This document shows, piece after piece, positions 1 to 47,457 of a stretch of 47,457 nt of DNA. The stretch lies in IMG/VR virus record IMGVR_UViG_3300031813_000041. The stretch is one strand, 5' to 3'. How positions within the stretch are numbered: position 1 is the first letter of the stretch; every line of letters starts with the position of its first letter. Origin of the DNA: a virus. A program made the position numbers and the translations under genes. A model generated the notes under the pieces. That model saw only the letters and a program-made list of their open reading frames with translations, was not told the DNA's origin and searched no databases.

Positions 1-127
1 GGATCATGATTGCAGACTCCAGGTATGCGAATTTTACAATCCTCCCCCCTTGCGAGAGAAAGATACTTCTTGGATCTAAATGTCATGCTCTGCCTTAAAT
101 GCCTCTACATACTCTATCAAAGAAGAT
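1..127. repeat. 127-bp terminal direct repeat (copy 1), identical to 47331..47457; circular closure / assembly overlap
   Basis: Read directly: ggatcatgattgcagactcc...ctatcaaagaagat is present at both ends of the window. Confidence 0.95.
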
Positions 128-459
128 AGTCGTTTAATAGACATGGATGCCGTTGATTCTCTTAAATTGACGAGTTCGTTCTCGATACCTGGAACGATAT
201 CGGCCTCATGTCCTGTCGCAATAGCATGACCAGACACAAGTAACACTTTCCATTGCTCTTCGGATAGCTTCCGACCAGCCCAAGTAAGTCCAGAATCTGC
301 GATCTCGCGGAAGGCTGTGTGCAGGAGTGCATTCTGGTCTAACGTCCTTGTTGGCTCTTTGAATACGACGATTGTGGATTCAGGCGCGTTGAGTAAGTAG
401 TCGATTGCCCGTTCTTTTTCTTTATTTCTAGCGAGGTTGAAGATTGCTCTGGCGGCCAC
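76..459 (-). CDS. ninB: NinB/Orf-family recombination mediator
   Basis: 127 aa, GTG start with AGGGGA 8 nt upstream. TLDQNALLH and STASMSIKRLSSLIEYVEAF resemble lambda NinB SLDQNRKLW and STSRMRVGEFAELLELIQAF (from memory). Confidence 0.75.
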   Translation of the reverse strand: MAARAIFNLARNKEKERAIDYLLNAPESTIVVFKEPTRTLDQNALLHTAFREIADSGLTWAGRKLSEEQWKVLLVSGHAIATGHEADIVPGIENELVNLRESTASMSIKRLSSLIEYVEAFKAEHDI

Positions 460-587
460 AGTTTTGTCCCCTGATATTCAAATTTGTAGCGTTTTGGTTT
501 GCCGAATTCTTCTATCAATTTCTTCATTTCTGATAAATGTTCGGGATAGTTGTCTGTTAGAAATTGGTTGAATTCTTCTTTAGTCAA
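339..587 (-). CDS. Hypothetical protein; 3' third overlaps ninB in another frame
   Basis: 82-aa ORF. The N-terminal 40 aa (MTKEEFNQFLTDNYPEHLSEMKKLIEEFGKPKRYKFEYQG) look protein-like; the remainder is S/T/Q-rich and overlaps the ninB 5' end by about 120 nt. Confidence 0.35.
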   Translation of the reverse strand: MTKEEFNQFLTDNYPEHLSEMKKLIEEFGKPKRYKFEYQGTKLWPPEQSSTSLEIKKKNGQSTTYSTRLNPQSSYSKSQQGR

Positions 588-975
588 TCATTTTGTCCAG
601 ATTGTTTTTCAATATGCTACCCGCAGATATGGGATCTATACCGCCCGCCATTGCGTGTTGCGCGGCAACGATCTCATCATAGACTCTGGTTCTGAGTTCA
701 GCGTATCCACGGAGCTTGATAACGCAATCTTGGAACGTATTCTTATCTACAAAGTTGGTAGCCAGTTCTGTAGCCAACTCAAAGTTGATGTCCAAGTCCA
801 AGCACATATCGTACAAATTGTAGACCTTATGCTCACTCACATAGTTGATGATGGCTCTACAGGAGTTATCAAAAAAGTATTCTGGAAGAACGGCTATTTC
901 TGACAAGTGCTTTCTGTCGTTTAGGATGTTCCCGATTACGAGAACTTCCAGTTCGTACATATCTTGAATGTTCAT
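580..975 (-). CDS. DnaB N-terminal-domain-like protein (possible helicase-associated or loader factor)
   Basis: 131 aa. ELEVLVIGNILNDRKHLSEIAVLPEYFFDNSCRAIINYV fits the remembered DnaB N-terminal domain pattern (E..vLg.ll.....l..l.pe.F....r.if..i). Start overlaps the helicase stop. Confidence 0.5.
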   Translation of the reverse strand: MNIQDMYELEVLVIGNILNDRKHLSEIAVLPEYFFDNSCRAIINYVSEHKVYNLYDMCLDLDINFELATELATNFVDKNTFQDCVIKLRGYAELRTRVYDEIVAAQHAMAGGIDPISAGSILKNNLDKMID

Positions 976-3371
976 GCTCTCCTCTTTGAGTATTTTATTT
1001 GTTCTGAAACAATAATCTTTTGCACAAAGTCAGGAATTGGCCCTGCAACATAATCTAATCCTTTAGGCCACACTCCGGTTATCCTGCGATATTTATGGCT
1101 TACCCACCCTGACTGATAACCTTTCTTGATCGCATACGCCACCAGGCCGGAATAAATCTTCTGTTTCGCCTCTTGAGGCATCTTGACGATCTTCTGTAGG
1201 CTTCCTTCCTGATGTTGGATTCCTTCCGGTTTCGGTGTTTGGAACGCAAATTCGTAGCCGCATTTCTTGCAGACCTTTGGCCTTGATCGAGTAACGTGCT
1301 TGCACTTAGGACAAACCTTGGTAGTCGGCTCTGTCTTAACGGTGTTCTTAGATTCCGCAGCTTTTCCGTCATCTAGTTCTAAAGGAAGTGGGTCAGTAGG
1401 AAATCCTAGTCTAGCGACTGAACCAGAGTGGTCAAGTACCAAAGCGCAATTGTGTACTAGCCTTCCATTGGCTGTGAATCTTTGCAACGGACCTGCATCG
1501 AGAATGTCCCATACTTCCCCTTCGGTTTGAAGGATTTCGCATTCCATTTCTCCACAATCTGATCGAATGAAAGTCCTGTTGATATCAACCGATATAGTGT
1601 GCTGTCGGCGTATCTCACTTCCTTGTGTTCCTGTCGGAATTTCTCGAATCGCAGTGTATGACCTTTGAATTTCCGCGAATTTTGACGATTTAGCGATCCC
1701 GTAGCCCAGCGCAGATTCCCAGGCTCGTAATGTCCATTGTTGTCTATTCTGTCTAACTGAAAGTCCTCTGGATCTTTTGGTATTCCTAGATTTTCCATAA
1801 TCCAAGTTGCCGCTTCGTTTACTCCATTGAATTTGAATTGGATTCCACGAGCTCCATAGTTTTTGTAATTTCTGTTTGATGGATTTTCGCAGCGTTCTTT
1901 TTGACTTTGAGTTCTTACATAAAGCCATTCTGGAGCAGTTATCGGCTTCCTCGGATTGCAATGTTGACAGGCTTTTGTGTTCGGTCTTTTTACCATATTG
2001 TGAAAACGGCTCATTGACTCTTTTCCGCAATCCCCGCATCTCACATGAACCAATAGATTGAACGTCTTCCCTGTGGTATTTGTAGAGATGATCGTCAGAG
2101 AGCCGTATTGGTTTCCCACTAATTCCGGTGACAACGATCCGTCTGCCAGTACCCTTCGCTTCCTCAAGCCTCTTCCAACCGTCATAAGTCATAACCTCGT
2201 GATCTGGTGTAGCAACAATTCCATCATAAGAGATAACCTTTTTTATCCCCATGCAAACAGCACCTTTATGCTCAACGAAATTGCACCCATCCCAGACTTT
2301 ATGGTCAAGTGTGATTTGCTCTATACTTACTTCCCCTTTATCTGTAAGTATCTTAGTGCCTCTAGATAGGCAAGTCTTCCCCTTTGCTGGTCTTAAAACT
2401 CTCCCAACCATCTGAATGTATCGAATCAGTGATCTGGTAGGTCTTGCTAGAATCATGCAAGCTGTCTCAGGTGCATCAAATCCTTCTGCAAAAAGAGATA
2501 CGTTTGAAAGAACCTGTATTTTTCCAGCCCTGAATCGGTCAATGACTTCGTTTCTCTGGTCTTCCTTACAATAACAATCCAGATGCTCTGCTGACACGCC
2601 CTTTCTCTGAAATTGCTCAACAATATGTCTTGAGTGGTCAATGTTTGTAGCAAAGCAGATGGTTTGCAATCCATTTGCTAACTTGAACCAATGCTCAACG
2701 ATATCGCCAATCAGTTCTTGTTTGTCTACCGCAGCACCCAATTGCTTTTGATGATAGTCTCCAGCCACAATCTTCACGCCTTTGAGATCTGGCTCAGACG
2801 GAGCATACATTTCACAGTCAACCAGAAACCCACGATCTATGAGATCCTGAATCGTTGATACAACCACCATATCCTCAAATACTTTCCCCCAAGGATACTC
2901 ACGCCCTAGCCCTTTAGAGAAAGGTGTTGCGGTCAAGCCAAGCACAGTCATGTTGTTATGAGTCCTCATGAACTCATGATACTGAGCAGAGCCTCCGCAG
3001 AGATGCGCTTCATCAATGATGACCAGATCAAAATCAAACACCCATCCAAATTTCTTTCTAGATGAGAAGGTCTGGATAGACGCTACAGTTATTTCTGAAT
3101 GTGGTCTGTGAGTGTTCTGACCTTGGAGGATGCCTGGATAAATCTTGTACTTGGCGAATCTTTCCCATTGCTGCCTAACAAGATCCTTTCTATGGACAAG
3201 GAACAGGACTTTCTTTCCTTTCTCTGCTGCCATCTGCGCTAATGCAACGGCTAATTCTCCCTTTCCCGAGCCAGTTGGCGAATAGATCAGAACCCTTTTC
3301 TTTCCTAATCGTAGAATCTTCTTTGCTTCCAGTATGGTCTGATCTTGGTAGTCTCTTAGTTGGACTTTCAT
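972..3371 (-). CDS. SF2 (DEAD/DEAH-type) DNA helicase precursor containing an intein; C-terminal zinc ribbon
   Basis: 799-aa ORF with Walker A SPTGSGKGE, DEAH box IIDEAH, TAT motif LTATP and motif VI QMVGRVLR. CPKCK...CKKCG ribbon in the C-extein. Intein inserted after GKT. Confidence 0.9.
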   Translation of the reverse strand: MKVQLRDYQDQTILEAKKILRLGKKRVLIYSPTGSGKGELAVALAQMAAEKGKKVLFLVHRKDLVRQQWERFAKYKIYPGILQGQNTHRPHSEITVASIQTFSSRKKFGWVFDFDLVIIDEAHLCGGSAQYHEFMRTHNNMTVLGLTATPFSKGLGREYPWGKVFEDMVVVSTIQDLIDRGFLVDCEMYAPSEPDLKGVKIVAGDYHQKQLGAAVDKQELIGDIVEHWFKLANGLQTICFATNIDHSRHIVEQFQRKGVSAEHLDCYCKEDQRNEVIDRFRAGKIQVLSNVSLFAEGFDAPETACMILARPTRSLIRYIQMVGRVLRPAKGKTCLSRGTKILTDKGEVSIEQITLDHKVWDGCNFVEHKGAVCMGIKKVISYDGIVATPDHEVMTYDGWKRLEEAKGTGRRIVVTGISGKPIRLSDDHLYKYHREDVQSIGSCEMRGLRKRVNEPFSQYGKKTEHKSLSTLQSEEADNCSRMALCKNSKSKRTLRKSIKQKLQKLWSSWNPIQIQWSKRSGNLDYGKSRNTKRSRGLSVRQNRQQWTLRAWESALGYGIAKSSKFAEIQRSYTAIREIPTGTQGSEIRRQHTISVDINRTFIRSDCGEMECEILQTEGEVWDILDAGPLQRFTANGRLVHNCALVLDHSGSVARLGFPTDPLPLELDDGKAAESKNTVKTEPTTKVCPKCKHVTRSRPKVCKKCGYEFAFQTPKPEGIQHQEGSLQKIVKMPQEAKQKIYSGLVAYAIKKGYQSGWVSHKYRRITGVWPKGLDYVAGPIPDFVQKIIVSEQIKYSKRRA
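1449..2372 (-). mobile_element. Intein (308 codons) inserted just after helicase motif VI
   Basis: Begins CLSRGTKILT (block A), has TPDH (block B), ends VWDILDAGPLQRFTANGRLVHN followed by Cys (blocks F/G). Boundary codons checked on the nucleotide sequence (TGC at 2372..2370, AAT at 1451..1449, TGC at 1448..1446). Confidence 0.8.
1457..2185 (-). CDS. HNH-type homing endonuclease encoded in the +1 frame inside the intein
   Basis: 242-aa ORF with GAGG 9 nt upstream of the ATG. Cys cluster CGDCG...CQHC and LDRIDNNGHYEPGNLRWAT motif. Lies entirely within 1449..2372 but in a different frame from the helicase/intein. Confidence 0.7.
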   Translation of the reverse strand: MTVGRGLRKRRVLADGSLSPELVGNQYGSLTIISTNTTGKTFNLLVHVRCGDCGKESMSRFHNMVKRPNTKACQHCNPRKPITAPEWLYVRTQSQKERCENPSNRNYKNYGARGIQFKFNGVNEAATWIMENLGIPKDPEDFQLDRIDNNGHYEPGNLRWATGSLNRQNSRKFKGHTLRFEKFRQEHKEVRYADSTLYRLISTGLSFDQIVEKWNAKSFKPKGKYGTFSMQVRCKDSQPMEG

Positions 3372-3562
3372 ATCTCCTCTTTTATGAGTTCACCTGTTTC
3401 CACTGAGTAGATTTGACTGATTGTCCTGTCACAGGAGGGACAGTGATTAGTGTCTACCCTAATAGGAGCCAGCGTTGCCGGTATTTTCCAGACGGTCACG
3501 CCTCTGGGAGTGCTGATTTTATTGCTATTAAATAGCATTTCTAAGCCACAAGTGCATCTCAT
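3368..3562 (-). CDS. Small zinc-ribbon protein, first gene of the leftward operon
   Basis: 64 aa with CTCG...CPSC pairs. GGAGGT RBS before the ATG; stop overlaps the helicase start. Confidence 0.5.
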   Translation of the reverse strand: MRCTCGLEMLFNSNKISTPRGVTVWKIPATLAPIRVDTNHCPSCDRTISQIYSVETGELIKEEI

Positions 3563-4054
3563 GTTACCTCCGTTTTTTTAGGCAATAGCCCACCCCAACC
3601 CTTATAAAGTGACCCACTGCTGATCTAGACTTGATATTGTCCATGTGTGGCATGAACTAGGTCTAGGGCATCTCTTCTCGCGGTCTATCAGGTCACTGCG
3701 CTTCCCACGCTTACGGCTGTGTTACCGGCTAATCTTAGTTAGGGCTACCTGTTTTCCTCTGTGCGCTGAGAGGGCTACACAGAACGCGCCGGGGATGGGT
3801 TATCTAAGCGCGGCAGTCTTTCGACCAAAGTGGTGACTTTCTTGATGGGCAGGGGCCGACCCCCTCACAGACTCGCAGCGCATCGGGCTGGACAGCGGGC
3901 AACAAAAAAGCCGACTTGGTTGCTACCGCCCCGGTGGTAACCCTTGCATCACTAAGGAACTAGGGCGGGATAGTAGCAATCAAATCGACTCTCTTATCGG
4001 TTACCACGCCGACAATCCAAATTCTAATCACTAAAAAAAGTTTGTCAACCCCCC

Positions 4055-4082
4055 TTGCAATCCGATTTTTTCCTGATAAAGT
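4055..4082 (+). promoter_or_regulatory. Candidate sigma70-type promoter for the rightward early operon
   Basis: TTGCAA, 16-nt spacer, TGaTAAAGT (extended -10-like), about 38 nt upstream of the ATG at 4120. The CCCCTTGCAATC motif recurs at 6326..6339. Confidence 0.3.
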
Positions 4083-4119
4083 CTATCCATCCCCACTTTA
4101 CGGGGTAAAGGAGAAAACA

Positions 4120-4461
4120 ATGAAACCGTTTAACTTAGAAGCAGCACTCAATGGTGCAAAGGTTGTGACCCGTGATGGTCGCGAAGTTAGTCAGCTTGTT
4201 TGGTTTGATTGCGCTAACAAACATTGTTTGCAAGGCGTGATTGGTGATTGGCTATTTTCATGGACTTTCGAGGGCAAGTTCATGGGTGACGAGATAGAAG
4301 ATCATGATAAGGATCTTTTTATGGCAACCACAAAGCATGAGGGTTGGATTAATTTGTATGGCTGCGGAGAAGCTGGGGTGATTTATGACACCTTAGAAGA
4401 GGCTGTGGGTCAGGCCGAAGGTGGTTGTATAGCAACTGTCAGGGTGGAGTGGGAATCATGA
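4120..4461 (+). CDS. Hypothetical protein (paralogous C-terminal motif with 9229..9522)
   Basis: AAGGAG RBS at 4108..4113 makes ATG 4120 the likely start rather than 4042. C-terminus HEGWINLY...YDTLEEA...IATVRVEWE. Confidence 0.7.
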   Translation: MKPFNLEAALNGAKVVTRDGREVSQLVWFDCANKHCLQGVIGDWLFSWTFEGKFMGDEIEDHDKDLFMATTKHEGWINLYGCGEAGVIYDTLEEAVGQAEGGCIATVRVEWES

Positions 4462-4778
4462 TTGGACAACAACTTAAAGAAGATGGAATCGCCCAGGTTA
4501 CAAAAAACACAGATCCTGACTGGAAGACGGCTTATGTAATGGTCGCAGAAGCCCTTCTAATGTCCTATGCGCCTGGAAAACTGTTTACGGGAGGCGATGT
4601 GAATGATTACATAAAAGAAGTGATTGGCGATCCTCACGCTCCACAGGCGTGGTCAGCGGCATTTGGTGGGCTGATCCGTCAATACTTGAAACACAATCTA
4701 GTGTCATGGGAGGGTTTTACAAAATCAACGAAGAGATCGAACCATGCTCACTACGTTAAGCAGTACAAGAAACTTTAG
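4458..4778 (+). CDS. Hypothetical protein
   Basis: ATGA start/stop overlap with the upstream gene; 106 aa with an ordinary globular-looking composition. Confidence 0.6.
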   Translation: MIGQQLKEDGIAQVTKNTDPDWKTAYVMVAEALLMSYAPGKLFTGGDVNDYIKEVIGDPHAPQAWSAAFGGLIRQYLKHNLVSWEGFTKSTKRSNHAHYVKQYKKL

Positions 4779-4787
4779 GAGATGACA

Positions 4788-4973
4788 ATGAAAACCAATA
4801 TCGCTCTATATGCAATTATCGGATTTATAGCAGCCACCCTAGTCTGGTCTGTGTCTTCATTCAACAAGAAGTCAGTAACGATTAGCGAAAAGCAGTTCTC
4901 CTGTACGGCTACAGAGCCTTTCGGAATTGAAGCACGTTGCACTCAATATACCTGGACGAAGGGGGCAAGATGA
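4788..4973 (+). CDS. Small membrane protein
   Basis: AGGAG then 6 nt then ATG 4788. N-terminal TM segment IALYAIIGFIAATLVWSV. Confidence 0.55.
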   Translation: MKTNIALYAIIGFIAATLVWSVSSFNKKSVTISEKQFSCTATEPFGIEARCTQYTWTKGAR

Positions 4974-5191
4974 GAGTCGATCTTTTAAACGGGACCACCG
5001 TTACACTTGAATACAATTTTTCAAAAGGCTATGACGCTACCCTTGAAGATCCAGGTTGTGATGATGAGTTTGAGATTGAGCAAGTTCTCTGGGATAGCGG
5101 AAAAGGTGAGATAGATATCTATCCGATTCTCTCTGATCTTGAGATCGAGAACATTGAAGATCAATTCTGGGCATATGAGGAAGAACCGTGA
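4970..5191 (+). CDS. Hypothetical acidic protein
   Basis: ATGA overlap with the previous stop and a GGGGG RBS; 73 aa, D/E-rich. Confidence 0.55.
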   Translation: MRVDLLNGTTVTLEYNFSKGYDATLEDPGCDDEFEIEQVLWDSGKGEIDIYPILSDLEIENIEDQFWAYEEEP

Positions 5192-5835
5192 GAGTAGATT
5201 TGCTAGACCATTCTGGAAACGACCTGTCTGTTGTGAACTCAGCCAGAGTCAGCTTTGATAAAACCTCTTACTTAGATGATGACGGTAATTTAAGTGAACG
5301 GGATAAATCTTTAATAAGCTATCTTGCTAGGAACAAGCACTGGACTCCGTTCACTCACGCAACCGCCAGCTTTAGAGTCACGATGCCAATATATGTGGCT
5401 AGGCAACTTGCAAAGCATCAGATGGGAGGCTCAGTCAACGAAGTCTCAAGAAGATATGTAGATACGCCCCCTGTGTTTGATATGCCTAAAAAATGGCGTA
5501 AACGCGCAGAGAATGTGAAGCAGGGATCTAGTGATGACTGCATCACCGTAGACACGGCTTTATCAAGTCAGATAGCTGACACAATGGATCGTGTTTATCT
5601 GCTCTATAACGATTTGCTGATGTTAGGCGTATGCCCAGAACAGGCCAGAGCTATCCTGCCGCTCTGTACGGAAACGACATGGATATGGACTGGATCACTC
5701 TATTTCTTCGCCAGAGTGTGCAATCAACGTCTTGACCCTCACGCACAGAGGGAAACGGCTGAAGTTGCCAGAGAGATTGAGAAATATATGTCTGTTCTTT
5801 TTCCTGCAAGCTGGAAGGCGCTCCGTGGACTATAA
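5188..5835 (+). CDS. thyX: FAD-dependent thymidylate synthase ThyX
   Basis: 215 aa. ARQLAKHQMGGSVNEVSRRY matches the ThyX RHRxxSxxxxSxRY-type signature region. GTG start overlaps the upstream TGA. Confidence 0.8.
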   Translation: MRVDLLDHSGNDLSVVNSARVSFDKTSYLDDDGNLSERDKSLISYLARNKHWTPFTHATASFRVTMPIYVARQLAKHQMGGSVNEVSRRYVDTPPVFDMPKKWRKRAENVKQGSSDDCITVDTALSSQIADTMDRVYLLYNDLLMLGVCPEQARAILPLCTETTWIWTGSLYFFARVCNQRLDPHAQRETAEVAREIEKYMSVLFPASWKALRGL

Positions 5836-5845
5836 AGCAGTAAAC

Positions 5846-6160
5846 ATGAGAGTGCCGATGGTACTCTACGAGCGGATCAAGGAGATCTCTGACCAGAACC
5901 ATATGACGGTCAGTTCAGTTATCTTCTATATCCTTGACAGACACCTTTTCGAGAAAACAAATGGCCTCAAATATTTCCTTCAAGGACTGGATGATGAAAC
6001 TGTTTACGAGGAACTCAAGACAAGTAACGAACCTAGAATTCGCGAACTCTTGCAGAGACTTCTACAAGATAACAACGTCAGTGGATATGAACGCAAGCCA
6101 GGTTCACGAAGCCGCAAGTCTGTCAGTCGCTCTTCTAGGCGATCTGATGTACAGAGTTGA
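5846..6160 (+). CDS. Ribbon-helix-helix (CopG/Arc-like) DNA-binding protein, putative
   Basis: N-terminus MRVPMVLYERIKEISDQNHMTVSSVIFYIL has a beta-strand/helix RHH-like pattern. The C-terminal 30 aa are S/R-rich and overlap another open frame. Weak RBS. Confidence 0.45.
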   Translation: MRVPMVLYERIKEISDQNHMTVSSVIFYILDRHLFEKTNGLKYFLQGLDDETVYEELKTSNEPRIRELLQRLLQDNNVSGYERKPGSRSRKSVSRSSRRSDVQS

Positions 6161-6251
6161 AGATCCTGTTGCTCTGGCTCAGATGGTTGTGATATCGTTG
6201 AACTCGACATTGAGCGATCTCAAACAGGTTGAGCATAGCTCCCTGCATTGA
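6087..6251 (+). CDS. Possible small ORF overlapping the 3' end of the RHH gene
   Basis: 54 codons (MNASQVHEAASLSVALLGDLMYRVEDPVALAQMVVISLNSTLSDLKQVEHSSLH) that look more protein-like than the overlapping RHH tail. Ends just before the terminator. Confidence 0.25.
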   Translation: MNASQVHEAASLSVALLGDLMYRVEDPVALAQMVVISLNSTLSDLKQVEHSSLH

Positions 6252-6278
6252 TCTTTCATTGTTATCTCCTCCCAGTTC

Positions 6279-6308
6279 GGGCCAGTCTCATTCCTGGCCC
6301 TTTTTTTT
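6279..6308 (+). terminator. Rho-independent terminator
   Basis: GGGCCAG / tctcattc / CTGGCCC stem-loop followed by T8. Confidence 0.75.
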
Positions 6309-6359
6309 GCAAAAAATGTCCTTACCCCTATTGCAATCTTCAGGCGATAGACTAAATTC

Positions 6360-6641
6360 ATGGACGCACTACCAGAAAGAAAATTAATCGGCGCAATCAT
6401 TGAGAATGCGATATCAGACGCAAAGCAACATGATGATGATGGTCTTCATGCAGCAGAGTTTTTGATTGGACCGAGGTCTGATCCTTACTTTCAGCTTCTT
6501 GATATTGATCCGATTGAGTATAGGAAAGGTCTGTGGGCATACGCCAACAAACAGGTGCAATTAGCATCTGACTCAAAAGCCCGCAGAGCATTAAGAAACA
6601 ACATAGAGGAGGCAATGAAACGCTATGGCTATCGACTTTAA
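6360..6641 (+). CDS. Hypothetical protein
   Basis: 93-aa ORF following the terminator and a TTGCAA-containing motif. Confidence 0.55.
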   Translation: MDALPERKLIGAIIENAISDAKQHDDDGLHAAEFLIGPRSDPYFQLLDIDPIEYRKGLWAYANKQVQLASDSKARRALRNNIEEAMKRYGYRL

Positions 6642-6795
6642 GAAACTGAATGAGCAGTACGAAGAATTATCCAAGGACATTGATGAGCTTTCCCTCATCG
6701 TCGAAGGGGTCATACGAAAGAAATACGCGATTGAGCAAATCCTCGATCATTACACATTGGAAACGGAAGGAGATATCTCAAATGTCGATCTATAA
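6625..6795 (+). CDS. Small coiled-coil-like protein (below the 60-aa cutoff of the ORF track)
   Basis: Hand translation: MAIDFKKLNEQYEELSKDIDELSLIVEGVIRKKYAIEQILDHYTLETEGDISNVDL. Fills the gap between 6641 and the erf start with short overlaps at both ends. Confidence 0.4.
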   Translation: MAIDFKKLNEQYEELSKDIDELSLIVEGVIRKKYAIEQILDHYTLETEGDISNVDL

Positions 6796-7345
6796 GAAAC
6801 TGAACGAAGCCCGTATCAAGTTCCACGCTACCAAGCTAGAAAAGACTGGGCATAACAAGTTTGCAGGATACAAATACTTTGAACTTGGGGATTTTCTGGT
6901 CCCTGCTCTACGCATCTTTGATGAAGTCGGATTGTGTGCGGTTGTGACCTTTATCAATACTCACGCAACCATGACCATCTTTGAAACCGAAGGAGACGGA
7001 ATGATTACGATCACCTCTCCAATGGCAGATGCCCCCCTTAAAGGAACGCATCCCATTCAGCAGATTGGTGCTTGCGAAACCTATTCACGCCGTTATCTGT
7101 GGGTAGCTGCCCTTGAGATCGTTGAACATGATGGCTTAGAGGCTGTCACAGCCTCACCAGCGGGCGTTGATGAAGATGCCTTGCTACGGGAGTGGGAGGA
7201 AGAATTGAAGGCGTGTGAGACTGTAGACACGCTCAGAGCGAGTACCAAGATCGGTATTGATTCCCTTAAAAAGACTCATCCCCATCTAGCAGAAAAGCTG
7301 AAAGGGATTGCGGTAACACTATCTAATAACCTGGAGAAAAAGTAA
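6782..7345 (+). CDS. erf: ERF-family single-strand annealing protein
   Basis: GGAAGGAG RBS. NKFAGYKYFELGDFLVPAL and ETYSRRYLWVAALEI resemble P22 Erf FGKYKYRSCEDILEGVKPLL and SSYARKYCLNGLFGI (from memory). Confidence 0.8.
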   Translation: MSIYKKLNEARIKFHATKLEKTGHNKFAGYKYFELGDFLVPALRIFDEVGLCAVVTFINTHATMTIFETEGDGMITITSPMADAPLKGTHPIQQIGACETYSRRYLWVAALEIVEHDGLEAVTASPAGVDEDALLREWEEELKACETVDTLRASTKIGIDSLKKTHPHLAEKLKGIAVTLSNNLEKK

Positions 7346-7602
7346 TGGCTTCTAAGAAATTCGATCTGGCTGTAGTGACTGGATCTTACGTTGATCGCAA
7401 CGGCAACCCCAAAAAGAACTACAAAACCATTGGTGCAGTATTTGAGACAGAGCGCGGTCTGTTTGCAACGATTGATAAGACATTCAATCCTGCAGGTGTT
7501 CCTAGTGATCGTGACTCTATCATGGTTAGCTTCTTTGAGCCAAAGCCGAGAGATGGAGCCGCTCCAAGTCGCGCAGCAGCAGAAGAAGACCTTCCTTTTT
7601 AA
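7345..7602 (+). CDS. Small SSB-like protein with an SSB-type acidic C-terminal tip
   Basis: 85 aa ending AAAEEDLPF, compared with the bacterial SSB tip DDDIPF. Immediately downstream of erf (TAATG overlap). Confidence 0.45.
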   Translation: MASKKFDLAVVTGSYVDRNGNPKKNYKTIGAVFETERGLFATIDKTFNPAGVPSDRDSIMVSFFEPKPRDGAAPSRAAAEEDLPF

Positions 7603-7616
7603 TGTAGGAGATGACA

Positions 7617-7916
7617 ATGGACGCAATAAATATCAATGGCATTGAGTATATGCCAGTAAACGCTGTTTCCGGTAATCGCGCAGTTGTTGTCGTTGATCGT
7701 GGATGGATTTTTGCTGGGGATGTCACGAAAAATAATGGCCGTATTCATCTTAGCAATGCTGTATGGATATTTCGATGGGAATCCGTAGGATTTGATGGAG
7801 TGATTGCAAATCCAAAATCATCATCAGTAATAATTAAGCCAATGCCTAATGGTGTAGATATACCAGAAGGAGCAGAAATCTTCTCGGTTCCTGTGGGAGA
7901 CGGGTGGGGGATGTAA
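7617..7916 (+). CDS. Hypothetical protein
   Basis: GGAG then 6 nt then ATG 7617; 99 aa. Confidence 0.6.
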   Translation: MDAININGIEYMPVNAVSGNRAVVVVDRGWIFAGDVTKNNGRIHLSNAVWIFRWESVGFDGVIANPKSSSVIIKPMPNGVDIPEGAEIFSVPVGDGWGM

Positions 7917-8203
7917 TGCCTCCATCATTTAAGCCTATTGGCTACGGCGACGGCGACGGCTACGGCGACGGCTACGGCTACGGCTACGGCTACAGCTACG
8001 GCTACGGCTACGGCTACGGCTACGGCTACGGCAACGGCGACGGCGACGGCTACGGCGACGGCTACGGCTACGGCTACGGCTACGGCAACGGCTACGGCTA
8101 CGGCTACGGCAACGGCGACGGCGACGGCGACGGCTACGGCTACGGCTACGGCTACGGCGACGGCGACGGAACATCCTCACCAAATAGAGCAAGAAGAAAA
8201 TGA
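7916..8203 (+). CDS. Gly-Tyr / Gly-Asp / Gly-Asn dipeptide-repeat protein with a basic C-terminal tail
   Basis: ATGTAATG coupling upstream and ATGA coupling to the exonuclease gene downstream. MPPSFKPIGYGDGDGYGDGYGYGYGY...GDGDGTSSPNRARRK. Confidence 0.55.
   Translation: MPPSFKPIGYGDGDGYGDGYGYGYGYSYGYGYGYGYGYGNGDGDGYGDGYGYGYGYGNGYGYGYGNGDGDGDGYGYGYGYGDGDGTSSPNRARRK
7940..8170. repeat. Hexanucleotide microsatellite (GGCTAC/GGCGAC/GGCAAC)n, about 77 codons
   Basis: Read directly. One AGC variant. Multiple frames stay open: two forward and one reverse frame give long ORFs in the track. Confidence 0.95.
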
Positions 8204-8964
8204 TTGAATTCAACTTCCCGCAACAGCAGTATTTCGACAATATCGGAATATCTAAATCTGGCTTGGACTTGCTTGGTATGTCACCAGCGCATTTTCAGGC
8301 TGGTCAGTCAGTAACCCGTAAGCAGTCACCAGCCCTTCAGATCGGTAGTGCCGTTCACTGTGCGGTGCTAGAGCCAGAAGAGTTTGGAAACCGATATGCG
8401 TTAGCTGACTATGACCGTCGAACCAAGGAGGGTAAGGCGGCTCATGTAGAGATGCTTGATCGTGGGATTGAAGGCTTGAATTCTGATATGTATATGCAGG
8501 TCATTGGTATGCAGAAATCAGTATTGAATCATCCTGTGGCAAAGGAGTTGCTCCAGGGTGGCGACGCTGAAGTCTCATGCTTCCAGACTGTTGATGGAAT
8601 TCATGTCAAGGCCAGAGCAGATTACCTGAGAAAGGACGGCATTATTGTTGACCTAAAGACCACTGAAGATGCATCCCCCCTTGAGTTTGCAAAGAGTGTT
8701 CTTAGATACAAGTATTACCGTCAGGCGGCTTGGTATACGGAACTATTCAATAGGGAAATGGATGTTAATGACTTTATCTTCGTTGTCGTAGAGAAGTCAC
8801 CACCGTATGCTGTAGCCATTTACACACTAGATTCTGAGGCTATTGAAAAAGGCCAACAGGATTGTGATCGATTGTTTGCCTTGTACAAGCATTGCTTAGA
8901 GAACGACGAGTGGCCTGGTTATTCTCAGGAAATACAAACACTCAGTCTTCCTAAGTGGAAATAA
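8200..8964 (+). CDS. PD-(D/E)XK exonuclease (RecE/DUF3799-like), partner of Erf
   Basis: 254 aa. KARADYL...GIIVDLKTT fits D...(D/E)xK. Also YYRQAAWY. Sits in the recombination module. Confidence 0.7.
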   Translation: MIEFNFPQQQYFDNIGISKSGLDLLGMSPAHFQAGQSVTRKQSPALQIGSAVHCAVLEPEEFGNRYALADYDRRTKEGKAAHVEMLDRGIEGLNSDMYMQVIGMQKSVLNHPVAKELLQGGDAEVSCFQTVDGIHVKARADYLRKDGIIVDLKTTEDASPLEFAKSVLRYKYYRQAAWYTELFNREMDVNDFIFVVVEKSPPYAVAIYTLDSEAIEKGQQDCDRLFALYKHCLENDEWPGYSQEIQTLSLPKWK

Positions 8965-8965
8965 T

Positions 8966-9039
8966 TGGGGGATCGACTAAAGGCAGGTCTACGGGTTTTG
9001 ATCCCGTCAATCTAGGTTCGAATCCTAGTCCCCCAGCCA
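8966..9039 (+). tRNA. tRNA-Gln (anticodon UUG), CCA encoded
   Basis: Hand-folded cloverleaf. Acceptor TGGGGGA/TCCCCCA, D stem GACT/GGTC, anticodon stem ACGGG/CCCGT with loop TTTTGAT, T arm CTAGG-TTCGAAT-CCTAG, discriminator G. Resembles E. coli tRNA-Gln (U1-A72, G73). Confidence 0.85.
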
Positions 9040-9228
9040 ATAAGGCCCTTTTTTCATTAAGCTCACATTGAATGTACAGGGTCGAAATCCTATAGAGTTT
9101 TTCACCAATATGCTTTGTAGGTTGACCGCCGAGAACAGTTCGGCAACTTATTACGGGAACCGAATGGATAAATCCTTTTCACGGGGCTGTGAAATCCCCA
9201 TGAGGTTCCCACCCTTTGAGGAAGAAGA

Positions 9229-9522
9229 ATGAGTAAAAGACACAAACACGCTGATGTGATCCATGCGTGGGCTGAAGGTGAGGAGATTGAATATAGAAGC
9301 GCTGGCGGAGCATGGGTATCAGACAACAGGCACATAACCTTTTATGAAGATTTCGAGTACCGCATCAAACCCAAGACCGTGAAGAAAGAGGGGTGGGTGA
9401 ATGTTTATGAGTACGGTGTGCTTGGTTTCAAGGCTTACCAAACAGAAGAAGAGGCTGATACACAAAAGTGTTCAAGGGATCGAATAGCCTGCATCCGCAT
9501 CGAGTGGGAGGAGACCGAGTGA
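9229..9522 (+). CDS. Hypothetical protein (paralogous C-terminal motif with 4120..4461)
   Basis: GAGGAAG RBS. C-terminus KEGWVNVY...YQTEEEA...IACIRIEWE. Confidence 0.7.
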   Translation: MSKRHKHADVIHAWAEGEEIEYRSAGGAWVSDNRHITFYEDFEYRIKPKTVKKEGWVNVYEYGVLGFKAYQTEEEADTQKCSRDRIACIRIEWEETE

Positions 9523-9779
9523 ACGCGCCGAAAAAGATTTGGTTGTCACGATATATGGACTGGGACGATGTTGAAAAGCAAACAGAAAGCGACATTCCCT
9601 ACATCCGCGCTGACATCGTCGAAGAAATGCGCCAGAAACTGCACATCGCCGCCCAAGTATTCCGCGCCTACCAAGCGCACCATGAATACAAAGAGGGTGG
9701 CGCGAATGACAAATCAGAACGCAACAAGGGCTATGCCGAGCAGATGGAAGCCGCACTCGCGAATCTGGAGGAGGAGTGA
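9519..9779 (+). CDS. Hypothetical protein
   Basis: GTG 9519 preceded by GGGAGGAG; overlaps the upstream TGA; 86 aa. Confidence 0.55.
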   Translation: MNAPKKIWLSRYMDWDDVEKQTESDIPYIRADIVEEMRQKLHIAAQVFRAYQAHHEYKEGGANDKSERNKGYAEQMEAALANLEEE

Positions 9780-10081
9780 TGGAAACAAAATTTACGCCGG
9801 GGCCTTGGATCTGGGGAGATGACTATCAAGGGTTGTATGGAGCCGGACCTAATAATCAAGTTCTTGACTACTTTTGCGGGGAAGGAATGTCTCTTGGGTA
9901 TAACAAACGCATGGATGCCAATGCCCGTTTACTTGCTGCTGCACCTGCTATGTATGAGGCTTTGGAAGAACTATGCAGATACGCAGATGATAGCAATGAT
10001 TGTCAGTACGGAACTCTGTCAACGAGGTTGGTTAAATATATTGCCGAAGCCGCCCTCACCAAAGCCAGAGGTGAAGCATGA
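9779..10081 (+). CDS. Hypothetical protein
   Basis: GGAGGAG RBS and TGATG overlap; GTG 9776 is an alternative start. TPGPW...ANARLLAAAPAMYEALEEL pattern. Confidence 0.6.
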   Translation: METKFTPGPWIWGDDYQGLYGAGPNNQVLDYFCGEGMSLGYNKRMDANARLLAAAPAMYEALEELCRYADDSNDCQYGTLSTRLVKYIAEAALTKARGEA

Positions 10082-10833
10082 ACACCGCAACCGAACTGCT
10101 CAGGGAAATCTACGCAGACCTTGAATACGATTCAAAACTGCCGCTGTGGTTAAGAGATAAAGTCCGCACTTTCCTCGCCTCCGAGCCAGAAGCGGAGCCG
10201 AGGGTATGGATGATGACAAGGGATGATATCGAAGGTGCGGCATTTGAATTCGGCAAAGAGCAAGTCGAAACATATTGGAAAAACCGTGGGTACAAAATCG
10301 AACCCCTCTACACCAGACCCGCCGAGGTGACAGCAAGGAAGCCGATGACGGAGGCGGAATGCGAGGAGTTAATCATGGAAGATTACAGGATGGAAAATAA
10401 GACCGACATAATGGATAGGTTTAAGACGATCTCAGACTCTATCCGCACCAATCAGATCAAGGCCATGAAAAGCATGATCGAAAGAACGGATAAAAAGATA
10501 GATCAGAAGATCAATGAAGCCTGTAAGCGGATCTACGAGAAGGTTCTTGAGGAGATAAAGGGGAAACTAGAACTGATCCACGATATCGACAAGGTTCAGA
10601 CTGACATTCGCGAACTTCGGAAGATGACAGACGATCTTATTGAGAAGCACACAGTCCTGACTGAGGTTTCCTATATCGCGAGGAACAGACTGGATAAAGA
10701 AGGCCAAGCCAGATTGAACGCAGAATTGATACGATCAATGGATTTTCCGGGTGATTGGTTCAAGAAAAGAAACGATATGTCCCTGGACGAATTGTTCAAA
10801 ATGTATCAAAATGGCGTTGATAAAGGCCAATAG
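10078..10833 (+). CDS. Hypothetical protein with a coiled-coil-like C-terminal half
   Basis: 251 aa, ATGA overlap upstream. K/E/I-rich heptad-like region at about aa 120-200. Confidence 0.6.
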   Translation: MNTATELLREIYADLEYDSKLPLWLRDKVRTFLASEPEAEPRVWMMTRDDIEGAAFEFGKEQVETYWKNRGYKIEPLYTRPAEVTARKPMTEAECEELIMEDYRMENKTDIMDRFKTISDSIRTNQIKAMKSMIERTDKKIDQKINEACKRIYEKVLEEIKGKLELIHDIDKVQTDIRELRKMTDDLIEKHTVLTEVSYIARNRLDKEGQARLNAELIRSMDFPGDWFKKRNDMSLDELFKMYQNGVDKGQ

Positions 10834-10834
10834 C

Positions 10835-11035
10835 ATGAACAATGGAATTAATAATACTTGGAACAATACTGATTCTGGCAGTCTGGACAGTGGACGCATA
10901 ACCTATAAACAGGTTGGCACTATCCAGTTGCTGAGAGGAAACAAATTCATCATTTCTCTGGATGAACACAAACTTCCAGAAGGAACTAGAGCCTTATACG
11001 TCAGGGAAAATCATGAACTACCGTTATGCGATTGA
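10835..11035 (+). CDS. Hypothetical small protein
   Basis: 66 aa from ATG 10835, directly after the upstream TAG. Overlaps the methyltransferase start by 23 nt. Confidence 0.35.
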   Translation: MNNGINNTWNNTDSGSLDSGRITYKQVGTIQLLRGNKFIISLDEHKLPEGTRALYVRENHELPLCD

Positions 11036-11594
11036 TGAGACTCATCCCCACCTAGGCGGCAATCTCAAAGAAGGAGACTTCAATACGCATTCACCGAATG
11101 TCTGGAATTACCTGATTGATCGATTCGCTATTAAGAGCGTAATGGATCTTGGATCAGGGATGGGATACGCCAGTCATTATTTCGATAAGAAGGGATGTCA
11201 GGTAATTGCCGTCGATGGATTAGAGGAGAATGTGCGTAATGCCGTTTATCCTACGATCCTTCATGACATTACAAAGAGTCCGATTGTGGCTAATGTGGAT
11301 CTGGTTCACTGTCAGGAAGTCGCAGAGCATATTGACCCACAATACGTTCTCTATCTAATTAAGTCTCTAGCTTGCGGGAAGTTCATCCTGTTCACTCATG
11401 CTCTACCAGGGCAGCATGGATATCACCATGTGAACTTACAGGAACCGGACTACTGGCTGAATCTATTCTCGGAACATGGGATTGCCATGCTTCCAGAGGA
11501 TACAGCCAGAGTCAGGGTGATTGCAGATGCTGAAGGGGCTATCTATGTGGCTCAAACGGGAATGGTTCTAGTTAATCAGAACCGCGTAATCTGA
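11013..11594 (+). CDS. Class I SAM-dependent methyltransferase
   Basis: VMDLGSGMGYASHYF (motif I) followed by VIAVDG (motif II-like). AGGGA RBS before ATG 11013. Confidence 0.7.
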   Translation: MNYRYAIDETHPHLGGNLKEGDFNTHSPNVWNYLIDRFAIKSVMDLGSGMGYASHYFDKKGCQVIAVDGLEENVRNAVYPTILHDITKSPIVANVDLVHCQEVAEHIDPQYVLYLIKSLACGKFILFTHALPGQHGYHHVNLQEPDYWLNLFSEHGIAMLPEDTARVRVIADAEGAIYVAQTGMVLVNQNRVI

Positions 11595-11763
11595 TAGCCC
11601 CTCCCAGAGCCGTCAGGATCGCCGCAATACCACCACCTATCTCAAGGGCAGGGAGAGCAAGAAAACCTGCCCCTATGACCGCTACAGTGCCTAGAACGGC
11701 TAATATCCGCACTTCATCAGCCGTTTCATTGTCTGATTTAGTAAATACTTCTTGGATTCTCAT
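11572..11763 (-). CDS. Small membrane protein, last gene of the late operon
   Basis: ATGA overlap with the glycosyltransferase stop. Two hydrophobic segments (ILAVLGTVAVIGAGFLALPAL and IGGGIAAILTALGGAI). 3' end overlaps the convergent methyltransferase. Confidence 0.4.
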   Translation of the reverse strand: MRIQEVFTKSDNETADEVRILAVLGTVAVIGAGFLALPALEIGGGIAAILTALGGAIRLRGSD

Positions 11764-12863
11764 GGATTGGGCCACACTGCATCTATAGGTGTTTTTGAAT
11801 ACCATCCCTGATCTTTAAGGCTCATGATCTGACGGAATATCTTATCCATCTGTGCGCCTACCGTATCTAGGCCATACCGCCCCCTCGCAACAGAAGCAAT
11901 CTGTCTTCTATTGAGAGCGTTAATCTTTCTGGTTGCCTCAATCCAGTCCCCTAGAGTGTGACACCGATAACCAGTAAGATTGTGAATAACGGTTTCATTG
12001 AAGCATCCAAAGTCGGAAGCGATTAGTGGAGTACCGCATAATTGACCCTCAACGCCAGCGCCTCCGAAAGGCTCTGTATAGCGTGTGGGCATCAGCATAG
12101 CCGCCGCATTGCGTAGAAGTTCACTACGGGCTTTACCGGTCACGGGAGGCTCTACAGTCAGGTTTACGGCATCGTCAAAGAATCCTTCCATTGCAGGATC
12201 AATTTGTCCTACAACACGAATAGGAAGTTCTGTGTGCCTCGCTAGTTCCTTGATGATCGGCATTCCCTTGCATTCAATGACTCGGCCAAAGTAAAGCAGG
12301 TATTCACCTTGGTTATAGTTTGGTTCCCAATCATCAAGATCATATCCCATTGGACATACCCATTGATAATCGTTGCCCCCTGTTTGTTCCTTGCCTTGAT
12401 GCCAGGACATCCACTGATAAGTCTCATAAACGCGGAGAGGCATAGCGCACTGGGTATAGCCGATACCAATTTCTACATGATAAGCATTAGGAAACTGAGC
12501 CACCAAGTCAGCATGACAAATGCCAAAAGGATGACAAACGATATCGCCGTATTCAATCCTGTAGGCCAGTTCTTTTTTAAGTTTCTTGGTAAATTCACGA
12601 TAAAGCGTACAATCGACTGAAGCCGCTTCGTTAGGTTGTTCTTGCTTGTAGAGGTCTTTGAGTTCCCGAAACCGTTCCTTTTCCAATATGACAACGTGTT
12701 CCGTTGCCTGAGATTCTGATCCTTCATTTGAATACTCAATGACTTCATGACCAAAAGGAAGCATCATTTTTCCAAAACGAATGACGCGACCTGTAAAAGC
12801 GCAGTGTGAAAATTCGGCGGCAGGAATTGTATGAAACAGTCCTAATAGATGCAGTCTTGCCAT
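11760..12863 (-). CDS. GT-B fold glycosyltransferase (family 1/4-like)
   Basis: 367 aa. TEPFGGAGVEGQLCGTPLIASDFGCFNETVIHNLTGY matches the remembered E-x7-E type GT1 C-terminal signature. Confidence 0.75.
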   Translation of the reverse strand: MARLHLLGLFHTIPAAEFSHCAFTGRVIRFGKMMLPFGHEVIEYSNEGSESQATEHVVILEKERFRELKDLYKQEQPNEAASVDCTLYREFTKKLKKELAYRIEYGDIVCHPFGICHADLVAQFPNAYHVEIGIGYTQCAMPLRVYETYQWMSWHQGKEQTGGNDYQWVCPMGYDLDDWEPNYNQGEYLLYFGRVIECKGMPIIKELARHTELPIRVVGQIDPAMEGFFDDAVNLTVEPPVTGKARSELLRNAAAMLMPTRYTEPFGGAGVEGQLCGTPLIASDFGCFNETVIHNLTGYRCHTLGDWIEATRKINALNRRQIASVARGRYGLDTVGAQMDKIFRQIMSLKDQGWYSKTPIDAVWPNP

Positions 12864-12881
12864 AAGTCCTCCCTATAGACT

Positions 12882-13187
12882 TTAGCGACAGTTGAAAACC
12901 TCTCTAGTAGAGGTTGAGTTTTGATCGTTGCAGAGTTTAGCGCATCCTTCTGGTGTGCGCTCCCATTTATCCTTTGCCTTACCGTCCTTGTAAGTCTGAT
13001 ATTGCATATTCCTAGGATCATCAATGCCGCCACAAGCGAGCGCACAGATATGGTCTATGACATAACCCTTTCTGCCGTGAGTATAGCCCTGCTCAACTTC
13101 AAATTTATGAGCCTGTGCGCGTGATCGACAAGATGATTCTGCGCTGATCGGAATCAGACAAAAACTAAGGATTAAGCATCTGAGCAA
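12882..13187 (-). CDS. HNH nuclease-like protein with an N-terminal signal peptide
   Basis: MLRCLILSFCLIPISA then ESS (signal-like). GYVIDHICALACGGIDDPRNMQYQT...KAKDKWE fits the DH..PL..GG....N.Q.Q HNH pattern. Confidence 0.6.
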   Translation of the reverse strand: MLRCLILSFCLIPISAESSCRSRAQAHKFEVEQGYTHGRKGYVIDHICALACGGIDDPRNMQYQTYKDGKAKDKWERTPEGCAKLCNDQNSTSTREVFNCR

Positions 13188-13455
13188 TTTGAGCCTCCAG
13201 ATCAGCTATTTTTGCTGGGCCTAGATCCGTCTGCACCCATCCAATAATGTCAGAGTCCGTAACCTGTGATCTTGGGATGAGAGGTATATCGACATTAATG
13301 GTGAATCCCATCATGTCGTAAATCCATGCGGAATTTTCTGTGTCCTGATCGGTTCCGGTAATCTGCCATTGACAGGCATAGATCACATCCTCTATCCCTT
13401 CGTACTCTTGGTAGGTAAAGACACCAAGGATCTGCCATGTGTATATGATGTTCAT
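13165..13455 (-). CDS. Hypothetical protein
   Basis: 96-aa ORF directly following the poly-glycine protein gene. Confidence 0.5.
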   Translation of the reverse strand: MNIIYTWQILGVFTYQEYEGIEDVIYACQWQITGTDQDTENSAWIYDMMGFTINVDIPLIPRSQVTDSDIIGWVQTDLGPAKIADLEAQIAQMLNP

Positions 13456-14362
13456 TAGAATCTAATTACCACAACGCCATAACCGCCAGTTCCAGCAGCC
13501 GCTCCACCGCCACCACCACCGCCAAGGCTTGCACCGCCTCCAACTCCTGTGCTAGTGCATCCGCCACCGCCACCGCCACCGGGGCCAACATTGCTAACCG
13601 TTGACCAATCAAGCATTTGGTAAATCAAACCAAGTGCGCCAGCAGTATTTGTAGTTGCAAAGCCGCCACCTCCACCGCCACCAGAATAAAGGGTAGCGCC
13701 TCCAGCCGCAGACGATGCGGTAGCTCCAGCACCACCGCCAGTTCCAGCGGGGCCATTCCCTCCGTTTCCTCCTGCGGATGCAGTTCCTGCGCCACCTGCT
13801 GATGAGGATGGGCCACCAGCGCCACCGCCTCCACCGGCGCCAGAGGCGGCCAAGCCAGCACCACCATTGCCACCAGCAGCATAAGGCCCAGCCGCACCGC
13901 CGCCGCCGCCCCCGGCTCTACCATTAAGAGTTCCCCCAGTTAAGCCACCATTTCCACCGGCATAGGTTGTATTGCCAATGCTAGATGCCGCTGAACCGCC
14001 TGTTCCAGATGAGTTAGCTGCGCCACCTTTTGCCAAGCATCCAGTGGATGTTGTTGATGGTGCGGCATTTGATGTATTCCCCCAGGAATCCTGCGTAGTT
14101 GCCCCTGATGTGCCAGTAGCACCGACCTGCATATAGAACGTAGAACCCGCCGTTACAGCGATCCTTGCGGTTTTAGCGTATGCCCCACCTCCACCACCGT
14201 ATAATCCTCCGGTTGTTGCTCCAGTGGTTCCTGCGCCGATCGCTTCAACAGTAATGTAGGAAACACCAGTAGGCACTGTCCATGTATTCGCCCCGGTCGT
14301 GGTGAACGTAAGAACGCCATGCACCCCATTTGTGCCGAACTCCATTTGCTGTGCAGTACCCA

Positions 14363-14363
<1 letters not shown>
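13455..14363 (-). CDS. Glycine-rich protein 1 (poly-Gly tracts), fibre-associated
   Basis: ATG 14363 overlaps the fibre stop (TAATG). N-terminal domain TWTVPTGVSYITVEAIGAG followed by GGGGG tracts. Paralogous layout to 19486..20346. Confidence 0.65.
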
Positions 14364-17290
<2,927 letters not shown>

Positions 17291-17295
17291 TTACC

Positions 17296-17619
17296 TCAGA
17301 TATCGGTTATTTCCTGCACAACATTAAACTGGAACGTAGGCGTATAGATCACATCATCTCCGCTACTCACATAGCGAATATCGCAATTTAAAGGGCCAAG
17401 AGGCCATGTTAGCGTATTCTCAGATGTCTGAGTCATTTGAATGACCCATATTACTGATGGCGAAGTGGGTGGCGTCAATGTGACATTGAGAGTGGAAACC
17501 AAGGTTCCAGTCTGATCTTTCACTTCTGAAGTAGCAGTCCATGTACCGCTTGGAAGTGATACCGTACCAGCTAATGCCAGTGTTGCGCCTCGCTTGAGAA
17601 TGAAAGATTGAGTAGCCAT
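17296..17619 (-). CDS. Hypothetical virion or fibre-associated protein
   Basis: 107-aa T/S-rich beta-like sequence, tightly packed in the operon. Confidence 0.55.
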   Translation of the reverse strand: MATQSFILKRGATLALAGTVSLPSGTWTATSEVKDQTGTLVSTLNVTLTPPTSPSVIWVIQMTQTSENTLTWPLGPLNCDIRYVSSGDDVIYTPTFQFNVVQEITDI

Positions 17620-17978
17620 TAGGGTGCCAGATTTGCGCCAACAGATGCGGTCAGATTTGCGCTTGAAGAAGTCAATGTGACTCTCCAGGTAGCAGGAAGA
17701 ATTGTGTTGACCGATACATTTGAAGTAGCCGCAAAGTTAGGCCCAACTTGCAAGACTTGCTGGCTAACAGAGCTTATAGCGGTCCCAGTCAAGATGGTAT
17801 ACCACGATGATGATGCAGGATCATAGCCTTCGATTGAAGGAGTAATTGAGCCACCTGTTCTAGCAGATACGGTTACGATGATTTGCCCGTGGGTCAACGG
17901 AGGAGTGTTGCTGACAGATGCGCTAGTAGTAGAGGTAATGACCTGTGAAGGTATGACAATTTCAGAAAACTGACTCAT
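17619..17978 (-). CDS. Hypothetical virion or fibre-associated protein
   Basis: 119-aa S/T-rich sequence with start/stop overlaps on both sides. Confidence 0.55.
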   Translation of the reverse strand: MSQFSEIVIPSQVITSTTSASVSNTPPLTHGQIIVTVSARTGGSITPSIEGYDPASSSWYTILTGTAISSVSQQVLQVGPNFAATSNVSVNTILPATWRVTLTSSSANLTASVGANLAP

Positions 17979-18244
17979 GGTTTTTTACTCAGTAAGTGAC
18001 TAAGAACAAGATTAACGGTGCTTTCAACTCGCAATATATCGTTCCTCACCGCATCCGATCTAATTTCATTAGATCTCTCCAATGCTTTTAGTCCATCACG
18101 AAATTCAGTGCGAGTAACATAAGCGTTTTCAAGATGCTTGATCTTGCGCCAAACCCAGATAATGGGAGCGGAAATAATTGTTGTGGTGACGCCCCAAAAA
18201 GTTGCGGCATCTATAGGGGGAAGATCAAGATTCATGTTTCGCAT
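17975..18244 (-). CDS. Membrane protein with a coiled C-terminus (i-spanin or holin-related candidate)
   Basis: TM segment FWGVTTTIISAPIIWVW then a charged helical region. Immediately downstream of the endolysin gene. Confidence 0.35.
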   Translation of the reverse strand: MRNMNLDLPPIDAATFWGVTTTIISAPIIWVWRKIKHLENAYVTRTEFRDGLKALERSNEIRSDAVRNDILRVESTVNLVLSHLLSKKP

Positions 18245-18271
18245 CCTTTTGATTCCACGATAATTATACCG

Positions 18272-18694
18272 TTAGATATTAGTTAGTTGGAAATGCATCC
18301 CATCTGGCTTTTTCCATGTGCCGCCCCAATCAAACCCTGCATCCGTGAAGCATTTCACAAGTTCTGGCGACATGGTAGGCGTTTTGCCAAACCCATTCCA
18401 TGCCGCATTAATGTCGATTGCAATGCCCCACGAATGTAGCGACATGGACGTACCGCCACGCTTTTGTCGACGGTTAAAGCAGCCATCCCAGGTTTTGAGT
18501 TGACCAGCCAAACCTCGACTAATGACATTGTTAAACGCCTTTGTTAAAGGCTCAATCATTGCTCGATTGCAATATATCTTCTTGGGGATAACACCAACCT
18601 CCAATGAAGTCGGTACATCCCAAAGAACCATGAATTTCCCTTCATTAGTATAGGGATCTCCAAATTTAACTAGACAGTCCTTACTTGTCACCAT
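18272..18694 (-). CDS. Endolysin, peptidase M15 (VanY/L-Ala-D-Glu peptidase-like)
   Basis: SLHSWGIAID (HxxxxxxD) and DGMHFQ zinc-ligand motifs. ATG 18694 preferred over 18823 because the upstream segment overlaps the preceding ORF. Confidence 0.8.
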   Translation of the reverse strand: MVTSKDCLVKFGDPYTNEGKFMVLWDVPTSLEVGVIPKKIYCNRAMIEPLTKAFNNVISRGLAGQLKTWDGCFNRRQKRGGTSMSLHSWGIAIDINAAWNGFGKTPTMSPELVKCFTDAGFDWGGTWKKPDGMHFQLTNI

Positions 18695-18965
18695 GACTGA
18701 TTCCCGTTTCTGGATTGGTAGCGGCTCGATAAACGGCATAGCCCAGAGAAGCAAGAGCAGTTGTACCATTTGCCATCGTATGAAGCTCAGTGCCGCCCAT
18801 ATCAATCTGGATGCCAAGCGCATTCAGAAGCCCTACAAGAGCCGAAAAGAATCCATAGAGGGCAGCGGCACCAGCTTCTGTATTCGTCAGCACGGCACTC
18901 CAAGGGATAGACTTACCCCGCTGGAATACCTGAGTCGCACTGGTGATTGCGGTAAAGATATTCAT
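18681..18965 (-). CDS. Holin candidate
   Basis: 94 aa with hydrophobic segment AGAAALYGFFSALVGLLNALGI. Ends 14 nt inside the endolysin start. Confidence 0.4.
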   Translation of the reverse strand: MNIFTAITSATQVFQRGKSIPWSAVLTNTEAGAAALYGFFSALVGLLNALGIQIDMGGTELHTMANGTTALASLGYAVYRAATNPETGISHGDK

Positions 18966-19249
18966 GCAGAAGGGCCATTAGCGCCTGGAGTGGTCGGAAC
19001 AGCACTTGCTCCAGTTGGGCCGCTTACATTAACCGTGGTAAGAGAAGAATCTGCGGTTACATTAGCTACCTCTTCAGCCACGGATGCCGCCGCTACAGTA
19101 GCCGCCACATCCTCGGGGGCAACAACCGCTTCAATGGCTTCAGCAACAGGAGCCGCCGCACCAGCAAGAACTGCAAGTTCATGAAGAACGGCCTTCAGAT
19201 CTTCGCCAATAGATTCACCAAGTGCTTCAATTTTGTCTTTCAAACTCAT
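18962..19249 (-). CDS. Hypothetical Ala/Val/Glu-rich protein
   Basis: 95-aa ORF, overlapping start/stop with its neighbour. Confidence 0.45.
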   Translation of the reverse strand: MSLKDKIEALGESIGEDLKAVLHELAVLAGAAAPVAEAIEAVVAPEDVAATVAAASVAEEVANVTADSSLTTVNVSGPTGASAVPTTPGANGPSA

Positions 19250-19258
19250 ATTAATCTC

Positions 19259-19489
19259 CTAGTATTCACAATCTAACGCTATTGCAGGATTGTATAGGTA
19301 AGCCGTTAAATCTTGCATCAGAATCTTAAAGTCCATTCCTACATTAGTTGGCTGAATGGTTTTTGGCAATTCCGTATCAGGCATAACTGTGCATTTAATG
19401 TCTTGCGGCTTACTCCCTGCGACCAACTTAATCTGATATGTATAAGAACAACCAGAAACAAGAATGATTGCAAGGAGAATATAAATCAT
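19259..19489 (-). CDS. Lipoprotein (o-spanin candidate)
   Basis: MIYILLAIILVSGC has a lipobox-like VSGC after a hydrophobic signal; 76 aa. Confidence 0.55.
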   Translation of the reverse strand: MIYILLAIILVSGCSYTYQIKLVAGSKPQDIKCTVMPDTELPKTIQPTNVGMDFKILMQDLTAYLYNPAIALDCEY

Positions 19490-20346
19490 TGAATGGCTTC
19501 TATGATGATGATGCCATTACCGCCATTGGCGCCATTACCAGCAATAAGACTACCACCACCACCGCCACCATAACCACCTTGTCCACCGTTAATGCCACCT
19601 CCTGCACCGGTTCCGCCACCGCCGCCGCCCCCCATGCCTCCAGATCCTCCTCCAATAGAGGATTCTGCGCCACCAGCACCATAACCTGCTTGGGACGCTA
19701 TGAATGCACCATAGCTTGTGCCGTTATACGCCAATCCTGATGTTCCTCCGAGTCCGGGGAAAAGGCCAAGGCCAAATCCGTCAACACCTGCATTGCCGCC
19801 ATTACTTCCTCCACCGGCAGTCATCCAGCCGCCGCCGCCACCATAACCTGCGCCCCCGGTGCCATATCTATGACCACTTGCACCACCGCCACCAGAGACG
19901 CCACCTGCGCCACCAGTATTGTTTGTGGTTCCTCCGGTTGCTGTTCCTCCGCTTCCTGAACTAGAACCTGAACCAGTTCCTGCGCCACCGCCATTTGCAG
20001 TCATTCCATTGATAATGCTATTGCCGCCAGATGTTGGAGAAGTGCTTGGAGATCTTCCTCCGGCACCTGCTGCTCCTACCGTATAGGTGACAGTCGAGAG
20101 AGGCGTAACAGTAGCGATCATTTCCGCATAACCGCCGCCGCCACCACCGCCACCGGCTGCATAACCACCACCGCCACCACCTACGCAAGCAAATCTGACC
20201 TTGGTTACATTTGCTGGAATGGTGAATGTACGAGTTCCGGGAACCGTATCAAGGAGAATGATCGAACTCTTTATTGTCCCTGCGGTTGTAGCCGTCAGAT
20301 AGACGTTGTAGTTCGTTGATGAAAGAAAATCGCTTATCTGTGGCAT
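19486..20346 (-). CDS. Glycine-rich protein 2 (poly-Gly tracts), fibre-associated
   Basis: N-terminal RTFTIPANVTKVRFACVGGGGGG then repeated GGGGG tracts. Directly follows the tail fibre gene, the same layout as 13455..14363. Confidence 0.65.
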   Translation of the reverse strand: MPQISDFLSSTNYNVYLTATTAGTIKSSIILLDTVPGTRTFTIPANVTKVRFACVGGGGGGYAAGGGGGGGGYAEMIATVTPLSTVTYTVGAAGAGGRSPSTSPTSGGNSIINGMTANGGGAGTGSGSSSGSGGTATGGTTNNTGGAGGVSGGGGASGHRYGTGGAGYGGGGGWMTAGGGSNGGNAGVDGFGLGLFPGLGGTSGLAYNGTSYGAFIASQAGYGAGGAESSIGGGSGGMGGGGGGGTGAGGGINGGQGGYGGGGGGSLIAGNGANGGNGIIIIEAIQ

Positions 20347-21533
20347 TAGACAAATCTCCAGTCTGAACCGTTATACCAAACCGTAAATTGCTGATCGCTT
20401 ACGTTGATAGTGAATGGGGACGAATATCCCATGATCGTGTTTCCGTTTCCTGCAAGCGTCCAGTTATTTGTTCCCCACATACCATCCGAATCCATGAACG
20501 TAACCGTGGTTCCGGTATTGGGAGAGGCAGGAAGAGTCAGTGTAAACCCGCCAGCAGTTGTGTTGACATTGTAATACTCGCTCTGCACAGTCGTAGATGA
20601 GTTCACATAAGCCCAGGGACGAGAATTCAAATTAACAAACGCTGTTGTAGCGAGCTTAGTTGATTTGTCTCCCACTGTAGGCGTAGGCGCTGTTGGCGTT
20701 CCTGTTAAAGCGGGCGAATCAAGAGGGGCATAACTTGTGGCTACAAATGCCGTTGTCGCAATGTCTGTGCTGTTATCGCCCGGACTAGGAGTAGGGGCTT
20801 TTGGGGTCCCTGTAAATGTAGGTGACGCTATAGGAGCCGCACCGGGGATATCTCCAACAGCAAGGCTGACAATGCCCGTCTTGCCATTAACGCTCTGAAC
20901 CGGAGCAAACCCAAGATTGCTGATAACCTGGTCATAAGAAGGGGACTGAAGTCTCCACGATGAGTCGCTTGTATTGTAGTTAAGATCAAGAACCGTATTG
21001 GCAACAATCTGCCCGACTTGAAGTGCCGATCCATCTGCGTTTTTGATAGTAGCCGCACCTAATCCATTCAGATTTAGGGTCGGAGTTGTAGTTGTGCTTG
21101 TATGCGTAGTCGCAAACGAGACAGGCATACCCAGATAGTAGGCAGAAGCCGCTTGAGGGGTGTTTACAACGTAGGCGTTGACCAAGCCTGTATCAGTGCC
21201 GAAATAAGGCTGAAGGAACTGCGAGTAGGTTCCCGCTGTAGCTACGTTTGCAATAAGGTCAAGAACACTCCAGGAAGAAGCAGTCGTTCCTTCTTGCCCG
21301 CGCACAACCGTCAGGACATCGCCAGATCGTGATGTGCAATAAACAACTTCAATTACCGTATCTGGGGAAGCAGCAGCCGTTAATGCAATCCTAAAGAATT
21401 GAGTTCCTGATGCAGGGCTTGGAAATTTACTTCCTGTACCTGATGAAACGGTGATTGTTGTTTGACTGGCTGTAATCGAACTAGCCAGAGTGCTTTGTGC
21501 ATTGTTTGCGTAAAGTTCAATTAGAGCCGTCAT
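20346..21533 (-). CDS. Tail fibre protein
   Basis: Twice-repeated motif SP.FTGTPKAPTPSPGDNSTDIATTAFV / SPALTGTPTAPTPTVGDKSTKLATTAFV, typical of P2 H-like fibre repeats (from memory). Positioned after the baseplate genes. Confidence 0.8.
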   Translation of the reverse strand: MTALIELYANNAQSTLASSITASQTTITVSSGTGSKFPSPASGTQFFRIALTAAASPDTVIEVVYCTSRSGDVLTVVRGQEGTTASSWSVLDLIANVATAGTYSQFLQPYFGTDTGLVNAYVVNTPQAASAYYLGMPVSFATTHTSTTTTPTLNLNGLGAATIKNADGSALQVGQIVANTVLDLNYNTSDSSWRLQSPSYDQVISNLGFAPVQSVNGKTGIVSLAVGDIPGAAPIASPTFTGTPKAPTPSPGDNSTDIATTAFVATSYAPLDSPALTGTPTAPTPTVGDKSTKLATTAFVNLNSRPWAYVNSSTTVQSEYYNVNTTAGGFTLTLPASPNTGTTVTFMDSDGMWGTNNWTLAGNGNTIMGYSSPFTINVSDQQFTVWYNGSDWRFV

Positions 21534-21536
21534 AGA

Positions 21537-22172
21537 TTAACTCAGGGTGACGTTGTAAGAAAATCTAAAGGGAAGCGCAAGCACTTGCTGCTGTATAGCT
21601 GCCTCTAGATATTGGCCCATTGGTTCGGGCGTATTGGTGATTACAATGTTGCAAGTAGGTGATGGCGTTTCAACAAAAGTAACGCTTATGTTTGCCGTGT
21701 AAGCAAAAACAGGATTAGTACCGTTAATGCCATACAGAAATCTATAAATCCTTCTCTTTAGCCAAGGAATTGTGAAAGCAAATCCATCATCCTTGTAGTA
21801 CCACCAAGTTAGAACTCTTTGATAAACATCATCAGGGGTCGTATAGATTGTCGTTGGCTGTATGTCTACCAGATCAGAAATAGCAACATCATCAAGCGCA
21901 TAGGACGCAATTTGTCCTTTGACTGTTGATGCTGATCCAGCCAGTGTTGGCCTAGGGATTCCATATATTCCCTGACCCACCCAATCCAATAACGCCCCAT
22001 TCAGTCCAGAATAAATTGGAAGGTTTACATTATTGAACCAATCCACATATTCTTGAGTAAGCGTGTTGTATGCTTGAACTAACGCATTCAGATCAGGATC
22101 GTTCTGATATTGAAAGTAAAGATACGATGGTATCGTTTTCGTTACATTCGTTGAATACGTTGGTAATGACAT
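21537..22172 (-). CDS. Baseplate/tail-fibre adaptor (P2 gpI-like position)
   Basis: 211 aa between the J-like baseplate gene and the fibre. Assignment by position only. Confidence 0.45.
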   Translation of the reverse strand: MSLPTYSTNVTKTIPSYLYFQYQNDPDLNALVQAYNTLTQEYVDWFNNVNLPIYSGLNGALLDWVGQGIYGIPRPTLAGSASTVKGQIASYALDDVAISDLVDIQPTTIYTTPDDVYQRVLTWWYYKDDGFAFTIPWLKRRIYRFLYGINGTNPVFAYTANISVTFVETPSPTCNIVITNTPEPMGQYLEAAIQQQVLALPFRFSYNVTLS

Positions 22173-22175
22173 CCT

Positions 22176-23612
22176 TTATCCCTGAGTGAATGTAATGTTT
22201 GACGTTATCATGTAGTAGTAACCTTCCGGGTCACCAACTACCGTATTCGTACCAACCGCAGGAACCACAGCCACTCCATTGATTGCAATTGCAAAAACAA
22301 TATGAGTCAAAAGAGGTGTAGGAATCAAAGAAACAACGGCCTCTTGGAAAATGTACTGTAGCTCATAAATGTTGATGCTTTGGCCTGGGCCAAGACCGTT
22401 CACGTAATCACAGATTGGTTGCCCCGCTTGCGCTGCAATAGCGGCATTCGTGATGATTGATGAGGATGTTGTATTCCACGTTACAGTCATAGTGACGGGC
22501 TGCTGGATTGGGATCACATATGGGATCGTATACGAATCTGGCTTATCGTAAATCGTAACGCTTTGATTTCTAGGGATAGTACCAGTCGTTCCAACAGTCA
22601 CAACACCGTTACCAGTGTAGGTTCCAGAAGATGAATAGGGGATAGTGAAGGAGAATGGATCGCCGCTGACGGGCGTTACGCTCCACGTTCCATTAATCCC
22701 GGTAATGCCAGTCGCGTTTGCAATTTTTATTGACTCACCAGAAGTGAATCCTGTAACCAAATTGGTTGTGATCTTTGTAGGGCTACCAGTAGTGACGGAT
22801 ACAACCTGCATGATGGACCCGCATAGCGTGTTCGGATCTCCGCAAGAACTATAAATTGCCGCAGCCACAGCCGTAGGATCACCACCGCCTACAATGACTT
22901 CCCACTTGGCGGGAGAGTAATAAGCATTCTGTCTGACGCTAATCAGAGATTGAACGACACCAGATACCTGCGCTACCGCAGTCCTAATCGCTGATGTGGT
23001 TCCTGATGGTCCTACCGTATAAGCGGCAATAACTTGCGCTCTATAATCCTCCGGGGATTGAATGGAAGTGCTTGGAGTTCCTGTCGTAGGATTTGTAACG
23101 GTAAGCGTTATGCCTGTAGGGATTGAGGTCGAAATCGTTGTGACAGAATTCGCAGGGACCGCCCATGATCCAGTAGAGTTAGAGACACAATAAACCGTAT
23201 TGCTAGATCCGGTTGAGTCAATGACGCTAGCTTGCTGAGTGATGTATTGATATGTTCCATCTGAAACAATTACACCTTGTGGGATTACATATCCCGGCGT
23301 ACCAGAGAACACCACATTGACGGATGTATTGCTACCCAGTCCCTGCTGAACACCTACGAGTTGTCCTTGCTGATTAAGGACAAATAGATTGCATCCATAT
23401 GGCGTTATGGAATTAATTGTTTCAACTTGAGCCTGATCGATCAGAACAAGTGCAGCGGTATCCGTGGATGCGATATCTTCGATTAATGTCCCCGGAAGAT
23501 TGGCGGTAAGCCCAGGGTCGGAAGCAGTAGCCAGCGCAATAAGCTGTGAGTTCAGAGAGGCGGGACTCTGAGGGCTTGCTCCAGCGGCAGTCATAACTAC
23601 GGGTAGCGACAT
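22176..23612 (-). CDS. Baseplate wedge protein (gpJ/gp6-like position)
   Basis: 478 aa following the small W-like gene. Assignment by gene order and size. Confidence 0.5.
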   Translation of the reverse strand: MSLPVVMTAAGASPQSPASLNSQLIALATASDPGLTANLPGTLIEDIASTDTAALVLIDQAQVETINSITPYGCNLFVLNQQGQLVGVQQGLGSNTSVNVVFSGTPGYVIPQGVIVSDGTYQYITQQASVIDSTGSSNTVYCVSNSTGSWAVPANSVTTISTSIPTGITLTVTNPTTGTPSTSIQSPEDYRAQVIAAYTVGPSGTTSAIRTAVAQVSGVVQSLISVRQNAYYSPAKWEVIVGGGDPTAVAAAIYSSCGDPNTLCGSIMQVVSVTTGSPTKITTNLVTGFTSGESIKIANATGITGINGTWSVTPVSGDPFSFTIPYSSSGTYTGNGVVTVGTTGTIPRNQSVTIYDKPDSYTIPYVIPIQQPVTMTVTWNTTSSSIITNAAIAAQAGQPICDYVNGLGPGQSINIYELQYIFQEAVVSLIPTPLLTHIVFAIAINGVAVVPAVGTNTVVGDPEGYYYMITSNITFTQG

Positions 23613-23620
23613 GATCTATC

Positions 23621-23992
23621 TCAGGTTGGAATAGGAACAGATGCGTTGATGATGCTGCCGGATTGAGTAATCACATTCACATCATACACAGGCGTTGGCA
23701 CATTATACTGGTTTAACTGATTGACCTTTGTGATTTTCAGTAGCGCAAAATAAGGCGCGTATTGCTGTTGAGTTGTATATACAGCCATATCTGGAAACAC
23801 CTGAGTAGCAATGCTATTTTGGGCGGGAATCCCATAGTTTGCATAAATGGGTGATTCATTAGTTTGAAGCTGAAGGACTTGGCAAAGGGCAGTGACAAAC
23901 ACTGCATCATTGTATCCATTGGCATCTGTAGAAACTTCAGTCCACGCATATCCCAAGTCATTGTTGGCTGGGCTTCTTCCCCAAACTCTCAT
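23621..23992 (-). CDS. Small baseplate protein (gpW/gp25-like position)
   Basis: 123 aa between the spike and the J-like gene. Positional assignment. Confidence 0.4.
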   Translation of the reverse strand: MRVWGRSPANNDLGYAWTEVSTDANGYNDAVFVTALCQVLQLQTNESPIYANYGIPAQNSIATQVFPDMAVYTTQQQYAPYFALLKITKVNQLNQYNVPTPVYDVNVITQSGSIINASVPIPT

Positions 23993-24864
23993 ACCTTGCC
24001 TCCAGTTGTTCCAGTGACAGCGCCAGACGGTGATGTAAGCGTTCCTGCCGAATGCGTATGTGCCGTATATGCTTGTCCATTGATGACAAGCGTTCCTGTT
24101 ATTGATATTCCGCTACTGTTTACCGTGACATTGTTGGAGCCAAATGTAAGACTAGCTTGGCTTGAGCTTACGGTAACGTTATTGTTTCCAACAACAAGAG
24201 TGATGCCTCCTGATGCGGCCCTATTAATGGTTGCAATACAGTTGCCGTCTTTATCTTGTAACTGGATTTTGTTATTAGTGACAGTCTCAACCATATTGAC
24301 TGTTTGTGTTGCTCCGGATGTCGTAATGTCTTGAATGGTGACGCCATTGCTCGCAACGATGATCCTTCCATTGACTAACTGATTTCCATCTTCATCAACA
24401 TTAAGATCCTGCAGAATAACGCCATCCGGACCGTATACCCAGGTCGAATTAATGTCTGGACTTACAGGAAAGGCAGCTATGCCATTTTTGTTTCCTTTAG
24501 TGGCAATCGGCTCAAAAGCTAGAAGGGCTTCATAGTTGCCGTCTTGACCAAAATCAGGACTGCCATCTTTCTGACCGCTTATTGGGTAAAGGCTAATGTC
24601 TGCTTTTCTAGCGATACCCACATCACCAATCTGAATTGGGAGTCGGACATATTGAGACTCCATGATCGGGATGGTGATATTGGAAAATAAATCAGATAAG
24701 TTATTTACGGCAATAGATACGGTGACAAATAGACCATCGTCACTAATTGATTGAACCTGACATGGTAATGACCATCCGTTTTCCTGTAGGGCAGATTTAA
24801 TCTGATATGCAGATATCTGCTGCAATCCCTGCCCTATAGGATATCTAGCACCATAATTATTCAT
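23989..24864 (-). CDS. Baseplate central spike (gpV/Mu gp45-like)
   Basis: 291 aa. C-terminal beta-helix-like NVTV repeats and the ending AHTHSAGTLTSPSGAVTGTTGG are reminiscent of spike tips. Confidence 0.55.
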   Translation of the reverse strand: MNNYGARYPIGQGLQQISAYQIKSALQENGWSLPCQVQSISDDGLFVTVSIAVNNLSDLFSNITIPIMESQYVRLPIQIGDVGIARKADISLYPISGQKDGSPDFGQDGNYEALLAFEPIATKGNKNGIAAFPVSPDINSTWVYGPDGVILQDLNVDEDGNQLVNGRIIVASNGVTIQDITTSGATQTVNMVETVTNNKIQLQDKDGNCIATINRAASGGITLVVGNNNVTVSSSQASLTFGSNNVTVNSSGISITGTLVINGQAYTAHTHSAGTLTSPSGAVTGTTGGKV

Positions 24865-25139
24865 GGAGAAATCACTAGGGTTTGGTTGGCGGGATAGTAA
24901 TACATGGTGCTTGTGCTGAAATATCCAGCAAGGATGTTTACAGGAGCAACGCCTTCTGTTGTAGAACTACCAATCAGAGCGACATTGACAACAATGTTCC
25001 CATATTGATCTTGGATGCTTATGTAGCTCCTTTGACCGAAATATAGCCAATAAACTGTACAGCTATATTGCACCTTGCCAAGGGTTGCCTGAAAGTTGAT
25101 AGGGGTAGCATAGGCTAATGGGATATTGATTGTTGTCAT
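24861..25139 (-). CDS. Hypothetical baseplate-module protein
   Basis: 92-aa ORF, overlapping start/stop codons with its neighbours. Confidence 0.5.
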   Translation of the reverse strand: MTTINIPLAYATPINFQATLGKVQYSCTVYWLYFGQRSYISIQDQYGNIVVNVALIGSSTTEGVAPVNILAGYFSTSTMYYYPANQTLVISP

Positions 25140-25777
25140 TGCTGTACTACCGATCCGTTAGATATTGAACTAAGGCCAGATGATAATAGCGATGAAATCG
25201 GGTTTCCAGTGCCGCCTATGGTTAAAAGAGGCTGAGTGAAATCAAACTGCCATGACATTTGAGATTGATTGGACTCACCGGCTGATACATCAATCATCTG
25301 TGTAAGCAAGCAATTAGTATAAACATAGCTAGGGGTCGCAACAGTAAACGTGCCGCCATTGTTTATATGAACCTGAATGAATGCTTGTAATGCCTCCATT
25401 GTTGCCAGCTTTACAGAAAAAGGCGCAGAGTTACTGGCGGGGCAATGACCCAGCAGGGAGATATTCAAAGGCTGTTGAACCTGAGAGTTTGCGGCAATTT
25501 GGTTCGTGTAAAACGGGAATTCAGAAATTTCTGATTTCCAAAGAGAGCCGCCTGGAAGAGGCCTGAATGTGAAGAATGGTTGCTGTGGCAGCTCTACGTT
25601 GGCGCTACTGATGATTCCGCTAAAGGTTGTTCCCGCAACAGATAACGCTTCAGTGACCGCGATAATGGGAAGCCCTATGGAGCCAAAAATAGGATTCACA
25701 GAGGATAGAATGCCGCCAGTAAAATATATGGGACTCCATTCAAAAGCGAGTGTATATGCTGAACTAACCGGATTCAT
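25136..25777 (-). CDS. Hypothetical baseplate-module protein
   Basis: 213-aa ORF in the operon. Confidence 0.5.
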   Translation of the reverse strand: MNPVSSAYTLAFEWSPIYFTGGILSSVNPIFGSIGLPIIAVTEALSVAGTTFSGIISSANVELPQQPFFTFRPLPGGSLWKSEISEFPFYTNQIAANSQVQQPLNISLLGHCPASNSAPFSVKLATMEALQAFIQVHINNGGTFTVATPSYVYTNCLLTQMIDVSAGESNQSQMSWQFDFTQPLLTIGGTGNPISSLLSSGLSSISNGSVVQQ

Positions 25778-25785
25778 TCTCGCTC

Positions 25786-27024
25786 CTAAAACAGTGTTTC
25801 TGATGGTGATCCATAAGGAGACTGAGCGGAAACTTGCCCAGAAGTATCTGCTCCTGAATATGGACTTAATTGATCTTCTCTAAGACCACCATCTGCATCA
25901 ATGTAAGTTACCCATGCAGTAGGGCTTGGATCACGATATCTGCCTACATGACGCATTCTTAATACCTGCAATTTAAGGTTTTCACCATTGAAATAGTAGA
26001 ACTGGCTTGCAGTTGTACTTGATGCAGGAACAATGATATTCGACTGAATGCCATTTGGGTATTGAATAAAGTTGTTTACCCGGATGTCATTTCTCATGGG
26101 ATGGATAGACTGAATAATGCCCGCCGCCGATATCCAAGTTGGCTGACCAACAAATTCCTGTAATTGTAGCTTTGTCACTTCTGACGCCGCCGCAGATGAG
26201 GCATTTGCTGGAGGTGGAGCGGTTCCATCACACGCTATGACATAATTCGATACCGGATCAGCATAAAGAACCACCCCGGTATAGGGCTGGAAGTTGCCGA
26301 TCAAACTTTTATTCTGTGCTTTTGATGGATTGATGGAGTTAGGTGGATTTAGAAGCTGTGTTTGCCTTTGAATGGCTGCGGCAAACTTCTCCATTGTTGT
26401 GTACGCAAGTGAGAATTTCGGCATTGAATTAATGCCATACTTGCCGTTTGCATCAAGATTTCCCACGCACCCTGCATAACCAAGATTTCTAAAGAACGAA
26501 TCTAGCTTACTGATGAATGTGCCTCCTTGGTTTCCATTTGGGGGGTTCCATGAAAACGCATAAAACTGCGGGGTCGTAGAGTAAATGTTCGCAGATAAGT
26601 TCAAATATGGAGATCCAGCCCTAGGTACAGGGTTGATAAGGAAGTCCATTGTTAGATTGGTTCCAGCCCAGTTCCCGTAGCATCCTTGCACGGTTCCTTT
26701 TGCAATCAATCCAGATTGATATGGATTCGCTAATGGGAGACCCGTCTTGAATCCAGCATAGAGATTGCAATCAAGGGAATTATAAAGTCTCGCCATCCCT
26801 AACATTGATTTAGGGACGTTATGTAGCGTGATGTGATACGGCTGTGCTGATAGGCCGCTCTCAGTGATTTCGCAATCAAAGGAGATCTCTAAACAGCCCG
26901 GATTGTAAGCACCATTTGGATGCGACTCAAAGACAGCGTAATCGTTGTAGACATCATTTGAATTGATGACATCAGCGATTTCGCCAGTCTGAGGATTTAC
27001 AAATTCAAGCCTGTAGTATCTCAT
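25786..27024 (-). CDS. Baseplate hub / tail protein (gpD-like position)
   Basis: 412 aa directly downstream of the tape measure. Positional assignment. Confidence 0.4.
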   Translation of the reverse strand: MRYYRLEFVNPQTGEIADVINSNDVYNDYAVFESHPNGAYNPGCLEISFDCEITESGLSAQPYHITLHNVPKSMLGMARLYNSLDCNLYAGFKTGLPLANPYQSGLIAKGTVQGCYGNWAGTNLTMDFLINPVPRAGSPYLNLSANIYSTTPQFYAFSWNPPNGNQGGTFISKLDSFFRNLGYAGCVGNLDANGKYGINSMPKFSLAYTTMEKFAAAIQRQTQLLNPPNSINPSKAQNKSLIGNFQPYTGVVLYADPVSNYVIACDGTAPPPANASSAAASEVTKLQLQEFVGQPTWISAAGIIQSIHPMRNDIRVNNFIQYPNGIQSNIIVPASSTTASQFYYFNGENLKLQVLRMRHVGRYRDPSPTAWVTYIDADGGLREDQLSPYSGADTSGQVSAQSPYGSPSETLF

Positions 27025-29054
27025 TAGTAATTGGGATTATCGGTGTTCAATTGACCAAACTGACTTGAAAAAGACCAAGAGGCGCTGTTTTCCGGGTTAT
27101 TGAAATTGCGAATAGTAAGCACAGGTGACATTCCTGTTGTGCCTCCAGTCATCCCTGATGGCATATAGGACGCAGACGGAAGTGATCCATTACGGAATGC
27201 GCTCTTTCTAGCGGAATTCATGATGCTGCTGACGAAATTCCGAGTCTCCTGAAATGGAGGTATCTGGTTTCCGTACTGCTTAACTCTGCCGGGACCGGCA
27301 TTGTATGCTGCAAGAGCAAGATCATAAGAACCAAATTCTTCAAGGTTCTGCTTCAGATATTTACCTGATTCAAGGATATTTTGATAGGGATCGAATGGAT
27401 CTGTGACGCCAAGCATTATGGCAGTGCCAGGCATAAGTTGACCAAACCCCATAGCGCCTTTCTTGCTGACGGCTTTCGTGTTACCACCGCTTTCCTGAAA
27501 AAGCATACTGGTGAAGATGCTTTCATCAAGGCCGAGGTCTTTTGCCACTTTCTTTGCGTAATCCCAAGCGGACCCAGCGGCACTAGAAACCTTTCCCCCA
27601 GCTGCATTCGCTACGCCAGCCGCCTCTTCAATAGCCGGTGTTACATAGTAATTGATCCATTCAGCACCTGTCTCTAGCGCACCAAGTCCCAGCCTTGCAT
27701 TCCATTCAAGTAACGTGAATCCAATCTCAGCGACCTTTGAAATCAGTTTATAGAATTCACTGTTTGTGATCTTATCAATCCATTCAGAAAGAGGCTTAAA
27801 TTTATCAAGGAACGTCTGAACAATATGATCCCAAGCCTCTCCAGCCCTATTCTGAATCCACTTCCACGCTGATTCTGCAAATGGCTGTATCTGCTTTTGT
27901 ATATTTGCAAACAAAGCTTCCCACTTTCCTGTAGAGATTGCCTCTGCAAGCAGGTTTATGTCCTCTGTAAGACCATCAATGAAGTCTTTAAATGTTCCAG
28001 ATCCCTTCATCAGGTTTGTGGCTACAGCAGTAAATACGCGATTTATAGGCTCAAGAACCGGCTGCATCGCTATAAGGAGTTGATTCTCCATAGCCGCCAT
28101 GCCAGTTTCTCTTTGCGCGCCAAATCTTTCATACGCAAATCGAGTCTCAGTCGGCATCTCAAGAAGGCCTCTACGGCTCTCCCCAATGCCTCTCAGTTCA
28201 TTGAACTGGCCTTGGCTATATGAGCGATAGCGTTGCATGATTTCTGGTCCTGCAAGCCCCTCCAATCCCATTCGTTCAACGAGAATAGGGTTAGAGAGCA
28301 TCTCAAATAGTTGTTGATTCTTGGATGCCTTGAATAGCGCCTCAGATACCATCTGATAACGCTTTTCTGACTCCATGCTCCTCAGTTCTGGCGCAGATAC
28401 ATTCATGCCTACGCGAGACATGACGTTAGAAAGAGCGCCCATTGTGATAGAGGCAGGGTTGTATGCGCCTTCAGTAAGGGCGGCTAACCCACCAGAAACG
28501 TCAGAGAATTTGCCATAAGTAGCCTGGAGCCTACCAATGACATTGGGATTCATAATCCCGTATCCGGTTGCTTGGAATGTCCGGCGAGAAATGTCCTGTG
28601 AGGCCCGTATAAGCCCCGCTAGGGAGATTACTGATCCAATGCTTGTTAAGAGTCCACCAGCACCAACAATTGACTTGGTGAGACTTAAAAACGCTCCACC
28701 TAATTTCTTTCCAGTATCCAGAACAAGATTTGCGCTGAACTTGCTCATACCCATTGTTAGTTTGCCAATGGATTTGGAGAAATCTTCCTGTTTCCTTCTC
28801 AGGATGTCTTGTTGCTTAGTGAATTCCTTTTGAGCGGCAAGCGCCTTCTTGTCTTCATCTTTCTTTTTGGTGGCCTCATCCTTGGCTTGTTTCTTTTCAG
28901 CCTTTTCCTTTTCCTTGGCCTCTTTCTCTTCAGGAGAGGACGGCGCATTACTGCCGCCCCCAAACCGAATCGTCATTTCATTGAGAGCCTTGAGTCTTGC
29001 TTCAAGCTCATCAAGACCAACTACTTTTAACTCAATGACCGATTCGATTGCCAT
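27024..29054 (-). CDS. Tape measure protein with a C-terminal soluble lytic transglycosylase domain
   Basis: 676 aa. Helical K/E-rich N-terminus. SLT motifs LFQESGGN, GFGQLM and AAYNAGPG. Confidence 0.85.
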   Translation of the reverse strand: MAIESVIELKVVGLDELEARLKALNEMTIRFGGGSNAPSSPEEKEAKEKEKAEKKQAKDEATKKKDEDKKALAAQKEFTKQQDILRRKQEDFSKSIGKLTMGMSKFSANLVLDTGKKLGGAFLSLTKSIVGAGGLLTSIGSVISLAGLIRASQDISRRTFQATGYGIMNPNVIGRLQATYGKFSDVSGGLAALTEGAYNPASITMGALSNVMSRVGMNVSAPELRSMESEKRYQMVSEALFKASKNQQLFEMLSNPILVERMGLEGLAGPEIMQRYRSYSQGQFNELRGIGESRRGLLEMPTETRFAYERFGAQRETGMAAMENQLLIAMQPVLEPINRVFTAVATNLMKGSGTFKDFIDGLTEDINLLAEAISTGKWEALFANIQKQIQPFAESAWKWIQNRAGEAWDHIVQTFLDKFKPLSEWIDKITNSEFYKLISKVAEIGFTLLEWNARLGLGALETGAEWINYYVTPAIEEAAGVANAAGGKVSSAAGSAWDYAKKVAKDLGLDESIFTSMLFQESGGNTKAVSKKGAMGFGQLMPGTAIMLGVTDPFDPYQNILESGKYLKQNLEEFGSYDLALAAYNAGPGRVKQYGNQIPPFQETRNFVSSIMNSARKSAFRNGSLPSASYMPSGMTGGTTGMSPVLTIRNFNNPENSASWSFSSQFGQLNTDNPNY

Positions 29055-29654
29055 ATCTGCTCCTAAATTCTGCTACGCACTCCCATTCAAAAACTTCTTT
29101 GAAATGATAAGTGCGAACTGACTCCATTAAATCGGAGATGATGCTCCCGTAGGACCAGTAGGTTCTGCCGTGGTCGATATCGTCGATGAAGGCCAGCACT
29201 CCGAAGCAGTGGATGATGTAAGTTCCAAACTGAGCGCAGTTTGCATGACTGAAATCCAGTCCTTCAACATCGATGGGAATATGTGCCGACGATAGCAGAT
29301 AAAAAAAACAAGGCGGCTCAGAATCTCATCTTTCATATCATTTGAAACATTAGACTGCTCAAGCAACATTGGCTTGGTGGTATACACAAATGTAGCACCC
29401 GCAATGTTAAGGAGAATATCTCTGGCCTCGGCCTCTTTTCCAATGCTCTCACCGGCTTCAAGAAAGATTCTTTTGGCAAGAACAGCGGATGAAATCATAG
29501 CCTTTCCTGATGACATTTCATCATAGGCTTCCTTGAACAGCCTCCAGTTGGCTTCAAAAACAGAAGTAGCCAGAGGAGTTGAGTGGACAATGATTGGATT
29601 TCCATCTTCATCCGTTAATCTCAAGACGATATTCAAGTTTTTGTTAATCTTCAT
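29032..29654 (-). CDS. Tail assembly chaperone, predicted -1 frameshift product (gpGT/E+E'-like)
   Basis: Hand translation of the -1 frame after T_TTT_TTT gives 89 further codons (YLLSSAHIPIDVEGLDF...EFRSRYGNRIGH). It ends at TGA 29034..29032, overlapping the tape measure start. Confidence 0.45.
29127..29654 (-). CDS. Tail assembly chaperone, zero-frame product (gpG/E-like)
   Basis: Sits between the tube and tape measure genes. Contains a T8 run (29301..29308) at codons 116-118. The zero-frame tail after the run is S/T-rich. Confidence 0.55.
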   Translation of the reverse strand: MKINKNLNIVLRLTDEDGNPIIVHSTPLATSVFEANWRLFKEAYDEMSSGKAMISSAVLAKRIFLEAGESIGKEAEARDILLNIAGATFVYTTKPMLLEQSNVSNDMKDEILSRLVFFICYRRHIFPSMLKDWISVMQTALSLELTSSTASECWPSSTISTTAEPTGPTGASSPI

Positions 29655-29684
29655 TTCAATTCCCTATATTGAACCCTGAAAGGA

Positions 29685-29736
29685 AGAGTCGGAAAGCAGC
29701 AGGGTCTGCTATTCGGGGATGGCCCTATCCGACTCT
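29685..29736 (-). promoter_or_regulatory. Long hairpin between the tube and chaperone genes
   Basis: 9-bp stem AGAGTCGGA/TCCGACTCT enclosing a 34-nt loop with an internal GCAG/CTGC helix. No U-run. Confidence 0.3.
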
Positions 29737-29742
29737 ATTCTT

Positions 29743-30189
29743 TTATACCAACTGCCAGAGGTCGTTTGAAGTATTGAACTGACCTGAGAACGTGATCGCA
29801 AAGTCAGGTTGCGTACCCGCCATGCTGATCTGCGCCCAGTTGGTGATAGCTACGTTATACAAGGTAAACGGAGCCATCGTTCCCGTATCCGGGGTAATGG
29901 TTATAGTGCCAATCGTAGGAGACTTCTGGATCTGGCTGATATATGCAGCAGACAGAGCCAAAGACTTCATGATGTTAGCGGTCACATTGACAATCTGATA
30001 CGGTTCTTCAGAGTTCACAATCGTGGTCATTCCCTGAAACTGCGTGACAACAGCAGTCTGCGGAGCGATAACGATACCTTCCTTTCCAAGGTAAGGTGCA
30101 GTGATACTGAGTCCCGTGTTGCCGGGGACCAAAACGGTCCCTCGGATTCTGTTCAAATTGCCGGGGATCAAAAGCGGATTAGTAGCCAT
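29743..30189 (-). CDS. Tail tube protein
   Basis: 148 aa immediately after the sheath gene and before the chaperone and tape measure genes. Confidence 0.6.
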   Translation of the reverse strand: MATNPLLIPGNLNRIRGTVLVPGNTGLSITAPYLGKEGIVIAPQTAVVTQFQGMTTIVNSEEPYQIVNVTANIMKSLALSAAYISQIQKSPTIGTITITPDTGTMAPFTLYNVAITNWAQISMAGTQPDFAITFSGQFNTSNDLWQLV

Positions 30190-30198
30190 GCTTTACTC

Positions 30199-31587
30199 CT
30201 AGGCGAACTGCGTTACGAGAATGTTGAACACGATGGTCTGGAATCCATACTGAGGCGTATATGCTACTTGGAAGCCAGCATACAACTGATTGGCGTAATC
30301 AGCAGGATTTTCAGCGATATAGGTATTGAACGGAATCGCATTGATGACAAAATTGCCAGCATACAAACCCGCATCAATGTTGGAAATGAACGTAACCGGA
30401 TCAAGAGAAGTCGTGATGACCTGGCCTAACGCCAGTCCACTTTGAACTGCCTGATTACCAACTGTTGCAGCAACCTGCTGAAGCGAGTTAATACCATCTT
30501 GATTGTAGTACAACGGATTCAACGTATTGTTGCTTCCATTAATAACTGCATTTGATACCGCAAGATTGATATTGACCTGTACCCAGTCGATTGAATAAGC
30601 GACATTAGCAGGAGTACCATTCAGATTCTTACCGGCAACAATGATCGTATTTGAAATGCCGCCTTCAGCGCCAGTCGTAACGAAATTGATATTGCCAGAA
30701 AGAAAAGCATTGGTAAGGGTCGATGTCAGCGGCGCATAAGCCGTCACACCACTCAGATACCGATACTGAGACGGAGGAAGTTTGTTGGAAGCAGATGGCT
30801 TGAAAGCAGTCATGTATTGCATGAATGAAACGCTATCCAGTTCCGTGTTCGCATTGGCGCCGGGAGACTGAATAAAAGCAAACACATTCAGAAGCTGACT
30901 CTGAGTTGCCCACGTTGCATACGTTGCTGCCGTCACGGGAAGATAAAACTTCTGCAATGACTGAAAACTATTGTAAAGCGTGAAGAACGCTTCTGCATCA
31001 GTTGCATCAGCATCAATGCCCGGAAGGAATCCCCAGTTATAAATCGTCTGCGGATTAGCGGCAAGATAGGCCTGAACTGAAGTCAGAACTGCTGCAGAGG
31101 CTGCCGTTCCAGTTTCATAGATGTAATAACCAACCTGACTATTGCCTTGCGCCCACCAAGTTGCATCAGCGGCTTCAAGATAAAGAGTCGGACCCGTTTC
31201 TACAGTACCGCTTCCTGTCAACGTACCAGGATTGGTTGCTACCGCATAAGTGAACTCAGTGGTGGTAGCTGCCGTTGCGACAAACGTGCCGTTATAGCCA
31301 GCAGGAGTACACCCGGAAACATTAATGGTGGTAGTCGTCCCTACAGGAATACCATGAGCGGAAGTGACCAGAGTAACAATACCTGAAGACCAAGTGGCAG
31401 TAGAAACCGCAAGTTCTGGATTCAAGATAGAGTCAAGCTGACCAGAGGCAGAAATATACTGCGTAGTGCCGGCAGCTAATGTGGTGCCACCGATAGAGAC
31501 GATAGCCGCTGTGTTAAGGTAGTTGGACGGAGCCGGTGCTACCTGCACAGAGATATTCGTCTGTACGATTTGGTTAAAAGAAGCCAT
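30199..31587 (-). CDS. Contractile tail sheath protein
   Basis: 462 aa, canonical sheath-tube-chaperone-tape measure order. Assignment mostly positional. Confidence 0.65.
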   Translation of the reverse strand: MASFNQIVQTNISVQVAPAPSNYLNTAAIVSIGGTTLAAGTTQYISASGQLDSILNPELAVSTATWSSGIVTLVTSAHGIPVGTTTTINVSGCTPAGYNGTFVATAATTTEFTYAVATNPGTLTGSGTVETGPTLYLEAADATWWAQGNSQVGYYIYETGTAASAAVLTSVQAYLAANPQTIYNWGFLPGIDADATDAEAFFTLYNSFQSLQKFYLPVTAATYATWATQSQLLNVFAFIQSPGANANTELDSVSFMQYMTAFKPSASNKLPPSQYRYLSGVTAYAPLTSTLTNAFLSGNINFVTTGAEGGISNTIIVAGKNLNGTPANVAYSIDWVQVNINLAVSNAVINGSNNTLNPLYYNQDGINSLQQVAATVGNQAVQSGLALGQVITTSLDPVTFISNIDAGLYAGNFVINAIPFNTYIAENPADYANQLYAGFQVAYTPQYGFQTIVFNILVTQFA

Positions 31588-31597
31588 GACTTACCCC

Positions 31598-31897
31598 TTA
31601 GTTGTAAGAGATTGCTACAGTCTGTCCTGTGCCGGGAGCAACAGTAATTCCCACTTTTGCAGGGAAATTAACAATGTAGTTGCCAACAGTTGCAGGAATA
31701 ACGGCGATCTGGTTTGCAACAGTATTACCGCTAGTTGATTTAGCGTCATAAATTGCGCCAGCGGTAGAACTTGTAGCAAGAACAGAGATAGTTACGGCAA
31801 AGCCAGGAGTAGCTTTAACTACGGTGGCTGCAGTAAGATCAAGGGCGCTGCTGGTTGCATTGCCCAGTGAAATAGTTTGGAAAGGACCTTGTGGCAT
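31598..31897 (-). CDS. Hypothetical structural protein
   Basis: 99-aa beta-rich A/T/V composition. Confidence 0.5.
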   Translation of the reverse strand: MPQGPFQTISLGNATSSALDLTAATVVKATPGFAVTISVLATSSTAGAIYDAKSTSGNTVANQIAVIPATVGNYIVNFPAKVGITVAPGTGQTVAISYN

Positions 31898-31908
31898 ATC
31901 AGTAACTC

Positions 31909-32829
31909 CTACGGGGGGTTAATATAGATAGGAACGGGCAAAGTACGACGAATATAGTTCAGCGCGGTTTGATATACAGCGTGTTGATTATAACTTACTT
32001 CTAAATCAACGAATTTCTGTTGGCCTAACGCATTCAATTCTGACTGAATGTGCTTACCATCCCTCGCGACCATACCCATTTTCATAATGCCAAACGACCC
32101 ATCTAAGGACGAATTGACAATATACTGGAGATAGTTTTGCACTGTTTGATTGTCAAAACCATAAATAACTAATCGAACCTTTTCAGCCATCAATTGCCAT
32201 GTTCCATTCTCTGTCAGTAGAGGAATAGGCTGCATTTGGTTGGTAGCCATAGGATCAATATGGCAAACAATGTATGGAGGAACGATATTCTCAGGAACCA
32301 GATAAGACGGGTAGACAGGCCCAAAGTTGTTCAGGGCCATCCATATAGGCAAGCTATTGGAGACTACAGGAGCAGTCGGTAATTCTGAGAAGTCCTGTAG
32401 AACCTGCGTATACATTTCAGGGTATACGGCTTGTCCTGTGTAATGCCACAGGTTTGCTTGCTCATAATAGTTGTTATGAGAAGAGAAGCTAAACTGGAAG
32501 TCTGGACCCTGACCCAACCACATTTGGCTAGGCTGAACACCATTAAAGTCTGCAATCTCTGTAGGAGTTGTTAGCAGAATGTTTTGATAAGCAATTGTCT
32601 TATCAAGTTCTTGCCTTTGCTCGGTGTTGTAATGGAATGATCCAAACACGGTGATTGGAGCAGTTCCAGGATCTTTGATCCAGAAGACAGTTCCATCTAG
32701 AGGGAGGATGTATCGCGTATACGAGACAAACGTAATCTCTTGATGTTGGCTAATTGAACCTAGGCCAACTTGTAAAGCAGCCGCTAATGGATTGTCAGGG
32801 AAATTGCCGCCAAGATCTAGATTAGGCAT
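31909..32829 (-). CDS. Hypothetical neck/tail-completion-region protein
   Basis: 306-aa ORF between the head-tail genes and the sheath. Confidence 0.5.
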   Translation of the reverse strand: MPNLDLGGNFPDNPLAAALQVGLGSISQHQEITFVSYTRYILPLDGTVFWIKDPGTAPITVFGSFHYNTEQRQELDKTIAYQNILLTTPTEIADFNGVQPSQMWLGQGPDFQFSFSSHNNYYEQANLWHYTGQAVYPEMYTQVLQDFSELPTAPVVSNSLPIWMALNNFGPVYPSYLVPENIVPPYIVCHIDPMATNQMQPIPLLTENGTWQLMAEKVRLVIYGFDNQTVQNYLQYIVNSSLDGSFGIMKMGMVARDGKHIQSELNALGQQKFVDLEVSYNQHAVYQTALNYIRRTLPVPIYINPP

Positions 32830-33238
32830 CCTTTATCACCGCATCCATAGCCGCTTTATAGGTTCCAGTATCAATGAATGAGGGGCGATTGAAGCCGCGA
32901 TTAGGGCTATTCTTGCGCCATCTCTTTCCGACATTAGCCGCTTTTGTAGCGACACCCGGAATCTTGCCGTCGAACAATTTCAACTGTAAGGCGTCCTTGA
33001 AGGCAGAGGATATCTTGCGTACAGACGCTTCATTGATATCATTGCCCTCTAGTTTTTTGATCGCCATTTCAGCGACAGCATCCCCTACAAGCCGTTGATT
33101 CATGTCAACAAACTTACCCATCAGTTTGTATTTTCTTTCAATTGCTTGAGCGACTGCTACAACGTCAGGGTCCATGTTTCCTTCAATCCCTTTTGGGTCT
33201 GAATAGGAAGTAGGATTAACGCCTAGGACAAGTTTCAT
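32822..33238 (-). CDS. Head-tail joining / tail completion protein candidate
   Basis: 138 aa; RPSFIDTGTYKAAM-like C-terminus and its position. Confidence 0.4.
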   Translation of the reverse strand: MKLVLGVNPTSYSDPKGIEGNMDPDVVAVAQAIERKYKLMGKFVDMNQRLVGDAVAEMAIKKLEGNDINEASVRKISSAFKDALQLKLFDGKIPGVATKAANVGKRWRKNSPNRGFNRPSFIDTGTYKAAMDAVIKDA

Positions 33239-33696
33239 GCTACACCCAGAAGGCTGAGTGAGCCGAAATCCTGTGCAATCTGAAGATACGTTCTACCGTA
33301 TGGGGTTTTTAAATTCTGTAGGTTTCCAATCGTAAGGCCCTTGAGAGCTTCTGGAACCGATAGGGTGGATTGAGTTCCTTCATCACCGGCGAATGAGACA
33401 ACGCCAGAAACGAATGCGTTAAGCTGGTACTTCTGTTTGGCCTGTGCGAAGAAAGTTTGTCCCGGCTGATCCTGTGCATAAGTGAGCAATGTGTCACCTG
33501 CAAGGTTATAAACAGCCGTGATGTACAGAAATTGCCCTGGTATCTGAGGAATTACAGAAAGTAAGTCCGTGCAGATATTCAGGGCAAAGTTGTACGAGAA
33601 CTCGATGACCGGACTTCCATCTGGCAATAGGGTAGTGTTAATACCCATAATGTTGCGGATAAAGCTGACATAACCAGGGAGAGTCGGTCCATCCAT
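33235..33696 (-). CDS. Head-tail connector candidate
   Basis: 153 aa downstream of the capsid module. Positional assignment. Confidence 0.4.
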   Translation of the reverse strand: MDGPTLPGYVSFIRNIMGINTTLLPDGSPVIEFSYNFALNICTDLLSVIPQIPGQFLYITAVYNLAGDTLLTYAQDQPGQTFFAQAKQKYQLNAFVSGVVSFAGDEGTQSTLSVPEALKGLTIGNLQNLKTPYGRTYLQIAQDFGSLSLLGVA

Positions 33697-33698
33697 AA

Positions 33699-34193
33699 TT
33701 AGCTCTTGATTTGGTGACTAAACTTCTGCTTAACCATCGACTTGCCTTTACGATCATTCTCCTTCGGAGTGTCTTCAATGATCTCAAGTTCGACAGCCTT
33801 AACACCTTCACGCAAGTCAGGATTAGTCTCAATGGACTTAATCATCCCGTAAGCCGTTTCTTCCTTATTGCGCTGAATCTGATCCGCAAGGATATCCTGA
33901 TTCGTTTCGTCTACTACACAAAATACCTCTAGAGGGATCGGCTTATCTGAGTAGACCAGAGAAATCTTGGTCGAATCTCGACCTGCTTTTCTAGCATCTT
34001 CAATGCTAACCAAACCATATTTCTTATGGTGATTTACAACGAAGCTGATATCAATATCATGTGCATCACGCAGAACTTGTGCTTGTCCACCCGCCGCAAT
34101 CGGCATACTGAAGATTTTGGGACCTTCAGGGAGCGTCCAATGGAACACATGATCCTGAGTGGAAACATTAGCGATAAATAAATTAGCCATCAT
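33699..34193 (-). CDS. Hypothetical protein
   Basis: 164-aa ORF following the capsid gene hairpin. Confidence 0.5.
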   Translation of the reverse strand: MMANLFIANVSTQDHVFHWTLPEGPKIFSMPIAAGGQAQVLRDAHDIDISFVVNHHKKYGLVSIEDARKAGRDSTKISLVYSDKPIPLEVFCVVDETNQDILADQIQRNKEETAYGMIKSIETNPDLREGVKAVELEIIEDTPKENDRKGKSMVKQKFSHQIKS

Positions 34194-34212
34194 TATTCCC
34201 TGTTTAGTTGAA

Positions 34213-34234
34213 AGCGGGGCTATTATACCCCGCT
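34213..34234 (-). promoter_or_regulatory. Hairpin just after the major capsid gene (possible partial terminator)
   Basis: 7-bp stem AGCGGGG/CCCCGCT with an 8-nt loop, followed on the minus strand by TTCAAC (weak U-run). Confidence 0.3.
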
Positions 34235-34247
34235 CCCAATATCGCTT

Positions 34248-35273
34248 TTAGCTGTACTGCATCGAGATGATGGTCGTACCCTGTGAGCGAATAGCCCAGC
34301 CAGGAGTTGCCCTCATTTCAGACAGAGTTGACAGCGCACCATCAGGCAGCGGCGAAGTGATTTCAATCGGAGCCGCTACGTTGGAAAGCTGCAGAGTCGT
34401 TGCCTGAAGGCTCGGAGTCAGGGTAGCAAAGATGTTGGTGTTCGGCTGTGAACCAACAAACGGAACCTTGATTTCCGGGATAACAATCAGGACTGCATCA
34501 GTGCCGCCAGCGCCCTTACCAATAAGGGTATCGTCGAAACCGAATTCCAGATCGTCACCGCTCCAGCCAATGACCTGCTCAAGCGTCTGTGCAGTAGAAG
34601 CAGAACCTGCGCCTTCACGCTGATACTGGGTCAACTGAACGATGCTGTACTGCCACTGACCGATAACGCGCTGCGGTCCAAGGATAACAACGCGAGCGGC
34701 CTGACCAAGCTGGTTCATACGGATCTTTGCAGCAACAACCTGTTGTGCAAGGAACTGAGCCATCTGACCGTTATCGTAGGTAACAACAGTATCATTGCCG
34801 AAAGAGTCAGCCGGGAGGTTCAGGGTGGTAGCACCCGGAGCATTCAGCAGACCTTCGCCAGTGTTCTGTGGGTTGAAACCGTACAGAAGGCCGTTACGCA
34901 GACCCTGGTTGATACCCTGACGCATTGCAAGGCGCTGTGCTTCAGGAAGCGAGAAGCCCCAGTTGCCAGCAGCAGCAATGTCATGATGATCGTAGATAGT
35001 ACGGCTACGAAGCAGATAGGTCGGGGTGCTGATCTGGAGTGAATCAACAGAGCAAGACGGAATCTGATTGCTGACGTTCTGGTTAGCAGTAAATGCTGAC
35101 TTTACGTTCAGGCGCTTAATGTATACAGCCAGATCGCCCTGTGAAAGACGGGGCATGATCGTAGCATTCGGGAGCGCAAGAAACGCACCAGAAGGCTGTT
35201 GATACTGCATGATAAGTTCGGGCATCGTGTAGCTGGGATGGATCTGCACGAAGCCAGCGGTAATGTTAGCCAT
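34248..35273 (-). CDS. Major capsid protein
   Basis: 341 aa. Sits after the scaffold and a small structural gene and is followed by a hairpin. Composition typical of a capsid protein. Confidence 0.7.
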   Translation of the reverse strand: MANITAGFVQIHPSYTMPELIMQYQQPSGAFLALPNATIMPRLSQGDLAVYIKRLNVKSAFTANQNVSNQIPSCSVDSLQISTPTYLLRSRTIYDHHDIAAAGNWGFSLPEAQRLAMRQGINQGLRNGLLYGFNPQNTGEGLLNAPGATTLNLPADSFGNDTVVTYDNGQMAQFLAQQVVAAKIRMNQLGQAARVVILGPQRVIGQWQYSIVQLTQYQREGAGSASTAQTLEQVIGWSGDDLEFGFDDTLIGKGAGGTDAVLIVIPEIKVPFVGSQPNTNIFATLTPSLQATTLQLSNVAAPIEITSPLPDGALSTLSEMRATPGWAIRSQGTTIISMQYS

Positions 35274-35283
35274 AGTTCGCTCC

Positions 35284-35892
35284 TTAGATGATGATAACCG
35301 CTACAGAACTTGAAGTATTCCAAGTTGCGAAGCCAGTGCCAGAGTTATAGGAAACAGATGCGCCGTTAGAAGAAACTTCCAACAGAGTGACCTTGATTGC
35401 GATGTTGCTAGTAGCCGTGGTCGTAAGACGCAGGTTAGCCACATCCCAGTAAATGGTCTGCGGGTTCAATGAGTTAGCAAGAGCAATGATGCTGCTATCA
35501 CAAGCGACAACTACGCGAGCGCCAGTGCCTACACGAATGAAGTTCAGACTGTTGCCAGCAGATGCCAGCGGAACCGGAGACTGCGGAGTGGTCGGAAGGC
35601 TATAAGAACCATTAGATACGGTGAAACCAGAAATACCGGTAACAGCAGTAGCAGAAAGGATCGTCGGAGCCGCGCCACCTTGGACTGCATCATAAGTAGA
35701 TGAGCCAGCAGTGTATTCAGCAACAGCAACGCCGCCCCACAGAGGGGTTGACTGGCTGCTTGCTACAACACCAGCAGACAGAGCGAAACGTACAGCAGGA
35801 TCGTCCTGAAGATCGCCTTGCCAGTAGCCCTGAGACTGTACTGAGAAGCCGTCCTGTACGTTGGTAATAACGTAGGGGTTAAAAGTAGTCAT
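35284..35892 (-). CDS. Head structural/decoration protein candidate
   Basis: 202-aa A/S/T/V-rich sequence between the scaffold and capsid genes. Confidence 0.45.
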   Translation of the reverse strand: MTTFNPYVITNVQDGFSVQSQGYWQGDLQDDPAVRFALSAGVVASSQSTPLWGGVAVAEYTAGSSTYDAVQGGAAPTILSATAVTGISGFTVSNGSYSLPTTPQSPVPLASAGNSLNFIRVGTGARVVVACDSSIIALANSLNPQTIYWDVANLRLTTTATSNIAIKVTLLEVSSNGASVSYNSGTGFATWNTSSSVAVIII

Positions 35893-35903
35893 TTAGTTAC
35901 TCC

Positions 35904-37364
35904 TTAGACTCGGATGTTGCCACGATACCGTGCGCCGTTGGAGAACATATCCATCCAAGCGCGGGGATCAGAGTTAGCACTAGGGGTGCGGATCATGCGA
36001 CCAGCTTCATCACGGCTTTCAACCATGTGAACAGTGCCTTCAGCAACCGGAGGTGCTTTTGCATAGCTCATGCTGTCTGCATAGATTGCATCTTCGACAG
36101 GAGCAAAAAGCGCCTTGTCCTTGATGCCATTTACATCCACGTCCTTGAAGCGATCAGAGAACTTTGCAAAACGAGAAGCGAGACGCTTACGGAATGCAAA
36201 GACGCTTTCACCCATCAACGGCGCGATGCCATTTGTATCGCCAAGAGCCATAGCAATAGAATCAGCGCGAGACTGGACGCGAGCCATCTCTTCACGGTCA
36301 TCTACACTACGGTCTGCAACCTTAGACTGAAGAGCAGCAATCTGCTTTTCGAGTTCAAGGATCTTGCTATCAGCGCGTGAATCGTCTTTCACTTCCTTTT
36401 CCTCTTCTTTGGTTTCTTCTTCCTTTTCCTCTGAATCGGCTTTCGCTTCTTCTTCTGAATCGGCCTTTGAGTCCACTTCGTGATGAGTCTCTTCGATCTC
36501 TTCTTTCACTTCCTCTTTCTCTTCAGCAGAAAGACCTTCGTCTGCTTTCATGCAGTCTTCTTTCTCTTCAGAGTCGAGCTTGTTGTGGCCCATATCATGT
36601 TTCGAGTCCATCTTAGATTCTAGAGAGTCAAGACGCTCCAAAATCTTGTTGAGGACCTCTTCTCCCACGGAGGGAGCGTGAACTGCTTCACTCATAGGTT
36701 GTACCTCGGTTGAATCAATGCGAACTCCGTCAGGTGCGCCTTTATCCCATACACCTGCGGAGCAGACAGCTATATGGTCAATAAAGCTAGGATTTCCTTC
36801 TTCAAGGAGATTGCCTGTCTTTATTGCGGACTTTGAGATGGTCACTGCTGGGGATGTAGATAACTGGTTTTCAGTCATCTTGATTGCGGCATCTTCATCG
36901 TAGATACGAGCAATCGTCCAGACATCATCACCCTTGATATAAGGAAGTGATGAAGTACCGATAATCTGGTTTTTAAATGATGTAGAGTCCAGAAGTTTAC
37001 TGTCTGGATGCTCCATAATCACTGGAAGCCCATTACAACGGGCAAGGAACTCATTGTTTAAATAGTGCGCGGGAGACTTGTGAGCAATCTCTCCGTCAGA
37101 CCTTTCTGCAAGGCCAGTACCTGTAACTCTAATATCAAATAGATAACAGTTACCGTACTTTTGAGGACTAGGAAGGCGTCCAAATCGGATATCTTCCATG
37201 ATCTTGAATTCAGTAGATTCGGGAGCGTCCACAACCTTAGTCATAGATTTCTCTGAATCTGCTTCGACAAATTCTTTGCCGACTTCTTGCGGGATACCTA
37301 ATGTGGAATGCCCTTCAGCGGCAGCCCACATTGCTCTTCTTTGTGCTTCAGATACTGTTGGCAT
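35904..37364 (-). CDS. Prohead scaffold/protease-like protein with an acidic EEKEE low-complexity region
   Basis: 486 aa. N-terminus [21 protein letters not shown]. Central E/K/D-rich repeat tract (about aa 260-330). Sits between the MuF-like gene and the capsid gene. Confidence 0.55.
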
Positions 37365-37383
37365 ATACCACCATACAGGACAT

Positions 37384-38151
37384 TTATTTACCCTTTGTAC
37401 GTTCTAAGCCCTTGTTTGTCAAGCAATCTTTAGGGACATTTTCAAGGACATAAACGTATTTAGAGGAGCATTTACAGTTAGGTAATTCACCTGGCTGCTC
37501 AATATCATCTTGGAAAATTTCATTACCTCTTTTAATCAAACCGTCCTTATAGGCCCAGCTATCTTTCAGGATAATAAACTTGCCATCTATATCAAGATGC
37601 TTGTGTTCCTTGCGATAATTATATCCGGGGACTCGAAAATTAGAGTGCCAATAGTAGCCGATAGCGCCACATTCTCTGGCAACGATAGCATCCATATTAG
37701 ATACCATCTTCCTTGCCTGATCGTCGGCAATCGTTTTATCGTGTTTAGGGAGTTCTTTAATAGGCTTAGAGATGAAATTAACGATCTCTTGCTTGTTAGA
37801 GATAGTTCTGGACACAGGAATACTGCTCACCCATCCTGCAAAACGCCTTAGAACCGTCTCCTTGGCCTCTTCACGCCTCATTTTTGCAAGGCGCTTGGCA
37901 GAATCTATGCGATTATCTCTTTCGTCCCTAAACAGGAAATAGAGGGCCGCAATGACATAAGGGGCAATATCATGCCGTTTATGCAGGTTTTTATAGTCGA
38001 TTTGAGAGGTAAATTTCCGCTTTATGACGGGAGTAACATCCTTAACAGGTAGAACATCAATAAAGTAGCCCAGTTGATAGAGGAGAGTTTGTACGTCCTC
38101 TCCTTTTAAGGCTCTGGCCACCAGATCATCAATTTTCCGATAATAGTTCAT
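37384..38151 (-). CDS. Head morphogenesis protein (Mu gpF / SPP1 gp7 family)
   Basis: YYWHS...[11 protein letters not shown] and C-terminal GELPNCKCS resemble the family W.t..D...H..l.G and HPNCRC motifs (from memory). Directly follows the portal gene. Confidence 0.6.
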
Positions 38152-39659
38152 CGATTCTCTTTAGCGATGTTCTTGGTCGGCTGCTTTTCCTTGATGCCCT
38201 TAATAGCCTTCGGCTTTCTTGGCTGTGAATCAGGCACTACTTCGGATCTGGTCTTCTGACGTACACCTTCTTCATTAACGCCGCCCATTGGCTGAAGCAG
38301 ACCTTCCAGCGACTGTTCAGAGATTTCATCCACATCAATTTCCAGTTTATTAGGAAAGAGTGTTTCCATCTCATTTAGATTGGACACAACCCAATTTACG
38401 AGTTGCCCTTTGTTCTCCCCTTCACAGACTCTTTCAAGCGCGTTAAAGACCTGAAGAATGGATTCGTAGGAGATGCGCTGATATTCGACTCGCTCTTTCT
38501 TAGAAGGCTCCAGAGCTTCTGGCCAGATGGCTTTGAAAGACCTCTTGCAAGCAATGAAAAATTCTTCATAAGTCTTGGGGATTCCGGGGAAGCGAGATTT
38601 AATTGATTCGTAGTATTCAGGACTCCATGCAACGTGCATGATGATGTTGTCCATGAAGTCATACAGGTTCTTCATATCCAGACGAACCCGATCAATATAG
38701 GACGCAATCAGCTTCGCGTCTTCTTCGCCTTCACCAAATCCCTGAGAGAGCGCATCCGAAGTAAGGAACTGCGCTGGCATATCAAGCGATAGAGCAATTG
38801 TTTCGAGAATGTTCTGGCGCTGTTTTTGATAGTCCAGGTAATGAAGATCAAGAGATTCAATAGCTTCATCAGGTTTGATAGAAACAGTATTTCCAGTTCT
38901 AGCACCCTTAAGGATATTGAGACGGATATTTTGTGCGGCTTGCTGGACACGATCAATAATGCTCCCAGGTTGGCTTATTTTTGCAACAAGGACACCTGAC
39001 TTAACCATAACCAGATTGTCTGCCACCATTGACTGAAGGTAGGACTGGAGAGGATATAGGCATCGAGCGAAAGCAGACCTACCCACATAACCAAAAGAAG
39101 AATTGGTAAAAGATAGGTAAATAGGGTTTTCATAAAGCTGGATATGCGCTCTGCTTGCAGCATAAGGCTTGCCCTGGACAGCAATGCTTGAATACTTGAG
39201 AAAATCAGGGCGATTAGGATCAAGAATGCCCACCAAGGAACCAGCAGTATTGAGAGGATCAAGACTATTAAACTTGATGTTACCTTTCCAAAGTTCTTCT
39301 GGGAGAAGAGGGCGTTGAGTATTCCCATCTTCCGGGACAATCGCGAGAGAACTGATTCCATAAATTCTAGATAATCTATAGCAATCTGCCACATAGTAAT
39401 CTGCCTGAAGTTCGTCCCAAACCTGATTAAACCGATCCACAATCGCATCAGGAGCTTCCAGAACAACGATCTCTCGCCTCTTGTTCATTGCCCTTGCAAT
39501 CGGTGAGTCAATAATCTTCTTCCCCAGAGGATGACTCACATAGATTTCCTTTGCCACCATATATGACGGCTGTTCTCCAGGAGCGATGCTTTGACACATC
39601 ATGATGTCGTACAGAGGAGATCCTTGCTCTATACCATTGGACATTGATACTACTGCCAT
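38148..39659 (-). CDS. Portal protein
   Basis: 503 aa immediately downstream of TerL with an overlapping start/stop. Confidence 0.7.
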   Translation of the reverse strand: MAVVSMSNGIEQGSPLYDIMMCQSIAPGEQPSYMVAKEIYVSHPLGKKIIDSPIARAMNKRREIVVLEAPDAIVDRFNQVWDELQADYYVADCYRLSRIYGISSLAIVPEDGNTQRPLLPEELWKGNIKFNSLDPLNTAGSLVGILDPNRPDFLKYSSIAVQGKPYAASRAHIQLYENPIYLSFTNSSFGYVGRSAFARCLYPLQSYLQSMVADNLVMVKSGVLVAKISQPGSIIDRVQQAAQNIRLNILKGARTGNTVSIKPDEAIESLDLHYLDYQKQRQNILETIALSLDMPAQFLTSDALSQGFGEGEEDAKLIASYIDRVRLDMKNLYDFMDNIIMHVAWSPEYYESIKSRFPGIPKTYEEFFIACKRSFKAIWPEALEPSKKERVEYQRISYESILQVFNALERVCEGENKGQLVNWVVSNLNEMETLFPNKLEIDVDEISEQSLEGLLQPMGGVNEEGVRQKTRSEVVPDSQPRKPKAIKGIKEKQPTKNIAKENR

Positions 39660-41167
39660 TAGAAGCCCTCTGAGTCCCCTAGCGCCAACGATACTCCATA
39701 GCAGAAGGTATCGAGGCCGTCATCAGTCTTGTTGTCAAAACCGACTCTGAAATTGGTGATCTGGAATAAAAGCTGATTACGCTCTCTTCCCTTATAAACT
39801 ACGCGCTTATTGTATGCGTGTTCCGAAAACTTAACCATTCCTCTCGAAACGTAGGGGCTGACATTAATCGCTCTCTCAGACTTACCCAGCATCGTTAATG
39901 GAATAGCAATAGGAGTAACGGGAAGACCGTTTCTCTGACCCTGCTGAATGACAACAGCACCAGAAGCTCTGTCCTCAATAAAAACTCCCGCAGTGCCTAG
40001 TCTTGCTCCGCACTGTTTTGCAAGATCCTCACAATGCTCTACAACGCTAGGAAGCCATTCAGAAATAATCGCACCCTCAATTTGCACCATATCATAATCA
40101 AGGATAACGAGTGGTGTTCCGACAAACTTTGAATAGGCAAAATAAGTAACGAATGTAGAGTCGTGTTTAGCACCATCCTTTGTCGCGGTATCCATGACGG
40201 CAAATACAGAATCACAGTAATCCGGGTATTTAACCGGCAGACCGTCTACAAGAAGATTTTCGACATCAAACTGATTGGCATCATCCGGTCTGGGTCTTTG
40301 TTGATACAAAGAACACCAGTTCCTAGAGGTCTGCATTTTCTTCGTTTCAAGAAGCATCTCAAGCGTATAGTATTCAGGCCAGAGCGCCTCTCCCAGCTTT
40401 CTCCCAAGAACATCATCATCCTGCTCACAAATTGCAGGGAAGTTAATAATTTCCCACTCCTCGCCTCCGACACAGGTGACTTTTCCTGATTGTCCGTGGT
40501 AATCAGGCGGCAGAATTCTCCCTGCCAAGTCATCCGGGTGCCATCGTGTCTGAATGATAATAATGGCTCCATTCGGCTTCAAACGAGTCCTGAAATCAGC
40601 CAAGTACCATTCCCACACACGATCACGGACCAATTCAGATTCAGCGTCTTCTCGACTCCTGATAGGATCGTCGATCAATCCCACATCAGCTCTTCGTCCT
40701 GCAATACCGGCTCCGACACCTGCCGCTTTAAACTCTCCTCCTCTTTCAGTCTCCCAAGCAGCAACTGCTCTTGAGTCCTGTGCAATTCCGAAACCGTAGA
40801 GTTCGTGATATGCAGACGATTGGACAATTGCTCTAGCCTTCTTAGAGAATCTCTCCGCAAGGTCCTGAGTGTGGCTTGCGCCGATAATGCAGTTACGAGT
40901 ATTAACACCCAAGTAATAAGCTGGAAAATGAACAGAAGAATAAGTGCTTTTTGCATGACCTGGAGGCATGAAGATCATTAAACGACTCAGCTTTCCAGCT
41001 GCTACCCTTTCAAGCGCATCAATCATCACCTTGTGATGTCTCGCTGCATCAATGTCAGATACGCGCTTGCAGAACCTGACCATATCTTTCGGAGCCTGTT
41101 TCCGAAGCAGTAATTCTCTCAGGATCTCCTCTCGATCAATCCCTAAGTCACTTGCTAACGCCGCCAT
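39659..41167 (-). CDS. terL: Terminase large subunit
   Basis: 502 aa. Walker A-like MPPGHAKST, a Walker B-like GLIDDP segment and a C-terminal nuclease-type region. Sits between TerS and the portal gene. Confidence 0.85.
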   Translation of the reverse strand: MAALASDLGIDREEILRELLLRKQAPKDMVRFCKRVSDIDAARHHKVMIDALERVAAGKLSRLMIFMPPGHAKSTYSSVHFPAYYLGVNTRNCIIGASHTQDLAERFSKKARAIVQSSAYHELYGFGIAQDSRAVAAWETERGGEFKAAGVGAGIAGRRADVGLIDDPIRSREDAESELVRDRVWEWYLADFRTRLKPNGAIIIIQTRWHPDDLAGRILPPDYHGQSGKVTCVGGEEWEIINFPAICEQDDDVLGRKLGEALWPEYYTLEMLLETKKMQTSRNWCSLYQQRPRPDDANQFDVENLLVDGLPVKYPDYCDSVFAVMDTATKDGAKHDSTFVTYFAYSKFVGTPLVILDYDMVQIEGAIISEWLPSVVEHCEDLAKQCGARLGTAGVFIEDRASGAVVIQQGQRNGLPVTPIAIPLTMLGKSERAINVSPYVSRGMVKFSEHAYNKRVVYKGRERNQLLFQITNFRVGFDNKTDDGLDTFCYGVSLALGDSEGF

Positions 41168-41623
41168 TTATTCCTCCTCATTCTCCTGAAGCAACTGAAG
41201 CAATTCAGTCTCCGAGTAATCCCTAAGATCCTTCTTGCTCAACAACTCAGTCCTTATCGCCTCGGAATTAGCATCCAGAGCAATACGACCAACGTGCTGA
41301 ACATCCTTCAGCGTCCTGGCTAAAGAACCAATATCCATGACCGTCAAATCATCATTCATCTTCCCAGCAATCAAGTCTCTAAGGCGATTAGAAAGAGCAA
41401 CGTCCCTTCCATTAATAATCGCTAACTCAGCGACAACATCCATAGACTGCTGTGCCATCACCTTCTGATTAACATTCGCCTGAATCGCTTTTCTATGCTT
41501 GCCCAGATTGTTTCTGCGTACATATTCTGCTACTGTACTAGACGTAATTCGGTGACGGTCAGCAATATCACCAACACGCTCACCCGCTAAATACTCTTCT
41601 CGTATCTTAGTGAAATCAACCAC
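41168..41623 (-). CDS. terS: Terminase small subunit candidate (HTH)
   Basis: 151 aa. HTH-like VGDIADRHRITSSTVAEYVRRN. Directly upstream of terL. Confidence 0.55.
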   Translation of the reverse strand: MVDFTKIREEYLAGERVGDIADRHRITSSTVAEYVRRNNLGKHRKAIQANVNQKVMAQQSMDVVAELAIINGRDVALSNRLRDLIAGKMNDDLTVMDIGSLARTLKDVQHVGRIALDANSEAIRTELLSKKDLRDYSETELLQLLQENEEE

Positions 41624-41829
41624 TACGTCACCTTCGCATATCTAGAATCTTCATACCGATCCTGTCGGTCATTGTGTTTCCGCTGAAGATCAGTCTCGAA
41701 CTCCTCTCCACACCGACAACTCATATACAAATATCCTCTGTCATCAACAGGGAACATTCTCTCCCCACAGCGGGGACACTCTACTAACTCACTCACCGAA
41801 CACTCCGTTAATAGGTAATGGAAAGCCAT
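41623..41829 (-). CDS. Zinc-ribbon protein, first gene of the late operon
   Basis: 68 aa with CPRCG...CRCG. Confidence 0.5.
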   Translation of the reverse strand: MAFHYLLTECSVSELVECPRCGERMFPVDDRGYLYMSCRCGEEFETDLQRKHNDRQDRYEDSRYAKVT

Positions 41830-41876
41830 ATAACCTACCTAACCAATTTTTGTCAAAATTTTTGGAAAGGAAAAAG

Positions 41877-41923
41877 GGGAAGTGAAATCATGGGGAAAGT
41901 GAATGATAAGGAAAATGTGAAAT
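41877..41923. promoter_or_regulatory. Three direct repeats (GGGGAAGTGAAAT / GGGGAAAGTGAAT / AAGGAAAATGTGAAAT) upstream of the late operon
   Basis: Read directly at 41877..41889, 41892..41904 and 41908..41923, followed by a T10 run. A TTGACA (minus strand, 41851..41856) lies between them and the first late gene. Confidence 0.5.
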
Positions 41924-42039
41924 ATTTTTTTTTGGTAAACCGCATCGATCCATCACACACACGCCCATTCGACCCTCCCCATACCGCCCGCACCATTGCC
42001 GGGCATCCACCACTACCAGGGGCGGGTCTGGCGTGCGTT

Positions 42040-42065
42040 GGGAGTGTTGGGAAAGGGGGGTAGGG
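42040..42065 (+). other. G-quadruplex-type motif in a G-rich tract
   Basis: GGG agtgtt GGG aaa GGGGGG ta GGG. Directly preceded by a C-rich tract (41941..42020). Confidence 0.4.
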
Positions 42066-42264
42066 TGGTTGGTGTTGGTTAGTTTGGGTTTACCCTCTTC
42101 AGGGGCCGGTGATGGATCGGAATGTGGGATTAGGGGCAAGGATACATTAGGGATGATTGGGTTCTGTCTACGCACCTACATGGATTGGTGACATTGGGTG
42201 TTTGTGTCCTTGTTTACCTCTGTCTATGTGTCTATGTGCTTATAGGAGGGTTACGAATAGAGGT

Positions 42265-42342
42265 ATGACGGGCAATGGCACGGCAAGGATGACATGAACC
42301 CATAGGACAAGGATAGACGCCACTAGAGTCATGACGGGCAAT
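42265..42342. repeat. Direct repeat pair AGAGnnATGACGGGCAATsGC, 66 bp apart
   Basis: ATGACGGGCAAT at 42265..42276 and 42331..42342. CAAGGAT(A/G) also occurs three times nearby. Confidence 0.6.
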
Positions 42343-42462
42343 CGCTCAACACCTTCATCGCTAGCTCAATTCCCTGATCCTAGCTACAGGGACCATCCAT
42401 AAGACATCCCCACAAAATCTAGGCGCTTGCATCAAATATCGTGATGGATTTTCTTACTTTAC

Positions 42463-42488
42463 CCTATCGTTTACAGCGTAAAGATAGG
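42463..42488. promoter_or_regulatory. Imperfect palindrome overlapping a TTTACA -35-like hexamer (operator/promoter candidate for the 42.6-45.0 kb operon)
   Basis: CCTATCGTTTAC agc GTAAAGATAGG. TTTACA, about 18 nt, then TATACC downstream. Confidence 0.3.
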
Positions 42489-42593
42489 TAGACTATACCC
42501 ATGCCCAGGAACAAAGGGGCAACATTAGGGGATATAGCAAGATGAGCAACCCGAAGTGATCGAATTATTTGAAATTCTCCAATAGGTGAAGCC

Positions 42594-42713
42594 ATGAAGG
42601 ACTACGCACAAAAAGACTACCGCAACCATACGCCAACTGAACACAAGATCATCTATGTGATCATTTTTGCTTGGTCAATTGGCGAATCATTGATAGAACA
42701 ATTGATTGGCTAG
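42594..42713 (+). CDS. Small membrane peptide candidate (39 aa)
   Basis: Hand translation MKDYAQKDYRNHTPTEHKIIYVIIFAWSIGESLIEQLIG; AGGTGA RBS. Confidence 0.3.
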   Translation: MKDYAQKDYRNHTPTEHKIIYVIIFAWSIGESLIEQLIG

Positions 42714-42795
42714 AAATAAAAAATAAAAAGCTCAGGGCATGGTGCCCATAGCTAACTAACCATCGCCAAGGACGGCGCATTAAGAGGAACTAACA

Positions 42796-42936
42796 ATGCA
42801 AGCTAATCTTTCGTCTATTTACGAAGCTGTAGCGGGTATAGCTAATGAGATCACTGGCGATTCTGAGTTAGACAAACTTACTGACGCGGAATTGCTACAG
42901 ATTACCCGCAAGATAGCACCATCTATCATTGATTAA
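42796..42936 (+). CDS. Small acidic protein candidate (46 aa)
   Basis: Hand translation MQANLSSIYEAVAGIANEITGDSELDKLTDAELLQITRKIAPSIID; AAGAGGA RBS. Confidence 0.45.
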   Translation: MQANLSSIYEAVAGIANEITGDSELDKLTDAELLQITRKIAPSIID

Positions 42937-42965
42937 TAAAAACGAATACTTGAGAGGATCGAACA

Positions 42966-43295
42966 ATGAAAAAAACAATTGATTTCCTAGATTTTAAAGA
43001 AGCATTTTCTGCATATGACAGAGCGGAGCAATTTAGCCGTGATGGATTGCAAGCTTTATGGGATGGCTTGCAAGAATATGAAGCCTGTACAGGATATGAA
43101 ATCGAATTAGATGTTGTTGCTTTGTGCTGTGAATATACAGAAGCTTCATGGGAAGAAATAGCAAGCTACTACAGTATTGATATAAGCGATTGTGAAGATG
43201 ATGAAGAAATCAGAGATACGGCGGTTGATTATTTAAGCAACCATTCGTGGATAGCGGGTTTTGTCGATGGTGGTTGTGTTTATCAGGCGTTTTAA
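42966..43295 (+). CDS. Strongly acidic early protein
   Basis: 109 aa. Many D/E (for example SDCEDDEEIRD) and few basic residues. GAGAGGA RBS. Confidence 0.6.
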   Translation: MKKTIDFLDFKEAFSAYDRAEQFSRDGLQALWDGLQEYEACTGYEIELDVVALCCEYTEASWEEIASYYSIDISDCEDDEEIRDTAVDYLSNHSWIAGFVDGGCVYQAF

Positions 43296-43307
43296 GAGGA
43301 TATGACA

Positions 43308-43856
43308 ATGGAATTTACTATTCAAACCGAAGCATTAAAAGCAATCAATCTATTCACCGAAAAAAAGGATGTTAGACATTATTTGAAGGGAGTCAACTTC
43401 ACTTCCATTTCAGGCGACAAAACCCGCTTAACAGCTTCCGACTGGTACACGATGGCAACCCATACCGGAGCAGCGCATAATGATGAAGCTGAAATCATCA
43501 TTCCATCAGAGACTGTAGAGTTAGCGTTAAAAATAGCCGGTAAAAAGCCTAGCGTTAAAATCCAATTGATTGACGGCTCTTGGACATTAGAGAGCATCCC
43601 TTTTACGCCTATTGATGGGCGCTATCCCGATTGTCAACGATTGTGGCTTGTGGGCGAACCCGATAACGCGCCATGCGTATTAAATCCCGAAGTGTATAGC
43701 GTGATGATAAAAGCTCAAAAGGCTTGCGGATTAAAGCCATATTCTTTTCAGGCTTGGAGCCATAACGGAAGCCTGTTTTTTGATAACGGGATTATTCGCG
43801 GGATTGTTATGGGCTTGCGTGATACGTTAAGAACATCGGCTGTTCCTAAGTTTTGA
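43308..43856 (+). CDS. Sliding-clamp (DnaN beta) -like protein, about half the bacterial length
   Basis: PIDGRYPDCQRLW resembles the DnaN EGKFPDYRRVLP segment (from memory). N-terminus EALKAINLFTEKKDVRHYLKGVNF is like clamp domain starts. ATG 43308 preferred (AAGAGGA plus 7 nt). Confidence 0.4.
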   Translation: MEFTIQTEALKAINLFTEKKDVRHYLKGVNFTSISGDKTRLTASDWYTMATHTGAAHNDEAEIIIPSETVELALKIAGKKPSVKIQLIDGSWTLESIPFTPIDGRYPDCQRLWLVGEPDNAPCVLNPEVYSVMIKAQKACGLKPYSFQAWSHNGSLFFDNGIIRGIVMGLRDTLRTSAVPKF

Positions 43857-44050
43857 GGCATAACATGGATGGCCTAGACGCACCTAACACACGACCAGGC
43901 TATTGTCCTATCTGCTCCCAACTTGCGAATATCTGGAACGTGACTAAAAACGTCTGGGAATGTAGTTATTGCAATTGGGATGGCTCAATGCCAGACAAGG
44001 AACCAAAGTTAAAGACAATTTATGGCGCTGATAGTAACGCCATATTATGA
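43853..44050 (+). CDS. Zinc-ribbon protein
   Basis: 65 aa with CPICS...CSYC. Confidence 0.5.
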   Translation: MRHNMDGLDAPNTRPGYCPICSQLANIWNVTKNVWECSYCNWDGSMPDKEPKLKTIYGADSNAIL

Positions 44051-44075
44051 ATCTCTCTCTAGTGCCATGCACATT

Positions 44076-44101
44076 GCCCCGTTAATTCGGGGCTTTTTTT
44101 T
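44076..44101 (+). terminator. Rho-independent terminator
   Basis: GCCCCG ttaatt CGGGGC followed by T8. Confidence 0.8.
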
Positions 44102-44158
44102 GGAGTTGGACACCATAAAAAGATACCCATAAAATACCTATTGTTATCAAATAAGATA

Positions 44159-44168
44159 ATAACGTTAT
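44159..44168. promoter_or_regulatory. Perfect 10-bp palindrome ATAACGTTAT flanked by GTTATCA repeats (operator candidate upstream of the repL-like gene)
   Basis: Read directly. GTTATCA is found at 44143 and 44164. Confidence 0.3.
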
Positions 44169-44251
44169 CAGATATGGTAATTTGAGTCTCGCAAACTCTT
44201 GATTCCAAAGGGGATTTTTGTACCCCTTCATTAACCATATATAGGTATTCT

Positions 44252-44671
44252 ATGGGTAAAAAACTACTGGTAACAGTTGATACCGATACCGGTGAACAAC
44301 TGACAGGAATATTAGCATATTGTCCAAGCAAGAAAATATGACCATTTTCAAAAGGGGGTTTTGTGAATTGCAGTCAACTTGCAAGCAAGCAATTAGCCAA
44401 TAAGCATAACAACTTGGATAGGCTTTCTTTGTTGCTTGTCTTTTATGTGATCGGTAATTCTGATTACAAGGGTAAGGTATACCTTGAACCCAAAAGGCTA
44501 TCTAAGCATTTTGATGTGACGCGCCAACAGATAAGTAGGTCTATTCGTATGCTTTTGGATTTCGGGATTATCATCCCATCTGATAGGCGATTGGAATATG
44601 ACATTAATCCAGAGTATTTCTGGAAAGGTTCGGGAAAATCTCACGCCACGGCTTTGCGATTGGTGCAGTAA
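44252..44671 (+). CDS. RepL-like winged-helix replication initiator reading frame, interrupted by an in-frame TGA at 44339..44341
   Basis: ATG 44252 and GTG 44363 are in the same frame. MGKKLLVTVDTDTGEQL...KKI-TGA-PFSKGGFV...FDVTRQQISRSIRMLLDFGII...YDINPEYFWKGSG follows the remembered RepL family layout across the stop. Confidence 0.45.
44363..44671 (+). CDS. Minimal ORF of the RepL-like wHTH protein (GTG start after the in-frame TGA)
   Basis: 102 aa. AAAGGGGG RBS 5 nt before the GTG. wHTH FDVTRQQISRSIRMLLDFGII. Confidence 0.6.
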   Translation: MNCSQLASKQLANKHNNLDRLSLLLVFYVIGNSDYKGKVYLEPKRLSKHFDVTRQQISRSIRMLLDFGIIIPSDRRLEYDINPEYFWKGSGKSHATALRLVQ

Positions 44672-45039
44672 TGGATACACCAAAGAAAAGGGCATCGTGG
44701 GCAAACTACGATATCCGTAAGAAATTCGGTAGACGCTCAAAAACCAAGACCGCCAAAAGAAAAAGGCGAGAGCAAATCCACTCACGGAAAAAGGCGCTTA
44801 ACGCGGAGCTTGCAGCACTAATCCGCGCCTATAGGCCACCCAAGCAACAAAAAGTGATTCTCAATCTTAGGCTAACCCCTGAAACCATTTCGCTGATAAA
44901 GCCAATCAGGGGGAGGAGCAAATGGATTGAAGCGTTGATCCTTCGGGAAGTGGAGCGGATACACGCTAAACACGGCAAACCCTTGTTTTCACTACCAGAG
45001 ACATGGGATGAGGCGGAAAGGCTACTAGAAAAGCTTTAG
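44671..45039 (+). CDS. Highly basic protein
   Basis: 122 aa. N-terminal K/R-rich tract KKFGRRSKTKTAKRKRREQIHSRKK. TAATG overlap with the repL-like stop. Confidence 0.5.
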   Translation: MDTPKKRASWANYDIRKKFGRRSKTKTAKRKRREQIHSRKKALNAELAALIRAYRPPKQQKVILNLRLTPETISLIKPIRGRSKWIEALILREVERIHAKHGKPLFSLPETWDEAERLLEKL

Positions 45040-45131
45040 AGGCACAAACTCATGCGAGAGATACCAATATGCGGGAAATCTAATCGACGCTTATACGGCC
45101 TTACAGGGCCTTAAAGCGATACATAAGGAAA

Positions 45132-45150
45132 ACCCCCAAAAATTGGGGGT
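45132..45150 (-). terminator. Hairpin terminator candidate for the leftward mazG operon
   Basis: ACCCCCAA aaa TTGGGGGT. On the minus strand the stem is followed by TTTCC. Confidence 0.45.
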
Positions 45151-45165
45151 ATCCATCAGGTCGGC

Positions 45166-45222
45166 TGATATAGCAAACGCCATTGTTATATAGCATCCGC
45201 TCTTGTTATATAGCAAACCGCC
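45166..45222. repeat. Three iterons with exact 20-bp phasing (core ATATAGCA; two copies share TTGTTATATAGCA)
   Basis: Cores at 45168..45175, 45188..45195 and 45208..45215, read directly. Confidence 0.7.
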
Positions 45223-45240
45223 AACTTTTTCGGTGAAAAT

Positions 45241-45582
45241 CTACTCAGATTTATCAGCCCTGGCGAGAGCATCTGCGTCAGAATACTTCTCTGGGTAGCG
45301 CTTTTTCAGCTTATTGATGTTGGCTTGCATGACATCACCCAAGTCCAGGTTAAGGACATCACAGGCTAGATTGATAAACCACATAAGATCACCGAGTTCT
45401 TCCTTGAGATTCTCCTTATCGAGTGGCTTGCCGTAGATCAGGTGCTCCTTTACGGATGTGGTGAACTCACCTGCTTCTGAAGCGACTCCCAGTGCTGAGT
45501 GCATCAGGTCATAAGAGAAGTCTACCCTCTTAGCCGTAGCCCCTGCCCCCCTATTAAATTCATCAGTAGTCATATTGGACAT
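45241..45582 (-). CDS. mazG: MazG-like nucleoside triphosphate pyrophosphohydrolase
   Basis: 113 aa. EAGEF...EELGDLMWF...NI.KL..RYP matches the MazG EExxE/D helices. Confidence 0.8.
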   Translation of the reverse strand: MSNMTTDEFNRGAGATAKRVDFSYDLMHSALGVASEAGEFTTSVKEHLIYGKPLDKENLKEELGDLMWFINLACDVLNLDLGDVMQANINKLKKRYPEKYSDADALARADKSE

Positions 45583-45606
45583 TTAGACCCCCCCCCTTAT
45601 TTGATG

Positions 45607-45855
45607 TTAGTCATTGTTACTAGAAAAACCTGATCCCCCCGCCTCGATCTCTATGAGTTTGTCGAGATAGTGACGGGCCTTACGGAGATCCTCAAGGGTA
45701 TCCCCTTTCTTACCTGCTCTGGCAGCGTATTTGATGCAATTGCCTAATAGAAATCCTTTGAAAGCATCTGGAGACATCCACGCTTGCATGGCATCCCAAG
45801 GTTGAATCTTGAGGTCAACGTAGTGTTTGCCTCCAATTTGGTATGAGTTATTCAT
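45607..45855 (-). CDS. DUF3310-family protein
   Basis: IGGKHY...IQPWD...GNCIKYAARAGKK...DLRKARHYLDKLI fits the remembered DUF3310 pattern. Confidence 0.65.
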   Translation of the reverse strand: MNNSYQIGGKHYVDLKIQPWDAMQAWMSPDAFKGFLLGNCIKYAARAGKKGDTLEDLRKARHYLDKLIEIEAGGSGFSSNND

Positions 45856-46067
45856 CGGTTGTAATAGATCTTTTTGAGTCTTTCTTTCTGCTCATGCGTG
45901 AAACTCGGCAGCGGTGCCCAGGCCACGAACTGTCCACCCTCATAGTATTGACCTATGACGGCCCCAGTATGAATGCCCTTCAATATGACCTTGGCTCCCT
46001 TTGGTGGAGGCTCATCTACAATGAGTCGATATTGTGGGCGAAGTTCTGATACGTATCTCTCAACCAT
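45852..46067 (-). CDS. Hypothetical protein
   Basis: 71-aa ORF. Its start overlaps the upstream gene by about 50 nt, so the true start is uncertain. Confidence 0.45.
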   Translation of the reverse strand: MVERYVSELRPQYRLIVDEPPPKGAKVILKGIHTGAVIGQYYEGGQFVAWAPLPSFTHEQKERLKKIYYNR

Positions 46068-46342
46068 TTGTCTAGTTTCTCGATGTCTTGAATTGTTTCA
46101 ATGACGCAAGCTGCTCCGCGCCAGGAGGAGTGGAAATCGGCTTCATCATCGGTGAGCTTTCGTTTACTGGGGGGCTTAGATCCGTCTTTGATTTCAATGA
46201 GAATCGTATGCCTATACTTGCCAACAACAATGTCAGGAAAACCGCCACCAACATTAGAAGTGATAGCCACAGAATAACCGCATCCACGAAAGTACTTAAC
46301 GATCTCAGTTTGATTTGCATCTACTCTCCCTCTTTGCCTCAT
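46016..46342 (-). CDS. PD-(D/E)XK nuclease (VRR-NUC/resolvase-like)
   Basis: GRVDANQTEIVKYFRGCGYSV...GFPDIVVG...ILIEIKDG fits the D...(D/E)xK core. ATG 46342 abuts the upstream stop. Confidence 0.55.
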   Translation of the reverse strand: MRQRGRVDANQTEIVKYFRGCGYSVAITSNVGGGFPDIVVGKYRHTILIEIKDGSKPPSKRKLTDDEADFHSSWRGAACVIETIQDIEKLDKWLRDTYQNFAHNIDSL

Positions 46343-47108
46343 ACACCACACATTCCTTCACATTCATTGCCAAACATATCTGTCTGGTTCTCAATGATGT
46401 TGAAGTTTACTTGGTCCAATGGCTTACAGGATCTGTGCATGAATTGTTGATCGTTCATCTTGGACGTTCTGTTTCTAATCAATCTGTCAATTTCTATGGT
46501 TTGTTGCCATTCTTCTGGATCTTGATTTTTGATCTCTACCCATTGCTTATCAGAATGAAACGGGCAGCCCAGACAAGATGATTTTGGAGGCTGCGGCGCA
46601 TTGTTTTTACCAAACCATTCCATACAATGACCCCGCGACATTCCTAGTTCAATTAAAGGCCAACGATGCTCAATCCAAGCAACTCTGCTGGGCTTCATCC
46701 TAATGGCCTCATCGGTAGATATTCCGATCCACATCATTACAGATCCGGCAGGTATGCGTTTGTATTTAGCATAGCCAAGCAACTCTCTTACTTTCTTTTG
46801 AACTGGTAGGATTTTGTACTGAGCAGTGCATTGTCTTCGACCCATGCCCCCCCTGATGTAAAGAATGGTACGTAAGCAAACCTACCTGTTCCCTTAATTG
46901 CTTCCAATAAACCATCATCTTTCATCACTCGGTACACAGGAAACGGGAGTTGCTTTTCTAGCCAGTCCAGATAGTCATGTACTTTCTTTGGCTCCCATTT
47001 AGTATCAGCAAATATAGCCGCATCTGGCATAGGGCCAATCTCTCCTCTTGCAGCCATCATTGCCAATGTTGATGACTGTACTCCCGCTCCCAGAGATAAA
47101 ATGTTCAT
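46339..47108 (-). pseudogene. PAPS-reductase-family (adenine nucleotide alpha-hydrolase) gene split by a frameshift at a G7 run
   Basis: N-part 47108..46788 (LSLGAGVQSSTLAMMAA PP-loop-like) and C-part 46845..46339 (RRQCTAQYKILP..., CLGCPF, ECEGMCG) are in frames offset by one. They meet at the C7/G7 run 46847..46853. Confidence 0.65.
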
Positions 47109-47416
47109 TTGTATTCAATGTGTCCGTTGTCAAATGCCCAGTCCAAAGTTCTCTCAAAACCTCTTTGCCAGAACTCATCCATATCAGCAGGTGATAAGTG
47201 GGTGTGAATCCTTCCATCTATTGCATCATGGCAGCTAGAGCAAGCATGAGCAACGTAGTAGTCACGAGCCTTGAAACCCATTCCTTTACCATGACGGACC
47301 TTATTGCTATGAGCGCATATGGTAGTTGCTGGATCATGATTGCAGACTCCAGGTATGCGAATTTTACAATCCTCCCCCCTTGCGAGAGAAAGATACTTCT
47401 TGGATCTAAATGTCAT
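47105..47416 (-). CDS. ybcO: YbcO-like DUF1364 protein (putative nuclease)
   Basis: ARGEDCKIRIPGVCNHDPATTICAH and ACSSCHDAIDGR resemble E. coli YbcO ARGRECQVRIPGVCNGNPETSVLAH and ACSACHDEIDRR (from memory). The 5' end lies in the terminal repeat. Confidence 0.75.
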   Translation of the reverse strand: MTFRSKKYLSLARGEDCKIRIPGVCNHDPATTICAHSNKVRHGKGMGFKARDYYVAHACSSCHDAIDGRIHTHLSPADMDEFWQRGFERTLDWAFDNGHIEYK

Positions 47417-47457
47417 GCTCTGCCTTAAATGCCTCTACATACTCTATCAAAGAAGAT
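47331..47457. repeat. 127-bp terminal direct repeat (copy 2), identical to 1..127
   Basis: Same string as 1..127; the ybcO-like start and the ninB stop lie inside it. Confidence 0.95.

Follow-up and report, generated by a model that had tools for sequence, protein, structure and literature searches.

The window, i.e. the whole stretch of 47,457 nt of the viral record IMGVR_UViG_3300031813_000041 that was analysed, is a new myovirus-like phage. A megablast search with positions 900..3450 against a phage collection returned no match. The minus strand of this region carries a 799-aa ORF (972..3371) in a single contiguous frame. It matches Pfam ResIII, Helicase_C and DEAD, which identifies it as an SF2 helicase. 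The helicase contains an intein of 308 codons (1449..2372, minus strand) that is read in the helicase frame. As delimited by Pfam, PHROG and an alignment with intein-less relatives, the N-extein (helicase aa 1-333; 2373..3371, minus strand) ends just past motif VI (QMVGRVLRPAKGKT). It matches the PHROG family phrog_16 (DNA helicase) with E = 5e-97. The C-extein (972..1448, minus strand) extends from CALVLDHSG through the stop codon and includes a CxxC...CxxC zinc ribbon. The intein starts with Cys1 in CLSRGTKILT, contains TPDH as block B and ends with RLVHN, i.e. a terminal His-Asn, followed by Cys at position +1.

At its N-terminal end, the intein has a splicing region (aa 1-93; 2094..2372, minus strand) that yields a beta-rich AF2 model (pLDDT 64-84), has a low omega and weakly matches Hint and intein_Nterm profiles. 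It is followed by a read-through linker of 191 aa (aa 94-284; 1521..2093, minus strand) with 0 stops. The linker is basic (net charge +17, pI 10), consists to 39% of K, R, S and Q and has no predicted fold; it is predicted to be disordered, and residues 94-294 of the AF2 model of the intein frame reach a pLDDT of 22-37. This agrees with the first-pass annotation, which had described the middle of the intein frame as K/R/S/Q-rich and of low complexity. The C-terminal splicing region (1449..1520, minus strand) comprises blocks F and G (EVWDILDAGPLQRFTANGRLVHN), whose residues are invariant among relatives.

An ORF of 242 aa (1457..2185, minus strand) lies inside the intein. The offset of 187 nt between positions 2372 and 2185 equals 3x62+1 and places it in the +1 frame relative to the intein. 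Its ATG at 2185 is preceded at a distance of 9 nt by the Shine-Dalgarno-like GAGG (2195..2198, minus strand), which is spelled by Glu-Val codons of the intein frame. At the other end, the stop codon TAG (1457..1459) is written across the codons for Leu and Val in the LVHN that ends the intein. The encoded protein has a zinc-ribbon-like cluster of four Cys (CGDCG...CQHC; C50, C53, C73 and C76; 1958..2038, minus strand) and a beta-beta-alpha motif (FQLDRIDNNGHYEPGNLRWATGSLNRQN; 1679..1762, minus strand). Strands and helix of the latter are predicted, and the motif is conserved in the relatives examined. From PHROG, AF2, BFVD Foldseek and omega, the ORF is a putative HNH-like (I-HmuI-like, Arg variant) homing endonuclease gene. 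ORF listing and sequence inspection reproduced what the first-pass annotation had reported on ORFs, frames, intein boundaries and motifs, including the Cys cluster, the beta-beta-alpha motif and the GAGG 9 nt before the ATG.

Related loci and empty sites

The +1 gene is located inside an open host ORF (390-1250 aa) at at least 89 loci, which form at least 43 clusters at 90% nt identity. The intein-type frame is open and the third frame is closed in all 89 loci listed. The host ORFs of the related loci are contiguous across the insert. At least 30 more distant relatives are free-standing, and their other frames are closed; in a neighbour-joining tree, the free-standing relatives group apart from the main nested clade. 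A word-based protein search with the intein frame yielded only 11 matches, and locus searches at the DNA level were far more productive.

Homologous inserts of 308-311 aa with the same boundary motifs are present at 56 other loci. Cys1, the nucleophilic first residue, is found in the window and in all related inserts whose N-terminal boundary could be located. Block B (TxxH) reads T[PA][DE]H in relatives, and the terminal HN is followed by C or S where the C-terminal boundary was found. Besides the window, the helicase-hosted copies are L038, L039 and L119. In polymerase I, the insertion site is motif B (RQKGK.AELA before the insert, C...HN as its ends, CGYGG behind it). Copies at other sites are L040-43, L084 and L037. 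The depositors' label for the host genes is just "DNA polymerase I", and one gene caller predicted the +1 ORF and missed the helicase entirely. With such labels and calls, inteins of this type are easily missed or misread as frameshifted pseudogenes.

Empty sites are available for both host genes. Six IMG/VR relatives with 69-70% aa identity as well as more distant phages encode a helicase without an intein at exactly the same point. In the alignment, they read contiguously from GRVLRPAEGKA into MAIVLDHSG, which confirms the extein junction proposed in the first-pass annotation. Intein-less polymerases reading across the junction were found in the best 40 records listed, all of them from Streptococcus phages, with up to 94% aa identity to the intein-bearing Javan113 polymerase.

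Identity of the +1 protein

Three PHROG families named 'HNH endonuclease' match the +1 protein: phrog_374 (E = 1.5e-26), phrog_3377 (E = 2.2e-23) and, as the weakest, phrog_2081 (E = 2e-12). Its AF2 model has a mean pLDDT of 88, and the protein combines a zinc ribbon of four Cys with a beta-beta-alpha motif and a helical tail. The motif comprises strands 142-146 and 158-162 and helix 163-169, all with high pLDDT. In BFVD, Foldseek found 80 structural matches at E <= 1e-3, down to 1e-11, many of which are named HNH or AP2 phage proteins. The names of the PHROG and BFVD matches are annotations and not activity tests. Among 56 homologues, C53, C73 and C76 are invariant and C50 is present in at least 90%; this cluster also gives weak Pfam zinc-ribbon matches. 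D145 and N157 are invariant in the same set, and N166 is kept across relatives.

Other searches do not support an HNH domain. None of 56 family members matched a Pfam HNH family at E <= 0.1, the only matches being to zinc ribbons, and the +1 protein had no match in NCBIfam. A profile search of PDB yielded only a zinc-ribbon-like chance match, single-sequence and single-domain searches of PDB yielded nothing, and Foldseek with the model against PDB found nothing below E = 0.8. The position that probably corresponds to the general-base His of the I-HmuI motif (DH...N...N) is occupied by Arg146 (L-D-R-I-D). All relatives examined, nested or free-standing, have Arg here. The same Arg is found in RefSeq 'HNH endonuclease' proteins of Staphylococcus and Enterococcus phages, which are also without a Pfam HNH match. 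Consequently, the HNH-type call of the first-pass annotation is upheld by PHROG and BFVD but not by Pfam, NCBIfam or PDB nor by the catalytic His, and the assignment, drawn from PHROG and predicted-structure matches, is weak. The suspicion that Arg marks a degenerating nuclease was not borne out: a residue common to every relative examined is no sign of decay.

Since Arg replaces the catalytic His family-wide, the +1 protein may be no nuclease at all and perhaps only bind DNA, for instance as a regulator, as a helper recruiting another nuclease or as a factor serving the phage. Persistence of the intein would in that case have other reasons than a homing endonuclease of its own. The missing Pfam, NCBIfam and PDB support for the HNH domain and the Staphylococcus and Enterococcus phage proteins with the same features are in line with this. 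In addition, recent horizontal transfer was not detected: in a crude comparison with ungapped exteins, which covered 45 polymerase-type loci, the similarity between two inteins never greatly exceeded that between their exteins. Nevertheless, we regard a protein without nuclease function as rather improbable. HNH endonuclease families of PHROG match at E = 1e-23 to 1e-26, the structural matches in BFVD are phage proteins of the HNH/AP2 homing-endonuclease type, and conservation extends to the Asp and Asn residues that surround the motif. Furthermore, the element occupies several conserved extein sites and occurs sporadically in close relatives, the pattern expected of an active homing element.

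Splicing regions, open frame and internal start

All intein profile scores remain under the curated cut-offs: Pfam Intein_splicing E = 0.008 (16 bits, cut-off 35.8), TIGR01445 E = 0.0028 (18.6 bits, cut-off 24.5) and Pfam Hint_2 E = 0.058. The selection on both frames was determined as omega according to Nei-Gojobori, per frame and region. In the N-terminal splicing region (aa 1-75), omega is 0.21 in the intein frame vs. 0.91 in the +1 frame, and in the C-terminal splicing region 0.22 vs. 1.54. In the overlap, the relation is reversed with 1.44 in the intein frame vs. 0.14 in the +1 frame. This means, the overlap is under purifying selection at the amino-acid level for the +1 frame, and the intein frame is merely kept free of stops. 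The first-pass annotation had argued for selection on both frames. This is correct insofar as both are selected, but in the overlap the intein frame is only kept open. An overlap between structured parts of the two products seems to be confined to the first ~30 codons of the +1 ORF, which lie on the N-terminal splicing domain.

The sub-threshold intein profiles would be in line with an insert that does not splice, as in ShiLan, where a non-splicing out-of-frame HNH insert sets a precedent (PMC11855218). In that case, an out-of-frame nuclease gene would have been inserted and its host-frame translation would be tolerated as a loop of the helicase. Such an insert is highly unlikely here: even divergent copies retain Cys1, TxxH, the terminal His-Asn and Cys or Ser at position +1, the splicing regions have an omega of about 0.2, and a beta-rich N-terminal region is predicted with fair confidence. 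Moreover, the insertion sites are catalytic motifs, namely helicase motif VI and polymerase motif B, so that an unspliced insert of 308 aa would hardly be tolerated.

The open intein frame is not a matter of chance. Conditioned on the sequence of the +1 protein and the codon usage of the window, 23 stops are expected in the intein frame and 0 are observed; the exact probability of such a frame is 9.6e-14. The third frame over the same DNA contains 16 stops. The (61/64)^184 given in the first-pass annotation amounts to about 1.5e-4 and was conservative. Avoidance of stops follows a simple rule: a +1-frame codon never ends in T if the next codon begins with AA, AG or GA. At these at-risk third positions, T is found in 0/4004 cases in nested genes vs. 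364/1276 (28.5%) in free-standing ones, and at other third positions in 26% and 25%, respectively.

The window, L038, L039 and most loci of the polymerase clade have a GAGG/AAGG-type motif no more than 20 nt upstream of their first ATG. In L119, inspection of the translations by eye revealed the same GAGG, 9 nt and ATG. Synonymous codon choice in the polymerase clade favours this signal: 26/32 loci use GAG (background 0.40) for the Glu whose codon contributes to GAGG, and 30/32 use TAT (background 0.55) for the Tyr whose codon contributes to ATG. TAC occurs in the remaining two loci together with GAA, and both carry another GAGG-ATG 14 codons upstream. A promoter scan around the +1 start found no sigma-70-like promoter above shuffled expectation just upstream of the ORF.

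These data also bear on programmed frameshifting. Geometrically, a single polypeptide is possible, as the +1 ORF starts and ends inside the splicing regions: ribosomes would shift by +1 after the N-terminal splicing region and by -1 before block F, and the product would be a canonical intein with an in-frame HNH domain. There would, however, be no need for 191 open intein-frame codons, yet these are open in all 89 loci listed, and the +1 ORF has its own conserved GAGG-ATG that is maintained by synonymous-codon bias. The chance that frameshifting explains the locus is therefore minimal. An assembly or sequencing artefact, in which two compensating indels would have displaced an ordinary in-frame HNH domain, was raised in the first-pass annotation as a possible refutation, but it is supported by no result obtained here and is already refuted, since a helicase frame produced in this way would be a random alternative one, in which about 23 stops are expected instead of the 0 observed, the independently assembled sister variant L003 is 99.07% identical over 2593 nt with 24 substitutions (only 2 within the intein) and 0 indels, and the same +1 offset recurs in at least 89 loci from independent assemblies, among them complete bacterial chromosomes and isolated phages. 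Stops in the intein frame of homologues, which the same annotation had considered as evidence of a dead helicase, were not found at any of the 89 loci listed.

Proposed mechanism, known systems and significance

The locus is probably best explained as a mobile class-1-type intein behind helicase motif VI whose mobility gene is a separate, overprinted gene and not an in-frame domain. The precursor would splice, by which the linker would leave with the intein and the helicase would be restored. Translation of the +1 protein would start internally on the same mRNA and probably yield little product. The protein may cut or nick intein-less alleles, and homing would follow as repair copies in the whole unit. 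As to the origin, it is plausible that a free-standing gene of the +1 family invaded a mini-intein, as had been suggested in the first-pass annotation. Free-standing full-length relatives, the relative P0004 that has no central region and the fact that none of the 89 loci listed carries an in-frame version of the endonuclease-like gene are consistent with this suggestion. Since then, intein and overprinted gene would have moved between exteins as one piece.

The first-pass annotation knew of no description of such an arrangement. Inteins with out-of-frame endonucleases have, however, already been presented in preprints from 2025 and 2026, which term same-strand cases rare and refer to a proposal made in 1998, and an out-of-frame HNH insert is known from ShiLan (PMC11855218). 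Thus, the intein of the window is a new, widespread example of already reported inteins with out-of-frame homing endonucleases. Its frame layout, the contrast in selection and the free-standing relatives are those of a non-canonical intein with an overlapping out-of-frame gene.

Published inteins with T4 endonuclease VII-like genes share the same-strand gene in a different frame between the splicing blocks, the open intein frame that encodes no recognisable fold, an origin proposed to lie in the invasion by a free-standing endonuclease gene and hints of ongoing transfer. They are about 265 aa long and use 'frame 3', whereas the gene described here is in the +1 frame, belongs to an I-HmuI-like family with Arg at the catalytic His and is found in phages and prophages of many bacterial groups, where its hosts are helicase and polymerase I genes. 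Stop-avoidance statistics and an internal ribosome-binding site are absent from the paper on the T4 endonuclease VII-like inteins. Cyanobacterial dnaX inteins carry a LAGLIDADG gene in the +2 frame (Phillips, DeSimone and Gogarten, bioRxiv 10.64898/2026.09.14.751524); in the wording of that preprint, an earlier proposal is credited to Gorbalenya (1998, 'Non-canonical inteins'). They have in common with the present case a disordered middle part of the intein frame and a confidently folded product of the overlapping ORF. dN/dS is likewise low for the endonuclease frame and high for that of the intein, the overlapping ORF is preceded by Shine-Dalgarno motifs, and full, mini and empty alleles coexist. 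The dnaX case is confined to one host gene and one phylum, whereas the HNH-like gene in the +1 frame has five or more insertion contexts and is spread over many bacterial groups.

In ShiLan, the host ORF likewise stays open across an HNH-type gene hidden in another of its frames, but no splicing domain (PMC11855218) or ribosome-binding site is detectable, in contrast to the intein boundary motifs and the GAGG-ATG found here. In fractured genes (Dassa et al., NAR 2009, PMC2677866), split inteins are separated by a free-standing homing endonuclease gene, with short coding overlaps between this gene and the downstream intein part. There, the host is distributed over two ORFs and requires trans-splicing; here, the gene is fully overprinted on a contiguous ORF. 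A fractured gene with a split intein is ruled out by the single ORF of 799 codons, and the host ORFs of the related loci are contiguous, too. Actinophage HNH inteins (Gosselin et al., supplement) also combine an intein with a nuclease of the His-Me-finger type. Their HNH domain is small, canonical (CxxC...DH...N...CxxCH) and in frame, whereas the gene studied here is out of frame. Identity with the actinophage families was rejected from the supplementary sequences; judged by sequences alone, the family is a different one.

How inteins acquire homing endonucleases is a long-standing question. To this, the +1 gene family adds a large and diverse set (at least 43 non-redundant clusters) with free-standing relatives as natural controls, a signature of 0/4004 stop-creating T and a start signal embedded in the intein. 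Due to its occurrence in culturable Streptococcus prophages and in Gardnerella phage vB_Gva_AB1, splicing, internal initiation and cleavage are directly testable. Tentatively, no overprinted intein-endonuclease unit found so far may be as widespread and as long-lived: its mobility gene would have been kept one base off while the unit moved between at least five sites, in family A polymerases as well as in helicases, among phages and prophages from several bacterial phyla. If so, it would be a stable and favoured design to translate the endonuclease separately and at a low level, with the start signal placed within splicing-domain codons, and overprinting would not be a short-lived intermediate towards in-frame fusion. 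Furthermore, the HNH-like protein, whose catalytic His is replaced by Arg, would be active in homing, perhaps as a nickase, and its chemistry would be unusual.

Helicase intein of the window and the gene in its +1 frame

The long ORF at 972..3371 (minus strand; 799 codons in the ORF listing) carries ResIII, Helicase_C and DEAD domains in Pfam and matches DNA helicase families of PHROGs. Therefore, it is assigned to the SF2 helicases. An insert of 308 codons (2372..1449, minus strand) lies directly after helicase motif VI (QMVGRVLRPAKGKT). It starts with CLSRGTKILT, contains TPDH and ends with RLVHN followed by Cys; all ORFs and motifs on which the first-pass annotation had based its intein call were located. 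The conceptually spliced helicase aligns in a single piece to intein-less phage helicases. The extein junction was confirmed with six IMG/VR contigs encoding helicases without insert, 69-70% identical to that of the window and contiguous at the insertion point: The relatives read GRVLRPAEGK(A/E) followed by MAIVLDHSGSV, whereas the window has GRVLRPAKGKT, the intein and CALVLDHSGSV. The first C-extein residue (window 1446-1448) is Cys in the window and Met in the intein-less relatives L120-L122. Among related helicases, the intein occupies three insertion points within about six residues: before CALVLDHSG (window), after AVWL (P0003/P0004) and after WIDH (L042/L043).

Inside the helicase ORF and on the same strand, a 242-codon ORF is found at 1457..2185 (minus strand). 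Its start is 187 nt past the first intein base, which places it in the +1 frame, as had been proposed. The Cys cluster (1958..2038, minus strand), the HNH-type motif LDRIDNNGHYEPGNLRWAT (within 1679..1762, minus strand), the GAGG plus 9 nt plus ATG and the stop near the intein end were likewise recovered. This stop overlaps the Leu-Val codons of the intein-terminal LVHN. It is a TAG (window 1457-1459; L001:3185-3187) derived from CTA GTN, as in Javan113 and many polymerase-type loci; elsewhere, the +1 frame continues past the intein end. In the helicase frame, the linker (1521..2093) consists of 39% K+R+S+Q and has a net charge of +17.

A stop in the helicase frame requires a +1 codon ending with T and a next codon starting with AA, AG or GA. 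With the +1 protein sequence held constant and synonymous codons sampled from the window's own usage, 23 stops are expected and none is present (exact P(none) = 9.6e-14). Hence, the intein frame is open beyond chance, and the earlier estimate was conservative. The third frame contains 16 stops. Compensating sequencing indels, considered before as a way to bring the HNH domain into the intein frame, are excluded, since the independently assembled IMG/VR sister contig L003 (99.07% identity over 2593 nt) differs by 24 substitutions, just two of them inside the intein, and by no indel.

Several other features were observed in the two phages. L003 has a 392-aa gene (L003:4211-5389) between the helicase and the next gene, which by GGTPCQSFSVAG and ENV motifs looks like a cytosine-5 DNA methyltransferase. 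It is absent from the matching window position (about 971-975), so that a clean gene insertion or deletion of 1.17 kb separates the two near-identical phages. In the window, the gene for a collagen-like tail fibre of 973 aa (14363-17284, minus strand) is opposed by two long antisense ORFs of 227 and 218 aa (16056-16739 and 16568-17224, plus strand) with no PHROG match, which probably arise from the repetitive coding of Gly-X-Y. Positions 15-78 of phrog_26005 ('unknown function') match the N-terminus of the window thymidylate synthase (5188-5835, plus strand), itself without intein, and positions 115-173 the N-terminal splicing region of the intein (2148-2324, minus strand). Therefore, phrog_26005 seems to be built from fragments of an intein-containing thymidylate synthase. 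The window also encodes a single tRNA-Gln (anticodon TTG; 8966-9039, plus strand) adjoining recombination genes (Erf-like annealing protein, exonuclease VIII-like).

Distribution of the layout and selection in the two frames

The GC-rich phage contig L119 (Logan SRR29078247), which is different from the window, carries the same intein at the same helicase site with a 239-aa +1 ORF (55% identical). In the phage database, the +1 protein finds its best matches inside "DNA polymerase I" or "DNA polymerase" genes of several Streptococcus phages and of Gardnerella phage vB_Gva_AB1. In both polymerase loci examined, the polymerase ORF is open through a homologous 309-aa intein (CIAEGELVLT...TPDH...VYDIRNAGPxHRFTVSxKLVHN followed by C), with the +1-protein homologue again in the +1 frame. 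A search of viral and genome collections with the +1-protein alignment yielded at least 115 loci, which were sorted by script. At least 89 are nested, i.e. a host ORF of 390-1250 aa is open right across the +1 gene; in all 89, the offset is constant and the third frame closed. They form 43 clusters at 90% nt identity. At least 30 more distant relatives are free-standing, and in these both other frames are closed. The inserts comprise 308-311 aa. In most loci they interrupt motif B of polymerase I; further copies follow helicase motif VI or occupy one of several other sites. By record titles, they belong to Bacillota, Actinomycetota, Pseudomonadota, Lentisphaeria, Ignavibacteriaceae, Spirochaetaceae and Synergistales.

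In two loci, L021 and L024 (L024:1920-3638), the polymerase I ORF stops within intein block F (...GVYDIP*), the +1 gene is still intact and a 407-aa ORF comes next, so that a truncated or rearranged copy is assumed. The gene calls that accompany L119:2007-4460 list the 239-aa +1 ORF and two antisense ORFs and miss the 817-aa helicase around them: The overprinted layout defeats the automatic gene caller.

At at-risk third positions, T is found in 0 of 4004 cases in nested copies versus 364 of 1276 (28.5%) in free-standing ones; at other third positions, T amounts to 26% and 25%, respectively. Intein-frame stops, which would mean a dead host protein, were thus absent across the +1 gene of the 89 nested homologues. 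For 43 distinct inteins, omega was calculated according to Nei-Gojobori. It is 1.44 in the intein frame and 0.14 in the +1 frame of the overlap, 0.21 and 0.91 in the N-terminal, and 0.22 and 1.54 in the C-terminal splicing region. Together, T counts and omega values indicate that the +1 gene is under selection at the amino acid level and that selection on the intein frame of the overlap does no more than keep it open. The proposed constraint on both frames holds, but for the intein frame of the overlap it does not extend beyond openness.

AlphaFold2 models agree with this frame-specific selection. The +1 protein is predicted with a mean pLDDT of 88, with low confidence for its last 20-25 residues, whose apparent conservation mirrors intein block F. 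The intein-frame model, based on a shallow alignment, is beta-rich at residues 1-93 (pLDDT 64-84) and has a pLDDT of 22-37 at residues 94-294. Folded regions of the two products appear to coincide only at the first roughly 30 +1 codons, on the N-terminal splicing domain.

In the window and L119, GAGG precedes the first ATG of the +1 ORF by 9 nt; in the helicase loci L038 and L039, GAGG or AAGG is located at most 20 nt upstream. In the intein frame, GAGG forms part of Glu-Val codons. The polymerase clade has its counterpart of this signal in the intein-frame motif (K/R)-E-V-I-x-Y-(D/E)-G. Here, GAG encodes Glu in 26 of 32 distinct loci (background 0.40) and TAT encodes Tyr in 30 of them (background 0.55), counts given without a P value because these loci are not phylogenetically independent. 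This codon bias points to selection in favour of internal initiation of the +1 gene. The two TAC loci also have GAA and possess a further GAGG-ATG 14 codons upstream. A simple promoter scan for the +1 gene returned nothing above chance.

Nature of the +1 protein

The +1 protein matches PHROG families annotated "HNH endonuclease" (E = 1.5e-26 and 2.2e-23). A Foldseek search of predicted viral structures returned 80 matches (E <= 1e-3), of which many bear the names HNH, homing endonuclease or AP2 domain, and the model contains a strand-strand-helix unit at 142-169. No support for an HNH domain came from Pfam, NCBIfam or PDB searches, which speaks against a firm HNH assignment as proposed before. 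The motif reads D-R-I-D...G-x-Y...N-x-R-W...N. Its Arg occupies what we take, from the I-HmuI motif (DH...N...N), to be the position of the catalytic His, which likewise speaks against a firm assignment. The first-pass annotation considered this a possible degeneration. However, Arg is present in every relative examined, nested or free-standing, including proteins that RefSeq names "HNH endonuclease" in phages of Staphylococcus and Enterococcus. Therefore, it is a family signature and not decay. We infer that the +1 protein is an Arg-variant HNH-like putative nuclease.

Mobility, origin and relation to known systems

The helicases most closely related to that of the window are without intein. 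With a junction probe, the polymerase I match was contiguous, i.e. intein-less, in the best 40 records listed, all from Streptococcus phages. Among these, amino acid identity to the intein-bearing Javan113 polymerase reaches 94%. Aligned with the intein-bearing helicase P0003 (539 aa), the related P0004 (526 aa) retains both splicing ends and lacks the whole central +1-gene region, which defines it as a mini-intein. By this alignment, it derives from the same intein lineage and sits in a related helicase. In a neighbour-joining tree, the free-standing genes are set apart from one clade that unites the nested copies of helicase type, of polymerase type and several others. This agrees with a single origin followed by extein switches. 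A crude search revealed no recent transfer among polymerase-type loci. In L119, an ORF of 232 aa (L119:1312-2010) that matches Pfam NUMOD3 abuts the helicase gene on its upstream side (helicase start at 2007). It begins with LFPLRPHQQAALEGL, which is similar to the LLPLRPHQERAIEGV at the helicase N-terminus. The ORF has the appearance of a second homing-endonuclease-type gene, free-standing and inserted at the helicase 5' end with a putative short target duplication.

The structural reading of an intein with an overprinted +1 gene was right. The impression that this arrangement had not been described was not, as four accounts of this kind already exist. Cyanobacterial dnaX inteins contain a LAGLIDADG gene in the +2 frame (Phillips et al., bioRxiv 10.64898/2026.09.14.751524) and display the same frame-specific selection pattern as the present family. 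This preprint credits the idea to Gorbalenya 1998. One earlier account of out-of-frame intein endonuclease genes proposes invasion by free-standing genes. An out-of-frame HNH without splicing domain was described by Arsenault et al. (PMC11855218), and split inteins with a free-standing endonuclease gene between their parts by Dassa et al. (PMC2677866). The present family differs from the described kinds in endonuclease type, frame, host genes and taxonomic spread, and its sequences are unlike those in the actinophage supplements. No paper on this +1 family was found in the literature searched. The finding is real and robust. The arrangement has already been described as a kind, and the family is best filed as an unusually widespread addition to the inteins with out-of-frame endonucleases.

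Follow-up and report, generated by a model that had tools for sequence, protein, structure and literature searches.

A RepL-family gene in a phage genome interrupted by a single in-frame TGA, with a probable internal start ahead of its winged helix

Members of the RepL family (Pfam PF05732, "Firmicute plasmid replication protein RepL") share a layout in which D-x-(D/E)-T-G-E is followed by F-x-x-G-(W/F), a winged helix and NP..WKG, and relatives of the protein described below form the main gene, or the sole conserved one, of plasmids of 1.5–2.8 kb. Programmed readthrough of a UGA is known from phage Q-beta, where it yields the A1 (readthrough) protein: a conserved, in-frame UGA splits a single frame, and the extension is C-terminal to a protein that is already complete. 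Classical translational restarts after nonsense mutations were found in laboratory mutants of lacI and T4 rIIB, in which an in-frame GUG or AUG with a Shine-Dalgarno-like sequence, lying no more than a few tens of nucleotides downstream of a premature stop, gives rise to an N-terminally truncated, partly functional protein. A replication gene with two products has been described in pIGRK (a member of the pHW126 plasmid family), where repR encodes the initiator RepR and, from an internal in-frame GTG, the N-terminally shortened, DNA-binding negative regulator RepR′, both of which autorepress (PMC6854812).

The DNA analysed here (the window, 47,457 nucleotides) represents a complete phage genome, circular and 47,330 bp long, with a terminal overlap of 127 nt and a GC content of 46.5%. 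On its plus strand, positions 44252–44671 hold, exactly as the original prediction had described them, a 29-codon open reading frame (ORF; MGKKLLVTVDTDTGEQLTGILAYCPSKKI) that begins with the ATG at 44252 and ends with the TGA at 44339–44341, and a 102-aa winged helix-turn-helix (wHTH) ORF in the same frame that begins with the GTG at 44363 and ends with the TAA at 44669–44671. Seven codons separate the stop from the GTG. Codons 1–29 (44252–44338) carry the conserved V-D-x-D-T-G-E ... P-x-K of the RepL family; codon 30 is the TGA, with C as its 3′ neighbour (TGA-C); codons 31–37 (44342–44362; +5.2 bits) encode PFSKGGF and contain the Shine-Dalgarno (SD) sequence AAAGGGGG (44351–44358), at a spacing of four nt from the GTG; and the GTG-initiated ORF (44363–44671) encodes the winged-helix domain and a C-terminal NP..WKGS..H helix. 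Gene callers give the 102-aa ORF as the annotated product of the locus, and PFSKGGF is translated solely when the TGA is read through. Across the 139 codons of the frame the TGA is the only lesion: there is no frameshift and no second stop.

Judged from its sequence, the piece between ATG 44252 and the TGA, together with the ORF from GTG 44363, is one RepL-family gene, and the homology spans the stop. In an exhaustive HMMER protein search, for which the stop of the readthrough product was entered as X, 165 proteins matched at E<=1e-3; of the 150 matches listed, some 130 are proteins of ~135–200 aa that align as a single stretch from query residue ~1–10 to ~135, spanning position 30. The segments were also scored with a family HMM of 78 members, from which both phage sequences had been left out. 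Residues 1–29 alone score 18.1 bits and residues 1–37 score 21.7 bits, whereas among 2,000 shuffles of the N-terminal segment the highest score is 5.2 bits; the 102-aa ORF alone scores 52.4 bits and the full readthrough product 85.1 bits. Against a family HMM built without the window sequence, one domain covers positions 3–140 at 106.7 bits. Thus, the proposal of one RepL-type gene cut by a single in-frame TGA is supported by both the single-stretch alignments and the segment scores, and the 29-codon segment is homologous to the N-termini of initiators.

The motif of the family is (V/I)D-x-(D/E)TGE ... P-x-K-(R/K)-x-[N/S]-(G/P)-F-x-x-G-(W/F)-x-(A)-M-S-Q, then the winged helix, then NP-x-x-x-WKGS. 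The layout given in the original prediction (D-x-D-T-G-E, F-x-x-G-F/W, wHTH, NP..WKG) is the conserved layout of the family retrieved, and given readthrough of the TGA, the conserved residues D10, T13, G14, E15, P25, K27, F32, G36, F37, Q42, P120, W124 and G126 are all present in the window. For annotation, this means that the 29-codon ORF and the 102-aa "hypothetical protein" are parts of a single RepL-family gene.

Assignment to the RepL family rests on the relatives, since by itself the window protein falls short of the Pfam threshold for RepL. PF05732 is matched by 40 of 51 relatives (best E 7e-10), and the family profile retrieves proteins named "replication/maintenance protein RepL" by NCBI at E 1e-36 to 1e-47. 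Thus, the expected match to PF05732 is found by way of the relatives but not in the window protein, for which the readthrough product scores 13.2 bits and the 102-aa ORF 14.3 bits (gathering threshold 20.3 bits), the match being limited to the wHTH (positions 59–128 of 164). A match to DnaD_N is also weak (16–17 bits). Scans of the window protein against Pfam, PHROGs and NCBIfam gave sub-threshold wHTH matches alone, and scans of the 29-aa peptide against the same three collections gave none.

The plasmid collection PLSDB contains 215 plasmids that encode a match to 94–98% of the readthrough product. These are mostly 1.5–2.8 kb in size and come from Escherichia, Klebsiella and Salmonella; one of them, of 1,526 bp, has two genes only, one of which is annotated RepL. 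The structures matched in BFVD belong to phage proteins whose annotations are plasmid replication initiation, replication, or RepL. An AlphaFold model, built with X at the stop position, is confident (pLDDT 90) and has a canonical winged helix followed by a C-terminal helix. Sequence and fold searches of the PDB returned generic winged helices of the MarR, ArsR, CodY and Crp types, with no solved RepL-like structure and nothing resembling the N-terminal segment. A word-indexed protein search with the readthrough product retrieved the 102-aa ORF itself and nothing else, and no close relative was present among GenBank phages (megablast, tblastn) or in IMG/VR. The gene product is thus supported by its homologues as a RepL-family winged-helix replication or maintenance protein, with a putative role as initiator in the phage. 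RepL-like initiators, which are typical of tiny plasmids, therefore also occur in the replication modules of uncultured phages: the window gene lies in a 47-kb phage, beside a clamp-like gene, and unlike the RepL genes of small plasmids its frame carries a TGA at codon 30.

There is one syntenic phage relative, a contig of 4.9 kb from Logan SRR32481683 (L008), in which the gene order is that of the window and the flanking proteins are 60–81% identical to those of the window. Its orthologue of the RepL-like gene is an intact ORF of 140 aa, 41–42% identical to the window protein, with TCC (Ser) at the codon that is TGA in the window. Homologous coding sequence, rather than unrelated sequence, is thus what the relative carries upstream of the internal start. 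Residues 1–37 are 53% identical between the two phages and residues 38–139 are 37% identical; in codons 31–37, six of seven residues are identical and four of five nucleotide differences are synonymous. This level of identity and the synonymous pattern imply that, through most of the period after the window and L008 diverged, the upstream part was coding. Both genes begin with the same ATGGG(T/C)AAA, and the ATG at 44252 is, from this comparison, the ancestral start. With the 78-member HMM the L008 orthologue scores 81.9 bits at full length and its N-terminus 13.8 bits, so that the N-terminal segment of the window (21.7 bits), being more family-like than that of an intact orthologue, has not decayed. 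The comparison of the stop codon between phages rests on this one syntenic relative, which is distant (42% identity). Searches for intermediate phage relatives with the clamp-like gene (against viral and genome contigs, and as a protein against the protein index) and with the alignment of the two phages (against metagenome, viral and genome contigs) gave nothing new; the single extra contig found in searches for relatives stops short of the RepL-like locus.

The stop itself appears to be genuine. That it is no true stop, i.e., that it reflects an assembly or sequencing error, a reassignment of TGA, a suppressor tRNA or a selenocysteine codon, has nothing specific in its favour beyond TGA being the codon of selenocysteine and of reassignment in codes 4 and 25, and we give it hardly any credence. 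The TGA at 44339–44341 is outside any homopolymer and is present in 14 of the 14 contigs examined (seven JGI metagenomes of one series and seven SRA runs, although the SRA runs and the JGI assemblies may derive from the same libraries). Since all 14 contigs share it, it is not the error of one assembly. The contigs include three micro-variant haplotypes, with SNPs at 44915 and 645 and an indel near 37.1 kb. A genetic code in which TGA is sense is ruled out, because 28 of the 72 genes of this genome terminate in TGA, among them those for the helicase and the portal; the TGA stops at 4459 and 5189, which the original prediction had put forward against a global reassignment, are genuine gene ends, and its judgement that reassignment is unlikely is borne out. 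The only tRNA in the genome is Gln(UUG), and a suppressor tRNA with the anticodon UCA is absent. At the locus there is no match to SECIS or to any other RNA family of Rfam, and no significant RNA structure follows the stop (z = -1.1 for the fold of 44320–44420, which is equalled by 23 of 200 shuffles). Trp, Cys and Gly never occur in the family column that aligns to codon 30.

Several candidates for a similar interruption elsewhere were examined and rejected. P0240 (locus L009), considered as a parallel interrupted case, is instead a multiply broken copy. P0243, considered as a short homologue hiding an N-terminal segment upstream, has none there. The Escherichia coli plasmid NZ_CP080079, considered as a second interrupted copy, has an intact long ORF, for which the NCBI pipeline made a conservative start call and annotated the short form.

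The GTG at 44363 had been credited in the original prediction with a ribosome-binding site of its own, and this holds: AAAGGGGG, four nt upstream, pairs with the anti-SD sequence at -11.3 kcal/mol. Pairing this strong is found at only 0.8% of 1,057 internal in-frame ATG or GTG codons, and at 1.3% of the first starts of ORFs, in the same loci. In L008 the internal signal is AAGGAGG-N8-ATG (-12.1 kcal/mol), one codon away from the position of the window's GTG, and in each of 22 family loci an in-frame ATG or GTG stands at alignment position 38–40, with a purine-rich motif upstream. Synonymous recodings of the window average -9.1 kcal/mol at the internal SD; most of its strength thus comes from encoding K-G-G, which weakens the case for a selected internal start, and in the family, too, much of the signal is accounted for by the conserved K/E-G-G/W residues. 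All loci are below the mean of their own recodings, at percentiles of 0.03–0.38, none of which is individually significant (combined p ~0.004, from lineages that are not independent).

The very strong SD of the GTG, and the same signal in L008, indicate that a short, wHTH-only product probably predates the stop. The internal start is therefore probably older than the stop, being present in an intact orthologue, in contrast to the lacI and rIIB mutants, which the locus otherwise resembles in having an in-frame start with an SD soon after a premature stop; a further difference is that the arrangement in the window is fixed in a natural phage population. We infer from these signals that the short product is made and is functional. 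There is also a resemblance to pIGRK repR: in each case the gene encodes a wHTH protein (MarR-like in pIGRK), and the window and L008 likewise have a strong SD and an in-frame start just before the wHTH. RepR of pIGRK belongs to another protein family, is larger (~30 kDa) and has no stop between its two starts, and its two forms have been demonstrated experimentally, whereas those of the window are predicted. With an in-frame SD and a Met or Val codon at position 38–40, RepL-like proteins in general may be made as two isoforms, and the family-wide occurrence of these signals before the winged helix suggests that control of the pIGRK type could be widespread among the initiators of small plasmids. 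This possible internal start is the most interesting lead from the locus, and may matter more than the stop.

The explanation towards which the evidence leans, by a modest degree, is that a lineage-specific, most likely recent, nonsense substitution has been tolerated in a gene that was already making two products. The ancestral gene would have encoded a protein of ~139 aa from ATG 44252, with a weak SD inside a structured leader, and probably also gave an N-terminally truncated, wHTH-only protein from the internal in-frame start with its strong SD. In the family column aligned to the TGA, Asn (66) and Ser (27) predominate, followed by His, Thr and Lys, and codon 30 would ancestrally have been Ser or Asn (most simply TCA), changing to TGA in this phage lineage. 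Ribosomes starting at ATG 44252 would now yield a 29-aa peptide on termination. GTG 44363 would still give the 102-aa wHTH protein, both through ribosomes that initiate directly at AAAGGGGG-N4-GTG and through others that re-initiate 22 nt past the stop. The sole source of full-length protein would be near-cognate decoding of the weak TGA-C, in which Trp is mostly inserted, and the amount would be low and would vary with the host. The nonsense mutation would be buffered by the internal start and perhaps by the leakiness of TGA-C as well. Among the explanations offered in the original prediction, a nonsense mutation fits best, in combination with initiation at the GTG, and the stop is most likely a tolerated substitution of this lineage, with no conserved recoding signal.

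As to the level of readthrough, C at +4 is said to have been reported by Poole, Brown and Tate in 1995 as the weakest stop context in E. coli. Of the stops in E. coli, TGA is the one most prone to error, and reporters with a premature TGA in strain K-12 gave 0.7–6% readthrough with Trp inserted, although the +4 contexts were ranked otherwise in that study, with G weakest and T strongest (PMC11126739). High figures for UGA readthrough come largely from E. coli K-12, which has a weak RF2 allele (PMC5373646) and from which the phage host may differ. We infer that some readthrough of the TGA occurs. Matches to the terminase, all of <46% identity, gave no assignment of the host.

Some observations sit uneasily with a tolerated substitution. 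The N-terminal segment is undecayed, and the ATG and the leader have been kept, which fits a very recent mutation and continued readthrough equally well; and TGA-C is fixed in all contigs, including the three micro-variants, which is how a maintained leaky stop would look as well. If the stop were maintained, TGA-C would be kept by selection, a few percent of the ribosomes from ATG 44252 would make the full-length initiator, and the GTG would give an abundant wHTH-only regulator; we regard this as unlikely. It is favoured by the perfectly intact N-terminal segment and codons 31–37, by the rarity of the TGA-C context at genuine TGA stops in this genome (2 of 28), by the fixation of the stop, by the experimental precedent of two-isoform control of a wHTH Rep protein (PMC6854812), and by the finding that no uninterrupted allele is present in protein collections, including one of 15 billion proteins. 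On this unlikely reading the wHTH-only form would repress or compete, and the stop would set the ratio of initiator to inhibitor of the phage replicon. A maintained stop would be a rare bacterial case of readthrough dosing a replication initiator against its own truncated form.

Conservation gives no support to programmed readthrough, which the original prediction had listed first. The only syntenic relative has TCC (Ser), so that the expected conservation of the TGA in related phages is absent there, and in a six-frame, stop-masked HMM scan of ~25 family loci no stop stood at the codon-30 column. (The full family alignment was too diverse for the retrieval of loci, and a sub-family was used.) The downstream RNA structure is not significant, Trp as the residue expected from readthrough is missing from the column, and the sampled population is nearly clonal, so that fixation of the TGA carries little weight. 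As with Q-beta A1, a single in-frame UGA splits one frame, and a minor, longer product would come from low-level decoding by tRNA-Trp beside a major, shorter one, but the Q-beta stop is conserved and its extension follows a complete protein, whereas the stop of the window is not conserved in the orthologue and lies 29 codons in. Furthermore, unlike in Q-beta, the major product of the window would come from a separate downstream start.

A further way in which both pieces could be of use is as a split protein, in which the 29-aa peptide and the 102-aa wHTH protein associate non-covalently, or as a regulatory upstream ORF that controls initiation at the GTG through termination followed by re-initiation. 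With the stop 22 nt upstream of the SD-GTG, the geometry suits re-initiation; ATG 44252 has been retained; and residues 1–37 of the AlphaFold model are extended, with short beta bridges (pLDDT 75–85), and are not a separate domain. Set against these points, the conserved PFSKGGF of codons 31–37 would be absent from both products, a split arrangement occurs in none of the relatives, and binding in trans by so short a peptide has nothing in its favour; we consider either version very improbable.

Upstream of the gene lies an operon with the clamp-like gene and a small Zn-finger ORF, which ends in an intrinsic terminator on the plus strand (44076–44093; GCCCCG-TTAATT-CGGGGC followed by T8), and L008 has the same hairpin at the equivalent place; the RepL-like gene therefore starts its own transcription unit. 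A sigma-70-like promoter candidate on the plus strand (44107–44135; TGGACA-17 nt-TAAAAT, 10 of 12 matches) is a match to the consensus only, and shuffles gave more promoter-type sites than were observed. On the same strand is a structured leader (44124–44258, or 44100–44258 with the promoter-like site counted in; RNA fold z = -3.9), whose 18-nt inverted repeat (44124–44141 and 44241–44258) covers, with its right arm, the weak SD and ATG 44252. The repeat encloses tandem, operator-like near-palindromes (GTTATCAAATAAGATAAT and GTTATCAGATATGGTAAT, 44143–44181) and a GGGG/CCCC hairpin. The leader of L008 has the same architecture but a different sequence. Downstream, also on the plus strand, a gene for a protein of 122 aa with a basic N-terminus (44671–45039) overlaps the RepL-like gene in TAATG, by which it is translationally coupled to it, and the two genes are kept side by side in L008. 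The 122-aa protein has no match in Pfam or PHROG, and by eye the conserved C-terminal part looks ribbon-helix-helix-like.

That the gene is dead or dying, i.e., that a dispensable RepL-like gene has been inactivated, leaving a 29-aa peptide and a 102-aa ORF without function in the early decay of a pseudogene, seems rather improbable, although a very recent inactivation is conceivable. Clearly decayed copies of the family do exist, since three of the ~25 loci scanned (L009, L024 and L028) have several lesions each; there is a second broken gene in the genome of the window; and the phage carries further genes for replication and recombination (helicase, Erf, exonuclease and the clamp-like gene). 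Unlike the three decayed copies, however, the window has one lesion only, and its N-terminal segment outscores that of the intact orthologue. Moreover, the 102-aa ORF has a very strong SD and start and is coupled to a conserved partner gene, the module is kept in L008, and origin-like repeats adjoin it. A tolerated substitution in a gene with two products is the reading that we prefer here too.

The second interrupted gene is a PAPS-reductase-like ORF, frameshifted at a run of seven G residues, from which it can be seen that lesions do occur in this phage lineage. The operon that faces the RepL-like gene is convergent and encodes MazG, DUF3310, YbcO, NinB and an SNF2 helicase. Between the convergent operons there is a hairpin terminator (45132–45150), and beside it are iteron-like direct repeats (45154–45218), with TATATAGCA units ~20 nt apart, which on their arrangement are a candidate origin or binding region. 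The equivalent region of L008 has two exact 21-mers and seven phased A-tracts.

In every RepL-like gene examined, i.e., those of the syntenic phage relative L008 (Logan SRR32481683), of the family loci L014–L036 and of the E. coli plasmid NZ_CP080079 (L038), alignment position 38–40 holds an ATG or GTG in the reading frame, and in each of them this codon is preceded by a purine-rich motif resembling a Shine-Dalgarno (SD) sequence. In one E. coli plasmid, the short form has been annotated by NCBI despite an intact long ORF. Because the in-frame start and the SD-like motif are shared, and because of this annotation, the comparison hints that RepL-like proteins may generally be made as two isoforms; two such forms have been shown for pIGRK, where RepR and RepR′ are the long and short in-frame products of one gene (PMC6854812). 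In the window, a further start, ATG 44338, shares bases with the TGA that interrupts the RepL-like gene (ATGA). It opens an out-of-frame ORF of 21 codons on the + strand (MTIFKRGFCELQSTCKQAISQ, 44338–44403, ending with TAA 44401–44403), which spans both the SD sequence and GTG 44363, the internal start of the 102-aa ORF. Re-initiation at ATG 44338 would be in competition with GTG 44363.

The leader of the RepL-like gene (44100–44258) contains an 18-nt inverted repeat (44124–44141/44241–44258), giving a long-range helix in which the SD sequence and ATG of the long ORF are occluded (z = −3.9). The leader of L008 (1040–1190) has the same architecture with another sequence, CCCGAUAG/CUAUCGGG. The left arm of the repeat overlaps a −10-like box in the window as well as in L008; therefore, the repeat could alternatively be a pair of DNA operators. 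The stretch from the promoter-like site to the ATG also holds two tandem near-palindromes, GTTATCAAATAAGATAAT and GTTATCAGATATGGTAAT (44143–44181, spacing 21 nt), which look like operators, and at the equivalent position L008 has TGTAAATAATTTACA-type repeats.

The stop codon of the RepL-like gene overlaps (TAATG) a gene for a 122-aa protein (44671–45039, +), for which no match was found in Pfam or PHROG. Its N-terminus is very basic, and its C-terminal part, conserved in L008 (RSKWIE..IL.E..RI..KHGK), looks ribbon-helix-helix-like when judged by eye. The convergent intergenic region 3′ of the operon has origin-like repeats in both phages: in the window, TATATAGCA units spaced by about 20 nt (45154–45218), and in L008 (2092–2220), a 21-mer in two exact copies, TAGCATAGAGCAAATGTTAAA, and after them seven phased A-tracts, GGATAAAAAT, with a period of 10.

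Decayed RepL-like copies are found in L009 (Logan SRR30563903), L024 (Bartonella sp. CM31XJBT) and L028 (Erwinia sp. AnSW2-5), on larger contigs, chromosomal or plasmid. These have multiple lesions (several stops, frameshifts or missing N-termini), whereas the RepL-like gene of the window has a single one.

As the first 127 nt of the window (1–127) recur without change at its end (47331–47457), the contig closes into a circular genome of 47,330 bp. A PAPS-reductase-like gene (phrog_424; 46339–47108, −) is divided between two ORFs, 46788..47108 and 46339..46845; these overlap on the DNA and abut exactly in the phrog_424 profile. The frame shifts at ...TCAGGGGGGGCATGG..., a G7 run near 46838–46846, and the split is therefore due to a frameshift mutation, to a tract prone to slippage, or to programmed frameshifting. 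All contigs covering the site agree in sequence. Finally, phrog_26005 matches a short stretch in both the SNF2/DEAD helicase (972–3371, −) and the ThyX-like thymidylate synthase (5188–5835, +), and helicase residues 352–401 also match an endonuclease family; this may be an inserted HNH-like module.
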